64,000 nt of DNA, taken from positions 8,682,293 to 8,746,292 of the forward strand of contig NC_057749.1 of the NCBI RefSeq assembly GCF_004010195.1, in the 5' to 3' direction. Under the pieces are notes generated by a model. That model was not told the origin of the DNA, ran no database searches, and worked only from the letters and a program-made list of their open reading frames with translations. The DNA comes from Chiloscyllium plagiosum. Lineage: Eukaryota. Of the stretch, positions 1 through 64,000 are shown piece by piece (the stretch's first letter is position 1; each line of letters starts with the position of its first letter). A program made the translations under genes and the position numbers.

Positions 1-200
1 TACCCCCACCTCTGACCCTACTAAAACATTTAAACCCTGGAACCTGCAACAGCCAATCCTGTCCCTGTTCTACCCATGTCTCCGTAATAGCCACAACATC
101 GAAGTCCCAGGTACCAACCCACGCTGCAAGTTCACCTACCTTATTTCGTATACTTCTTGCATTGAAGTATACACACTTCAAGCCACTTTCCTGTTTACAG
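1..200 (-). mobile_element. CR1 LINE ORF2, N-terminal AP-endonuclease segment (continues beyond window start)
   Basis: Minus strand translates to LKCVYFNARSIRNKVGELAAWVGTWDFDVVAITETW..., with the NARS and ITETW motifs of CR1 APE domains. Confidence 0.9.
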
Positions 201-1655
201 GCACCCTTTTGGTGAAAGTGATCACAACTGCCTCACATTTAGCAGAGCCTTGGAGAGTGAAAGGAGCAGTTACTGAAGGAAGGTATTTTATTGGGGAAAA
301 GTAAATTATGACGCTATCAGACAGGAATTGGGAAGTACAGACTGGGAGCAATTGTTCCACAGAAAGTGCACAGCAGACATGTGGAGACTATTAGGAAAAG
401 TTATTGCGAGTGATGCATAAATTTGTTCCTCTGAGACAGGTAAGAAGGTGTAAGATTAAGGAACCTTGGATGACGAGAACAGAGGAACTTCTTGTCAAAA
501 GGAAGAAGGCAGCTTACATAAGGTGGAGGAAGCAAGGATCTAGCACAGCTTCAGAGGATTGCAGGCTTCCTAGAAAGGAGCTCAGAAATGGACTGAGGAG
601 AACCTGGAGGGGGCATGAAAAGGGCTTGACAAGACAGATTAGGGAGAACCCAAAGGCACTTTACTCATACGTGAGGAATAAGAGAATGATCAGGGAGAAG
701 GTAGGGCCAATCAGGGATAGCAGAGGGAACTTGTGCGTGGAGTCCGAACACATAGGGGAAGGCCGAAATGAGTTTTTTGCTTTGGTTTTCACCAAGGAAA
801 GGGAACTTGTTGGAAATGAAAACTTAGAGGAGCTGGGATACAGTCTTGACCAGATCAAGATTGATGAAGTTGAAGTGCTAGAAAGTTTGGAAAACATTAA
901 GATTGATAAGTCCCCAGAGCCAGCCCAGATTTATCCTAGGCTGCTCCGGGAAGCGAGAAAGGAGATTGCTAAGCCACTGGCGAGGATATTTGCCTCCTCA
1001 CTCTCCACGGGAGTCGTACCTGAGGATTGGAAGGAGGCAAATGTTGTTCCACTTTTCAAGAAGGGTAATAGGGAAATCCCTGGCAATTACATAACAGTCC
1101 GTCCTACATCTGTGGTCAGCAAAATTTTGGAAAGAATTCTGAGGGATAGGATTTATGACTATTTAACAAAACATAGTGTGATTAAAGGCAGTCAGCATGG
1201 CTTTGTGAGGGGCAGGTCATGCCTCACAAATCTTATTGAGTTCTTTGAGGAAGTGACAAGACAGATTGATGATGGTAGAGCAGTGGATGTGGTGTATATG
1301 GACTTCAGCAAGGCATTTGATAGGGTTCCCCATGGTAAGCTCATTCATAAAGTCAGGAAGTATGGGATACAGGGAGATTTGGTTATCTGGATTCAGAATT
1401 GGCTGGCTGACAGAAGGCAGAGAGTGGTTGTAGATGGAAAATATTCTGCCTGGAGGACAGTGTTGAGTGGGGTCCCACAGGGCTCTGTTCTTGGGCCTCT
1501 GCTCTTTGTAGTTTTTATAAATGACTTAGATGAGGAGGTTGAGGGGTGGGTTAGTAAATTTGCAGATGACATAAAGGTTGGAGGTGTCGTTGATAGTATA
1601 GAGGGCTACTGCAGGTTGCAGTGCGACATAGACAGGATGCAGAGCTGGGCTGAGA
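201..1655 (+). mobile_element. CR1 LINE copy A, 5' part: end of endonuclease plus reverse transcriptase (ORF 404-1663)
   Basis: Starts at the APE SDH motif (FGESDHN). ORF has [41 protein letters not shown] and SKFADD. Interrupted at 1656 by copy B. Confidence 0.95.
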
Positions 1656-3072
1656 GGACCTGATCAGGTGTACCCGAGAACTCTGTGGGAAGCTAGAGAA
1701 GTGATTGCTTGGCCACTTGCTGAGATATTTGTATCATCGATAGACACAGGTGAGGTGCTGGAAGACTGGAGGTTGGTAAACGTGGTGCCACTGTTTAAGA
1801 AGGGCGGTAAAGACAAGCCAGGGAACTATAGACCAGTGAGCCTGACCTCGGTGGTGGGCAAGTTGTTGGAGGGAATCCTGAGGGACAGGATGTACATGTA
1901 TTTGGAAAGGCAAGGACTGATTAGGAATAGTCAACATGGCTTAGTGCATGGGAAATCATGTCTCACAAACTTGATTGAGGTTTTTGAAGAAGTAACAAAG
2001 AAGATTGATGAGGGCAGAGCAATAGATGTGATCTATACGGACTTCAGTAAGGCGTTCGACAAGGTTCCCCATGGGAGATTGATTAGCAAAGTTAGATCTC
2101 ATGGAATACAGACAGAACTAGCCATTTGGATACAGAAGTGGCTCAAAGGTAGAAGACAGAGGATGGTGGTGGAAGGTTGTTTTTCAGACTGGAGGCCTGT
2201 GACCAGTGGAGTGCCACAAGGATCAGTGCTGGGTCCTCTACTTTTTGTCTTTTACATAAATGATTTGGATGCGAGCATAAGAGGTACAGTTAGTAAGTTT
2301 GCAGATGATACCAAAATTGGAGGTCTGGTGGACAGCGAAGAGGATTACCTTAGATTACAATAGGATCTTGACCAGATGGGCCAATGGCAGACCAGATCTG
2401 CCAAGTGGCAGATGGAGTTTAATTCAGATAAATGCNNNNNNNNNNNNNNNNNNNNNNNNNNNNNNNNNNNNNNNNNNNNNNNNNNNNNNNNNNNNNNNNN
2501 NNNNNNNNNNNNNNNNNNNNNNNNNNNNNNNNNNNNNNNNNNNNNNNNNNNNNNNNNNNNNNNNNNNNNNNNNNNNNNNNNNNNNNNNNNNNNNNNNNNN
2601 NNNNNNNNNNNNNNNNNNNNNNNNNNNNNNNNNNNNNNNNNNNNNNNNNNNNNNNNNNNNNNNNNNNNNNNNNNNNNNNNNNNNNNNNNNNNNNNNNNNN
2701 NNNNNNNNNNNNNNNNNNNNNNNNNNNNNNNNNNNNNNNNNNNNNNNNNNNNNNNNNNNNNNNNNNNNNNNNNNNNNNNNNNNNNNNNNNNNNNNNNNNN
2801 NNNNNNNNNNNAAAGATATAAAAGAGACCTAAGGGGCAACTTTTTCACGCAGAGGGTGGTACGTGTATGGAATGAGCTGCCAGAGGATGTGGTGGAGGCT
2901 GGTACAATTGCAACATTTAAGAGGCATTTGGATGGGTATATGAATAGGAAGGGTTTGGAGGGATATGGGCCAGGTGCTGGCAGGTGGGACTAGATTGGGT
3001 TGGGATATCTGGTCGGCATGGACGGGTTGGACCGAGGGGTCTGTTTCCGTGCTGTACATCTCTATGACTCTA
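1656..3072 (+). mobile_element. CR1 LINE copy B, 5'-truncated, nested in copy A (RT ORF 1668-2363; contains N gap)
   Basis: [34 protein letters not shown] and KFADD; C-terminal FFTQRVVRVWNELP; 3' tail ending ctctatgactcta. Confidence 0.95.
2436..2811. other. Assembly gap
   Basis: Run of N. Confidence 1.
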
Positions 3073-3852
3073 AATGCAAAATGATGCATTTTTGAAGGTC
3101 GAACTCGAATGCTGAATATAGTATTAAAGACAGGATTCTTGTCAGTGTGGAGGAACAGAGGGATCTAGGTGTGCAAGTACATAGATCCCTCAAAGTTGCC
3201 ACCGAAGTGGATAGGGTTGTTAAGAAAGCATATGGTGTTTGATTTTCATTAACGGGGGATCGAGTTTAAGAGCTGTGAGGTTTTGCTGCAGCTCTACAAG
3301 TCCCTGGTGAGACCACACTTGGAATATTGTGTCCAGTTCTGGTTGTCCTACTACAGAAAAGATACAGAGGCTCTGGAGAGGGTGCAAAGAAGTATTATCA
3401 GGATGCTGCCTGGACTGGAGGGCTTGCCTTATGAAGAAAGGTTTAATAAGCTCGGACTCTTCTCTCTGGAGAGAAGGAGGAAGAGAGGAGACCTGATCGA
3501 AGTGTATAATATACTGAGAGGAATAGATAGAGTCAGTAGTCAGAGACTTTTCCCCAGGGCAGGATTGACTGGTACGAGAAGTCATAGTTTGAAGATATTA
3601 GGAGGAAGATATAAAGGAGACATCAGCGGTAGGTTCTTTACAGAGAATTGTGAATGTATGGAATTCTTTGCCAGTTGAAGTGGTGGAAGCGAAGTCATTG
3701 GGGACATTTAAGTGACTGCTGGACATGCACATGGATAGCAGTGAGTTGAGGAGTGCGTAGGTTAAGTTACTATATTTTACATTACGATTAAGTCTCGGCT
3801 CAACATCGTGGGCCAAAGGGCCTGTTCTGTGCTGTACTTTCCTATGTTCCAT
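3073..3852 (+). mobile_element. CR1 LINE copy A, 3' part
   Basis: Resumes ORF2 shortly after the point where copy A was broken: LYKSLVRPHLEYCVQFW, LGLFSLERRR, then 3' UTR ending ctatgttcc. Confidence 0.9.
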
Positions 3853-4685
3853 GCACCTCTCATGATTTTGTAGACCTCAATCAGGTCCCCCCTCAAGCTT
3901 TGTCTTTCTAACGAAAGTAATCTCAATCTACTCCACCTTGCTTCATTATTAACACCTGCCATACCAGGCAACATCCTCATGACCATCCTGGTACAAAAAG
4001 TCCATGCTGACCATAATCCCAAACAAAACTAGTCCCACCTGCTTGTGTTTGGCCCATATCCCTCCAAACATTTCTTATTCACTTACTTACCCAAATGTCT
4101 TTAAAAGTTTGTAACTGGAGCCACATCCATCACTTCCTCTGGAGGTTCATCCCACACGTGAACCACTCTCTGTGTGAAACAAATTGCCCCTCATGTGTTT
4201 TTTAAATCTTTGTCCTCTCACCTTAAAAATAGGCCCCCAGTCCTGAAATCACCTAACCTTGGAAAAAGACACCTGCCATTTACCTTATCTATCCCTCTTA
4301 TGATTTTATAAACCCTCATAAAGCCACCTCACAAACTCCTATGTTCCAGTGAAAAATGTCCCAGCCCATCCAGCTTCTCCTCATAACTCAAACCCCCCGA
4401 GCTGGAAAATCTCTTCTGAATTCTGTCCCAGTTTAATAATATCCTTTCTACAACGGGGTGACCTGAACTGAGCACAGTACTCCAGAAGTGGCCTCACCAA
4501 CATCCCAAACAACCTCAACATGATGTCCCAACTGCAAAGGTCTGAGCAATGAGGGCAAGCATGCTAAACACCTTCTTAATCACCCTGTCTATATGTGCTG
4601 CAAACTTCAAAGAATTGTATACCTGAACCTCTCGACCTTTCTGTTGTACAAGATTACCCAGGGCCCTACTTTTAATTGTATAAGG
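3853..4685 (-). mobile_element. Two decayed CR1 3' fragments
   Basis: Reverse-complement similarity to CR1 3' ORF2/UTR (LRGDLIEVYKIMRG); frameshifted. Confidence 0.85.
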
Positions 4686-5397
4686 CTTGCTTTCTCTTTT
4701 TGAATGCGAGGATTCAAATGTTGGCTCTTCATAACCAATGCATCCATCCCAAATATTCACTTTTCTCCTGCAGTGGCCAGTGTAGAAGTGTTGTCGCAGC
4801 AATGAATTACAAAGTTCTTGGATTAGGTCACCGTTTTAGCTCAATATTGACCTTTTAACACATCCAGACATCTGATTTGTTTCGCTCATGTTCATTGAGC
4901 AATGTTGTGATCACTTCAATTTACTGTCAATCAGGGCATCCAGACTTCATTCATTTTCCATCCAGATGATTAACTTTCCATTTAAGTAATCACACATGCA
5001 TAATAGATTAAGACAGCCGGAGCACCAAAGGAATAAACTTTTATTAGTCAGATGACCTGGTCTTCATTCTTGCCTTTTCTCATGTTGACCTGGATTATAG
5101 TTCATGTTTGCAATGGGCTATTTGTCCATCAACTTAGGCAATCAGACAGTTAGATTAAATAATGTAAATTAAAGCTTAATTAAAAAGTGATACTGTGCAT
5201 TTGAAAGATGGGGTTGAATATGGGGTCTCCACGCATTCTAGCTCTCTCAACAAAACAGAATTTAGAAATGGTTCTAAAACTCTGTAAAGTTGAAGCATAA
5301 GGAGCGATTATGTCTCACTGTATATCTACACAATGGTTCATTAAACTTAAAAGTTCTTTCCATAATCACAAACAGCCTCACTTTCTTTTGACTAGAT

Positions 5398-5585
5398 TAG
5401 AACATAGAACACTACAGTGCAGTACAGGCCCTTCAGCCCTCAATGTTGCGCCAACCTGTGAAACCAATCCGAAGCCCATCTAACCTACATTATTCCATTT
5501 TCGTCCGTATGTCTAACGGATGACCATTTAAATGCCCGTAAAGTTGGTGAGTCTACTACTGTTGCAGGCAGTGCGTTCCGTGCCT
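5398..5585 (-). mobile_element. CR1 3' tail fragment
   Basis: tagaacatagaac...acaggcccttcagccc is the reverse complement of the copy A type tail. Confidence 0.7.
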
Positions 5586-5629
5586 CAGATTATGAAATCT
5601 GTTTCCAACTCTCTTTCGCTACAGTAGTT

Positions 5630-5982
5630 TTACTTTATTCATTCATGTGATGAGGGTGTCATTGGCTCTGTCAGCATTTATTGCCCATCCCCTAATTACC
5701 CAGAGGGCAGTTAAGAGTCAATCACATTGCTGTGGGTCTGGAGTCACATGTAGGCCAGACCAGGTAAGGATGGCAGTTTCCTTCCCTAAAGAACATCAGT
5801 GAACCAGATGGGTGATTCCAACAATCAGTTCATGATCATCATTAGATTCTTGGTTTCAGATTTGTTTTTAAATTGAATCCAAATTCCACCGTCCACTTTT
5901 GCAGGATTTGGACCCAGGCCCCCAGAACGTAACCTGAGTTTCTGGGTTAACAATCCTGGAATAATACCACCAGGCCATCACA
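5630..5982 (-). mobile_element. tRNA-derived SINE, second family (tail shared with a CR1/L2-like LINE)
   Basis: gcatttattgcccatccctaatt...ggtaaggatggcagtttccttccctaaag. Related copies near 15000-15340, 33840-34355, 39335-39860, 45625-45950 and 63740-64000. Confidence 0.7.
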
Positions 5983-6872
5983 TCTTCTCTGATGGACTTG
6001 GTTGCTTCAAGGTATAGAACATGAATTCAGCCAGCTCAGACTTGCACTATTTTGAATAACGGCAGGAGGGCCTTTCTCTAATATTCAGGCCTACCACTAA
6101 ATATTTTCTAAATCAATCTGTTCAGAGATGTTATTACTCATTTCTGGAGCAAGTGGGTCTTGAACTTGAGTCTCCTGGTTCAGAGGGAGGGATACTGAGC
6201 CTTCTACTCAGGAAAGAATATGCAAACTCAGGAAAGAATATGAAACATTCATCGTGAATCTGCAATTAGCTAACAATTATCCAACCTTCCCAAATGAGTG
6301 AAGAATTAAATTAACAATCAATTTAGGATTCTCAGTAGAGTTTGCAATGCAATTCACTTATACTTGCCAGTAGCTTCATATATTTATATGCAGGACCTGT
6401 CCTCTACAGGCATTGTATGTTTTTAATTAAACCAGAAAGCTGGGGACAATAGCTTCTTAGCATCTTCCCCACAACTCCTCAGCCAATTAGAGTTAACATC
6501 TAATCAAACAGCACCTTTCTGTACAATACTATATCCTTTTTGTTTTTGGATTGTGGACTTCAATTGAGAAAATGGGCGCATTCAACAGCATGTATCTTTT
6601 GTTTCAGAAGGACATATTTCCTACTCTGAAATTTTCTGGCATGGAGTTACAGCCTAGCAAGTTAACGATTGTCTCTTTCCCAAACTATATTTGCACAGAT
6701 CACACAGCTGGTTTTAGAGAGAAGCTTACCCACCTATCTCTGCAGGTAAGCACGCTGAGCATTACAAGCGACAATTAAAAACAGTAAATATCTTTCAGCA
6801 AAACACGTCTTTTTATTCACTTTGCAAAGTTGCATTAAACTCTCTACCAAAAGAGTAGAAGTCACATATAAT

Positions 6873-7412
6873 CTTACCAGACCAGAGGGCTGCTCTCTCA
6901 TTAGAGAGAGAGATGACAGGTGATGGCTTCACCTGAGAGTCACCATGCCTCAAACGAGAAGAGAGGTTGAGAAGGAGAGTACTTCATGGTAACTTCATAT
7001 GGGATTTAAGCCAATGATTAGATTTTTTTTAGATTAGATTCCCTACAGTGTGGAAACAGGCCCTTCGGCCCAACAAGTCCACACTGACCCTCCGAAGAGC
7101 AACCCACCCAGACCCATTCCCCTACGTTTACCCCGACTAATGCACCTAACACTACAGGCAATTTAGCATGGCCAATTCGCCTAACCTGCGCATCTTTGGA
7201 TTGTGGGAGGAAACCAGAGCACCAGAGGAAACCCGCATAAACACAGGGAGAATATGCAAATTCCACAGAGACAGTTGCCCAAGGCTGGAATCGAACCTGG
7301 GACCCTGGTGCTGTGAGGCAGCAGTGCTAACCACTGAGCCACCATGCTGCCCACTGCTGTTGGTGTCACTCTGAAATACAAGGCAGCTGTCCAGGCAACT
7401 GAGCTAAAGCCG
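6873..7412 (-). mobile_element. tRNA-derived SINE, third family, interrupted by a V-SINE
   Basis: gctgctctctcattagagagag...ggttgagaagg...caactgagctaa. Related copies at about 17645-17842, 20200-20375, 27980-28140, 41550-41630, 41790-41950 and 49435-49540. Confidence 0.6.
7017..7352 (-). mobile_element. HE1-type V-SINE, full length
   Basis: Pol III head (GGTGGCTCAGTGGTTAGC, GGTTCGATTCC), V-domain (tgtggaatttgcatattctccctgtg...ggtttcctcccacaatccaaagat) and (tctaa)n tail. Confidence 0.9.
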
Positions 7413-7959
7413 CACTCCCCCACCTCCACTGAAAGGAAATTAAAGCAAAGTGCCATGGATGCTGGAGACCTGAAATTAAACCAGAAGGTGCTGGAAAAAC
7501 TCCGCAGCATCTGTGGAGAGAGCAAAACAGAGTTCGCATTCCGGGTCTGGAATGACATCTCCTCGGAATTTTGGAATCATTTCCGTTGGCTGCTGAATGC
7601 TACAAGCTGTTTGTTCAGATGAGAAGGAGAAGGGAAATTCATCCAGCCCTTCATTTCAACTTGGCAAGACTTGAGTGTGAGAAAGCTGTTCAATGAGCTC
7701 ATGCCTGTGTGTATGATTTGATGGATCTGTTGTTGCACCTTTCAAAGATTCTACTGCATCAAAGAAATTGTCAAAACAAAATATTTATGTGCAGTGCAAT
7801 AAATTGGTATTATCACAAAGCTTATCATTAATCTCAGAAATGTCATGCGAAGGATTTCACATGCAATGAATTGCTTTGAATTTAAACAAAAGTTCTGCGA
7901 GAAAATGCATTAGGCATTTTGCAGCCGAGCGTTCAGGATTGAACCAGTAATGAAAGTCA

Positions 7960-8350
7960 TGCACTTATAAAGCATCTTTTGTGAAATTCCAAAGTATTGT
8001 GGCAGCAATGAAGCATTTCTGTACTGTAGCAATGTAGGAAACTCAGTAGGCAATTTGCACAAAGCAAGATCCCACACACAGCAGTACGGTAATGACAAGA
8101 TAACCTTATTAGCCCGTGGTGTAGGCTAATGGATAAATATTGGACCAGATACTGGGATCAATCTCTCTGCTCTCCTTCAGAACTGTACCACATGAGATCA
8201 GGTATGTCCACTTGAGACAGTAGGCAGGGCCTTCGTTTAACATCACATCCAAGCCACAAGCACTTCCAACAATGCTGCACTCCCTCAGTAAATCACTGGA
8301 CTGTCAGTCCAGGGTTTTGCACTCAGTCTCCTGCAGGGACCAATTCCGAT
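7960..8350 (-). mobile_element. DeuSINE-like (SacSINE1-type) SINE, decayed
   Basis: Reverse complement carries the Deu-domain pattern gtgcagcattgttggaagtg...atgttaaacgaaggccctgcct...ccaatatttatcc. Similar copy at 59285-59590. Confidence 0.6.
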
Positions 8351-8361
8351 TACTGAGAGGG

Positions 8362-8922
8362 GAGTCATAGAGTCACACAGCATGGAAACAGACCCTTCGG
8401 TCCAACCCGTCCAAGTTGACCATAATCCCAAACTAAACTAGTCCCACCTGCCTGCTCCTGGCCTATATCACTTTAAACCTTCCTGTTCATGTATTTATCC
8501 AAAAGCTTTTTAAGTGCTGTAATTGTTGCCACATCCGCCACTTCCTCTGGAAGTTCATTCCACACACAAGCCACTCTCTGTGTAAAACATTTGTCCCTCA
8601 TTTGTCCCTCTCCTCTCACTTTAAAAATGTGCCCCGAGTCATGAAATCTCTCATCCTAGGGAAAAGACAACTACCGTTAACTCTATCTGTACCCTCATTA
8701 TTTTATAAACTTCTTTAAAATCACTTCTCAACTTCCTACCCTCTAGTGAAAAAAGCCCCAACCTCTCCCTATAACTCAAACTTTCCACACCTGTCAACAT
8801 CCTAGTCAGTGTCTTCTGAACCATCTCCAGGTTAATAATATTCTTCCTAAAACTGGACGATCAGAACTGGACACGTTACTCCAGTAAAAGACCTCACCAA
8901 CATCTTGCACAACATCAACATG
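8362..8922 (-). mobile_element. CR1 3' fragment
   Basis: gagtcatagagtc...gacccttcggtccaac tail plus decayed ORF2 end. Confidence 0.85.
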
Positions 8923-8964
8923 TTCAAATCTGGCTTTCTTTTGTGTTTAAATCTGTTACGAAAA

Positions 8965-9091
8965 GGAGAAAGTGAGGACTGCAGATGCTGGAGACCAGAA
9001 TTGAAAAGTGTGGTGCTGGAAAAACACAGCAGGCCAGTCAGCATCCAAGGAGCAGGAGAATCGACTTTTCAGGCATAAGCCCTTCTTCAGG
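8965..9091 (-). mobile_element. Penelope-derived short element with 15-bp TSD
   Basis: TSD aatctgttacgaaaa at 8950-8964 and 9092-9106. Same sequence as the arms of the GIY-YIG-bearing element at 27318. Confidence 0.85.
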
Positions 9092-10092
9092 AATCTGTTA
9101 CGAAAATCAAATCAAATCCATTTGAACTGCTTACAAACAAATGGATATCATTTCAACACTAAATATTTACAAGATGTTTTTCTGTCACCATGATATGCCA
9201 AAAGCTTAATCAACAATATGTGGTCAATATTATTCACTGAACAGTCTCCTTGACCTATAAGAGCACTTACAACAGGTGGTGAATAGTATTGTTATTGAAA
9301 TGTGTTGTTATTTTCACAATTGGTTGCCAGTGCATCCATTACTTTTCTCTATATTACAAGGTACGAGTGAGTGACCTGTAACCTTTCTCAAACTCAATTG
9401 GCAGTAGTCATAGAGTCATAGAGATGTACAGCAAGGAAACAGACCCTTCGGTCACATGACCTCCCAACTCCTGTACTCAATACTCTGACCAATAAAGGAA
9501 AGCATACCAAACGCCTTCTTCACTATCCTATCTACCTGCGACTCCACTTTCAAGGAGTTATGAACCTGCACTCCAAGGTCTCTTTGTTCAGCAACACTCC
9601 CTCGGACCTTACCATTTGTAGGAGTGTGTTGTAACAGTCTCATTTATACTACATTGCCACCTCTGGTGCACAGAGGAAGACTAGGAGCAGCTTGACGCAT
9701 TAATTTCAATAAACAGAGGGTTCAATTCTCTTAAAAGTCATAGATTTGAGAAACGTTCCAAATGGCAGATCACAAAGTTCCACAGAGAGTGAACACCAAG
9801 TATCATCTTTCAGACAATTAAAGTTTTCCATTCTGCTCATATTATTTTTAGTTAATTACTTTGAATTCTTTCTTGGGATGTGGTTAGGATCAGTGTTTAT
9901 TGCCTGGCCCTAATTGCCCCCTGGGAAGGTAGTGGGTAGGTGCCTTCTTGAACTGCTCTTATCCTTGGGATGTAGGAACACCCATGGTGCTGTTAGACAG
10001 GGAGTGTCATGAAGTGTTGTGGAAACGATATTGTTTGAATCTGTTGGTTTCCTATGTATTTTCATTGTATGTGGATTATCTCTGGCAAGTTC
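9061..10092 (+). repeat. Copy A of a local duplication (copy B at 12211-13954)
   Basis: 9061-9453 matches 12211-12603 with 1 mismatch seen; 9857-10005 matches 13369-13518; 10008-10092 matches 13870-13954. Confidence 0.95.
9405..9617 (-). mobile_element. CR1 3' fragment with internal deletion at 9453/9454
   Basis: Tail jumps directly to ORF2 sequence (LGVQVHNSLKVESQVDRIVKKAFGML). Copy B retains the intervening part. Confidence 0.85.
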
Positions 10093-10344
10093 AACATTTA
10101 TTGCCTTTGATCTGAGTTGCTTGTTCAATGATTTTGGAGAGTCATTCAGTGTCAATTGCAGTGAGTCTGTAGTCACATGAAGGTCAGACCAAGTAAAGAT
10201 GACACGTTTCCTTCCCTAATGGGCATTAACACACCACATTGGTTTCTACATCAATACCAAGGGGAAAGACCAGTAATAGTAGACCAGTAAAAGGCCAGTC
10301 AACGATGGGATCGATGAAACAGGTCTGGACACCAGTAACAATCC

Positions 10345-11172
10345 ACAGATTCCATTCTTACTACCTCTGAAAGACAGCCAACATCATCAAAGAACCCTCC
10401 CACCCCACTTATAATCTCTTCCAACCTTTTCCATCGAACAGAAGACACAAAAGCTTAAATACACATCCTACCAGATTCAAAAACAGCTTGTTCCCTTTAG
10501 TTGTTAGGCTTCTGAGTGGGACCCAAGAGTGTGATGCTGGAAAAGCACAATAGGTCAGGCAGCATCCAAGGAGCAAGAGAATCGATGTTTCAGTCCCCAC
10601 TTTCTCCTTCTGAATGGGATCCTCCAACCACACGGCACCAACGTCAATTTCACCGGTTTCCTCATTTCCTCTCCCCCAACCTCATCCCAGATCTAACCCT
10701 CAAACTTGGCACTGCCCTCTTCAACTGTCCTACCTGTCCATCTTCCTTCCCACCTATCCGCTCCATTCTCCTCTCTCACCTATCACCATCACCCCCCCAC
10801 CTTCATCTACCTATCGCCTTCCAAGCTACCTTCCCCTCAGCCCCACACACATCCCACATTCCTCATGAAGGGCTTCTGCCCGAAAAGTCAACCCTCCTGC
10901 TCCTCGGATGCTGCCTGACTTGCTGTGCTTTACCAGCGCAACCCTTTTCGACTCCGATCTCCAGCATGTGCCCTCACTTTCTCTTTCTAAATGGATCTGT
11001 CAAATTTGAAATCTAATGTTGATCACGCTCTCTGCGCACCTTCCTTGCAGCCATAACATTGTATTCTTTGCTCTGTTCGATTACCAAAATGCATTTGTAC
11101 GGTATAAGCTGCCTGCACTGCACGCAAAACAAAACATTTCACTGTATTTAGGTACATGTGACAATAATAAAT
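10345..11172 (+). mobile_element. Rex1/Babar-like LINE 3' end, interrupted by Penelope-derived sequence at about 10525-10985
   Basis: Both halves match 43095-43350; ends ttcactgtatttaggtacatgtgacaataataaa. Confidence 0.7.
10525..10985. mobile_element. Penelope-derived element, rearranged, with inverted arms
   Basis: Arms tgctggaaaagcac...ggcagcatcc and gatgctgcctgacttgctgtgc, with a C-rich spacer similar to 19170-19400. Confidence 0.75.
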
Positions 11173-11751
11173 TAAATCAAATTAATGATCTTTGTGCCAG
11201 TAATTTTGGTCTTGGAGGCAGTACTTGTTCTGGGCCAGTAGTACTGGTCCTGATGCCAGTCATATTGGTCAAGGTGCCAGTCCAATGTGTATCATGGTGC
11301 CAATCTATATGCAGTAGGTGTTAGATTCTGTGCTGCTCAACAGATTATCCGTGTTTTCCTGGGGTTTAACAAAGTAAATATGAAAGTATGATGAAGGGCT
11401 TTTGCCCGGAACGTCGATTTTCCAGCACCACTCTGATCTAAACTCTGGTTTCCAGCATCTGCAGTCCTCGCTTTTGCCCATAAAAGTATGTGTGCTACAG
11501 GGAATGCATGTGGCATAGTCAGTCATGGTAAGAGATCTCCTGGGATTTAGAGTGAAGATTTCTGAGCCTGCACTGAAAAGCCATGCTGCAGAATGACTGA
11601 TACTGTGGTCAGCTCCAGTACAAATCAAGATCTAAAACCGCCCTCCACCAATATACAACAACAGATCGCAATCTGGTTTCATACAGGTCTGTATTTGTTC
11701 CTCTGCAATCCAAGTTAGTTTCGTGGTCATCATTTCCGAGAACAGCTTTAT

Positions 11752-12116
11752 CTACAGTGTTGAAAGAGACCATTCAGCCCATCGAGTCTGCACTGATCCT
11801 TCAAAGTGCATCCCACTCAGACCTAGCCCCTGACCCAATCCTTGTCACCCCACATTTCCCATGGCTAACCCACCTTTCCTGCATGTCCCTGGAGACTATG
11901 GGAAGGTTAGCATGGCCAATCCACCTAACCTAGACATCCCTGAACACTATGGGCAATTTCCCATGGCCAACCCACCCTAAACCTGCACACCTTTGGACTG
12001 TGGGAGGAAACTGGAGCACCCGGAGGAAACCCACTCAGACCCGGGGAAAATGTGAAAACTCCACACAAACTGTGACCCAAGCCTGGATTCGAACCCAGGT
12101 CCATGCCACCATCAGG
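11752..12116 (-). mobile_element. V-SINE, 3' part; its head is displaced to 14044-14095 by the Penelope insertion
   Basis: V-domain and B-box end at 12116 and resume as ggcagcagtgctagccactg at 14058. Confidence 0.85.
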
Positions 12117-12554
12117 GAGAAAGTGAGGTCTGCAGATGCTGGAGATCAAAGTTGAAACTTTATTGCTGGAACAGCACAGCAGGTCAGGCAGCATCCAGGG
12201 AACAGGAGATTCGACTTTTCAGGCATAAGCCCTTCTTCAGGAATCTGTTACGAAAATCAAATCAAATCCATTTGAACTGCTGACAAACAAATGGATATCA
12301 TTTCAACACTAAATATTTACAAGATGTTTTTCTGTCACCATGATATGCCAAAAGCTTAATCAACAATATGTGGTCAATATTATTCACTGAACAGTCTCCT
12401 TGACCTATAAGAGCACTTACAACAGGTGGTGAATAGTATTGTTATTGAAATGTGTTGTTATTTTCACAATTGGTTGCCAGTGCATCCATTACTTTTCTCT
12501 ATATTACAAGGTACGAGTGAGTGACCTGTAACCTTTCTCAAACTCAATTGGCAG

Positions 12555-13034
12555 TAGTCATAGAGTCATAGAGATGTACAGCAAGGAAACAGACCCTTCG
12601 GTCCAACCCGTCCATGCCGACTAGATATCCCAACCCAATGTAGTCCCACCTGTCAGCACCCGACACATATCCCTCCAAACCCTTCCTATTCATATACCCA
12701 TCCAAATGCCTCTTAAATGTTGCAATTGTACCAGCCTCCACCACATCCTTTGGCAGCTCATTCCATACACATACCACCCTCTGTGTGAAAAAATTGTCCC
12801 ATAGGTCTCTTTTATATCTTTCCCCTCTCACCCTAAACCTATGCCCTCTAGTTCTGGACTCCCCGACCCCAGGGAAAAGACTTTGTCTATTTATCCTATC
12901 CATGCCCCTCATAATTTTGTAAACCTCTATAAGGTCACCCCTCAGCCTCAGCCTGTTCAGCCTCTCCCTGTAGCTCAGATCCTCCAACCCTGGCAACATC
13001 CTTGTAAATCTTTTCTGAACCCTTTCAAGTTTCA
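12555..13034 (-). mobile_element. CR1 3' fragment inside the duplicated segment (ORF 12544-12999)
   Basis: LRGDLIEVYKIMRGMDR...FFTQRVVCVWNELP. Confidence 0.9.
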
Positions 13035-13368
13035 NNNNNNNNNNNNNNNNNNNNNNNNNNNNNNNNNNNNNNNNNNNNNNNNNNNNNNNNNNNNNNNNNN
13101 NNNNNNNNNNNNNNNNNNNNNNNNNNNNNNNNNNNNNNNNNNNNNNNNNNNNNNNNNNNNNNNNNNNNNNNNNNNNNNNNNNNNNNNNNNNNNNNNNNNN
13201 NNNNNNNNNNNNNNNNNNNNNNNNNNNNNNNNNNNNNNNNNNNNNNNNNNNNNNNNNNNNNNNNNNNNNNNNNNNNNNNNNNNNNNNNNNNNNNNNNNNN
13301 NNNNNNNNNNNNNNNNNNNNNNNNNNNNNNNNNNNNNNNNNNNNNNNNNNNNNNNNNNNNNNNNNNNN
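13035..13368. other. Assembly gap
   Basis: Run of N. Confidence 1.
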
Positions 13369-13950
13369 TTACTTTGAATTCTTTCTTGGGATGTGGTTAG
13401 GATCAGTGTTTATTGCCTGGCCCTAATTGCCCCCTGGGAAGGTAGTGGGTAGGTGCCTTCTTGAACTGCTCTTATCCTTGGGATGTAGGAACACCCATGG
13501 TGCTGTTAGACAGGGAGTTTCAGGTCTTCATCCAGTGATATATTTCCAAATCAGGATAGTATTTGACTTAGAGGGGGACTTCCAAGCAATGGTGCTCCCA
13601 TCTGGTGCTCTCATTCTTCCAGTTGGGAGAGGTTGTGGGTTTGGAAGGGGCTGTCAGAGGTGCCTTGGTGAGTTAGTGCAGTGCATCCTGTAGATGGTAC
13701 ACAGTGCTGCTCCTGTGCATCAGCGATACAGGGAATGAATGTTTAAGGAGGTAGATGAGCTGCCATTGCTAGCACAATTTAAAGCAATTTGTCAGGCATA
13801 TAATAAATAGAGTGTATTGGAACATATGAATTGTTCTTAAGCATGATTTGAGGAAATAGGAGATACAAACATGAGGTGTTGTGGAAACGATATTGTTTGA
13901 ATCTGTTGGTTTCCTATGTATTTTCATTGTATGTGGATTATCTCTGGCAA

Positions 13951-13986
13951 GTTCCTGAAGAAGGGCCTGTGCCCGAAACGTCGAAT
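13951..13986 (+). ncRNA. Minimal type I hammerhead ribozyme motif in a Penelope terminal repeat
   Basis: gttc-CTGAAGA-a-GGGC-ctgt-GCCC-GAAA-cg-TC-gaat: conserved core, stem II, stem I, and palindromic ACGT at helix III. Confidence 0.75.
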
Positions 13987-15404
13987 CTCCTGTTCCCTGG
14001 ATGCTGCCTGACCTGCTGTGCTGTTCCAGCAATAAAGTTTCAACCATGGCACCATCAGGCAGCAGTGCTAGCCACTGTGGTGCCATACTGTCCCCTAACA
14101 AATTCACTTTGTTGAACTGAATTTAAAATCGATTGGCCGCCGTGGTGGGATTTGAACCTAGACTACCTGAAACATTAGTCTGAGCTTGTAGATTACAAAG
14201 TTAGGCAATATGAAACGTGCAAATTTTCAAACAAGCTGTCTATGAAAAATCCTGACATGGGAATTTATAATGAAATAAACATTGAAAGGTGAAGAAAATG
14301 TGAAGACAAGCTTGTAGGCAAAACATTTTTAACGATAAACAAGTAAACAGACAAGTAGACAAATAGATTGATTCATTGAAATGTAAGAGGTTTAATGGCC
14401 TCCTGCGAAAGAAATGTGTAACATTTTCACTGTGGGTGACAAGTCTATCTGACATTTTCTCTACTTTTAAATATATGCATTCTATCCTTGAAGGGGCTCA
14501 GGGAATCACACATAAAGAGCATTCAATGACATCAAAGTGTCCCGCAGAGCAATAGGAACCAGTGTATGGAAGTTTAATTTTATTTGGTCTGAAATGTCAT
14601 GACATTTGTAAGGATCAGGAGAGGTACAGACCATGTTCATATTTATAATGCACCCTGCTTCTGTCAGGACACCCATGTATGACATTTACTGCAATAACAT
14701 TTTCTTTATTCTCATCAACTGAAAATCAACTGAAGACATTTAATATCAAATGCATCGTTATGTGTGTGGATGGAACACGAGTTGAATTTGAATGAGTGTT
14801 TCAGAAACATGAGAAAATCTGAGCTTGAAAGCAGGAGTCGAGCGCAGATCATGTCAATGTACAGGACTTTCTTAAAGCCTTTTGTAAAATAGACTTGTGT
14901 TCCATGCATAGGTGACCTTATAGATCACAAAGCATCTCACTTCCAATTAATCGTACTTGTGAAATGCAGCAACCTTTTTAAAACAAAATTAATTTGTGGG
15001 AGTCACTGGCTGGCCAGCATTTATTGCCTGTCCCTTGAAGAGATTAAGTAGCTGTTGGTACAACTGAATGGCTTGCGAGGCCATTTCAGAGGGAAATTGA
15101 TCGTCAATCGTATAGTGTCCCATGGAGGCCAGACCAGGTGAAGATGGCATGAAGGGCATTAGTGAACCTGATTGGTTTTTCCCTCGACAATCGTTTCATG
15201 GTCATCAATAGATTCTTAATTCCAGATGTTTTATATTGAATTCAAATTCCACCAAGTGCCTTGGTGGGATTCAAACCAGGGTCCCCAGAACATTTGCTGA
15301 CTTACTCAATTAATACTCCAGTGATAATACCACTAAGCCATCTTACAGCTGTTACAACAACATTGGAAACTGAGCAGCTAATTTGAGCACAATGAGGGCC
15401 TGAC

Positions 15405-15735
15405 ATAGAATCCCTACAGTGTGGAAACAGGCCATTTGGCCCAACATGTCCATGCTGACCCACCAAAGATATTCCACACAGACCCATTCCCCTGCCCTAT
15501 TACTTTACATTTCCCTGGCTAATGCACCTAGCCTATACATCCCTGGACACTATGGGCAATTTAGCATGACCAATTCACCTAGCCTGCACATCTTTGGATT
15601 ATGGGAGGAAGCCGGAACACCCAGAGGAAACCCATGCAGACATGGGGAGAATGTGCAAACTCCACACAGAGGCTGGAATCGAACCTGGGCCCCTGTCGCT
15701 GTGAGACAGCAGTGCTAACCACTGAGCCACCGTGT
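15405..15735 (-). mobile_element. V-SINE
   Basis: Head, V-domain and tail as at 7017. Confidence 0.9.
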
Positions 15736-16290
15736 CTGTAAACTGCAAAACGTTATTCTACTACAGCAATGTGGTTATGAGACGAGCTTCGTTCAAGATG
15801 CTAGAGGTAACAGCCTTGCTTTATTTTGCAATATTGCCATGGCATCTTTCACATAAGAGGACAATGGGATTTTAATTTCATGTTTAATCCAGTGAACATC
15901 ACCATACCTACTCAATATTAAGTGGAGTGCAATCCTAAACTTAACACTTATGTCTTTTGTTTTGGGGCTTGAAGTCATCTTGGTTTGGAGACAACCATGC
16001 TACACTGAGCCACACCACCCTCTACTGAAGTGACCTTCTGCCTGAAAGAAGGCATGGGATATCAAGTTCTGAAGGGTCAATGCAAGGACATTATCTCCAA
16101 CATATCACAGTTTAGAATGGAAGGATCTTCTATTTTTGTCATAATCTCAACGTAGAAAGCTCTTCCTGCTGAGCTGGCCTTGGGAGCAGGAATTCCATTG
16201 AATGCAGTCTGGCCTTTAGGAAACATGAGAAAGACTGTTAATTTCTCATTGAGATGCTGATGGTGACCAACCTTTTTGGACAGTGTCCAA

Positions 16291-16580
16291 CATTAGCACT
16301 GCTGCCTCACAGCGCCAGGGACCCGGGTTCAATTCCCGCCTCGGGCGACTGTCTGTGTGGAGTTTGCACGTTCTCCCCGTGTCTGTGTGGGTTTCCTCCA
16401 GGTGCTCCGGTTTCCTCCCACAGTTTAAAGACGTGCAGGTTAGGTGAATTGGCTGTGCTAAATTGCCCATAGTGTTAGGTGTAGTGGAATGGGTCTGGGG
16501 TGGGTTGCTCTTCGGAGGGTCAGTGTGGACTTGTTGGGCTGAAGGGCCTGTTTCCACACTATCGGGAATTTAATCTAAAA
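16291..16580 (+). mobile_element. V-SINE, slightly 5'-truncated
   Basis: ttagcactgctgcctcacagcgccagggacccgggttcaattccc followed by V-domain and tail. Confidence 0.9.
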
Positions 16581-18807
16581 ATGACCTACTTTGGAGCTGT
16601 CCAGCTCATAGTGCTAACCAGAGCTCTTGTTGAACACTTACCTGAGTTCTGTATGTTTGTCCAAATTGTGTAAGTCTGCTTTGGGAACAATGAGGAGGAA
16701 TGGGCTGATCTCCAGCTCATCCACAGTCACTCTGAAGGAAGATTTTCCTACTATTTCTCTTGAATTTCTGCCCGCACTGATCTCCCATGCACATCTCAGG
16801 GTACACTCTCGAGAATCTCCATAGAATGTTTCCCTCTTTAGTCAATCAATTCTCCCCTGCAGCAACGCACAGTAAAAGTGTACAGCATTCAAAACGAGGT
16901 GCCTCTTCACTGTCTTTCTGTCAGCTCTCTCCAGGTGTGATCTGTATACTTCAGGATTTCTCTTATCAACATCCTTTGTCACCCATGCAGCCACACCTTT
17001 ACAAATACAATCCCTTCTGATTGCAGAAAAGAATTCCACTCTCCGCTTTTGATGAAGTGGGATATTGCTTGATTTTTCTTTTCACCGAAATTCGCAAAAG
17101 TCAGAACCTTGTTTCTTTTCCCCCGCCGTGCCTGGGAATGAGGACATTTTGTACAAGGGCTGTGGGGAATGCTCAAAATCATTATCAAAGAGACATAGGA
17201 CAAGAGGCCACTAATTACAAGGATAATATCAGAACTGAAAGGTTAGAACAATGAGTTCCCCAGGAACAGGAATTTGAAGCTTTAGGAAGTTATGTTAAGG
17301 CTGACTTGAGCCTACCTGTTGAGCACTTACAGATACTAATATACTTTGGAAAAAAGTCTGTATGTCTTCACATAGAGTTTGTTACTCCATTTGAATACAC
17401 CCAGTCCTCCCCTTTCTTTTATCCACATTTCAGTAAATAACCTGATTAGATATCTCCAGCACATGTGGGACTTGAACTCCAACCTCCTGGCCTAGAATTA
17501 GGGACACTACCACTGTGTCACAAGAAACCTTTATTTAGGTTCAAATTCCACCATTTGTTACCTTAGGCTTTGAATTCATGTGACTGGGAGCTATGGATTA
17601 TCACTAATAGTGATATTACCCATGTGAGAATCACAATGGTCCTACAGAACCCAAGCACTGCTCTCTCATTAGAGAGAGACAACTGGTGGTGATTTAACAT
17701 GAGGGTCACCATACCTCAGGGGTGGGGAAGAGGTTGAGAAGGAGACCCTTTTATGGTAAGCTAAGCCGGTGATAGGAATTAAACCTACACCGTTGCTATT
17801 AAACTGCTTTGAAAGCCAACCATCCAGCCAACTGAGCTAAACCTACTCCTAAGTAACATGACCACTGCACCATTGTGTTCCCAGTCTACACTGTAATGTA
17901 ATTAGCTAATTAATTCCCAATACCCATTCACCTTGTTACCTTCAACTTCTAGGTACTTACAATTAGAATGAGGTGCTTCCATTTGATAAGATATTCATCG
18001 AGAGGCAGAGAAGAGGTTTCTACTTGTGAAAGGAAGACCAGAGTCAGGAAAACATGAGCACTGCTCAATCCAATTTGGAATTCGGGAAAAGCTGGATTAC
18101 CATCATCAAATGTCCCTTGTATATTTACTTTGGACCATTGAGAGATGCTGTCTTCCAGTACTGTACTGCCTAGGATTCTGTGGTCAATAAGAGTGTGAGT
18201 AGGTCATTCTATTCATTGAGCCTGTCCCATTCAAGTCGAGTGTCTGGAGTGGGACTTGAACTCACAATCATCTGAATTCCGGGTCTTCTAACCTGTACAA
18301 TGGTAACTTGCTCCCATGTGGAGGAGTTGGAGCAAGTAGGACAGATGTATTTAAGAGGAAGCTAGTTAAAGACATAAGGGAGATCAGGACAGAGGGATGT
18401 GCTGATAGCAGAATAATTGAATGTCAGGCACCGTGCTATAATTTGGTCTTTCCTTCAATGTCCCAGCACACATGTGTGATCTTTCTCTGCAGATGTTTTT
18501 TGCTCTTGCTGTGTTGGGGGCTGCAAGGTGGTGGTTTGTCTTCAAGGCTGCCCCGTGGGCTGTCTAGGAGGGATCTGATTCCAGCTGGAGACGTCAGACA
18601 TGGGATGGGTTGATTGGCCAGAGGTCCCATCCCACCCACCCCCATCTGCCTGCAACCGCCTCCTGGCTCCCAAGGACTGGGCAGTGATGCATCCTTCCCC
18701 ACATGGCCCCAAACAGAGTAATAAACCTTCTCCCCACAACTCCACTTCCCCACCCCCAACAAGTCCCACCTTCACATTGAGAACATCTTCCATGACGTTA
18801 TTTGGAC

Positions 18808-19530
18808 ACTGTTGAAAAGTGTGGCACTGGAAAAGCACAGCAGGTCAGGCAGCAGCTGAGGAGTAGGAGAAACAACGTTTCAGGCATAAGCCCTTCATCA
18901 GGAATGTTAGGGGGGCTAAGGGGGCTCAGAAATAAATAGGAGGGTGGGCATGTGGGTGGGAGTGAGGTAGGTGGGAGGTTATAAGTGGAAGGATGTGGAA
19001 GGATGATTCTGATAGGTTGGTACGTGGAAGGATGATTCTGATAGGTTGGTGGTGAGGGTGGAGTGGATAGGTGGGAAGGAAGATGAACAAATCAAGAGGG
19101 CGGTGCCGAGTTGGAGAGTTGGATCTGGGGTGAGGTGGTGAGAGGTGGATGAGGTAACCTAACCTTAAACCACCACCTCATTCCAGATCCAACCCTCCAA
19201 CTTGGCACCAACCTCTTGACCTGTCCTACCTGTTCATCTTCCTTCCCACCTATCTACTCCACCCTCCCCACCGACCTGTCACAATCACCCTTTCCCACAT
19301 GCATCTACCTATTGCCTTCTCAGCTAGCTCACCCACAACCCACTCCACCTCACCCGACTTCACCCCACCCTCCTATTTATCTGTCAGCCATCCCCCACAA
19401 TCCTGATGAAGGGCTTATGCCTGAAACTTCGGTTCTCCTGCTCCGCGGATTCTGTCTAACTTGCTGCACTTTTCCAGCACCACACACTGTTTGACTCTGA
19501 TCTCCAGCATCTGTAGTCCTCACTTTCTCT
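18808..19530. mobile_element. Penelope-derived palindromic element
   Basis: 18810-19150 and 19175-19490 are imperfect inverted copies, with decayed hammerhead cores in both arms. Confidence 0.8.
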
Positions 19531-19624
19531 TTGTTTAGACACTAAATGGGACAGACTTTGAATGGATCTAGCAGGTCATGCGAAGGGGTGTAGGGACAGC
19601 GGTTGGCAGGAAAACTGGGCATTG

Positions 19625-19951
19625 AATTAAAATCCCTACAGTGTGGAAACAGGCTCTTTGGCCCAACAAGTCCACATCCGCCTTCCAAAAAGTAACCCAC
19701 CCAGACCCATTCTCCTACACAGTATTTACCTTGACTAATGCTCCTAAAGTACACATTGCTGAACAGTTTGGGCGATTTAGCACAGCCAATTCACCTAGCC
19801 TGCACATTTTTGGACTGTGGCAGGAAACTGGAGCACCTGGAGGAAACCCACGCAGACACGGGGAGAACGTGCAAACTCAACATAGTCAGTTGTCCGAGGC
19901 TGGAATTGAACCTGGGTCCTTGGCGCTGTGAGACAGCAGTGCTAACCACTG
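19625..19951 (-). mobile_element. V-SINE
   Basis: Head, V-domain and tail. Confidence 0.9.
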
Positions 19952-20371
19952 ACCTCAGTAGCGACCAAGTTATATTTAGCCACAATCTGTAACCTGAAAG
20001 CTGAGCAGACTGGCTTGGTGAGGAGGCTGTGGTCATTGTGTAGTTTCAATGGATGAGTACTTGAGAACTCCAGGGTAATGTTCTGGAGGAGCATGAATTC
20101 GACCATGCACAAGGTGGAATTTAAATTCAATTAAAAACATACAGTTAAAAGCTCGTCTGATGTCCATATAAGAGGTACTGTCACCACAGTCTCAGCAGTC
20201 CATAGGGCTGTTCTCTCATGAGGAGGGAAGAGAGAGAGAGAGAGAGAGTTCGGGGGAGAGAGAGAAAGATAGAGAGAAAGTTGAGAAGGAGAATCCTGCA
20301 TGGTCACCTCATCAAGATCAGGGTCTGAGTCCATGCTGCTGGTATCAGTGTGCATCACAAATCACACAGCC

Positions 20372-20550
20372 AGCAGCATCTGTGGAGAGAAATCACAGTT
20401 AACTTTTCAGGTCCAGTGACCATTACTCAGAACTCGGGCCCTTCTTCAGTTCGTCAGTTTTGAGGAAAGGTCACTTGACCCAATACGGTAACTCTGATTT
20501 CTCTCCACAGTTAGTGCCAGACCTGCTGAGCTTTTCCAGCAATTTCTGTT
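20372..20550. mobile_element. Short palindromic Penelope-like element, third family
   Basis: gcagcatctgtggagagaaatcacagttaac...taactctgatttctctccacag. Related copies at 24512-24745, 30575-30670, 32530-32620, 39400-39595, 41638-41733 and 51730-51830. Confidence 0.65.
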
Positions 20551-21610
20551 AATGTTCCGTCAATACTACATCGGAGAGGTCAGCATAGTTTATAAGGAGC
20601 TTGAATCCACCACTTTTTTGCATTTATGTAGCACCTTTCCAAAACACTCATGATTATGTCACGTTCCCTCACTCCTTCACTGGAGTGTCAGCCGAGACTT
20701 TAGAGTCAGGAGTAGGATTTGAACCCACAAATGATCCAGTGGTGAGTCCCAGCTGACCCCAACCAAGCAAGTAACAACTTCAAATAGCTTATCAATCCAA
20801 CTAAAAAGCAACGGCAGCACGAAACAGCATTGCCCTTCGAGCAAGTTAATACAAGTGATTTAATTAGTGAAAAACATCCCACAAGCACAGCACTTGACAT
20901 CCACAGTTATACAGGTGAAGGGTTAGATTTGGTTTTGTTCAGTGCTTTTGGGAGCTATTTGAGCTACAGCAACAGGATCAACTTTGACCCAGCCCGGCCA
21001 TCACGTTTGACTCCAGATGAGACACCTCTCCTACCAGCCCCTGTCCCTACATCCCCTCCAGGCAATGATGAACCACTAGAAAGAGGCTATTTTCTGTTGG
21101 CACTTTGAGTGTTGCTTTCTGTTTCATCCTGCCCACTTCACAAGCTATCCAATCTTTCTCCATAAGATAACCTCTCATCACAGGAATCAATAGGTGAACT
21201 TTCACTGACATGCTTCTGATACGATTATGTCATTTCACAAATAAGGAGATGAAAACTGTACGCAGTACTGCAGATGTGGTCTAACATGAGCTCTACAACC
21301 TCAAGGTATCACTACCTGGACATTCCAGTCCACTTGCAATAAATAATACTTTGGTTTCCAAACTTGCTGAAACTGCATTCTAACTTTTAGTGACTCACTT
21401 GTTTGAGAAGCTGGCTAAGTAAATGAGACAGAAAGGATTAGAAGGACACACTGATAGAGGGAGATAAAATATGTTGGGAGAAGAGCTTACTATAGAGTCA
21501 TAGTCATTTACAGCATAGAAACAGGCCATTCGGCCCAATATGCCTGTGCCATTCAGTATTCACAATTAAACTAATCCCATTTGCCTGCGATTAGTCTGTA
21601 TCCCTTGATA

Positions 21611-21950
21611 CCTGAGCATTTGAGCTATAGGGAGAGGTTGAATAAGCTAGGGCTGTTTTCCCTGGAGCGTCGGATGCTGAGGGGGGACCTTGTAGAGGTT
21701 TATAAAATCATGAGGGGCATGGATAGGATAAACAGACAAGGTCTTTTCCTTGGGGTGGGGGAGCCCAGAACTAGATAGGTTTAGGGTGAGAGGGGAAAGA
21801 TGTAAAAGAGACCTAAGGGGCAACTTTTTCACACAGAGGGTGGTGCGTCTATGAAATAAGCTGCCAGAGGAAGTGGTGGAGGCTGGTACAATGCAACATT
21901 TAAAAGGCATCTGGAAATGGCATATGAATAGGAAGGGTTTGGAGGGATAT
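21611..21950 (+). mobile_element. CR1 3' fragment; its tail continues at 23479-23594
   Basis: LSYRERLNKLGLFSLERR...; ends ggagggatat and resumes gggccagtgctg. Nested in an older minus-strand CR1 tail (21490-21610 and 23595-23690). Confidence 0.9.
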
Positions 21951-22216
21951 TAGATTAGATTAGTTTAGATTCCCTACAATGTAGAAACAGGCCTTTCGGC
22001 CTAACAAGTTCACACTGATCCTCCGAAGAGTAACCCACCCAGACCCATTTCTCTCTGACTCATGCACCTTACACTATGGGCAATTTAGCATGGCCAATTC
22101 ATCTGTCCTGCGGGAAAAAAAAACCAGAGCAAACCCCACACAGACAGTTACCCAAGGCTGGTATTGAACCTGAGACCCTGGTACTGTGAGGCAGCAGTAT
22201 TAACCACTGAACCACC
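21951..22216 (-). mobile_element. V-SINE with internal deletion
   Basis: (tagat)n tail, partial V-domain and head. Confidence 0.9.
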
Positions 22217-22404
22217 AGGTATAGAGCTTTGAAATCCCAATCCTCAAAAAGGGTTGGTATGCCAGACATAGGCTCGGGATTCCAAGTAGAATCTAAGTTC
22301 TTTATTTTACAATATTGTTGCTTTAACCTTGGTTATATATTCCTCAACCTTAGTGGCCTTACATTGTTTTCTCACGTCCCTTGTAATTTTTTTTATTTAT
22401 ATTA

Positions 22405-22413
22405 CATATACAC

Positions 22414-22448
<35 letters not shown>

Positions 22449-22465
22449 AACACAAACACACACAT
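22405..22465. repeat. (TA)n/(CA)n microsatellite
   Basis: Seen directly. Confidence 0.95.
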
Positions 22466-22707
22466 TGACAGTCATCTCCCCAGCTTTTGGGAATTTCATC
22501 TACTATATATATCTATCCCTATCCTTCAATCATATGCAGAATTTCCTCAACTGGCCAGTAAGGTAGCTTTCCATTCTTTAATTAACAATGAATTAATGCA
22601 GTCATGTTTTAAATTAACCATTAGTCAATAAGACGGGTCACTGACAATGTGTGAAGCAATTAAAACAAGTGATCCTGCCAAATAATTTTGATACGGGCTA
22701 ATACGAT

Positions 22708-22799
22708 TGATTATTATATATATATTAATAATATAAATAATAAATATATAATTATTAATAATAATAAATATTTATAATAATAAATAAAATAATCATTAT
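22708..22799. repeat. AT-only low-complexity tract
   Basis: Seen directly. Confidence 0.9.
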
Positions 22800-23478
22800 C
22801 TGTAATTCAGAGTGGGAACCCAACAAGTGACTAAAACATTTTAAAAACTGTACTCTGCTGCTTTATCCTTTTTATTGCATTATTCTCCTCCATTCTGTAG
22901 TTGATCTCCTTGCCTCTATTTTCATTTTAACCTTATTTAACCAATTTATCAATTTATGTTTATCTAACTTCAAAGCCTGTTCCTAACTATACATTTTGGA
23001 ATCTTGATTGTCATAATCTGAAAGCTAGTTTTTGGATCGGAATTTTCAGCCAATCGAAAATTGCAAGAGGAGAATAACTCAATAGGTGATCTGTCTCGTT
23101 CACTCGTCCTAGTCACGGTATCACATGACTGTGACATCATGGATCCTGCCAACTCCATGGCAATGGGGCAGTGATGCCACAAAAGAAAGTGATTGATCTA
23201 CCACCCTATTCCTCGATATGTTTGGCTATCCCTATTTTCCAAAGGTTGGAATCCTGGGTGACAGCAGTGCCTGTTTAAGTCAGGTGGTAGTCCTTTTTCA
23301 TCCTTTAGGGACACCTAATGATATGGATAAAATTCAGTTTGGATTTTGGGGAGAGCTCTGACTGGTGTGGTACCAAGCATACTTTACGCATTACTGAGCG
23401 GGGATCCAGCTGAAGAAGATTACGGAAAATAAGTTTTCATTTATTTTTGTAGACATTGGAGGATCAACAGAGTTTAGT

Positions 23479-23594
23479 GGGCCAGTGCTGACAGGTGGGA
23501 CTAGATTGGATTGGGATATCTGGTCAGCATGGACGAGTTGGACTGAAGGGTCTGTTTCTGTGCTGTACATCTCTATGATTCTATGATTCTATGA
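23479..23594 (+). mobile_element. CR1 3' UTR and tail, continuing 21611-21950
   Basis: Matches 2967-3072 and ends (ctatgatt)n. Confidence 0.9.
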
Positions 23595-25004
23595 TATCTA
23601 TCCCATCCATTAATGTTTCTTGGATGAAATTGTAGTCGTTTCCTCCAGCAGCCCTTTCCAGACACTCACCACCCTCTGGTCGAAAGGTTTGCTAAAATCT
23701 ATGTAAACTACATCAGCTGAACTTCTCTCATCCACACAATTGATCACACTTTCAAAAAATTCTAACAAATTTGTTAGGTATGACCTCTCTCTCCAACAAA
23801 GCTGTGCTGACTATCCCCATTTAATCCAGGCCTTCTGAGAGCATAACAATTAGTAGAGACTAGTAGGCTGAGTGGTCTGACTCTATGCTGTGTGTTCTGC
23901 ATAATTTCAAATACATGGTGGTTTAGCCAAGGAGAATTAATGATCTCCAAAAGCACACTCTGAATAGATAGCATTTCATCAGCTAGGACACAAATTGAAC
24001 AGCACTTTTTTTTTATATATAGAATACACTGAGTTGAACTGATACATTCATCAATTGCACAACAGCGGCACCACCCTTCCCACAGCAGTCTAATCATTTG
24101 TGCCTGTCACTTCCTAAGTGTCAGAGGAGCTGTCAAAAAAACAGCAGGCACAAGGGAGTATCACAGATGCTCTTTGAGCTGAGATCTGACTGTTACAGGA
24201 CTGATTATCCTTTAGTAAAAAGCACTTCACAAATCAATGACAGATCCCATTGATTGCTCACTCACCAAAAGCTTTTAAGGAAGATTTGTTATGTAGAGAC
24301 TATTCGAACTATGGTGGTAGAAGGTAAAGTATTGCAATGTAAGGATACAGGCTTCACAGCTTCAGACTTGAAAGGGAAACTCAAGCACTGGTCAAATTGT
24401 GTGGGATAATAGGTATAAACAATGACTGCAGATGCTGGAAACCAGATTCTGGATTAGAGTGGTGCTGGAAAAGCACAGCAGTTCAGGCAGCATCCGAGGA
24501 GCAGGATAGTCAAACAAAGAACTGCAGATGCTGGAAATCTGAAACAAAGAGCAGAAATTGCTGGAGAAACTCAGCAGGTCTGGCAGCATCCATGGAGAGA
24601 AAGCACAGTTAACATTTGAGTCCCACGACCCCCCTTCAGAATTGTAGTTCAGGATTCCTGGACTCAAAACACGAACTCTCTTTTCTCTCCAAAGGTGCTC
24701 CCAGACCTATTGGGTTTTTTCAGCAAATGTTTCCAATTGTTTCAGATTGCGTTGTGCTTGAATACCACGCAGAGTTAAATAAAAGAATTTACCTTTCACC
24801 AACTCAGGATGTCTCAAAATGCTTTACCGCTAAATAAAAGTCTAGTCAGCTCAGGTGGGACTGCAGCAATCAATTAATGCATAACCTTCCCTCTTCAGAG
24901 TTAAGGGAGTGAACAACAGAAGCATCCGCGATGACAATGTGAGAATGATTTCTGAATCAAATGAGTAGATGAAGAATTGGCGAAGGGGTCAAAAGTTCTT
25001 TTTC

Positions 25005-25410
25005 TTAACTTTTAATGGGATGTGTCTGGGACAGCGTTTATTGCTCGTCGTTAATTGCCCCGGAGAAGATGATGGTTAGCTGCCTTCTTGAACCACTGCA
25101 GCCCGTGTGGTAGCTGGACTCCTCCCAGGATTATGAGGGAGGGACTTCCAGGATTTTGACCCACTGACGATGAAGGAACAGTGATACAATCCCACATGAG
25201 GATAGAATGTGGGTATGGAGTTTGCTGTAAATAGAGTCCTTGTGCAAAACGACCACGGCCTCCCAATCCAGGCTTCCTCCTGGACAATTTCGCCCCGTAC
25301 AGAATATCTATACCACATGAATTGTAGCTGTTCAAGAAAGCTTACCTTCCCAAGTGAAATTAGGAATGAAAAATAAATATTGGCCCGGCTAGCAAAACAC
25401 ACATTTCACA
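25005..25410. mobile_element. 3' fragments of a second CR1/L2-like LINE family
   Basis: gctgccttcttgaaccactgcag...ggacttccaggattttgaccca. Related at 13380-13770, 36775-37055, 58605-59190 and 59990-60375. Confidence 0.6.
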
Positions 25411-25557
25411 AATAAATTGTAAAATAGCTGTGACCCCCTCAATTTCAGACTCCCCGATATCTTGTTTTTATTATGGAGAAAGAAATATTGAACAAAGGGA
25501 GCTAGGAATTCAGGTACATAGTTCTTTAAAAGCTGTGTCACAGATAGGCAAAGTGGT

Positions 25558-25878
25558 AGGGGTGGCACAGTGATTAACACACTACCTCACAGTGCTGGGG
25601 ACCTGGGTTCGTTTCCTACGTCTGGCAACTGTCTGTGTGGCGTTTGCATGTTGTCCCCATGTTTACGTGGGTTTCCTTCAGGTGCTCTGGTTTTCTCCCA
25701 CAATCCAAAGATGCCAGTCAGTTGAATTGGCTATGCCAAATCGCCCATACTGTTAGATGCATTAGTCAGGGGTAAATATAGGGTTGGGGAATGGATCTGC
25801 GTGGGTTACTCTTTGGAGGGTCAGTGTGGACTGGGTGGCCCAAAGGGCCTGGTCCCATATTGTAGATAATCTAATCTT
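25558..25878 (+). mobile_element. V-SINE inserted in a CR1 fragment
   Basis: Head, V-domain and tail, with CR1 ORF2 sequence on both sides. Confidence 0.9.
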
Positions 25879-26178
25879 AAAAAGTCAGTTAGCAAGCTTG
25901 CCTTCATTGCTCGGACTTTTGTGTATAGGAATTGGGATGTCATGTTAAGGTTGTATAAGGTTGTTTAGTGGGCAGCACGGTGGCACAGTGGTTAGCACTG
26001 CTGCACTGGGTGGCCCAAAGGGCCTGGTCCCATATTGTAGATAATCTAATCTTAAAAAGTCAGTTAGCAAGCTTGCCTTCATTGCTCGGACTTCTGTGTA
26101 TAGGAATTGGGATGTCATGTTAAGGTTGTATAAGGTTGTTTGTGGGCAGCACGGTGGCACAGTGGTTAGCACTGCTGC
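25830..26178 (+). repeat. 175/174-bp tandem duplication
   Basis: 25830-26004 vs 26005-26178: one substitution and one indel seen. Confidence 0.95.
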
Positions 26179-26455
26179 CTCACAGCGCCAGAGACCCAGG
26201 TTCAGTTCCCGCCTCAGACGACTGACTGTATGGCGTTTGCACGTTCTCCCCGTGTCTGCGTGGGTTTCCTCCGGGTGCTCCCACAGTCCAAAGATGTGCA
26301 GGTCAGGTGAATTGGCCGTGCTAAATTGCCCATAGTGTTAGGTAAGGGGTAAATGTAGGGGTATGGGTGGGTTGCGCTTCGACAGGGCGGTGTGGACTTG
26401 TTGGGCCGAAGGGCCTGTTTCCACACTGTAAGTAATCTAATCTAATCTAATCTAA
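26143..26455 (+). mobile_element. V-SINE, CpG-rich and probably young
   Basis: gggcagcacggtggcacagtggttagc...(taatc)n tail. Confidence 0.92.
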
Positions 26456-26459
26456 AAGA

Positions 26460-27158
26460 AGTTGGTGAGGACATTTTGGAGTACTGTGCCTCGCTCTGGT
26501 CACCCTGTTATAGAAAGGATATTATTAAATTGAAGAGGGTTCAGAAAAGATTTACCAGGAAATTGCTGGAACTGGAAGGTTTGAGCTATAAGGAGAGGCT
26601 GGATAGGTTGGGAATTTTTTCACTGGAGCGTGGGAAGTTGAGGGGTCACCTTATAGAGGTTTATAAAATAATGAGGGGCATAGATAAGGTGAGTAGCAAT
26701 AGTCTTTTCCCCAGAGCAGGGGAATTCAAAACAAGGGGGAATATTTTAAGGTGAGAGAAAAAAGATTTAAAAAGGACCTGAGGGGCAACTTTTTCCATAG
26801 AAGGTAGTTCTTATGCAGAATGAACTGCTAGAGGAAGTGGTAGAGGCAGGTACAGTTATAGCATTCCTGATGAAGGGCTTATGCCTGAAACGTCGATTCT
26901 CCTGCTCCTCGGACGCTGCCTGACCTGCTGAGCTTTTCCAGCAACACACCCCCGACTCTGATCTCCAGCATCTGCAGTCCTCACTTTCTCCACGGTTACA
27001 ACATTTAAAAGACATTTGGGTAGATACATGAATAGGAAAGGGTAAGATGGATATGGGTCACACACAGTCAAGTGGGACTAGTTAAGTTTGAGAAACTGGT
27101 TGGCATGAACCTGTTGGACTGAGGAGTCTGTTTCCGTACTGAATGACTCTATGACCCT
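26460..27158 (+). mobile_element. CR1 3' fragment with a Penelope-derived insert at about 26862-26991
   Basis: EYCASLWSPCYRKDIIKLKRVQKRFTR. Insert flanked by acagttata and acggttaca. Confidence 0.9.
26863..26898 (+). ncRNA. Minimal hammerhead motif
   Basis: attc-CTGATGA-a-GGGC-ttat-GCCT-GAAA-cg-TC-gatt. Confidence 0.65.
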
Positions 27159-27317
27159 ATTCTTCTATCCTTCTCAATGCCTCCTCTCTCAAACCCCTCC
27201 ATAATTTTAACAGCCACTATCAGGTCAGCATTCAAATTTCTCTTTTTAATCAGAAAAAAGAGCCCAACCTGCTCAGGGTTTCCATGAAAATTTTTCGGTT
27301 GTGCTGCCATCCATGTT

Positions 27318-27849
27318 CGAGGAGAAAGTGAGGACTGCAGATGCTGGAGATCAGAGCTGAAAATGTGTTGCTGGAAAAGCGCAGCAGGTCAGGCAGCATC
27401 CAAGGAGCAGGAGAATCGACGTTTCGGGCATGAGCCCTTCTTCAGGAATGAGGAAAGTGTGTCCAGCAGGCTAAGATAAAAGGTAGGGAGGAGGGACTTG
27501 GGGGAGGGGCGTTGGAAATGCGATAGGTGGTGGAGGGGTCCAAGGACCTGCATGTCCTTGGTGGAGTGGGAGGGGGAGTTGAAGTGTTGAGCCATGGGGT
27601 GGTTGGGTTGGTTGGTCCGAGTGTCCCAGAGGTGTTCTCTGAAATGTTCCGCAAGTAGGCCGCTTGTCTCCCCAATATAGAGGAGGTACCCGATGTGGGC
27701 CTTCCCCAAGTCCCTCCTCCCTACCTTTTATCTTAGCCTGCTGGACACACTTTCCTCATTCCTAAAGAAGGGCTCATGCCCGAAACGTCGATTCTCCTGC
27801 TCCTTGGATGCTGCCTGACCTGCTGCGCTTTTCCAGCAACACATTTTCA
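27318..27849. mobile_element. Penelope-like element remnant: inverted arms around a GIY-YIG endonuclease fragment
   Basis: 15-bp TSD gctgccatccatgtt at 27303-27317 and 27850-27864. Near-perfect inverted arms of about 150 bp. Minus ORF reads LYIGETSGLLAEHFREHL...AQHFNSPSH. Confidence 0.92.
27414..27449 (-). ncRNA. Minimal hammerhead motif
   Basis: attc-CTGAAGA-a-GGGC-tcat-GCCC-GAAA-cg-TC-gatt on the minus strand. Confidence 0.7.
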
Positions 27850-28142
27850 GCTGCCATCCATGTTGGTCTTTTCATCACACTGTCCACAGAATCTACTTGG
27901 AAATATTGGAGACCAGAACTGTGTGTAGCAATTTGAAACTTCAAAGCTCATGTTGTAGCTGTGAAATCCGGGGATCAGATGGCTGGTTGACTCATTTGGC
28001 ACTGGAGGGTGATGCCAGCAACATGGGTTCAATTCCTGCACAGTCTGAGGTTATCATGTAGGATCCTCCTTCTCAGGCTCTCCCCTTGCCTGAGATGTAG
28101 TGATCACAGTAATCTCTTTCTCAAATAGGAGAGTGGGACAAT

Positions 28143-28270
28143 GAGAAAGTGAGGACTGCAGATGCTGGAGATCAGAATCGAGAGGGTGGTGCTGGAAAAG
28201 CACAGCAGGTCAGGCAGCATCCGAGGAGCAGGAAAATTGACATTTCGGGCATAAGCCCTTCATCAGGAAT
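28143..28270 (-). mobile_element. Penelope-derived short element
   Basis: gagaaagtgaggactgcagatgctgg...cccttcatcaggaat; aatgag occurs at both ends. Confidence 0.8.
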
Positions 28271-28330
28271 GAGGACTATGTTGACTTGAATGTATGAGCA
28301 GACAAAGAAAGCACATGGTGGGGTCAGTGC

Positions 28331-28368
<38 letters not shown>

Positions 28369-28423
28369 CACATTGCTAACTGACAGAGCAGTGAACCTGC
28401 ACAGTTACAATATTTGCTGTTTG

Positions 28424-28635
28424 ATGGAATGAGCTGCCAGAGGAAGTGATAGAGGCTGGTATAATTGCAACATGTAAAAGGCATCTGGATAGGTATATGA
28501 ATAGGAAGGGTTTGGAGGGATATGGGCCAAGTGCTGGCAGATGGGACTAGATTGGGTTGGGATATCTGGTCGGCATGGAGCAGTTGGGCCAAAGGGTCTG
28601 GTTCCATGCTGTTTCTATGACTCTACAACTCTATG
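28424..28635 (+). mobile_element. CR1 3' end
   Basis: WNELPEEV...FKRHLD-like segment followed by tail. Confidence 0.9.
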
Positions 28636-29044
28636 TAGATGTGAAACCAGAACAATGGATATTAGGTGACCCAGAATAAGGTCTGTCTGTCTGTCTGCTT
28701 TACATGTGAACATAAAAACAAGCACAATGCAACTTTACAATCCAGTCACAGCAGACCTGCTGGTCATTGCTAATCACACTTGGGTGAAATCACTTTCCCT
28801 AACACACATCTCAGTTAATTGCCCTCTTCCAAAAGAAAAGCATCAATGTGCTCTCATTAGTGAAGAGGTTATTGAATATTACACTTGTATTAGCAGTTAA
28901 TAATTCTTCCTTTTATCATGCAAATGCATCCAAATTCTGGACAGATTATGCAAGGTTGAAAACGGCTGAGATTTAAATGGCAGTCTGAATTGTTTTACTC
29001 ACACAGGAGACACACTTCGAGTATGTGCCAACAAAAATACTCTG

Positions 29045-29892
29045 CTACCACTTTCCTCAACTAGACCCATATCCTTGAATGTTATGGCACTTCAAGTGCT
29101 CATCCAAGTACTTTTTAAAAGTTTTGAATTTTCCCCCTCAACTACCCTCCCAGGCAGTGCATTTAAGACACCCCACCACCATCTGGGGGTGAATAGGTTT
29201 TTCCTCAAATTCTCTAAACCTCCTGCCTTTCCCTCTCAGTGTTCTCTGTTGTCTATGACCTTTCAAGTAAGGGGATACAGCTTTCTATGCACCCTCTCCC
29301 TGCCCCTCAGAATCGCATACACTGAGATCTGAGTACAGTACAGCACAGGAACAGGCCCTTCAGACTACCAAGCCTGTGCTGACACATCCTTTCTAAACTA
29401 AAATCCTTTTGCTTCTACACAGTCTGTATCCCTCTGTTCTCTGCTTATTCACATACCTGTTGAGATGCCTTTGAAACATTGCTATTGTATCTACTTTTAC
29501 CATCTCCCCTGGCAGCGCATACCACCAGTTACAGCTATATTCTTAGACTTACCCCCTTTTACCTTAAACCTTTTTTCCCTGGTAATTGACATTTCCAACC
29601 TGGGAAAAAGTCTCTGTCTATCCATTCTACCTCTGCGTCTCATAAGTTTGTTTACTTCTATCAGCTTGCCCCTTATCCTTCGACATTCAAGTGAAAACAA
29701 ACCATTTGTTCAATCTCCTCACAGTTAATACCCTCTAAACCAGGCAACATCCTGGTAAATCATTTCTGTACCCTCTCCAAAGCCTCCACCTCAATTAGGA
29801 TGCCCCCCCTTCAACCTTCTCTGCTCCAAAGAAAACAACCCAAACTTATCCAGTCTCTGTGCAGCTAAAATCTTTCCTCCCAGACAGCATCT
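29045..29892 (-). mobile_element. Nested old CR1 3' fragments
   Basis: FSLECRRIRGKLIEVNKLMR and CR1-type tails. Confidence 0.75.
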
Positions 29893-30243
29893 AGGGGCTG
29901 CACAGTGGCTCAGTGGTTAGCACTGCAGCCTCACAGTGCCAGGGACCTGGGCTTTGATTCCAGCCTCGGGTGACTGTGTGGAGTTTTCACATTCTCCCCG
30001 CGTCTGCATGGGTTTCCTCCGGGTGTGCCAGTTTCCTCCCACAGTCCAAAGATGCGCAAGTTAGGTGAATTGGCCATGTTAAATTGCCCATAGTGTTCAG
30101 GGATGTATAGGTTAGGTGCATTAGTTAGGAGTAAATGTGGAGTAATAAGGTAGGGGCATGGGTCTGGGTGAGTTGCTGTTCAGAGGGTTGGTGTGGGTGG
30201 ACTTGTTGGGCTGAATGTTTCCACACTGTGAGCATTCTATGAA
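29893..30243 (+). mobile_element. V-SINE
   Basis: Head, V-domain and tail. Confidence 0.9.
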
Positions 30244-31099
30244 CCTGGTGAATCTTTTCTGCACACTACCCGAGTACAGTCATGTCTTTCTGACACGTGG
30301 GCGATCTGTGGCTTGAACTTCACTTTCCTGCCTATCCTTTGATTCTTGACTAACAAGGGAGTCAATCTAATTCTGCCTAAAAGTTAAGTTAATGGTCCAA
30401 TCCCTTACCACTTTCTGGAGAAGAGAATTTCACAGATTCGCAACTCCAGACCTGAGACAAGAAAACATTTTCATCTTATTCGGCACTGTCAATCCCCTTT
30501 CTCCACCAACACTCCACCCCCAACCCCCAACCCCGCACTATTGCATAAATACTGCCCCTCCACACTTCACATCAGCTCTGAGGAAGAGTCATCTCGACTT
30601 GGAACATTAGCTTGCTCTCTGTCCACGGATGCTGCCTGACTCGCTGTGATTTCCAACATTTTTTAGTTTCAAAAATTCTCATTTCCTCTTAACTGGCAAG
30701 TTGTTTAGTTTTAAAGAGTGTCCCCTAGTCTAGACTCCCCCTCAGAAGGGAGATTTGCATAGGAGTGTTGTTCTTCACCCCCTCCGTCCCCTCCAACCCC
30801 AGCCTTGGCCGGGTTTAAAATTCCTGCCCGACTTTTGCAAACCTGTCAAAGGTTTACAAAATCTATTGGTTTTCTCACTCTGTTTTCCCTTTTTTTTTCA
30901 GAGGAAAGGGACCCTTGCCTGTTCAAGGGGAAACTTGTCAAACAGACATGAAGTGGCTGGGGGAAGTAAACCTACAAATGAGGCTGTAGAAACTGACAGG
31001 ATTATGAATCATTGCAGAGAGCGCGAGTTAGGGCGATACAGGCTCAATAGGTGATTGGAGAATGTAGACTATAATTAGTCCCAAGTGCAATTTCCTCTT

Positions 31100-31402
31100 C
31101 ATAGAATCCCTGCAGTGTGGAAGCAGGTCATTTAGCGCACACTAACCCTCTGAAGAGCTTCCCACCCAATCCCTGTATTTCCCATGGCTAATCCACATCT
31201 CTGCACACTTTGGGCAAATTAGCATGGCCATTCCACCTAACCTATAGACCTCTGGATGAGGAAACCAGAGCAACTAGAAGGATTCAACACACACACAGGA
31301 AGAATGTGCAAACTCCACACAGACAGTCACCTGAGTGTGGGTTTGAACCGAGGTCCCTGGCACTGTGAGGCAGCAGTGCTAACCACTGAGCCATCATGAC
31401 CC
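31100..31402 (-). mobile_element. V-SINE
   Basis: Head, V-domain and tail. Confidence 0.85.
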
Positions 31403-31414
31403 TGTTGAAGTCTA

Positions 31415-31791
31415 CAGTCGTGCCTCAACATACGAACGACCCCGTTCACGAACAAATCGGTTTACGAACAGGATAGTACGTAAAATTTTGCTTCAACATA
31501 CATACAAAATTCAAAGTACGACCGAAGGTACGAACGCAAAAAGCCCGCGTGCGACCACGTGGTTTCATTGTTCTGCTTTGCCAAGTGCTTGTTGAACGCA
31601 AAAGCTCTCGGGCCCCGCGTGATCTCATTCAGTTCGTCTTTGGCGTGCGCGCGCTGTGAACAGCGTTCGTTGCTACGTCCAAGCATTCTTACGCTATCCG
31701 AACAATGGGAAAAATTGATTCAGTTCACAAACTTTTCGGTTCGCGAACCGGGTCCCGGAAAGGATTAAGTTCGTAAGTCGAGGCGCTACTG
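31415..31791. mobile_element. Tc1/mariner superfamily (pogo/Tigger-like) MITE
   Basis: TA TSD at 31413-14 and 31792-93. 23-bp TIRs cagtcgtgcctcaacatacgaac vs cagtagcgcctcgacttacgaac (19/23). No transposase. Confidence 0.88.
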
Positions 31792-32466
31792 TATATTGTT
31801 CTCCTGACTGTTATTGTAGAAACTACTTTGATCCATTTCTAAGTGATGTGTGAAAGGTGTGGGACAAATTCAGGGCTCTATATACTTCAAAATAACTGCT
31901 GCAAGTTATAACAATGGTTTATAAGTCACTCTGCGGTATTTAAAAGGGAACAATGAGAGCTCTGCGAAATGTTCCAAAAATCCTCTAATTTTAGACCACA
32001 GGAGATCTCAGTCTTTCAGACTTAAAACTCCTGGGTTCAATACAAAGTACACTTAAAGCATAACTCCACAGGGAATTTTAAAGAAAGGCCTTCTTTCATA
32101 TTGTTAGTGCAAAACTGTAACATAAAGGGCAATTATCAGGATAATAACAGTCACTGCAAGTCATAAATAATTGACTTGGTCCAACAGTGTGAGGCACTTC
32201 ATTTGTAAAGGGTCTAGGTAATTGTAAGTAAAATCTCATTAAAAATTTATTGGGAGCAACTAGCTTTTTGTATACAACATTTAAGAATGGGTAACAGAAT
32301 GGGAGCCCTGAACAGTTTTCAGGTGCAGAAACTAAGCAATGATTGCATTTTAATTTAGGTCAAATTGTGGCTTATTTATTGATTTTAGGTTGCATTTGCT
32401 GACATCGGATTGTGTGCATACAAACAGTTCTGGGGCCATAGCTCTGGGGGAGGGAATGATCGACTA

Positions 32467-32533
32467 GGGAGAGGGAGAGGGAGAGGGAGAGGGAACAGGG
32501 AACAGGGAACAGGGAACGGGGAACAGGGAACAG
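32467..32533. repeat. (GGGAGA)n/(GGGAACA)n simple repeat
   Basis: Seen directly. Confidence 0.9.
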
Positions 32534-32744
32534 AAATTGCTGGAAAAGCCTAACAGGTCTGACAGCATCTGTGGAGAGAAATCAGAGTTAACATTCCGGT
32601 TGAGTGACCCTTCCTCAGAAAGGTTGAGATTTAGGAGGAACTAGAGAAGGGTAATGGGGTTGGAAGAGACTAGACGGGAGCATGGGCAGAGGTGGGATTT
32701 GAAGCTTGGTCTTCTAATCCATAGGTAGGGACACAGCCACTGCT

Positions 32745-33040
32745 TGGGGTGGCATGGTGGCTCAGTGGTTAGCACTGCTGCCTTACAGCTCCAGGGACCC
32801 AAGTTTGATCCTAACCTTGTCTGTGTGAAGTTTGCATGTTCTCCCCATGTCTGTGTGGGCTTCCTCCTGGTGCTTTGGTCTTCTCCCACAGTCCAGAGAT
32901 GTGCGGGTTGGCTGGGATTAGCCATGGGAAATGCAGGGTGATAGAGTAGGGAGATGGATCTGGGTGGGATGCTCTTTGGAGGGCCAGTATGAAATTGATG
33001 GGCTGAATGGCCTACTTCCACACTGTAGAGATTCTGTGAT
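32745..33040 (+). mobile_element. V-SINE
   Basis: Head, V-domain and tail. Confidence 0.88.
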
Positions 33041-33966
33041 TTTGGCTGTACTTTAAGACCCTGCCCCATAATTATGGTAGATCTTTGTAACCCTCTTGTC
33101 AGACATATTATGACACATTTCTAGAGGAGGAGGAACTTTGAGCCCAGGTTTCTCCAGGGGACACCTCCACTGTGCCACAGAATATTCTTTTTAACCACTT
33201 TATCTGCTTGGTTTTCCTACTCTTTGGAATTGGTGCTTCACCTGAACATTCTCAGTGTATACTTAAAAACTCCTCGAGCACTGACAAGTTTAGCATATAG
33301 ATTGGAGCTGCTCAATTCTCCTCACACTAATTACATGCCTGTGAGGGAAAATTCCAGCTCATTTCAAATTAGAAATGGAATGCAGTTCTGTTCAATGGAA
33401 GTGGTCCAGATCAGCACACAATTTTCTTATCGTCAGGCTGTGATAGAAAATTAAAATTTATGTCAGCCCTGACCAAGCACTTTGTTCACAAGGTTTTTTT
33501 GCTGATGTTTTAAAATGTGCTTTACTGTGTAAATGCCCAATTTCATTTGAACCAAGTGTTAGACAGATGGTACGTTGGTAAATTGGTGCGATTTCATTTT
33601 AAAATAGCAACAACATTGATAAAAGAGTCCAAACCAGGAGATTTTTGAAGGATGCTGGATTATTGCTGAGAACTGGAGAGACAAGTGACAGAATGGGGAG
33701 GCATTTTAAGCTGTGGAGTATCTAGAAAACTTTCCTCAATCTCTCCCTTTGGAAATCTTTGAGGAAGGTGCAGATTTTGGAGGGGATAGTCTTCTCAAGG
33801 AAAGAGAAGGAGACACCCAGGGGTGGTGGTGTTGTGGAGGGCTTAGTGGTAATGTTGTTCTAATCCAGAACCCCAGCAGAATATTCTGGAGGTGTGAGTT
33901 CAAATTTCATCCTGGGCAATAATTAAATCTGAATCCAAAAAAGTCTAGAATAAACAGTCCAACATT

Positions 33967-34285
33967 TGGGTGGCATGGTGGCTCAGTGGATAGAACTGCT
34001 GCCTAACAGCACCAGGGTCCCAGGTTCAATTCCAGCCTCGGGCAATTGTCTGTGTGGTGTTTGTATGTTCTCCCCGTGTCTGCATGGGTTTCCTCCGGGT
34101 GCTCTGGTTTCCTCCCATAGTCCAAAGATACGCAAGTCAGGTGAATTGACCATGCTAAATTGCCCGTACTGATAGGTGCATTAGTCAGAGGGAAGTGGGT
34201 CTGGGTGGGTTACATTTCAGAGGGTTGGTGTGGACTTGTAGGGCTGAAGGACCTGTTTTTACATAGTGGAAAATCTAATCTAATC
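33967..34285 (+). mobile_element. V-SINE nested in a second-family SINE
   Basis: Head, V-domain and tail; flanks match the 5630 family. Confidence 0.88.
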
Positions 34286-34419
34286 ATCAATTGTCATAAA
34301 AACATGTCTGGTTCACCAATGTCCTACAGGGAAGGAAATCTGCCATCCTTATCCAGTGAGATTATTACAGAAACATTCACTCAGGGGACTTAAATTGTGT
34401 GGCAACTTTAACTTTTGCA

Positions 34420-35080
34420 TTCACAGAGTCAGACGGCACAGAAACAAACCCTTCGGTCCAACCAGCCCATGCCGAACATAATTCCAAACTAAACTAGTCC
34501 CACCTGCCTGCTCCTGGCCAATATCCCTCCAAACCTTTCCTAGTCATGTATCTATCCAAATGTCTTTCAAACGTGTACTCACGTCCACCACTTCCTCAGG
34601 AAGTTCATTCTGCACGCGAACCATCCTTTGCCCCCATGACTTTTTTAAATCCCTCTCCTCTCACCTTAAAAAAAGTGACCCCTAGTCTTTAAATCCCCCA
34701 TCCTAGGGAAATGACAACTACCATTAACCCTATGTATACCCCTCATTATTTTAGAAACGTCTGGTCTACCTGGAGCTATAAATGGATCCAATCTTCCTTC
34801 CATCTTTCAAACAGTGCCCTTTTGTTTGCTATCTTATATTCCAATGTGTATAGGCCCAACCTACTAAACCTCTCCTTGTAAGACAGTCCCTCCATAACTG
34901 GTGTCAGCCGAGTGAACCTTCTCTGACTGCCTCCAACACCAGGATATCTTTCCTTAGATAAAAGGCCCAAAACTGTTCACAGTATTCCATCTGTATTGAG
35001 GGCCTTGGCTAGTTTTACCAAAACCTCCCTACTTTTATAATTCATTTCCTTTGAAACAAGGATGAACATTCCATTTGTAG
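34420..35080 (-). mobile_element. CR1 fragments
   Basis: Tail at 34420; QRRFTRLTPVMEGLSYKERFSRLGLYTLE. Confidence 0.8.
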
Positions 35081-35792
35081 TTGACTGTTAACTATCCTGG
35101 ACAATTTCAGAGGAGAAATAAGTACTAATCTAGCCAGCAATGCTCACATCACATAACTAAATTAATTTTGTTTTAGTGAACCCTGAAACACTCCGGAAAA
35201 TTCCAGAATTGACATGTTTATCCTCTCCCCACTTCCCAGCTTTGTTTTGGAATGACTGTTATCCCCGGACTATCATTGCACAAATGTTGAAAGCATTGCT
35301 CTTTCTCTTTTTGGTTGAATTTTAGCTTGAGGTTTTTTTAAAGTCCTGGGGGCGGATTGGGAAGCGTTCGCTTGAATGGTTCACTTCACTAAACCGGCAA
35401 ATTAAATCTGAGCGAATCACTTGATCAAACAGCAATGACCTTCTTAATATCTCAGTGGGAGCATGATTCGCAAGTTTATGGAGAGAAACCAATGCGTTAT
35501 CACAATGCTTACAGTGAAACGGCTGCAAAACAGCTCATCGTACCATATGGACCTACCCTTCCCTTCCCTCTCAGGAACTGGGCATTCAGCTCACTCTGCC
35601 TGATTACCATATGAGACAGCTGATGGAAGTTAATCATCTGGAAATACTTCTTCTGTCGAGAGGCTGATCTGCGTAAAATCTGCTCTTTTTGTTAAACAGC
35701 AGCTGCATGAAAATACACATTAACTTTTAATTCTCCTGTGTCTGCCTTGGTGTAACACGTCGGTATCCAAAGTGCATGCCTGTCCCGCTGTG

Positions 35793-36646
35793 TCACAGAG
35801 TCAGACAGCATGGAAACAGACCCTTCGGTCACCCAGTCCATAATCTCAAACTAAAGCTAGTCCCACCCACCTGCTTCAGGCCCATATCCCTCCAAACCTT
35901 TCCTATTCATGTTCTTAACTAAGTCTCTTTTACCTTGTAACATGCTCACATCCACCACTTCCTCAGGAAGTTCATTCCACACATGAACCACATTCTGTAA
36001 AAAAAATTGCCCTTGTGTCTTTTACTAATCTCACCTCTCAACTTAAAAATGTGCCCCCTTGTTTTGAAATCCCCATCCTAGGCAAAAAACACCTGCCATT
36101 AACCCTATCTATACCCCTCATAGAGTTGTAGTCCTAGAGTCATACTGTTCGGAATTAGAACCTTTGGTCCAGCCAGTCCATAATCCAAAATTAAACTAGT
36201 CCCAACTTCTAAACCTTTCCTATTCATGTATCCATCCAAATGTCTTTTGAACATTGTAACTGTACCCACATCCACCACTTCCTCAGGAAGTTCATTCCAC
36301 ACGCTGAGTACAAAGATTTGCCTCATATGTCTTTTCAAAATCTCTCTCCTCTCATCTTAAAAATTTGCCCCGGTCGTGAAATTCCCCATCTTACAGAAAA
36401 GACAACAACCAATAACTCTATACCTCTCATTATTTTATAAACTTCTATCAGGTCACCTCTCAACCTCCTAAGCTCCTGTGAAACAAAGTCCCAGCCTATC
36501 CAGCGAAGCACCATGGATATTCCCTTTGGATCAGTCAATGTGGGGTCAGGATCTTCCTGGCCATTGAGGCAAGGTCCAGAGGGAGGGGGAGGTGTGATTG
36601 GTTGTTGGTTGGTGTATAACTCAAACTTTATAACTCAAACCCTCCA
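35793..36646 (-). mobile_element. Two tandem CR1 3' fragments; the second carries an insert at about 36500-36616
   Basis: VWNELPEEVVDVGTVTMFKRHLDGYMNRKGLE and LRGDLIEVYKIMRG. Confidence 0.85.
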
Positions 36647-37289
36647 TTGTGCTTCCATTAAAATGTTGAATGGGATTGACTGGAATATTATAGTTCTAAT
36701 TGCTGGATATGGGATTATGCAGCTCAAAATGATTGGGTTTCAAGTTCTTCTCAGTGTGGTCTTTATCTCATTTGGTATTCACTCCCTCCACTACCAGAAC
36801 ACAGTGGCAACAAATGCATTGCATTTGCCAAGGCTTGTTCAACATCTGCAAGTTCCCGTCCAAGCCACACACCATCCCAACATGGAAACTTATATATCAC
36901 TGTTCCTCCACCAGCCTGGCTGCAGTTCGCATCCTAACAGCACTGTGGGTGTACCCACACCATGTGGACTATGGCGGTTCAAGAAGGCAGCTCAGCACCA
37001 TCTTAATGAGGGATGAGCAATGAATGACGGCCCAGTCAGTGTTGCCCACATGCCACATTTGTACAGTGTCCCCCCCCCAGTGACAGTGAACACTCTTGCA
37101 GCAAGATCCCTTCCAACCCACCTACACCAACCAACCACCACCCGTCTCCGTCTCTCTGGACCTTGCCTCAATGGCCATGGAGACCCTGACCCCTACTTTG
37201 GTCGGTCCAATGGCAATATCCATGTGCTTCTCTGGATTAGGTGCACTGTCAGTCCAGTGAAATCCCAGCCCTAATTTCGGAATAACAAA

Positions 37290-37820
37290 ACCATAAGAAA
37301 TAGGAACATGAGTAGTCCATTCAGCCTCTTCAACATATTCCATTCCTCAAATCACTTTCCTACCCTTTCCCTGTAACCCTTGATTCCCTGACTGTTGAAG
37401 AATCTACCTACCTCAACTTTAAATATACGCAAGGACGCGATATCCACAGCTCTCTGTGGCAAGGGGTTCCAAAGACTCACAACCCTCTGAGAGAAGAAAT
37501 TCCTCCTCATCTCAGTCTTAAATTGGCTCCCCTAAATTCTGAGACTGTGCCCTCTCCTTGAGTCTCCCATGAGAGGAAACATCCTCTCAGTATTTACCTT
37601 GTCAAGCTGCTTAAAAATCTGATGTGTTTCAATGAAATCACCTCTCAATCTTCTAAACTCTGGAGTGAAGTCCAACCAGTTTATCCTTTGCTCATAAGAC
37701 AGTCCCATACCTGGGATCATTCTAGTGAACCTTCCCTGAACTGACCCCATTGAAACAATGTGAAAGAAGGGGAATGAATCCATTCATAGTCCTCCAGATG
37801 TGGTCATACTAGTAGTTGCA
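37290..37820 (-). mobile_element. Older CR1 subfamily 3' fragment
   Basis: VQGRFTRMIPGMGLSYEQR...FRRLRGDFIETHQI; cataagaaataggaac tail. Confidence 0.85.
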
Positions 37821-37982
37821 CTAAGACTTTCATACTCCAAAATCTTTCAATTTAAGTCCCGCTCTCTTTAAACTAGTTCTCTAAAAACAACACTGGCAAA
37901 ACTTATTTGGCTCATTTCCAGGAATAAATAGATTTGGATGTGAGAAAAGAGGTATAGTTAGGTGTAGCGGACAGTGTACGAT

Positions 37983-38833
37983 GGGATCTTGATCAGATGG
38001 GCCAATGGGCTGAGAAGTGGCAAATGGAGTGTAATTCAGATAAATGCGAGGTACTGCATTTTGGGAATGCAAACTTTAGCAGGACTTATACACTTAATGG
38101 TAAGGTCCTGGGGAGTGTTGCTGAACAAAGAGACCTTAGGTGGACGTTCATAGCTGCTTGAAAGTGCAGTTGTAGGTAGATAGGATAGTGAGGAAGGCGT
38201 TTGGTATGCTTTCCTTTATTAGTCAGAGGATTGAGTACAGGAGTTGGGAGGTCATATTGCGGCAGTACAAGACATTGGTTTGGCCCCTTTTGGAATATTG
38301 CGTGCAAATCTGGTCTCCTTCCTATCGGAAAGATGTTGTGAAACTTGAAAGGGTTCAGAAAAGATTTACGAGGATATTGTCAGGGTTGGAGGATTTGAGC
38401 TATAGGGAGAGGTTGAATAGGCTGAGGCTGTTTTCCCTGGAGCATCAGAGGCTGAGGGGTGAGCCTATAGAAGTTTATAAAATCGTGAGGGGCATGAATA
38501 GGGTAAATAGTTAAAGTCTCTTCCCTAGGGTGGGGGAGTCCAGCACTAGAGGGCATAGGTTGAGAGGGGAAAGATATAAAAGAGACCTAAGGAGCAATGT
38601 TTTCATGCAGAGGGTGATTTGTGTATGGAATGAGCTGCCAAAGGAAATGGTGGAGGCTAGTATGATTGCAGCATTTAAAAGACATCTCATTGAGGAAATA
38701 ACTCGGAAGGGTTTGGAGGGAAATGGGCCGGGTGGCAGGTGGGACTAGATTGGGTTGGGATATCTGCTTGGCATGGACGAGTTGGACCGAAGGGTCTGTT
38801 TCCAAGCTGGACATCTCTATGACTCTATACTCT
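37983..38833 (+). mobile_element. CR1 3' fragment (about 850 bp)
   Basis: YKTLVWPLLEYCVQIWSPSYRKDVVKLERVQKRFTR followed by tail. Confidence 0.93.
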
Positions 38834-39997
38834 AAATAGGTTCATATTCACAAACCCTCCAGTAATGTACAGTACCTTGCTAAGTATACCACATCATGTC
38901 CTCTGAAAAAGAAAAAAGATAAATTGTTTCACGAAAATGAAACTTTCAAACTTGCATGTCAGGATCCAGATAGACTGTGTCAGCTTATTTAATTTTAGAT
39001 CGTCAGCCTTATCTTCAAAAGACATTTGATATGTTTTTGATATGCGACACTGAGATGGAGCATAAATGGGAATACGTGACCCCTGAATGTTTTCCCAGGT
39101 TTGAACATTGATGAAAAGACAGATATATCACTGAAGCTCAGTAGTCAATATCAAAATTGACAAGTTGACATGCCATCCAATCGGCATGTTTCTCTCCTAC
39201 GGTATAAATTGTTGTGATCACTGAGGTTTGGCATTTTTGTATTTGTCCTGATGAGTGCAAGAATGAAAAGATTTGCAAATTAGTTCCTTTTTACAGCAAG
39301 TTTTACACTATCAAACATTATGCTAGCGGCAGGGGGGGTGATGGCCTAGTGGCATTATTGTCAGGCCGTTATTCTAGGGAATGAAGTAATATTCTAACGA
39401 CAAAAATGGAAGTTGTTGGAAAAGCTCAGCAGGTCTGGCAGGATCTGTGAAGAGAAATCCAAGTTAATCCAAGTGAGGAAAGGTCATTGGACCTGAAACA
39501 TTAACTCTGATTTCTCTTTACAGAACTGCTGAGCTGTTTCAGTGACTTCTGTTTTTGTTTCTGATTTGCAGCGCCCACAGTTCTTTCAGTTTTTATATAT
39601 TCTAGAGACCTGGGTTTAAATCCCACTTTAGTAGACGGTGGGATTGGAATTCAATAAAAATCTGAATTAAAAGTCAATTGATGACCATGAAAGAATTGGA
39701 AAAAACCATTACTAATGTCATTTAAAGAAGGGAACTCCCATCTTTACCTGGTTTGGCCTACACGTGACTCCAGACCCACAGCAATGTGGTTGACTCTAAA
39801 CTCCATTGGGGATGGGCAATAAATGCTGGCCTTTATTGCAGTAACACACACATCTTCAGAATAAAAACACATTTCAATATTCAATACGCTCATCTGACTT
39901 TTAATACTGGGGTCTTACGAAAGAAGGGTCAACCCAAAACTGTAACTCTGCTTTCTCTCCACCAGACCTGCTGATTTTCTCCAGCAATCCCTGATTT

Positions 39998-40201
39998 TTG
40001 TGTGTGTGTGTATGTGTGTGTATGTGTTTGTGTATGTGTGCGCGTGTTTGTGTATGTGTGTGTGTTTGTATGCGTGTGTGTTTTTGTGTGCGTGTTTGTG
40101 TGTGTATGTGTTTGTGTATGTATGTGTGTGTGTAGGTGTTTGTGTATGTGTGTGTGCGTGTGTGTGTATGCATTTGCTAATGTGTGTTTGTGTGTGTGTG
40201 T
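39998..40201. repeat. Imperfect (TG)n microsatellite
   Basis: Seen directly. Confidence 0.97.
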
Positions 40202-40654
40202 TACTTTACATGAAATAATGCAGTCTGCTGAAACTATCCATTCTTGCCCTCTGCTGTTTATCCTCCTTGCTTTCATGGGTAACCTAGCACATGTGAAAAA
40301 ACACAGGAGGCGTAACTCCCCTGTTACAAACCTAGTTTGTTTAATTTCATGGGCTCTTAATTTTATGCCATTGCACTGAAACAAACCTGAGTGAAAGTGC
40401 GATGCATTGACATTGGAAAGGATGCCAACGTGAGGAAATTAACAATCGCAGCAAATTGATAGGAGAAAATGAGGGAATTAGGAATGCCTTTATTGGAATG
40501 AAGTGAATGTGCTGGCGGTGCAAACTGATTCGAGCTTCAGAATGGCTGGAGCATTTACAGCTCTCTGAGCTCTGGTGATTTTTTGAAGTTCCATTAACCA
40601 AAATAAAGGTAGTGTTTCTGATATCCTCCTGGCCATTTTACCACAGGGTAGACT

Positions 40655-40983
40655 AGATTAGGTTACTTACAGTGTGGAAACAGGCCATTTGGCCCAACAA
40701 ATCCACACTGACTCTCTGAAGAGTAACCCACCCAGACCCATTCCCCTACCCTATATTTACACATGGCTAATACATCCAACACTATGGGCAATTTAGCATG
40801 GCCAATTCACCTGGCCGGCACATTTTTTGAATTGTGGGAGGAAACCAGAGCACCCGGAAGAAACCCACGCAGACACGAGGAGAATGTGCAAACTCCACAC
40901 AGACAGTCACCTGAGGATGGAATTGAACCCAGCTCCCTGGCGCTATGAGGTAGCAGTGCTAGCCACTGAGGCACTGTGCCACA
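40655..40983 (-). mobile_element. V-SINE
   Basis: Head, V-domain and tail. Confidence 0.9.
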
Positions 40984-41164
40984 CTATCCTTGCCATCACT
41001 TACAGCCATAACTCAAAAAAAGGGAAACAAAGAATCCTTCTGTCTTATTTCTCAGACAGGAAGGGGTATGCACCTTTCAGGACAAGAAACTGCTATGGAC
41101 CTTTGCATTATGTTGTTTCAAGGGAGACTGCACCATGAGCAGAGAAGGTAAGCCAGCAGCTAGC

Positions 41165-41488
41165 CATGGGTGGCTTTGTGGTTAGCACTGCTGCCTTACA
41201 GTGCCAGGGACCTGGGTTCAATTCCAACCTCAGGTAGTTGTCTGTGTGGAGTTTGCACTTTCTCCCTGTGTCTGCATGGGTTATGTCCACATGTTCTGGT
41301 TTCCTCCCATAGTCTGGAGATGTGTAGGTTAGGTGGATTAGCCACAGAAATTTTCCCATAACATGGATTAACCATGGGAAATGCAAGGTTAAAGGGATGT
41401 GGTGGATCTGGGTGGGATGGTCTTCAGAGAATCCGTGTGGACTTGATGCACTGAATGGCTTGCTTCCATGTTGCAGGGATTTTATGAT
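41165..41488 (+). mobile_element. V-SINE
   Basis: Head, V-domain and tail. Confidence 0.88.
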
Positions 41489-42619
41489 CTAGACCTTTGG
41501 TGATTTTGTACTGCTATGTGCTGTCGGGCACTTGAACCTTTGTGATAACCTCAACCAGTGTGGAAATTGAATCCATGCTGTTGGCATCAGTTTGCATCAC
41601 AAATCAGCCATCCAGCCAACTTAGCTAACCAATGGCTTTGACAAAGGGTCAGTTAGACTGGAAACGTCAGCTCTTTTCTCTCCTTACAGATGCTGCCAGA
41701 CCTGCTGAGATTTTCCAGCATTTTCTCTTTTGGTAGCTAACCAACCACCTGTTTGCAATGCACAATGGCTCCTACAGGCAGATTTGATTCTCACAACTGT
41801 CAAGATGAAGGTTATGCCTTCTCAACCTTGTCCTTCACTTGAGGCGTGTTGCTGCTCAGATTAAATCACCACTAGCCGCCCCTCTCTCTCTCTCTCTCTC
41901 TGTCTAGTGAAGGAGCTGCCTTACAATGTTCTCTGGGAAGAACTACCAATGGTCCAAGCAGCATCTTCAAGTCACCAACCCCTTACAATCCCAACACATG
42001 CCACCAAACGTGAATTTTACTGGCTGCAAAGCACTTTGAGACTTCCGAGGACATGGAGAGCGCTATGTAAATGCAAGTCTTTCTTTAATCCTTTACTCAG
42101 CCTCTTTCCACGCTGGTTCTGATCTGAATAGAGCATTAACTCTGTGACACAAAGAGAAACAAGTAACAGCTGTAACCTCCTGCTGTGAACAGTCAATGCC
42201 AGCAAATGAGGAAAAAAATACACACACACACGTCTTACTAGAGTGAGTAGCAGCCAGCATATGTTGAGGAACATTTTGCGCAGGAGTCTCTGGGTTCCGG
42301 TGAGTTTGCACGACATATTGCTGCTCTAAGATTTCACTGAGATTGAAGTTTGTTGTATTTAATTCCTCTTTCCAAAGCTTGCATGCACCTAGCAACCCTC
42401 ATACTGTTCCTGCTCAACCAAGAGCTCATTGGTTTGCAGAAGCACAGCTTCTACAGGGAGAAAGTTTTGCACTGATCTACACCTTCCCTACCCTCAGGAA
42501 GCCCAACACACCCCCACCCAAAGGCTCTTTACAGCCATTGAGATATTCTCTGAAGTCGCTATTGTAATTCAGGAACCGTGGCAACCAATCTGTGCACAGC
42601 AAGATCCCACCAATCGTTG

Positions 42620-43430
42620 TCTCAAACAATGATGAGACAGTGCACTGGAGAGAGACAGAGTGCCTGGTGTTCTGGTGTAAAGACAACAATCTCTCCCACA
42701 ACCTCAGCAAAACTAAAGAGCTGGTCGTTAACTTCCGGAAGCAAGGTGGGGGGACACGCCCATATCTGTATCAATGGAGCTGAGGTGGAGATGATTGAGA
42801 GAGTCAAGTCTCTGAGAGCGATGATCACCAACAATCTGTCCTGGTCCATCCACATCAATGCAATGGACAAGAGAGCACAGCATCGCCTTTACTTCCTCAG
42901 GAGGCTCAGAAAGTTTGGCAGGTCCATCAAGACTCTTACCAACCTTTACAGATGGCACCACAGAAAACATTCTATATGGATGCATCACGGCTTGATACAG
43001 CAACTACTCTGCGCAGGATCATTTCAAACTACAGAGCATTGTGTACGCAGCCAAGTCCATCACACAAACCAGCCTCCCATCCATTGACTCCATCTACACT
43101 TGCTGCTACCTCGGAATAGCAGCCGACATCATCAAAGACTCCTCTCACCTGGTAATAATCTCTTCCAATTTCTTCCTTCAGGCAGGAGATACAAAAACTT
43201 AAACATACATACCAATAGATTCAAATACAGCCTCTTCTCCACTGTTATTAGACTTCTGAATGGCCCTCTCAAATTTTGAATTTAATGTTGGTCACGTTCT
43301 TTGTGCACCTTCTTTGCAGCCGTAACATTGTATTCCTCGCTCTGTTCTACTACCTTTCCCCATCCCACCCCCATTTCAGAAGGACAGTTGTTCCTTGTGC
43401 TAGCCTGCCATGCACTATTGTATGGTGTGG
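42620..43430 (+). mobile_element. Rex1/Babar-clade LINE, decayed RT C-terminal region and 3' UTR
   Basis: WCKDNNLSHNLSKTKELVVNFRK, INGAEVEMIERVK and KRAQHRLYFLRRLRKFG, in shifted frames. Confidence 0.85.
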
Positions 43431-43504
43431 ATAGGCTATGTTATTTAATATTGGAACTTCCACCATCCATTTGATTGTTACAGGGGTGTGCTGCAAAGCA
43501 TTCC

Positions 43505-44019
43505 TGTAATGACTGTAACGAGGTCTTCCAAGTGGACCTCATAGAATATGGGCTCCTGATTGTGGCTGTTAATCTGGTCCAATCAGGGAGCCCTGTCTGA
43601 CAGATTAAAAAGGGTGAGTACTGTCTGTGTGGAGTTTGCACATTCTCCCCCTGTCTGCGTGGGTTTCCTTCGGGTGCTCCGGTGTCCTCCCACAGTCCAA
43701 AAATGTGCAGGTTAGGTGAATTGGCCGTGCTAAGTTGCCCATAGTGTTAGGTACATTTGTCAGGGGGAAATGGGTCTGGGTGGGTTACTCTTCGGAGGGT
43801 CGATGTGGACTGGTTAGGCTGAAGGGCCTGTTTCCACACTGTAAGAAATCTAATCTAAATATGTTTAAGAAATTTTAAAAAAATAAAAAGGGTGAGTGTC
43901 AGAGATACTGACTCTCTGGTACCTGACTCTGAACGAGGCAGTGCTAAAGTCAAGGACTGTCCATCTGTAAACAAAGGGTGACTTGGTAATGGGATACTGG
44001 CCTCGGTGGAATTATTTCA
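43505..44019 (+). mobile_element. Solo LTR (about 240 bp) interrupted by a V-SINE; orientation not established
   Basis: TG...CA ends; 5-bp TSD attcc at 43500-43504 and 44020-44024; homologous to 49626-49848. Confidence 0.8.
43620..43883 (+). mobile_element. 5'-truncated V-SINE with 14-bp TSD
   Basis: taaaaagggtgagt at 43606-43619 and 43884-43897. Confidence 0.92.
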
Positions 44020-44879
44020 ATTCCCCTCTCCGGAAACCTCTGCCCTATATTTTGCCAAGTAAAAGTAAGGGACAGTCAGAAAAGATCTAATAACGCTGTA
44101 GAAAACATAGTAAGGAATTCCAAAGCCTCCCAAGTAGAATCACTTGCATCTCTTTTTCTCTCTTTCCTGTAACAAAGTAGTCACTTGACAGAATAGACTC
44201 AATTATTGCTGAAAAATGAGATGCACTCTCACAGTTTTTCATTAGGACAGACACAAGGATACCAAATGTCAAAGGGAGCGACAATTTCAAGATTTGGTAT
44301 TCTTGCGATTGTGTCCTGATGAGTGGTTGATGCAAAGCTTCAACAACATGTTTCTCTTTTCAGCAATTAGCTCAGGCATGATTTGAAAGTTCCAAGATAC
44401 CATTGGATTAGCCAAAAAACCTGCTATAATTTTGAATCATGCTGGAAATCACTGTTTAGAAATTCATGGGGGTGTCACTGGCTTGGCACTCAAGAAAGTG
44501 GTGGTCAACTACATTCTTGATCCACTGCAGTCATTGTGGTGTAGGGAGACACACAGTGCAGGTAGGGAGGGGGTCCCAAGGTTTTGACCCAGCAACAGTG
44601 AAGTGTAAACAGAACATCTCCTACAGTGCCATCCAAAAGGATAATCAACCAGAACATCAATGAAGAATGCAAAGGTCAATCACTGAGACAAATGTTGTTA
44701 CTTAGGAAGTCTGTTAGTATGAGATGGAACCCGCAATCAAGAAATGAGGGCAAAGGATTGGAATAATCAAAGATGCATTTACAAAAGTGAAAAGTGTTAC
44801 GAGCGTGGTAAAATTAGTCCTGAAAATAAAGCTGGGGAACCTTGAATTCAATATCACACACCAATTTTGACTCATGGAA

Positions 44880-45100
44880 GTAGATTAGATTCCCTACAGT
44901 GTGGGAAGAGGCCTTTGGCCCAGCAAGTCAACCCACTTCCCCCTGTCTAATGCACCTAACACTACGGACTATTTGCCTAACCTGCACATCTCTTTGGAAT
45001 GTGGGAGGCAACCCACACAGACATAGGCCCGAGGCAGGGATTGAACTTGAATCACTGGTGCTATGAGGCAGCAGTGCTAGCTACTGAGCCACCATGCTGC
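44880..45100 (-). mobile_element. V-SINE with deletions
   Basis: Tail, partial V-domain and head. Confidence 0.85.
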
Positions 45101-47472
45101 ACCGTGTAATGTTGGACAATCAGCGAAACAGTGCAGAGAAGACTTTGATGTGAATAATAAATGTATCTTGGACAAGTCACACCTGCCAATGAAGAGGTGT
45201 CAGCAAGACCTGAGCTCAAAGCAATTCTGTTGGTCAGCTCAGGAAGAGAGTGTTTGAATTCCTTGGTAATTCCATGTAATAAGAACTCAGATAGTCTGAT
45301 GGGAAAGACCATTGGTAAAAGTGATGGCTAGAAAACAAAGAATAACCTTTCCAGCGAGCCTCACTAACGAGATGAGCATGCCACTAACAAAGCTGGTCCA
45401 CTGCTCTGGAGCAAGATTAACATGGAAGTGCTTGTTTTCGCCATGTTCCTCTCAGGAGGAATGAGAAGAGATTCTGAGAGAGACAGTCAAGAAATTGTGG
45501 CATCGCCTTAAGTCCTTGTGCTGTGTGGCTTGGGGATAAACTTTGAGGTGACTGTCTTCTCATGCATCGGCTGTCCTTTGTCCTTTTATAAGGTAGAAAT
45601 GGAAGGATGCTGTCAAAGCAGAGGTGATAGCCTTAGTGGTATTTTTACTGGGCTTATTAATGTAGAATCCCAGGTAATAAAGTGGGACCTGGGTTCAAAT
45701 CCTACCATAGTAGATGGTGAATTTGAATTTAAGCTTTTTAAAAAATCTGGAATTAAATGTCTAATGACCATGAATCCATTGCTAGTTGCTGGGGAAGGCC
45801 CATCCAGTTGACTGCTGTACTTTAGGGAAGGAAACTGTCATCCTTACTTACATGTGACTCCAGACCCCCAGCAATATGGTTGACTCTTAACTGTCGTCTG
45901 GGCAATAAATACTGGTCCAGCCAGTGTTGCCCTCATCCTGTGAATGAAGACGACAAAAAGGAGCCTTGGTGAGTTGTTGTTGTACCTTCTGTAGATGCTG
46001 TACATCAGTGATGGAGGGAGTGAATGTTAAACAAAGTGGATGGGTGCCAATCAAGCAGCACTGCCAATGGCAGGATGATGAAAATCAGGGATGTGCAAGA
46101 ATTAGAGGAATGTGAATACCTTGAAGGACTGGAGAAGATTACAGAGATGGTGGGGGGTGGTGGTTGGGGTCAGGGATATCAGGAACTAAGGACCTTGTCC
46201 AGACCCATCCAACATCAAATGGCTGAATTGTCAGTCATAACACTGAGTAAGTCCCTCGATCCTGGGTCTTTCAAGGAATCAAATTCTGACATGTATCACA
46301 TTTGACAGGTCAATTAATCTTGTATCAGGATGTAATCACCTTTCCGTATGGACCCATCTCTTAATGGAGGTAGAATAATACAGAACAAAGAGGCTCCTGC
46401 CGACTGCTGTTGGAGATATTGTAATCAATCAATTGTTTGGATGCAGATGTACTCTGAAATGACACATTGGCAACAGTAATCCCATGTATTGAATACACTC
46501 ACGCATTTTCTCTGGTGATAACACATTACCCAAGTTGATGTTTCTATTGACTAATCAGGGTACAGAAATAGCCGCTCACTCCTGAGGGGTTGTGAGGAAT
46601 TGAAAGGCCGTCATTGAAAATATCGCTTGGAATGCCTCCAATTTTTTTTATTCTGCGCTGATGCATAATTGTGGTCAAAGTGGAAAGTGTGTTATCTGCC
46701 CAGAACTGTTAGATTGTTATTTCAGTGAGGGTGTTAAAAGTTTGGGAAGCAAGGTAAGTAAACAAAGGGTAGCACTGTGGAGCAAATTTAGAGTTAAAAC
46801 TTCGGCAAGATGCCTTTCTCTTTTATAATTATCAGTCCCATGGAATTACAGTCCATTTTAGAAAACAGCCCACAACCAGTCCCACCTTACAATGGTTCCA
46901 TGTATCCCAATTTTACCAAGTAGTAACCTCCAGTGACCATCCCTATGTGTTTTCCTCAGTTTTCAGAGAGTTTGTTAAATTTTGTAAAGTCTCTGGTAAT
47001 GATTCCTCTTCCCCGTGGCCGTGTCAGAAAAATCTCCCTGATTCTACCAGAGGATGAAGGTTGTGTCTCTGACTCGAGATCATCTCCCTCCCACAATAAG
47101 ACAAGGTAGCTCACAAACCAAGCAGCCCCTTCTGTCTGCTGTCCACTCCGCTGTGATATTCGTTGACTTATATGGAAGCCTTGTAACCTGATCTTAAAAT
47201 TGGCTTCCACCACCCTCTTTGCCATGGAAGCATGAAACACATTAACCTCATAACTAAGTAGAAGTGAATGAACTGTATTCAGCATAACTGTTAACAATGC
47301 AGCACACTGGTACCAAAACATCATTCAGGCTCTTTGGGAGATTCAGAGATGGCTCATTGCAAACTGCTATCATTGTGTGCAAATACAAATGCCTTTCACT
47401 TTCTTCTTGATGAAGCAATCCAGGCTTTTATTTGATGTGTCACAGTCAAACCATCCTGGCGTATTCGCACGC

Positions 47473-47676
47473 AAAGTCAGAAGTCAGATAACACCAGGTT
47501 ATAGTCCAACAGGTTTATTTGAAATCACAAGCTTTCAGAGCGCTGTTTCACTTCACCTGATGAAGGAGCGGCGCTCTGAAAGCTTGCGATTTCAAATAAA
47601 CCTGTTGGACTATAACCTGGTGTCATGTTGACTTCTGACTTGGTCCATGCCAGTCCAACACCGGCACCTCCACATT
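47473..47676. mobile_element. Palindromic Penelope-derived element, second family
   Basis: About 70-bp inverted arms (acaccaggttatagtccaacaggtttatttgaaatc). Relatives at 50862-51054 and 62350-62465, the latter with TSD tatgactggaga. Confidence 0.75.
47553..47589 (+). ncRNA. Minimal hammerhead motif, second family
   Basis: tcac-CTGATGA-a-GGAGC-ggc-GCTCT-GAAA-gc-TT-gcga, with palindromic AGCT at helix III. Confidence 0.65.
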
Positions 47677-48614
47677 ATGACTACTCTCTAGCAGACAGCA
47701 GAACAGCTGATATAATCCCTTTCATTTACCTTCGATATAAAACTGCGATCCCAAATTATGATAGTCTTCTAAACCTCGTAATTGCAACATGCAGTTCCAT
47801 GGATTCTGCTTTAATGTAATGCATTAAATATTGGTTTACTTTATGGACCATTTTCTAACAAAAAACTTAACACAAACTGAACAATGTGAAAGGTGAAATC
47901 TGTGATGATGAAACATGCCCTTAGCATTTATTCGCAGACATTGAATCACAATGTAAAGGTCATTGATGCAGTTATAGAGCTGAGAAATGTCAGTATTTTC
48001 ATCAGACCATGATTCTGATACACCACCATTCCCTCGAGTTACTCTCCAAAACAATTTGCCAGCAAGTTGCACACATTTATTTGGAGGAGTCAAACTTACT
48101 CCCTCAGTCGTTCTGAAGTTGGGGGGAATTGCAAACGAGAAGGTTGAAGCTTCCCAGTTATCCCAGGCCTCGACATTCATTAAGGTGATGATCACCCCAC
48201 AATGTCGCAACACAACCGTTTCTGCTCCGACTGGTTTAGGTGAATCTGAATTCTCTTGCGCCCGCCAAATGTTGGCATCCGATCAGAGATAGAAACCGAT
48301 TTGGGAACATGGTACTGGGGCAACCTGTTGTTCCAGAGTGATGACCATTGAATTAGTGAGACAGCACTTTCCAAACTGAAAGTTCATTGTTGTGTTCAAG
48401 ACGTCAACTTTTGAGGAATGCAAGAAGATCTTCAGTGGCATAGTCCATGGTTGGAGGTTTGCACCCTTTTATCATGTAGTATAAAATGTTATTGTTTTTT
48501 AAGATGGTAATGCCTCTTCCTTTAGAACCAAAATTCCACTTATTGTACTTGCAAAGAGATCGATTGCACTTAGGAATGCCCTTACATTTTTCAAGGTCAG
48601 ATAGGCTTGTGTTC

Positions 48615-48885
48615 ATAGAGTTATAGATTCATAGACTCAGAAAAGGCCCATTGGAGTTAGCATCAAAATAGCTCCCACTAAAAGTGCGCTAATCCCAGTT
48701 TCCTGCTCTTGTCCCATATCCCTGAATGTTATGATATTTGAAGCATATTGTAAGGTTTCCAGTCTTCACTACCTTCCCAGGCAGTTTGTTCCAGATTCCT
48801 AACCCCCGCTGAGTGAAAAGGTGATTTTCCCAAATGCCCTTGAAATCTCCTGCCCCTTACCCTGAAACCATGCCCTCTCATAATT
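48615..48885 (-). mobile_element. Old CR1 tail
   Basis: catagagttatag...aaaggccca...cccatatcc pattern. Confidence 0.7.
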
Positions 48886-49238
48886 CACTGCAAGTCCATA
48901 TTTATAACATGATCTCTTTCAGCTCCTCGAAGGAATGAGAGGGTGTTCTCTGTGGTTAAAGACGTTTATTGTTGGATTAAAATGCATTCGGTCTGTTTGG
49001 TATTGGGTTTGGGGGTGGGTGTGGTTGGGAGAGGGGGCAGGAACTCCTCTGATGGCTGTTATATTCCCCCAGTACACCTCCTCACGCATCCCCTGTGCAC
49101 ACACCACCCTCCCCCCGTCCCCTCCCCACCCTGTACCCTCAGCCTCAACCGTGGCTCAGAGAAACCCAGTTTGTGGAGGAAGCAGCCAAGCCTGTGTGGT
49201 GGGGTGGGGGAGAGACGACACCATCCCCGTGGTGATCC

Positions 49239-49252
49239 GTAGCCATAGCAAC
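49239..49252 (+). promoter_or_regulatory. RFX X-box-like motif
   Basis: GTAGCCATAGCAAC fits GTHNYYATRRNAAC and lies in a GC-rich non-repeat patch. Confidence 0.4.
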
Positions 49253-49542
49253 AACCAAACCGGCAGGGAGTGCCTTGAGGAGCATTGGCATTGAGTTCTC
49301 TCCTTCAGACTGCGCGCCCATTATCATCACCACCCCCAACCCCAGGGAACTGCCCCCCATCCCCTGACACCGCCTGTTATTTTGAACCTGGAGGCTGACT
49401 GGAAAATCTCCATTTAAATGGCCTCAGGTTGCACTGTTCCCATTGGCTGGACTGCTGGCTTGTGATGCCAAACAGCATGGGGTTAATTCCCACACTGGCC
49501 AGAGCCACCGTGGTCACAGACTTACTGAACTTCTCCTCATTT

Positions 49543-50568
49543 CGAGTACTGTGTATAATTCTGGTTGCCCGGCTTATAGGAAGGATATTGTTAAGCTGGA
49601 AAAGGTGCAGAAAAGGTTTAAAAGGTGTCGTGATTGTAACGGGGTCAGCCAGGTGGACCTCATAGAACATGATTTGAGGTTGCTAATCTGGTCCAATCAG
49701 GGAGCCCTGGCTGACAGATATGTTCATGGGTACCAGAGGTTTTGTTCACTCTGAGAGCTGGCTCTGAAGGAGCTGCATCAGGTGACTTTCCAAGTGTAAG
49801 TACAGGGTGACTTGGTGATGGGATACTGGCCTCTGTGGAGTTATTTCACAAGGATTGGGGTGGCACAGTGGCTCAGTGGCTAGCATTGCTGCCTCACAGC
49901 ACCAGGATCCCAGGTTCAATTCCAGCCTTGAGCGACTGTCTGTGTGGAGTTTGCATATTCTCTGTGTGGGTTTCCTCCGGGTGCTCCGGTTTCCTCCCAC
50001 GGTCCAAAGATGTGGAGGTCAGGTGAATTGGCTATGCTAAATTGCCTGTAGTGTTAGTTGCATTAGTCAGAGGGAGACTGGTCTGGGTGGGTTACTCTTC
50101 AGAGGGTCGGTTTGGGCTGAAGGGCCTGTATCCACACTGTAGGGAATCTAATCTAATCATATTACTGAGACTGGAAAATTCGAGTTATAAGGAGAGGCTG
50201 AATAGGGAGGGACAGTAGGAGGTTGAGGGGTGACTTACAGAAGTTTATAAAATCATGAGGGACATAGAAAAGGTCAATAGCCAAGGTCTTTTTCCTAGAG
50301 TAGGGAAATCCAAAACTAGAGGAGTGATTTAAAGGGGATCTGAGGGGCAACTCTTTCACACAGAGGGTGGTATGTGCGTGTGTGGAATGAGCTGCTGGAG
50401 GGTGTGGTAGAGGTGAATACAATTACAACATTTAAAAGACGTTTGGACAGGTACATAGATAGGAAAGGTTTAGAGGGATATGGGTCAAATTCGGGTAAAT
50501 GGGACTCATTTAGTTGAGGAAACCTGGTCGGCATGGATGAGTTGGGCCGAAGGGTCTATTTCTATGCT
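49543..50568 (+). mobile_element. CR1 3' fragment interrupted by a solo LTR and a V-SINE (49857-50158)
   Basis: ORF2-like sequence at 49543-49625 resumes at about 50163 and runs to the tail. Confidence 0.8.
49626..49848 (+). mobile_element. Solo LTR, same family as 43505
   Basis: tgtcgtgattgtaac...ttatttca, flanked by aaagg and caagg (4/5 TSD) inside a CR1. Confidence 0.78.
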
Positions 50569-51199
50569 AAGTACGGTGACCAGTAATGTATAGAGTACTC
50601 CAGAGGAGGTCTCACCAATACTCCCCATAACAGAAGCATTACCTATTCAATTCCCCTCGCAGTACGAGTTATCGTTAATGTTTACTCACAATCCCAATCA
50701 GTACATTCTTTACATTTTGAAACACAGAATGATTCAATCCAGAATCGACGTTAGGTAAAGTTCTCCCTCTTCAGGTCTGTCAAGGTATAGGAATTAGCCA
50801 CCCCTTGACATGGAACCTTCGTGTGTGTGTATTCCAGTAAATGCCAGGACATTAGAAACATAATTTGGAGATAACCGTGTTGGACTGGGGTGTACAAAAC
50901 TCCCACAGCACCAGGTTATAGTCCAACAGGTTTAATTGGAAGCATTAGCTTTTGGAGCGTCGCTCCTTCATCAGGTGGTTGGAGTGGCGCCCCGAAAGCT
51001 AGTGCTTCCAATTAAACCTGTTGGACCATAACCTGGTGTTGTGTGATTTTTAACTAGAAACATTAGTTACTAATGGGGACATTAATTCTCCCAGGCTTGC
51101 CTTTAACCATTCCTTTGTCAGCCTGACTGTTTCTCCCTCTCTCTGAGCTCCATCCCCACCTATCGTTTACCTCTTCCCTATTCACACCACCCATTCTCA

Positions 51200-51700
51200 A
51201 GAGAGAGAATAGTCAGAGACCTTTATCCAGGGCAGAAATGGCTATCACAAGGGGCATAATTTTAAGGTAATTAGAGGAAGGTTTAGGGGAGATGTCAGAT
51301 GTCGGTTCTTAAAACAGAGAGTGGTGGATGCGTGGAATTCACTGCCAGCAGTGGTAGCACAGTCAGAAGTATTAGGGATATTTAAACGACTCTTGGATAG
51401 GCACATGGATGATAGTCTGAACACTACGGGCAATTTAGCATGGCCAATTCACCTGACCTGCACATCTTTGGACTGTGGGAGGAAACCGGAGCACCCGGAG
51501 GGAACCCACACAGACACGGGGAGAATGTGCAAACTCCACACGGACAGTCGCCCAAGGGTGGAATCAAACCTAGGTCCCTGGTGCTGTGAGGCAGCAGTGC
51601 TAACCACTGAGCCACTGTGCCACCCAAAAAGGATAAAAGGCCGGCACAACATCGCGGGCTGAAGGGCCTGCATTGTACTGTTCTATGTTCTGTGTTCTAA
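51200..51700 (+). mobile_element. CR1 3' end interrupted by a minus-strand V-SINE (51420-51625)
   Basis: VDAWNSLPAVV...FKRLLDRHMD; tail ttctatgttct. Confidence 0.85.
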
Positions 51701-52917
51701 TATCTGCCAAGCGTTTCCTAGTTACAATTCATTCTGAAGAAAGGTGACCGAACCCGAAGCTTTAATTCTGCTTTCTCTCCACAGCTGTTGCCAGACCTGC
51801 TGAGCGTCTCCAGCAATTTCTAGTTTTGTTACTCGAAACACGTCTGGTGAGAGGACAACATGCTAAAGGGCTTTCTCCGAGGTGGCAAGTGGTGTGAGTG
51901 GTATGTTTTATTTATCTCTTCTTTTCTTGGTAGCATTTTCCCCCTATTGATCGAAAGAGGGTGAGTAAGGTGACGGATTATCTTCATTACTGTGAGCTTT
52001 GTCTGTCTCTATCTCTTTCTCTCTCTCTCTCTCTCTCTCCTTGTTCATCGAACTGCAGCATAAAGCCGTATCTCTCGAGGGGACCCTGCAAGCACTGATG
52101 AATCTCCTCAATCCTACAGGGCCCAGGCAGAAGGGACTAGGGAGAAAACATTAGCAGTATTCACGCAAATTGAAAGAAATTGTGTAGGAGATGAAAGACC
52201 ACAATCAATTGCAACAAAACAAAGAAAAAAGGTCAGAATTCAAAGTGAAATCTGAAAGAAAGGAGCAGACACAGAGCAGGGTTTTCTTCCTTCAGGTCAG
52301 GATGTCAACTTTGGAATTAAGTGGGGGGGCTTCCTGACCCACATTGTGTCAGGAGCAGTCACCTTATATGGATTTGGCCTGGAGTAGCCAACTGATGGTA
52401 AAAGAGTGGGTTTGCCAAATGGGGATGGTGGCCAGGCTGGAGGACCAGCATGAGGTCCCTCCATGGGGTAAGAGCTATAGCCCAGTGGAAGAGAGAGAAG
52501 GGAAACTTCCATTGTCCGTCAGAAAAAAAGGCCTTACCTTCTAACCCACCAGGTCGGGGGTGGGGGGTGGGGGAGTGACTACCGTGACAGGGCAGCCTGG
52601 AGTAAACAGTGAGGGAGAACGATGTTCATTTCATGGTCATGTTATATAGCCTTTCATTCAGAAATTATATTTAAATTTCACCAGTTACCATGGTAGGATT
52701 TGAACTCACGTCCAATCGATCATTATTGGCTGGGTCCATAGCACAGTAGCATCTTCAAAACATTCCCTCATTATATATGTGGGTGAATATCATAGGAACA
52801 TAGGAACAAGGGTAGGCCATTCAGCCCCCGAGCCTGTTCCACCACTCAATGACATCATTGCCAATCAGTGGCCTAACTCCACTTCCCTGCCTTTGGCCAC
52901 TATCTCTGTATTGGTGG

Positions 52918-53502
52918 CTCCAGGACAGTAGGTAGTGTTCGGGTTCCTGAGCCCCCCGCTCCAGGACAGTAGGTAGTGTTCGGGGTCCTGAGCCCCCCGC
53001 TCCAGGACAGTAGGTAGTGTTCGGGTTCCTGAGCCTCCCGCTCCAGGACAGTAGGTAGTGTTCGGGTTCCTGAGCCCCCCGCTCCAGGACAGTAGGTAGT
53101 GTTCGGGTTCCTGAGCCCCCCGCTCCAGACAGTAGGTAGGGTTCGGGTTCCTGAGCCCCCCGCTCCAGGACAGTAGGTAGTGTTTGGGTTCCTAAGCCCC
53201 CCACTCCAGGACAGTAGGTAGTGTTCGGGTTCCTGAGCCCCCCACTCAAGGACAGTAGGTAGTGTTCGGGTTCCTAAGCCCCCCACTCCAGGACAGTAGG
53301 TAGTGTTCGGGTTCCTGAGCCCCCCACTCAAGGACAGTAGGTAGTGTTCGGGTTCCTGAGCCCCCCACTCAAGGACAGTAGGTAGTGTTTGGATTCCTGA
53401 GCCCCCCGCTCCAGGACAGTAGGTAGCGTTCGGGTTCCTGAGCCCCCCGCTCCAGGACAGTAGGTAGTGTTCGGGTTCCTGAGCCTCCCGCTCCAGGACA
53501 GT
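52918..53502. repeat. 41-bp minisatellite, about 14 copies
   Basis: Unit ctccaggacagtaggtagtgttcgggttcctgagccccccg, head-to-tail with no spacers. Confidence 0.97.
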
Positions 53503-53939
53503 AACATTCTTTTCCTTTCTGTCCATTTTATTTTTCTTCTTCTCCTTTTCTTCTTCTTCCCAGCGTTGTGGAGAGGCCGGAGTGGTGTTGGTGGTGACTG
53601 GAGCAGGAACCCCTGGCTGTGGTAGGCCCAGTGCCTGGACTCCTGGCATCGATCCTGGTAGTGTCAGTCCGGAGGGGGCACTCTCCACACGCCTTGCAGA
53701 AATCTGGAGTCATGTTTGGAACGCTGACCGATGAAGATGAACTCCATTTAAGTACTTTCTTTTTCCTCCTTTGTATCCTAAAATGTGGTGACAGAGCACC
53801 TTTCACTCTATCTCCTGAGATGTATGTGACAATAAGTCATTCATTAATAAGTTTGCTTAGCAGAACTTTATCTGTCACAGATTTAAGATTAACACCTGAT
53901 TCTGTATTCACTGTTGTCTGTGTCCAAACTCTCTCCACC

Positions 53940-54425
53940 CTGTGTGTGCGTTAAGTGTGTAGTGTGTAGTTTGTATGGGGTAAGTGTAGAGTCTGTGTGT
54001 TGTATGTGTGTTAAGTGTGTAATGTGTGTGGGCTACGTGTGTAGTGTGTAGTGTGTGTAATGTGTGTGTTAACTATGTCATGTGTTGTGTGTGTAGTATG
54101 TGTTGTGTGTGTAGTATATAGTATGTTGTGTGCATAGTGTGTGTAGTGTGTTAAGTATTTCTTGGGTTCTGTGTGTAGTGTGTGTTTCTAGTATGTAGTG
54201 TGTGTGTGGGTAAATGTGTAGTGTGCATGTGTAGTGTTGGTTAAATGTGTAGTGTGTTGTGTATGTGCATAGTGTGTGTGTAATGTGTAGTCTGTGTGTG
54301 TAGTGTGTTGCATGTGTGGTGTGTAGTGTGTATGTGTAGTGTGAGTGTTTAGTGTGTTGTGTGTGGGTGTGTGCAGTGTGTTGTGTACGTGTGTAGTGTG
54401 TTGTATGTAGTGTGTGTGTGTGTGT
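53940..54425. repeat. Degenerate TG/TAG-rich microsatellite
   Basis: Seen directly. Confidence 0.95.
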
Positions 54426-54697
54426 TGGAGGCAGCCAGGAGCACTGACAGCTGTAATACCCTGACATCCCCACATGGTGGCCAAATTCATGGTTAAGGAA
54501 ATGGCTACATGGGTGGATCCTAATGGAACCATTTCTGGGCACAAATCAACACCTCCGCGGAGCCGGGGTGGGGGCACTATCTGGAAGAAACATTCACCAG
54601 AAAGCCATTAATTCAAAAGACAAAGTCTAGCTCAATCAAAAATAATATTCAAATCACTTGGCACAAAGGCTGTTGGGACTGCAGTGGGAGGGGCAAG

Positions 54698-55410
54698 ATA
54701 GAGTCAGGCAGCACGGAAATAGGCCTTTCGGCCCAACCTGGCCATGCTAACCAGGTTTCCCAAACTAAACTAGTCCCACTTGCCTGCGCTTGGCCCATAT
54801 CCCTCCTTTCTACTCACCTACCTGTCAACGTACCTTTTAAATGTAACTGCATCTACCACTTCCTCTGGCAGTTCATTCCATATACGAGCCACTTTCTGTG
54901 TGAAATAATTGTCCCTCAGTTCCCTTTTAAATCTTTCTCTTCTCACCTTAAAAATGTACCCTCTAGTGTTGAACTCCCCCACCGGAGGGAAAACATTTTT
55001 CAATATTCACCTTCGCTATATACCCCTCATGATTTTATAATCCCAATGTGTAGCCAGACGAAGTGAATGATTCCTTTTCTTGTATCTCTCCTTCATTAAT
55101 TACAACGGTGTTTGATTTAAAAGAGAGTTAACATAGAAATTAGGAGTAAGCGTAGGGCATTCGGCCCTTTGATCAATATGATCCTGATTGATCTTCTATC
55201 TCAATGCCATATTCTGGCTTTCTCCCCATTCCCCTTTGTTGGCTTTGGAGTTTAAAAATGTACCTATCTCTTTCTTGAATATATCCAGCGACTTGGCTTC
55301 CACAGACTTTTGTGATTGAGAATTCCACAAGGTGACTCCCCTCTGAGTGAAGAAATGTCTCCTCAGCTCAGTCCTAAATGGTTCACTCCACATCCTGAAA
55401 CTGAATTCCC
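54698..55410 (-). mobile_element. Two CR1 3' fragments (54698-55040 and 55130-55410)
   Basis: FTQKVARIWNELPEEVVDA and FRTELRRHFFTQRGVTLWNS. Confidence 0.85.
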
Positions 55411-56044
55411 CCCCCCCCAATATTGTCGATATGACCAGTTACATCTATTTATATCAGATTGAACACCGCTCAGAAACAAATTTGCCAAATTCCTTTAGTA
55501 AGTAAATGAAAAGCTAGTTTATTTCAATAAAAAACTACTCAAGAAAAGATGCAAACAAATTAATAGTAAGAGGTTTAATAGAGCAACATATTAAACTAGT
55601 ATTCTTGAAAAATGACACATTCATGCATAAACACATTCCAGGTCTGGGGCAAAAAAAATATAAAACTCGACAGAATGATATCGTAAAAGTTAAAAATTAA
55701 ATTGAATGGAGGAACAGACTTCAAGGGCTCCTCCTGTTCCTATGTTCCATTCCTCCTATAACCTCGATCCTTGTCCCTTTGATCATGTCACAGTTAAATT
55801 CAGAATAAAGCAAATTGTCCCAAAAGTTGTTGATAGTCAAAGTCACTTTTGCAAATCAAATGTTTGTGCTAGGGTTTCTTTCTCGATCAGTATGGCTGAC
55901 TGATCCTTTTTATTTGGCAATAGAAGTGATTGTTTCCGATTCTCTTTAAAGCACTCTCTGTGGAGGGTAACAGAAATCATGATTTCTCCCCTAGGAATCT
56001 TCCACTTGTGGTGATGAGGTCTTCCAGTGAGTGTTTAATTCACA

Positions 56045-56380
56045 GCCTGGTGGCTCAGTGGTTAGCACGGGGCTGCCTCATAGACCCGGGGACCCAGATT
56101 CAATTCTGGCCTCATGCGACTGTCTGTGTGGAGTTTGCACATTCTCCCTGTATCTGTGTGGGTTTCCTCCGGGCGCTCTGGTTTCCCTCCATTGTCCAGA
56201 GATGTGCAGGTTAGGGTGGGATTGGCCTTGCTAAACTGCCCATAGTATCCAGAGATGTGCAGGCTAGGTGGGTCATCCATGGGATATGTAGGTGGACAGG
56301 GTAAGGGGGTGGGATGCTCTTCAGGGGGTCAGTGTGGACTTGATAGGCTGAATGGCCTGCTTCCACACTGATTCTTTGAT
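56045..56380 (+). mobile_element. V-SINE
   Basis: Head, V-domain and tail. Confidence 0.88.
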
Positions 56381-56979
56381 GAGAGGGAAAGGGCTATTTC
56401 TCCAGATGGGTTACCTCAGACTGTCTGTGTTCAATATCCTATAACTTTATTAGACCTACAAACAGCATCATGTGACATCTTACTGAACGTATTGGAGACA
56501 TAATGACTCTATTTAAGCTTCCCCAAAATGCTAGGATATAGATCAATATCAACTCAATAAGATTCTACATTGACATTTCAGATTGCATAGTTGCATAAAA
56601 GGGGGGGACCATCTTAACCTCATCACCACCCATCATTCCTCCCCCACCCCAACAACCTATACCGGTAACTCCCAATGGAAGGTGCAGAAAGTGACTGGTG
56701 GATTCAGTTGTGATGCCCCCACAGTTAAATAGCCCAAGTCAGGTTGACCAGCTGAGTATGATACTGGGTAACTGGAAAGGGGTGGGTTAGGGAGGTAAAT
56801 ATCCAGCACTCACCGAAGTACAACATGGGGCATTGAAGCAGTCACCCTTGGTGGAGATGAGGAGTGGAGAAGGAAACTGGGGAGAGGGGAAAGAGAAGAA
56901 AGGGTGGAAATGAGAGTGAAGGGAGAGGGGTGAGGTGTACGGTCAGGAGGACTGGGGGTGGGGAAGAAACCAACCTACA

Positions 56980-57620
56980 TAGGCTGGGGCTGTTTTCCCT
57001 GGAGCGTCAGAGGCTGAGGGGTGACCCTCATAGAGGTTTATAATATCATGAGGGGCATGGATAGGGTAAATAGACAAAGTTTTTTCCCTGAGGTGGGGGA
57101 GACCAAAGCTAGAGGGCAGAGGTTTATGGTGAGGGAGTTCAGAAGAGATTTACAAGGATGTTAATGGGGTTGGAGGGTTTGAACTATTGGGAGAGGCTGA
57201 ATAGGCTGGGGCTATTTCACCATAGTCAGAGACTGACCGGTAACCTTATAGAAGTTTATAAAATCATGAGGGGCATGGATAAGATGAATAGTCAAGGTCT
57301 TTTCCCTGAGGTGGGGGAGTCCAGAACTAGAGGGCATGGGTTTAAGGTGAGAGGGGGAAGATTTAAAAGGGACCTAAGGGGCAATTTGTTCACACAGAGG
57401 GTGTTGCGTGTATGGAATGAGCTGCCAGAGGAAGTGGTGGAGGCTGGTACAGTTACAACATTTAAAAGGCATCTGGATTGGTATATGAATATGAAGGGTT
57501 AAGAGGGATATGAGCCAAGTGCTGGCAAACGGGACTAGATTAATTTAGGATATCTGGTTGGCATAGACGGGTTGGAGCGAAGGGTCTGTTTGAACATCTC
57601 TATGACTCTGTGACTCTGTG
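56980..57620 (+). mobile_element. Two abutting CR1 3' fragments
   Basis: LIEVYKIMRGMDK...FTQRVLRVWNELPEEVVEAG, with 56980-57135 repeating the same region. Confidence 0.9.
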
Positions 57621-58052
57621 ACATAAAGAACAATGTGGTCCCTGCCACAACGACAAATTACAATTTTTATAACCAGCAGCTCCAGCTCGTAAAGTCAATT
57701 CAAGCCGATTATTAAAACTGAGTGGGAAACAGTGTTCCAATGTCGCTGGATTGTGATAGATGGCCGATGCATTGCTGAGCACATTGCTACATTCTCCGGA
57801 ATGACGTTCTGCATAAGCTTCAGCCAACTTGATCCACAGAGCAATCTTCTGCCAGCGATGCTTAAACTACTGCATTGCCAAATGAATCGTTGCATATGCA
57901 GCTCTGAGGAGTTGCTGCATCAGACTGCGAACAGACACTCTTAGTTAATGGAAGTTTGCGTTGCTCATCCAGCTATGGGATAGATTAGAACTTGTATGTG
58001 CTCAGCAGCAGCTAAAAAAAATGTGTTTATGAAATAATGCCCCTCCCTCAGT

Positions 58053-58107
58053 GTCTCTCTCTCTCTCTCTCTCTCTCTTTCCCCCCCCCCCCCCCCCCCC
58101 CCCCCCC
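58053..58107. repeat. (CT)n plus poly-C
   Basis: Seen directly. Confidence 0.9.
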
Positions 58108-58402
58108 TATAGATGACTGCATCACAGTTTGTGGCTTGTGAAGATTAACAGTGACTGTTTATCACCCCTGTCCCCTAAGGATTGTTCAGTGTACAAACAT
58201 CAGACCTCCCATCAATCACTTGTCAATTCTCATCGCCACCAGGGGACATCAGTGCTTTCTCATTTCTGAAAAATGAGTTCATTTGCACTTTCTTACGCTT
58301 TGGTAACGTCACTCAAAGGTTCAGCGTGAAGTATTGAGGCTCCCTTCTTGACTGCATCCCATAACTCATGCACATATTCCCAGGGCAGTACTGAGGGAGT
58401 GC

Positions 58403-58575
58403 CAAAAGATGGGGGGGAGGGGGGGGGGACTGCAGATGCTGGAGAGTCAGAGTTGATAGAGCGTGGAGCTGGAGAAAGCACAGCAGGTCAGGCAGCATCC
58501 GAGGAGCAAGAGAGTTGATGTTTCGCACAGAACCCTCCTTCCTGAAGAAGGGTTAAGCCCAAAATGTCGACTTTC
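58403..58575. mobile_element. Penelope-derived short element
   Basis: Same arm sequence as 8965; ctgagggagtgc on both sides. Confidence 0.75.
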
Positions 58576-58699
58576 CTGAGGGAGTGCTACAAATGGGTGT
58601 GGGCATCATATTTATTGCCTGTTGCTAACTGCCCTTTGAGAAGGTGGTGGTGAGCTACCTTCTTGAACCAGTTCAGTCATACCCACACTGCTGTTCTCT

Positions 58700-59040
58700 T
58701 AGAATTAGAATCCGTACAATTTGGAAACAGGCCCTTCAGCCCAACAAGTCCACACCAACCCTCTGAAGAGTAACCCACCCAGACCCATTCCCCTATTCTA
58801 TATTTTTTACCCCTGACTAACCCACACATCCCTGAACACTATGGGCAATTTAGCAGGGCCAATTCACCTAACCCGTACATCTTTGCATTGTGGGAGGAAA
58901 CCAGAGCACCCGGAGGGAACCCACGCCGACGCGGGGAGATTTTGCAAAGTCCACACAGACAGTCGCCCGAGGCTGGAATCACACCCAAGTGCCTGGCGCC
59001 GTGAGGCAGCATGGCTAACCACTGAGCAACCGTGCCGCCC
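58700..59040 (-). mobile_element. V-SINE nested in a LINE 3' fragment
   Basis: Head, V-domain and tail. Confidence 0.9.
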
Positions 59041-59284
59041 AGGAGGTGAGTTCCAGAATTTAGTCCCAGTGGTACTGAAGGAAGGGTGATATATTTCCAA
59101 TGGTAAGTAGCTCGGAGGGGAACTTGTAGGCTGCAGTGCACCCCATGGTCTCTGCTGCTCTGGCCCTAGAGGCTGTGGATTTGGAAGGAGGTGTGGTGTC
59201 TTCCTGTGGGTTGTCGGTTATTTGTCCACAAGTGGTACCCTCCCTACTGGTCATGTCCATGTGTTACCTCCGAGAGGCTGTGGC

Positions 59285-59590
59285 TGGATTCCAGGGCACA
59301 TAGATGGAGAGGCCACCTTCTGGATTAAAGTGAGATTAAAGGTCAGCATTCTCCTCACCCCACCCTCGCAGGTGCTCATGGGAAAAGACCCCATGGCACT
59401 GATTCAAAAAAGATCAAGGGATATTATCACATTGTCCTGGCCAATATTTATCCCTCAGTAAACAAGACAGAAGCAGATTATCGTGATCATTATCTTATTG
59501 CTGTTTATGGTAGCTTTCTGTGTGCAAACTGGCTGTGCTTTGTCCTACATTACTATGGCGACTACCCTTCAAAAATACTTCATTGGCTAT
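59285..59590 (+). mobile_element. DeuSINE-like SINE
   Basis: aaagaccccatggcactgattc...tgtcctggccaatatttatccctca...gcagattatc, the Deu-domain pattern. Confidence 0.65.
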
Positions 59591-59624
59591 AACAGACTGG
59601 ACTGTGTCTGTTACAACAGCATAT

Positions 59625-59915
59625 TAGCTCCGTGGTTAGCACTGCTGCCTCACAGTGCCAGAGACCTTGGTTCAATTCTATCTTCAGGTGACTGTCTGTG
59701 TGGAGTTTACGCATTCTCTCAGTATGGGGGTACTCTGGTTTCCTCCTTTAGTCCAAAGATGTGCACGTTAGATGGATTGACCATGCTAAGTTACCCAAAG
59801 TGTCCAGTGATGTGTGAGGTTACAGGGATAGTGTGTAGGACTGGATGGGATGCTTTTTGGAGGGTTGGTGTGGACTTGTTGGGCTGAATGGCCTGTTTCT
59901 ACACTGTATGGATTC
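59625..59915 (+). mobile_element. V-SINE
   Basis: Head, V-domain and tail. Confidence 0.85.
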
Positions 59916-60564
59916 TGTTCTGTGTCTTACATCAGTGATGAATGGTGAACGGCAAATATGAAACAGAGAAAACAGTCTGTTTTATTGGCAGCCCATCCAC
60001 CCCCTTAAACATCCACTCTCTCCCCCTCTGATGCACACTGGCAGGATTGTGTACCATCTAAAAACTGCACTGCGACAACTCACCAAGGCTCCTTCTACAG
60101 CACCTTCTACCATTTTGAAGTCAATAGGTACCAGATATATGGGAACAGCGACTGCTGTGGGTTCCCCTCACAGTCACTCACCCATCTGACTTGGAAATAT
60201 ATCACCATTCCTTCACCAGCACTATGGTCAAAGTCCTAGAACTCTCTCCCTAACAGTGACCTACACCACAGGGACTGTAACAATTAAAGAACAGAGCTCA
60301 CACCACTTTCTCCAGGGCATTTAAGGGTAAGCATTAAATGTCAGTAACACCCGCAATCCATGAAGGAATGAAATGAAGTCCTCCCTCTCTCCCAGAAACC
60401 TCCTTCTACCACAGATAAATGTATAAATGTGGTATCAATGGTTTAGTGGCAGTGTCTCCACCTCTGGGATAGAAGCTCCAGAGTCAAGTCCATCTACCCC
60501 AGACATATATTAAAACATGTGTGATCAGGTTGATTAGAAATAAACACGTCATATCATTCACAAG

Positions 60565-61085
60565 CAAACAAGGGCAGGACTTACCCATGTTTTAATGGTA
60601 GGGTCCTGGGGAGTATTGTCAAACAGAGAGACCTAGAGGTACAGGTACATAGCTCTTTGAAAGTTGCATCACAGGTAGACAGGGTGGTTAAGAAGGTGTT
60701 TGGCACACTTGTCTTCATTGCTCTGACCACTGAATATCAAAATTGGGACATCGTGTTGAGGTTGTACAGGAGGCTGGTGAGGCCACTTTGGGAGTACTGT
60801 GTATAGTTCTAGTCTCCCTGCTATAGAAAGGATATTATTAAATTGGAGAGGGTTCAGAAAGGATATACCAGGATGTTGCCAGGAATGGAGGGTTTGCGAT
60901 ATAAAGAGAGGTTGGATAGGTTGAGACTTTTTTCATTGGAGCAGAGGAGGTTGAGGGGAGACCTTATAGAGGTTTATAGAGGGGAATAGCAAAGGTCTTT
61001 TCCCCAGGGTGGGGGAGTTCAAATATTGAACGGGAAAGTGAGAGGGGCAAGATTTAAAAGAGACCTGAGGGGCAACTTTTTCTCT
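60565..61085 (+). mobile_element. CR1 ORF2 fragment
   Basis: Similar to 38060-38600. Confidence 0.88.
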
Positions 61086-61969
61086 AAATGTTTCCAACAA
61101 GTGATGGTGGTGCAGTGGTAATGTCCCTGGACTGGCAGTCCAGAGTCCTAGGTTGATAGTTGAGGGTCTTGTTGCACAGTGGTAGTGTCCCTATCTCTGA
61201 GACAGGAGATCCAGATTCACGAAGCCAACCTACTCCAGGAATGTCATGACAAGTCTGAACAGGTTAATCGAGGAGGGGAGAAGGAAACTATAAACGGCGT
61301 GCCAAGAAATCCTGCCAAGTTCAGTGATGGGCAACTTTCTGTCTGGGCTGTGTTCATTCTGTCAAGATCACTGGTAAAGCTGTAGTCTGATGGGTTAAGT
61401 TAGACACTGAGATTAATAGAAGCTAGTTAGCTAAGGACAATACAATCAAAAAGGGTCTAAGATTCAGATCAGCCATGATCATATTGAATGGCAGAAAAAG
61501 CTTTGAAGGACTGAATTCTTATAAATTAAATATCAGATTGTTAGTTCCATAGACACCATCGGGAGCAACGCCAAACATATTTTATTTATGAATGATGTTC
61601 TTCGTTCTGAGCTTATTGCTAACGTGATGTTAAAGATAATTTCTTGTCAGAATAGATTGCAACAATTTGTTCATTTACTGGGAATTACTGGATGCATTGC
61701 TCCGATAATAGTTGCTGTCAAAATGTTGTCTTGGGTTTTTGGTTTTAGATCAGAAATTGTCAACGTCAAGTCCTTTCCATTCACCTCGGACAGCTTGGGC
61801 TCACCAACGAATGAGATCAAATGGGAACAGCTTTAGACCGTGCCGCACAATGTGAAGTCCCAGAAAATTGCCAGCGATGGTGATCCATGCTCACACACAT
61901 TTTTATCAACATACAAGTTTCCTATGTCAACATTTATTTGTCAGTAACTGTGACTGAGACCTTTTTCAC

Positions 61970-62342
61970 TGCAGGAGGGTGAAAGATGACCTGATAGAGA
62001 TTTACAAACTAACGAGGGGTGTAGATGGTAGAAGGTGAATGGTAAGGGCCTTTTCCAGAGGGTGGGAGATTTGAAGATAAGGGAGCATATTTTTAAGTTG
62101 AGAGGAGAAAGATTTTAAAAATAATTTTTTTATACAGAGAGTGGCTCGTGTATGGAATGAACTTCCATAGGAAGTGACGAATGTGAGTACGGTTACAACT
62201 TTTAAACGACACTTGGATAAGTGTGTGAATAAGAAATGTCTGGAGGGATATGTGCGAGGAACAGGCAGGTGGTCAACAGGAGATTATGGTCAGCATGGAC
62301 GAGTTGGACCGAAGGGTCTGTTTCAGTGCTGTGACTCTATGA
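61970..62342 (+). mobile_element. CR1 3' end
   Basis: TTFKRHLDKCVNKKCLEGY followed by tail. Confidence 0.85.
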
Positions 62343-62495
62343 CTGGAGACATGATTTGGAGATGCCAGTGTTGGACTGGGGTGGACAAAGTTAAAAATCA
62401 CACAACACCAGGTTAAAGTCCAACAGGTTTTGGACTATAACCGGGTGTTGTGTGGTTTTTAACTTTATGACTGGAGATAATGTGACAGGTGACTC

Positions 62496-62552
62496 TGGCC
62501 AGCAGGTGGTGCCACAGAACAGGATTCCGGTTTTGGCCAGTAGGGGGAGGCC
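62496..62552 (+). promoter_or_regulatory. Two tandem CTCF-like motifs
   Basis: tggCCAGCAGGTGGTGcca (62496-62514) and tggCCAGTAGGGGGAGgcc (62534-62552) vs consensus CCASYAGRKGGCRS. Confidence 0.5.
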
Positions 62553-62931
62553 GTGAGCAACTTTCTGAACATTCTCGCCCAACTCCATACTCTGCTGTCC
62601 ATGAGAAGAAAACTTTCACCCCCTCCTCAAAGAAAAGCTTATGTTTCAGCTCTGGGAAATAAGTATTTTTTTTCCCTATTCCTGTTCTAGGACAGTTAAT
62701 CGTGCTGAGTTTCGAAAAGAAAGCCTTCTTTGGAAGAGTTCACTTGAAAGTTAATGTTCTTAGCATTTTCGAATGTAATGTGACTTGACCAGTGCAAAAC
62801 AATCCATTAATCCCTCAAGGAAGGGTGGTGCACTACAGGGACTCTTTTGTTGTCTGCCTTTCGTCTCCTGCAAACTTTAAGATGGGGAGACAATGGCCAA
62901 ATGTTATTATCTCAGGACTATTAATCCAAAG

Positions 62932-63096
62932 GAGAAAGTGAGGACTGCAGATGCTGGAGATCAGAGCTTAAAAATGTGTTGCTGGAAAAGCGCAGCAGGT
63001 CAGGCAGCATCAAAGGAGCAGGAGAATCGACGTTTCGGGTATAAGCCCTTCTTCCCTTCTTCAGGAAGAAGGGCTCCTGCCCGAAACGTTGATTCC
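62932..63096. mobile_element. Penelope-derived short element with 15-bp TSD
   Basis: actattaatccaaag at 62917-62931 and 63097-63111. Confidence 0.88.
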
Positions 63097-63411
63097 ACTA
63101 TTAATCCAAAGACTCTGGTAATGTTGTGGAAACTGTGGTTCGAATCCTGGAATTTGAATTCATTGCACATCTGAAGTGAAGAGTTTGATGATATAGATCT
63201 ATAAGTTGTGAGAATGCTGGGACAGGGGTTTTGGTTCTGAATGGTGTACATGATGGATGAAGGGAAAGGGTCAAGGGACATATGAAAGTTCCTCCTGCTC
63301 AACCCACCGAGAATGAGATTTTATTTTCCCTTACAGTCCAACCATGGAAATAATAAGCAGCAGAGAAACGTGTTGTCAAAACAGTTCAGGAAGACTAGTG
63401 ACCGTTGTTGA

Positions 63412-63715
63412 TGGATGGCTCAGTGGTTAGCACTGCTGCCTCATAGCACCCACAGACTTGGGTTCGATTCCACCTTGTGGCAACTCTGAGTGGAGTTTGT
63501 ACATTCTCCCTGTGTCTCCTGGTGCTCCGGTTTCCTCCCACAATCAAAGGATGTGCAGTTGAGTTGGATTAGCCTGGCCAAATTACCCCGTGGTGTGCAG
63601 GCTAGGGAGATTAGCTGTGGGAAATGCTCGGTCAGGGGTCTGGGAGCAATGGCCTTTGGAGGGTCAGTGCAAACCTGATGGATCAAATGGCCTCAATCTG
63701 CACTGTAGGTATGCT
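63412..63715 (+). mobile_element. V-SINE
   Basis: Head, V-domain and tail. Confidence 0.85.
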
Positions 63716-64000
63716 GTGGTGGGATGCAGAAATCACCAGCATTAATTGCCCATTCTTAATTGTCCAGAGGCCAGTTAAAAGTTGCCCACATTACTGGAGT
63801 CACACATCGGTGAGACTGGGTAAGAATGAACAGATATCCTTCCTTAAAGAGCATAGTGAATCAGATGGGGTTTTTACATCAATAGTAAGATGGTCACCGT
63901 GAGGCCAAGTTTTAAATTCCAGATTTTTATTGAATTTAAATTTCACCATTTACTGTCATGGGATTTGAATCTACATCACCAATGCATGAGACTGGGTCTT

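Follow-up and report, generated by a model that had tools for sequence, protein, structure and literature searches.

A young retroelement insertion in Chiloscyllium plagiosum encloses about 1.7 kb of DNA copied from a neighbouring locus, and the copying entered that locus within an older, resident copy of the same element family, at a point resolved to five nucleotides. It lies in the window that we analysed, a 64,000-nt stretch of contig NC_057749.1 (assembly GCF_004010195.1, forward-strand positions 8,682,293 to 8,746,292), and coordinates below are window positions unless another locus is named. The anatomy of the insertion, its donor, both junctions and the recency of the capture are observed directly. 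An initial annotation had read the locus as a single insertion of the Penelope-like element (PLE) type, with inverted arms and a 16-bp target-site duplication splitting a SINE, and had read its interior as a near-identical copy of a resident PLE copy and its flank about 3 kb upstream. It had placed the entry inside the homologous PLE unit, where the left arm matches the right arm up to tcgac and then takes on the resident's private letters and flank, with a predicted ribozyme cut site in the same place and a 3-nt ttc overlap at the exit. All of this holds, the arm comparison site by site; the accompanying proposal that ribozyme self-cleavage set the junction is not supported. We call the young and very abundant PLE group that includes both arms the X subfamily, and number its unit from q1, which is 13952 and the complement of 12243.

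The insert splits one SINE at 12116/12117. Nine SINE copies, chosen from about 20 SINE-like places in the window by the criterion that both flanks match, all run uninterrupted over the insertion point and continue into the sequence that follows 14059 (9/9 aligned). The left SINE part (11907-12116, strand unassigned, left edge approximate) aligns with other SINE copies in the window. The target-site duplication, likewise without an assigned strand, occupies 12101-12116 and 14044-14059, with the rest of the SINE coming next, and its two copies are identical at 15 of 16 letters. Its sole mismatch is C at 12106 against G at 14049, and G is the consensus of the nine SINE copies. This rate of 1 in 16 is at odds with that of the captured DNA, 1 in about 970, an unexplained disparity that we count against our best explanation.

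The two arms, at 12151-12243 and 13952-14044, are 93 nt each and 96% complementary. The left arm, on the minus strand, additionally carries a 34-nt tail (12117-12150, q94-127), which is missing from the right arm; the right arm, on the plus strand, runs from q1 to q92/93 and thus begins where X arms most often have their 5' end. Over q29-93 there are 0 differences in 65 positions between the arms, and the left-arm stretch from q93 to q34 (12151-12210, minus strand) is an exact complement of the right arm. Differences between the arms are confined to q16, q18, q23 and q28, and at each of these the left arm has the letters of the resident copy. Compared with that resident copy, in turn, the left arm has 15 differing sites and two gaps, none of them below q34. 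X-specific sites therefore end at 12210 (q34) and resident-specific sites begin at 12216 (q28), so that the template switch lies within 12211-12215 (tcgac, q33-q29, minus strand), the sole stretch able to hold it. Inward of this switch interval, the end of the left arm (12216-12243, minus strand, q28-q1) has resident letters at q28, q23, q18 and q16 and then reads into the flank of the resident copy, so that donor-type letters extend 28-33 nt from q1.

The combination of T at q23 and A at q28 with an X-type q34 is unique among 67 genome matches to a pattern in which older-type q16 and q18 are joined to an X-type q34; the reciprocal pattern has 10 matches. We considered the 67 as candidate chimeras and rejected them, as one substitution in a sister subfamily, which differs from the pattern solely at q34 and has 23,323 matches, explains them.

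The resident copy is an older PLE unit of 127 nt (8965-9091, minus strand), 87.6% identical to the left arm and in the same orientation, with a perfect 15-nt duplication of its own on either side (8950-8964 and 9092-9106). Inspection of the alignment shows it to match X best of the four PLE copies within 3.2 kb, and it is where the copying entered the donor. The donor segment, which we refer to as copy 1 of the scaffold (9066-10092, plus strand), lies about 2-3 kb upstream of the insert, and the captured copy of the resident's flank (donor 9092-10089) occupies 12244-13951 on the plus strand. The interior aligns to 9066-9453, 9856-10005 and 10012-10092 with two mismatches in 619 letters. The unique part of the donor, 9092-9412, is present in exactly two copies in the 3.56-Gb assembly, and both lie within the window.

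Two stretches of the insert, from 12604 onward and at 13519-13873, lack a counterpart in copy 1, which is without a transposable-element stretch after 9453 and without 355 nt between 10005 and 10012. A run of Ns at 13035-13368 falls inside the insert and is shorter than the at least 406 nt that it should hold; the repeat in 12563-13034 matched no Pfam family. The unplaced contig C47261 represents the undeleted donor allele: it is identical to the insert at 586 of 586 letters over 13369-13954 and then continues into the donor's own flank. Thus, the capture is very recent, and the 355-nt gap in copy 1, despite a divergence of 0.3%, is accounted for by copy 1 being one allele and C47261 the undeleted other. 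No allele contig covering the other gap of copy 1, after 9453, was found. The insert matches the C47261 allele, whereas copy 1 beside it in the scaffold is the deleted allele; copying in cis and in trans are both allowed, and we count this against our best explanation.

Two simpler histories of the duplicated DNA were rejected. A tandem duplication of 8965-12115 was suggested by the left arm and the resident unit lying 3,151 nt apart in register; it fails because the left arm, over its first 94 nt, equals the right arm and has 15 differences from the resident, and because the SINE duplication would stay unexplained. Derivation of copy 1 from copy 2, the captured DNA, is contradicted by both halves of the resident's 15-nt duplication being found solely in copy 1.

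At the right junction, the trinucleotide TTC (13952-13954, plus strand, q1-3) is common to the end of the captured segment and the start of the right arm, at that arm's normal 5' end. The donor reads ...aagttc|aacatt in both copy 1 and C47261, and the insert reads ...aagttc|ctgaag.

The X subfamily is represented by 24,177 genome matches to its 25-nt signature, and its endonuclease by 118,044 first-look candidates. A search of the genome with the Pfam GIY-YIG family gave one short match among 150 scored, and the endonuclease was found through a long copy with the same units (locus L034, 4914-5249, minus strand), whose open reading frame scores 27.5 bits against a cut-off of 22.6 and has a translation that includes IIYCIRCSRSGLLYIGETGR. 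The X unit lies 189 nt from the endonuclease reading frame in all six loci fetched, and locus L095 is a complete copy in which the reading frame, the pLTR and the unit share one orientation inside a single duplication-flanked insertion. X elements are thus endonuclease-containing Penelope-like elements, the GIY-YIG domain being known from other copies and not from this insertion. In the long copies fetched, N runs adjoin the endonuclease part; they begin at an equal element position in L034 and L093, L095 has none, and they fit contig breaks at repeats.

The arms, the one-sided 34-nt tail and the duplication are ordinary PLE insertion architecture. The tail is on one arm solely in 28 of 29 sampled inverted X pairs, 20 of the 29 join with -3 to +5 nt, and target-site duplications, read by eye in four relatives, are 12-16 nt. 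Among 104 sampled X arms, 60 end at q1-8 (43 of the 104 start at q1-2) and 17 extend into the pLTR. A PLE protein cleaves and extends both strands, and its two internal start sites explain the tail (PMC11167929). A second capture, at locus L040, lies between two arms complete to q1 and comprises 137 nt from a repeat that is abundant in the genome (at least 1,552 first-look candidates). Homology-guided entry is not seen there and an abundant RNA source is equally possible, which we count against our best explanation of the present locus.

Our preferred explanation, to which we give an even chance of being correct, is DNA strand invasion of the resident copy, followed by polymerase chew-back, copying and TTC joining; the DNA template, the trimming step and the timing are what we infer in it. 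An X element would have integrated into the SINE with both nicked target strands priming reverse transcription, as published for PLEs, giving two inverted cDNA arms, one from an outer start that includes the 34-nt tail and one from an inner start, and the 16-nt duplication. In relatives, the arms usually abut head to head close to q1, and the joint has 0-5 nt of overlap or filler. At this locus, the left arm's free 3' end would have deviated before sealing, either during integration or at a later break in the centre of the palindromic insertion. It would have paired with the most similar nearby PLE copy, the resident unit, and lost about 28-33 nt by trimming, after which a DNA polymerase would have extended it over what was left of the resident unit and about 1.7 kb of flank, using the undeleted allele, as in C47261, as template. 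The extended end would then have left the template and joined the right arm through the TTC/GAA overlap, the product being a dispersed local duplication inside a retroelement insertion.

The 28-33-nt donor tract fits DNA strand invasion with chew-back at least as well as it fits a ribozyme-directed switch. The invading end would be expected near q1, and in genome-wide counts, which required two non-matching flank letters, 422 arms start at q1 against 14, 13, 15 and 18 at q30, q31, q33 and q34. In yeast, uptake of donor mismatches is strongly polar, extends up to about 40 nt inward of the invading 3' end and works through Pol delta proofreading even with the first 26 nt matching (PMC9477423). 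The donor is only about 2-3 kb off although the X pattern is found throughout the genome in the numbers given above, and locality has a precedent in 22 L1 'templated insertions' from nearby DNA, which that study explains as SDSA-like (bioRxiv 10.1101/2024.08.27.596794). The locus has the features of such an SDSA-like event: a nearby intact donor, a 5-nt switch interval in 127 nt of homology, a 3-nt overlap and donor letters near the invading end. Three further points count against strand invasion. The sequence does not discriminate between DNA and unspliced RNA as the template; the chew-back data, from yeast break-induced replication rather than from vertebrates or cDNA ends, would apply here by analogy; and the presence of a predicted cleavage bond in the switch interval would be chance, at about 5% (6 of 126 bonds).

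That bond belongs to a hammerhead-like motif at 13955-13982 on the plus strand, comprising CUGAAGA, a 4-bp stem II with a bulged A, GAA, a palindromic ACGU and C. Cleavage is predicted at q31|q32, which is 13982|13983 in the right arm and 12212|12213, inside the switch interval, in the left. The right arm and the family consensus both have every letter of the core CUGANGA, of stem II, of GAA and of a short palindromic helix III, together with a cleavable UH; helix I has at most 4 bp, and its fourth pair requires a letter absent from the right arm. To the eye, the motif resembles published PLE mini-hammerheads, described as having a bulged base before stem II and an ACGU palindrome (PMC4209133). 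Rfam hammerhead models matched neither the whole window at the gathering score nor, at E<=10, positions 8900-14100 or a consensus-like copy at 26840-27000.

The initial annotation proposed that X RNA self-cleaved at q31|q32 and that reverse transcriptase reached this 5' end and jumped to a minus-strand read-through transcript of the resident, the acceptor possibly being the 3' end left where that transcript had itself been cleaved, with about 1.7 kb of RNA copied. The coincidence of bond and switch interval speaks for it, as do the resident's orientation, which puts the hammerhead strand and the copied flank in one transcript, and the published PLE layout of the motif, with bulged base and palindromic ACGU (PMC4209133, PMC11167929). 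The cut would also lie about 25 nt past the position of an ATG in older copies, the sites q8, q16 and q18, at which the subfamilies differ, correspond to core position N7 and loop 2 and leave the core and stem letters untouched, and template jumps and read-through transcripts have already been proposed for PLE captures (PMC3846280). Yet clustering of junctions at the cleavage site, which the annotation had offered as a test, is not supported by the sampled arms: of the 104, one has its end at q31-33 and four have theirs at q28-36, which is near the number expected by chance (about 3.75 in q28-36 given 25 arms truncated at q9-68). Genome-wide, 99 arms start at q32, and most of these are recurring palindromic joints between arms, ends of partner arms or internal deletions; plain truncations make up about 12-13 of 44 starts shown with context, and the counts reveal no excess of them at the predicted cut. 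Both in the sample and in the genome counts, X arms usually end at or near q1 and not at q32. Moreover, the single PLE tested in vitro inserted without need for ribozyme cleavage, its main substrate was uncleaved RNA, and zero RNA-seq reads ended at the cut (PMC11167929), and a homology-guided RNA jump should prefer the thousands of transcripts of greater similarity from elsewhere in the genome to a copy 3 kb away, barring a local nascent transcript. We regard self-cleavage as the cause of the junction as unlikely; the locus alone does not show a role for the ribozyme. A variant, in which X RNA and a nascent host transcript with the resident hammerhead were both cut at q31|q32 and reverse transcriptase jumped between the fragment ends, or the reverse reaction ligated them, is distinctly unlikely in our judgement. 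The cuts in it may occur inside the presumed dimer of PLE mini-hammerheads, and if it were true, each old PLE copy in a transcribed gene would be a docking site for retro-duplicating unspliced host sequence.

In LINE-1, template switching by reverse transcriptase that produces chimeric retrocopies is established, and copy choice between RNAs may have operated here with no part for a ribozyme: reverse transcriptase would have moved from X RNA to a local nascent transcript of the resident at an arbitrary homologous position and continued into the flank. Such copy choice predicts identical anatomy, and abundant RNA would easily explain the L040 capture from a very abundant repeat; but the locality of the donor requires a special assumption, and a tract ending within 40 nt of q1 is left without a reason, and we consider it unlikely. 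An assembly artefact, in which a single real copy was joined chimerically or mis-scaffolded around the N run, is suggested by that run, which divides the insert and is too short for the sequence that it should hold, and by PLE structures being known to trouble short-read assemblies (PMC8557442). Against this, both junctions lie in uninterrupted sequence and are common to the alternative paths over 5 and 3 letters alone, probably too few for a repeat-driven mis-join. The halves of the insert carry the two halves of one SINE, a matching duplication and the normal asymmetry of tail and no tail. The same 586 letters, additionally, occur in two contexts, next to a PLE arm in the insert and next to the donor's flank in C47261 and copy 1, which largely answers the concern about scaffolding raised in the initial annotation and makes an artefact very improbable.

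That PLE repeats can enclose captured host DNA has been published before: in Adineta vaga, such sequence lies between the terminal repeats of Penelope elements, with target-site duplications (Arkhipova, Yushenova, Rodriguez 2013, PMC3846280). In that paper, as here, PLE repeats that are partly inverted frame unrelated host sequence along with a target-site duplication; its authors proposed read-through transcripts and template jumps. Relative to that account, the present locus differs in that the donor is identified, 2-3 kb away and near-identical; entry was by homology through a resident PLE copy, resolved to a 5-nt interval; and the arms are only about 95-127 nt, in a vertebrate host with a huge PLE load. 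Canonical PLE anatomy is an inverted 5'-truncated copy with a one-sided tail of 30-40 bp, two RT start sites and extension of both strands (Craig et al. 2021, PMC8557442; Frangieh et al. 2024, PMC11167929), and the insertion shares with it the inverted arms, the 34-nt tail on one arm, a duplication in the 12-16-nt range and a hammerhead-like motif just inside the arm. Unlike canonical PLEs, it has 1.7 kb of non-element DNA between arms that abut in 20 of 29 sampled relatives.

In the LINE-1 templated insertions, growing cDNA leaves its RNA and pairs with nearby DNA, and the copy ends up inside the new insertion (bioRxiv 10.1101/2024.08.27.596794). Our locus is alike in this and unlike in its element class and enzyme, in its entry through a diverged resident copy of the same family and in length, the LINE-1 templates reported being mostly <250 bp. 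With yeast Pol delta uptake (Haber laboratory, PMC9477423) it shares a tolerance of about 108-127 nt of diverged homology and donor letters within about 40 nt of the 3' end; the yeast data, however, concern break-induced replication at a nuclease cut, and the polymerase here is inferred. L1/U6 template-switch chimeras have an abundant RNA as acceptor, joined at the 5' end of the element RNA; the acceptor here is a two-copy local sequence, and the usual 5' end of X RNA is q1, not q32. Earlier cell-culture work by Gilbert, Symer and colleagues reportedly addressed integration-coupled chimeras of LINE-1 formed through an SDSA-like step.

PLEs are, to our knowledge, the least understood class of retroelements. 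The locus offers a base-resolved example of a PLE integration intermediate diverted onto an older nearby copy, with a fresh 1.7-kb dispersed duplication as its outcome; such an intermediate amounts to a double-strand break bearing two cDNA tails of like sense. Given the donor allele, both junctions and many normal relatives, the DNA and RNA models differ in countable predictions, namely the distribution of switch points, the distance of donors and the expression of donors. If events of this kind are common, local segmental duplication in vertebrate genomes rich in PLEs would use old PLE copies as its landing pads.

We placed the window at 8682293-8746292 of contig C40 in the 3.56-Gb genome assembly (G000), and found that a SINE within it is broken at 12116/12117 by an insert occupying 12117-14043. 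The insert is flanked by a 16-nt target-site duplication (12101-12116 and 14044-14059) that is identical at 15 letters, the single mismatch being 12106 C against 14049 G. Nine other copies, chosen from about 20 SINE-like places in the window because they match on both flanks, all run uninterrupted across the insertion point and all carry G at the odd position, so the split SINE of the initial annotation stands. One mismatch in 16 compares with about one difference in 970 between the captured DNA and the donor alleles; error-prone fill-in and a target SNP are possible sources. The right flank (14060-14420) is single-copy in a genome search, and the assembly thus holds no empty-site contig. Three 51-nt units stand in tandem at 11854-11976, in the 5' part of the SINE broken by the insert.

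At its two ends the insert carries the same repeat unit in opposite orientations (93 nt, 96% complementary), the matching Penelope arms first described. We number the unit q1-q127 in right-arm sense, q1 being 13952 and the complement of 12243. The two arms show 0/65 differences over q29-93 and differ only at q16, q18, q23 and q28, where the left arm has the letters of an older resident unit at 8965-9091 (minus strand). Against that unit the left arm shows 15 differing letters and 2 gaps, none of them before q34. Past q1 it runs on into the older unit's flank, including the right-hand copy of the perfect 15-nt duplication that bounds this unit (8950-8964 and 9092-9106), which marks the 9-kb locus as the source and the insert as the recipient of the copying. 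Being right-arm-like over q29-93 and older-unit-like from q28 inward, the left arm points to a template change within 12211-12215, the tcgac at which a switch to private resident letters had been proposed.

The interior (12244-13951) aligns to 9066-9453, 9856-10005 and 10012-10092, where all but 2 of 619 letters agree, and the unique part 9092-9412 occurs just twice in the genome, both times inside the window, in agreement with the reported capture from about 3 kb upstream. At the right junction the donor reads aagttc followed by aacatt and the insert aagttc followed by ctgaag, so that the annotated 3-nt ttc microhomology overlaps q1-3. A stretch of 355 nt (13519-13873) is present in the insert and missing from the donor segment as scaffolded; its later deletion there looked implausible at 0.3% divergence. 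A genome search found these 355 nt at 100% identity on an unplaced 1,540-nt contig, C47261. Over its first 1,200 letters (L096:1-1200), this contig aligns to 9583-10009, continues through the 355 nt, and then follows 10008-10434, beyond the duplication boundary and into the donor's own flank. Outside the 355 nt it differs from 9583-10434 by 4 mismatches and 1 gap, and its whole overlap with the insert (13369-13954) is identical at 586/586 letters. On this alignment, C47261 is the undeleted donor allele, and the insert is a very recent copy of it. The assembled individual appears heterozygous for the 355-nt indel.

The N run at 13035-13368 is too short for its expected content of at least 406 nt and is probably a sized gap joining two contigs, each contributing one arm, one junction and one SINE half. 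A one-copy scaffolding artefact, named initially as the outcome that would overturn the reading, might be sought at such a gap; however, C47261 gives the same letters in a second right-hand context, which speaks against it. We consider an artefact very improbable, and the observation almost certainly genuine.

The subfamily supplying both arms, here called X, is abundant: its 25-letter arm signature (q69-93, at most 1 mismatch) has 12,031 and 12,146 genome matches, and the reversed control has 0. The first 100 listed places, all at 0.14-18.07 Mb of contig C1, gave with their surroundings 104 arms and 29 inverted (-,+) pairs. In 28 of these one arm reaches q127, the tail lying at q94-127, and its partner q93-107; the sole exception is a long element. 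The arms meet at a joint of -3 to +5 nt in 20 pairs (one call being unreliable), with 12-27 nt of filler in four, with 212-217 nt of further element (pLTR) in three, with 137 nt of foreign DNA in one and with the long element in one. This is the published anatomy of Penelope-like elements (PLEs), described in parts of PMC8557442 as an inverted 5'-truncated copy with a 30-40-bp tail at a single end, and attributed in PMC11167929 to reverse transcription from two internal start sites, with both target strands cleaved and extended. Older PLE insertions of the same anatomy lie at 18812-19529, 27321-27849, 58427-58578 and 62931-63095, with target-site duplications and with inverted arms, 153 nt long (98.7% alike) or some 320 nt, of which one stops at q92-93; two have head-to-head joints lacking a spacer. 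A sister subfamily is of similar size (23,323 matches to a 35-place pattern; X, 24,177 signature matches); its pattern departs from X at positions q16, q18 and q34, which lie at the variable position of the hammerhead core, in loop 2 and in helix I.

An ORF in a long X element (L034) matches the GIY-YIG endonuclease family of Pfam (27.5 bits, cut-off 22.6), and the X unit lies 189 nt from this ORF in 6/6 loci found with its peptide. N runs interrupt the fetched long copies; the uninterrupted copy L095 has, inside a target-site duplication of about 15 nt, an inverted arm, the endonuclease ORF, the pLTR and unit q1-93. Four of the five structural features of the class, those other than the reverse transcriptase, support the Penelope-type label. 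Two open frames matching Pfam RVT_1 (395-2363, N run 2436-2811; E 4.5e-24 and 3.1e-27) are probably a LINE unrelated to the PLE insert, and a frame at 42554-43087 matches ALKBH8_N (E 3.6e-08). A composite form is abundant (L090-L095; L095:1168-2245), with an inverted arm and about 190 nt of pLTR followed by an endonuclease-only ORF (160-166 aa), pLTR and unit. Its pLTR/endonuclease joint is the same point in 6/6 fetched loci, about 10 letters reading alike in both parts, and its endonuclease peptide has 118,044 first-look candidates in the genome, which suggests a non-autonomous derivative copied whole. The long copy in L034 (G000:C1:16162600-16167100) is hosted by a satellite-like array of ~16-20-nt units (ctgttacagagaccc...; L034:2100-2296 and 5573-6600). 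Simple repeats are reportedly favoured PLE targets.

How the neighbouring DNA entered is less certain. Initially, reverse transcription was held to have run to the 5' end of a hammerhead-cleaved RNA and then jumped by homology to the resident copy or its read-through transcript. The unit runs CUGA(A/U)GA, then a bulged A, stem II of 4 bp, GAA, ACGU and C, a layout agreeing with PLE mini-hammerheads as described in parts of PMC4209133 and PMC11167929. Its predicted cut is q31/q32 (13982/13983 in the right arm, 12212/12213 in the left); in the left arm this falls in the switch window, a coincidence with a chance of about 5% (6 of 126 bonds) in a single event. The Rfam hammerhead models gave no match at gathering score, and searches at E ≤ 10 of 5.2 kb and of a consensus-like copy were likewise empty. 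Cleaved RNA as the usual template would give arms starting at q32, which were not seen: 43 of the 104 arms begin at q1-2, 17 at q3-8, 14 at q9-27, four at q28-36 (q28, q28, q30, q33) and seven at q37-68, while 17 continue into the pLTR and two are unclear. For the 25 arms truncated in q9-68, chance predicts 3.75 in q28-36 against the 4 observed. Genome-wide starts, counted where each of the two preceding letters is neither the expected letter nor its transition, number 422 at q1, 14 at q30, 13 at q31 (10 resembling a 1-nt deletion variant), 99 at q32, 15 at q33 and 18 at q34. Among 44 of the 99 q32 matches viewed with ten extra upstream letters, most are palindromic arm-to-arm joints, partner-arm ends sharing GAA with q32-34, or internal deletions; about 12-13 are plain truncations, not above neighbouring positions. 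Plain arm ends thus show no excess at the predicted cut. In vitro, the one PLE assayed did not need cleavage and used mainly uncleaved RNA as substrate (PMC11167929). A ribozyme-defined end is possible for this one event, with no support from the family, and we regard such a jump as improbable; the homologous entry into the resident unit survives. One palindromic joint appears in identical form some 15 times in the 44 contexts viewed: the antisense arm runs to q36 and the sense arm follows from q33 (stem CAGGAG/CTCCTG, 3-nt loop). It is either a snap-back priming hot spot or an amplified structure. X arm ends are discrete: q1, by far the commonest, lies 3 nt ahead of the hammerhead-like core (13952, 9093, 26864) and may mark a transcription start, processing or a reverse transcription stop, and others recur about 190 nt upstream of q1 and where the endonuclease part begins.

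Repair templated by DNA has, in our judgement, about an even chance. From the normal product, abutting arms, it follows that each cDNA arm usually extends to q1 before end joining. The intermediate in effect amounts to a double-strand break whose two 3' tails have like sense, either able to seek homology. A left tail ending at q1 would invade the resident unit, which is in direct orientation and, on alignments inspected by eye, the closest to X of four PLE copies within 3.2 kb; the final 15 letters would pair perfectly. Donor letters would then displace those of the tail only close to its 3' end; the donor-type tract is 28-33 nt, and uptake in yeast, according to parts of PMC9477423, is strongly polar, reaches about 40 nt, needs Pol delta proofreading and takes place even with the first 26 nt matching. 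Synthesis would continue about 1.7 kb into the resident flank, and the released strand would join the q1 end of the right arm through the TTC/GAA overlap. A later break at the centre of an existing palindromic insertion could give the same outcome. LINE-1 local templated insertions resemble this local templating and are explained likewise in parts of bioRxiv 10.1101/2024.08.27.596794. The strongest argument for a DNA, or at least tethered, template is donor locality, since the genome offers tens of thousands of copies elsewhere that are as similar or more so. Copy choice on RNA, which we think unlikely, is also compatible with the sequence if the template was unspliced, and parts of PMC3846280 propose read-through and template jumps for cases in which PLE repeats and target-site duplications frame captured host DNA. 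Abundant RNA could account for the capture in one of the 29 pairs (L040:1417-1810; G000:C1:17444216-17444610). There, two X arms, both reaching q1 and one of them tailed, flank 137 nt that belong to a very abundant repeat (no fewer than 1,552 first-look candidates; best full-length matches 93-95% identical), and the target-site duplication is 14 nt long. A copy of this repeat 730 nt downstream matches its first 90 nt at 97.8%, and homology-guided entry was not seen in this capture. Some other process takes up what probability remains.

In all but its interior, this is an ordinary PLE insertion; what lies between the arms was newly copied from neighbouring DNA, with entry through an old PLE unit. 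Events of this general kind are already known for PLEs and LINE-1. What is new here is that donor, allele and junctions are resolved, together with the homology-guided local entry.
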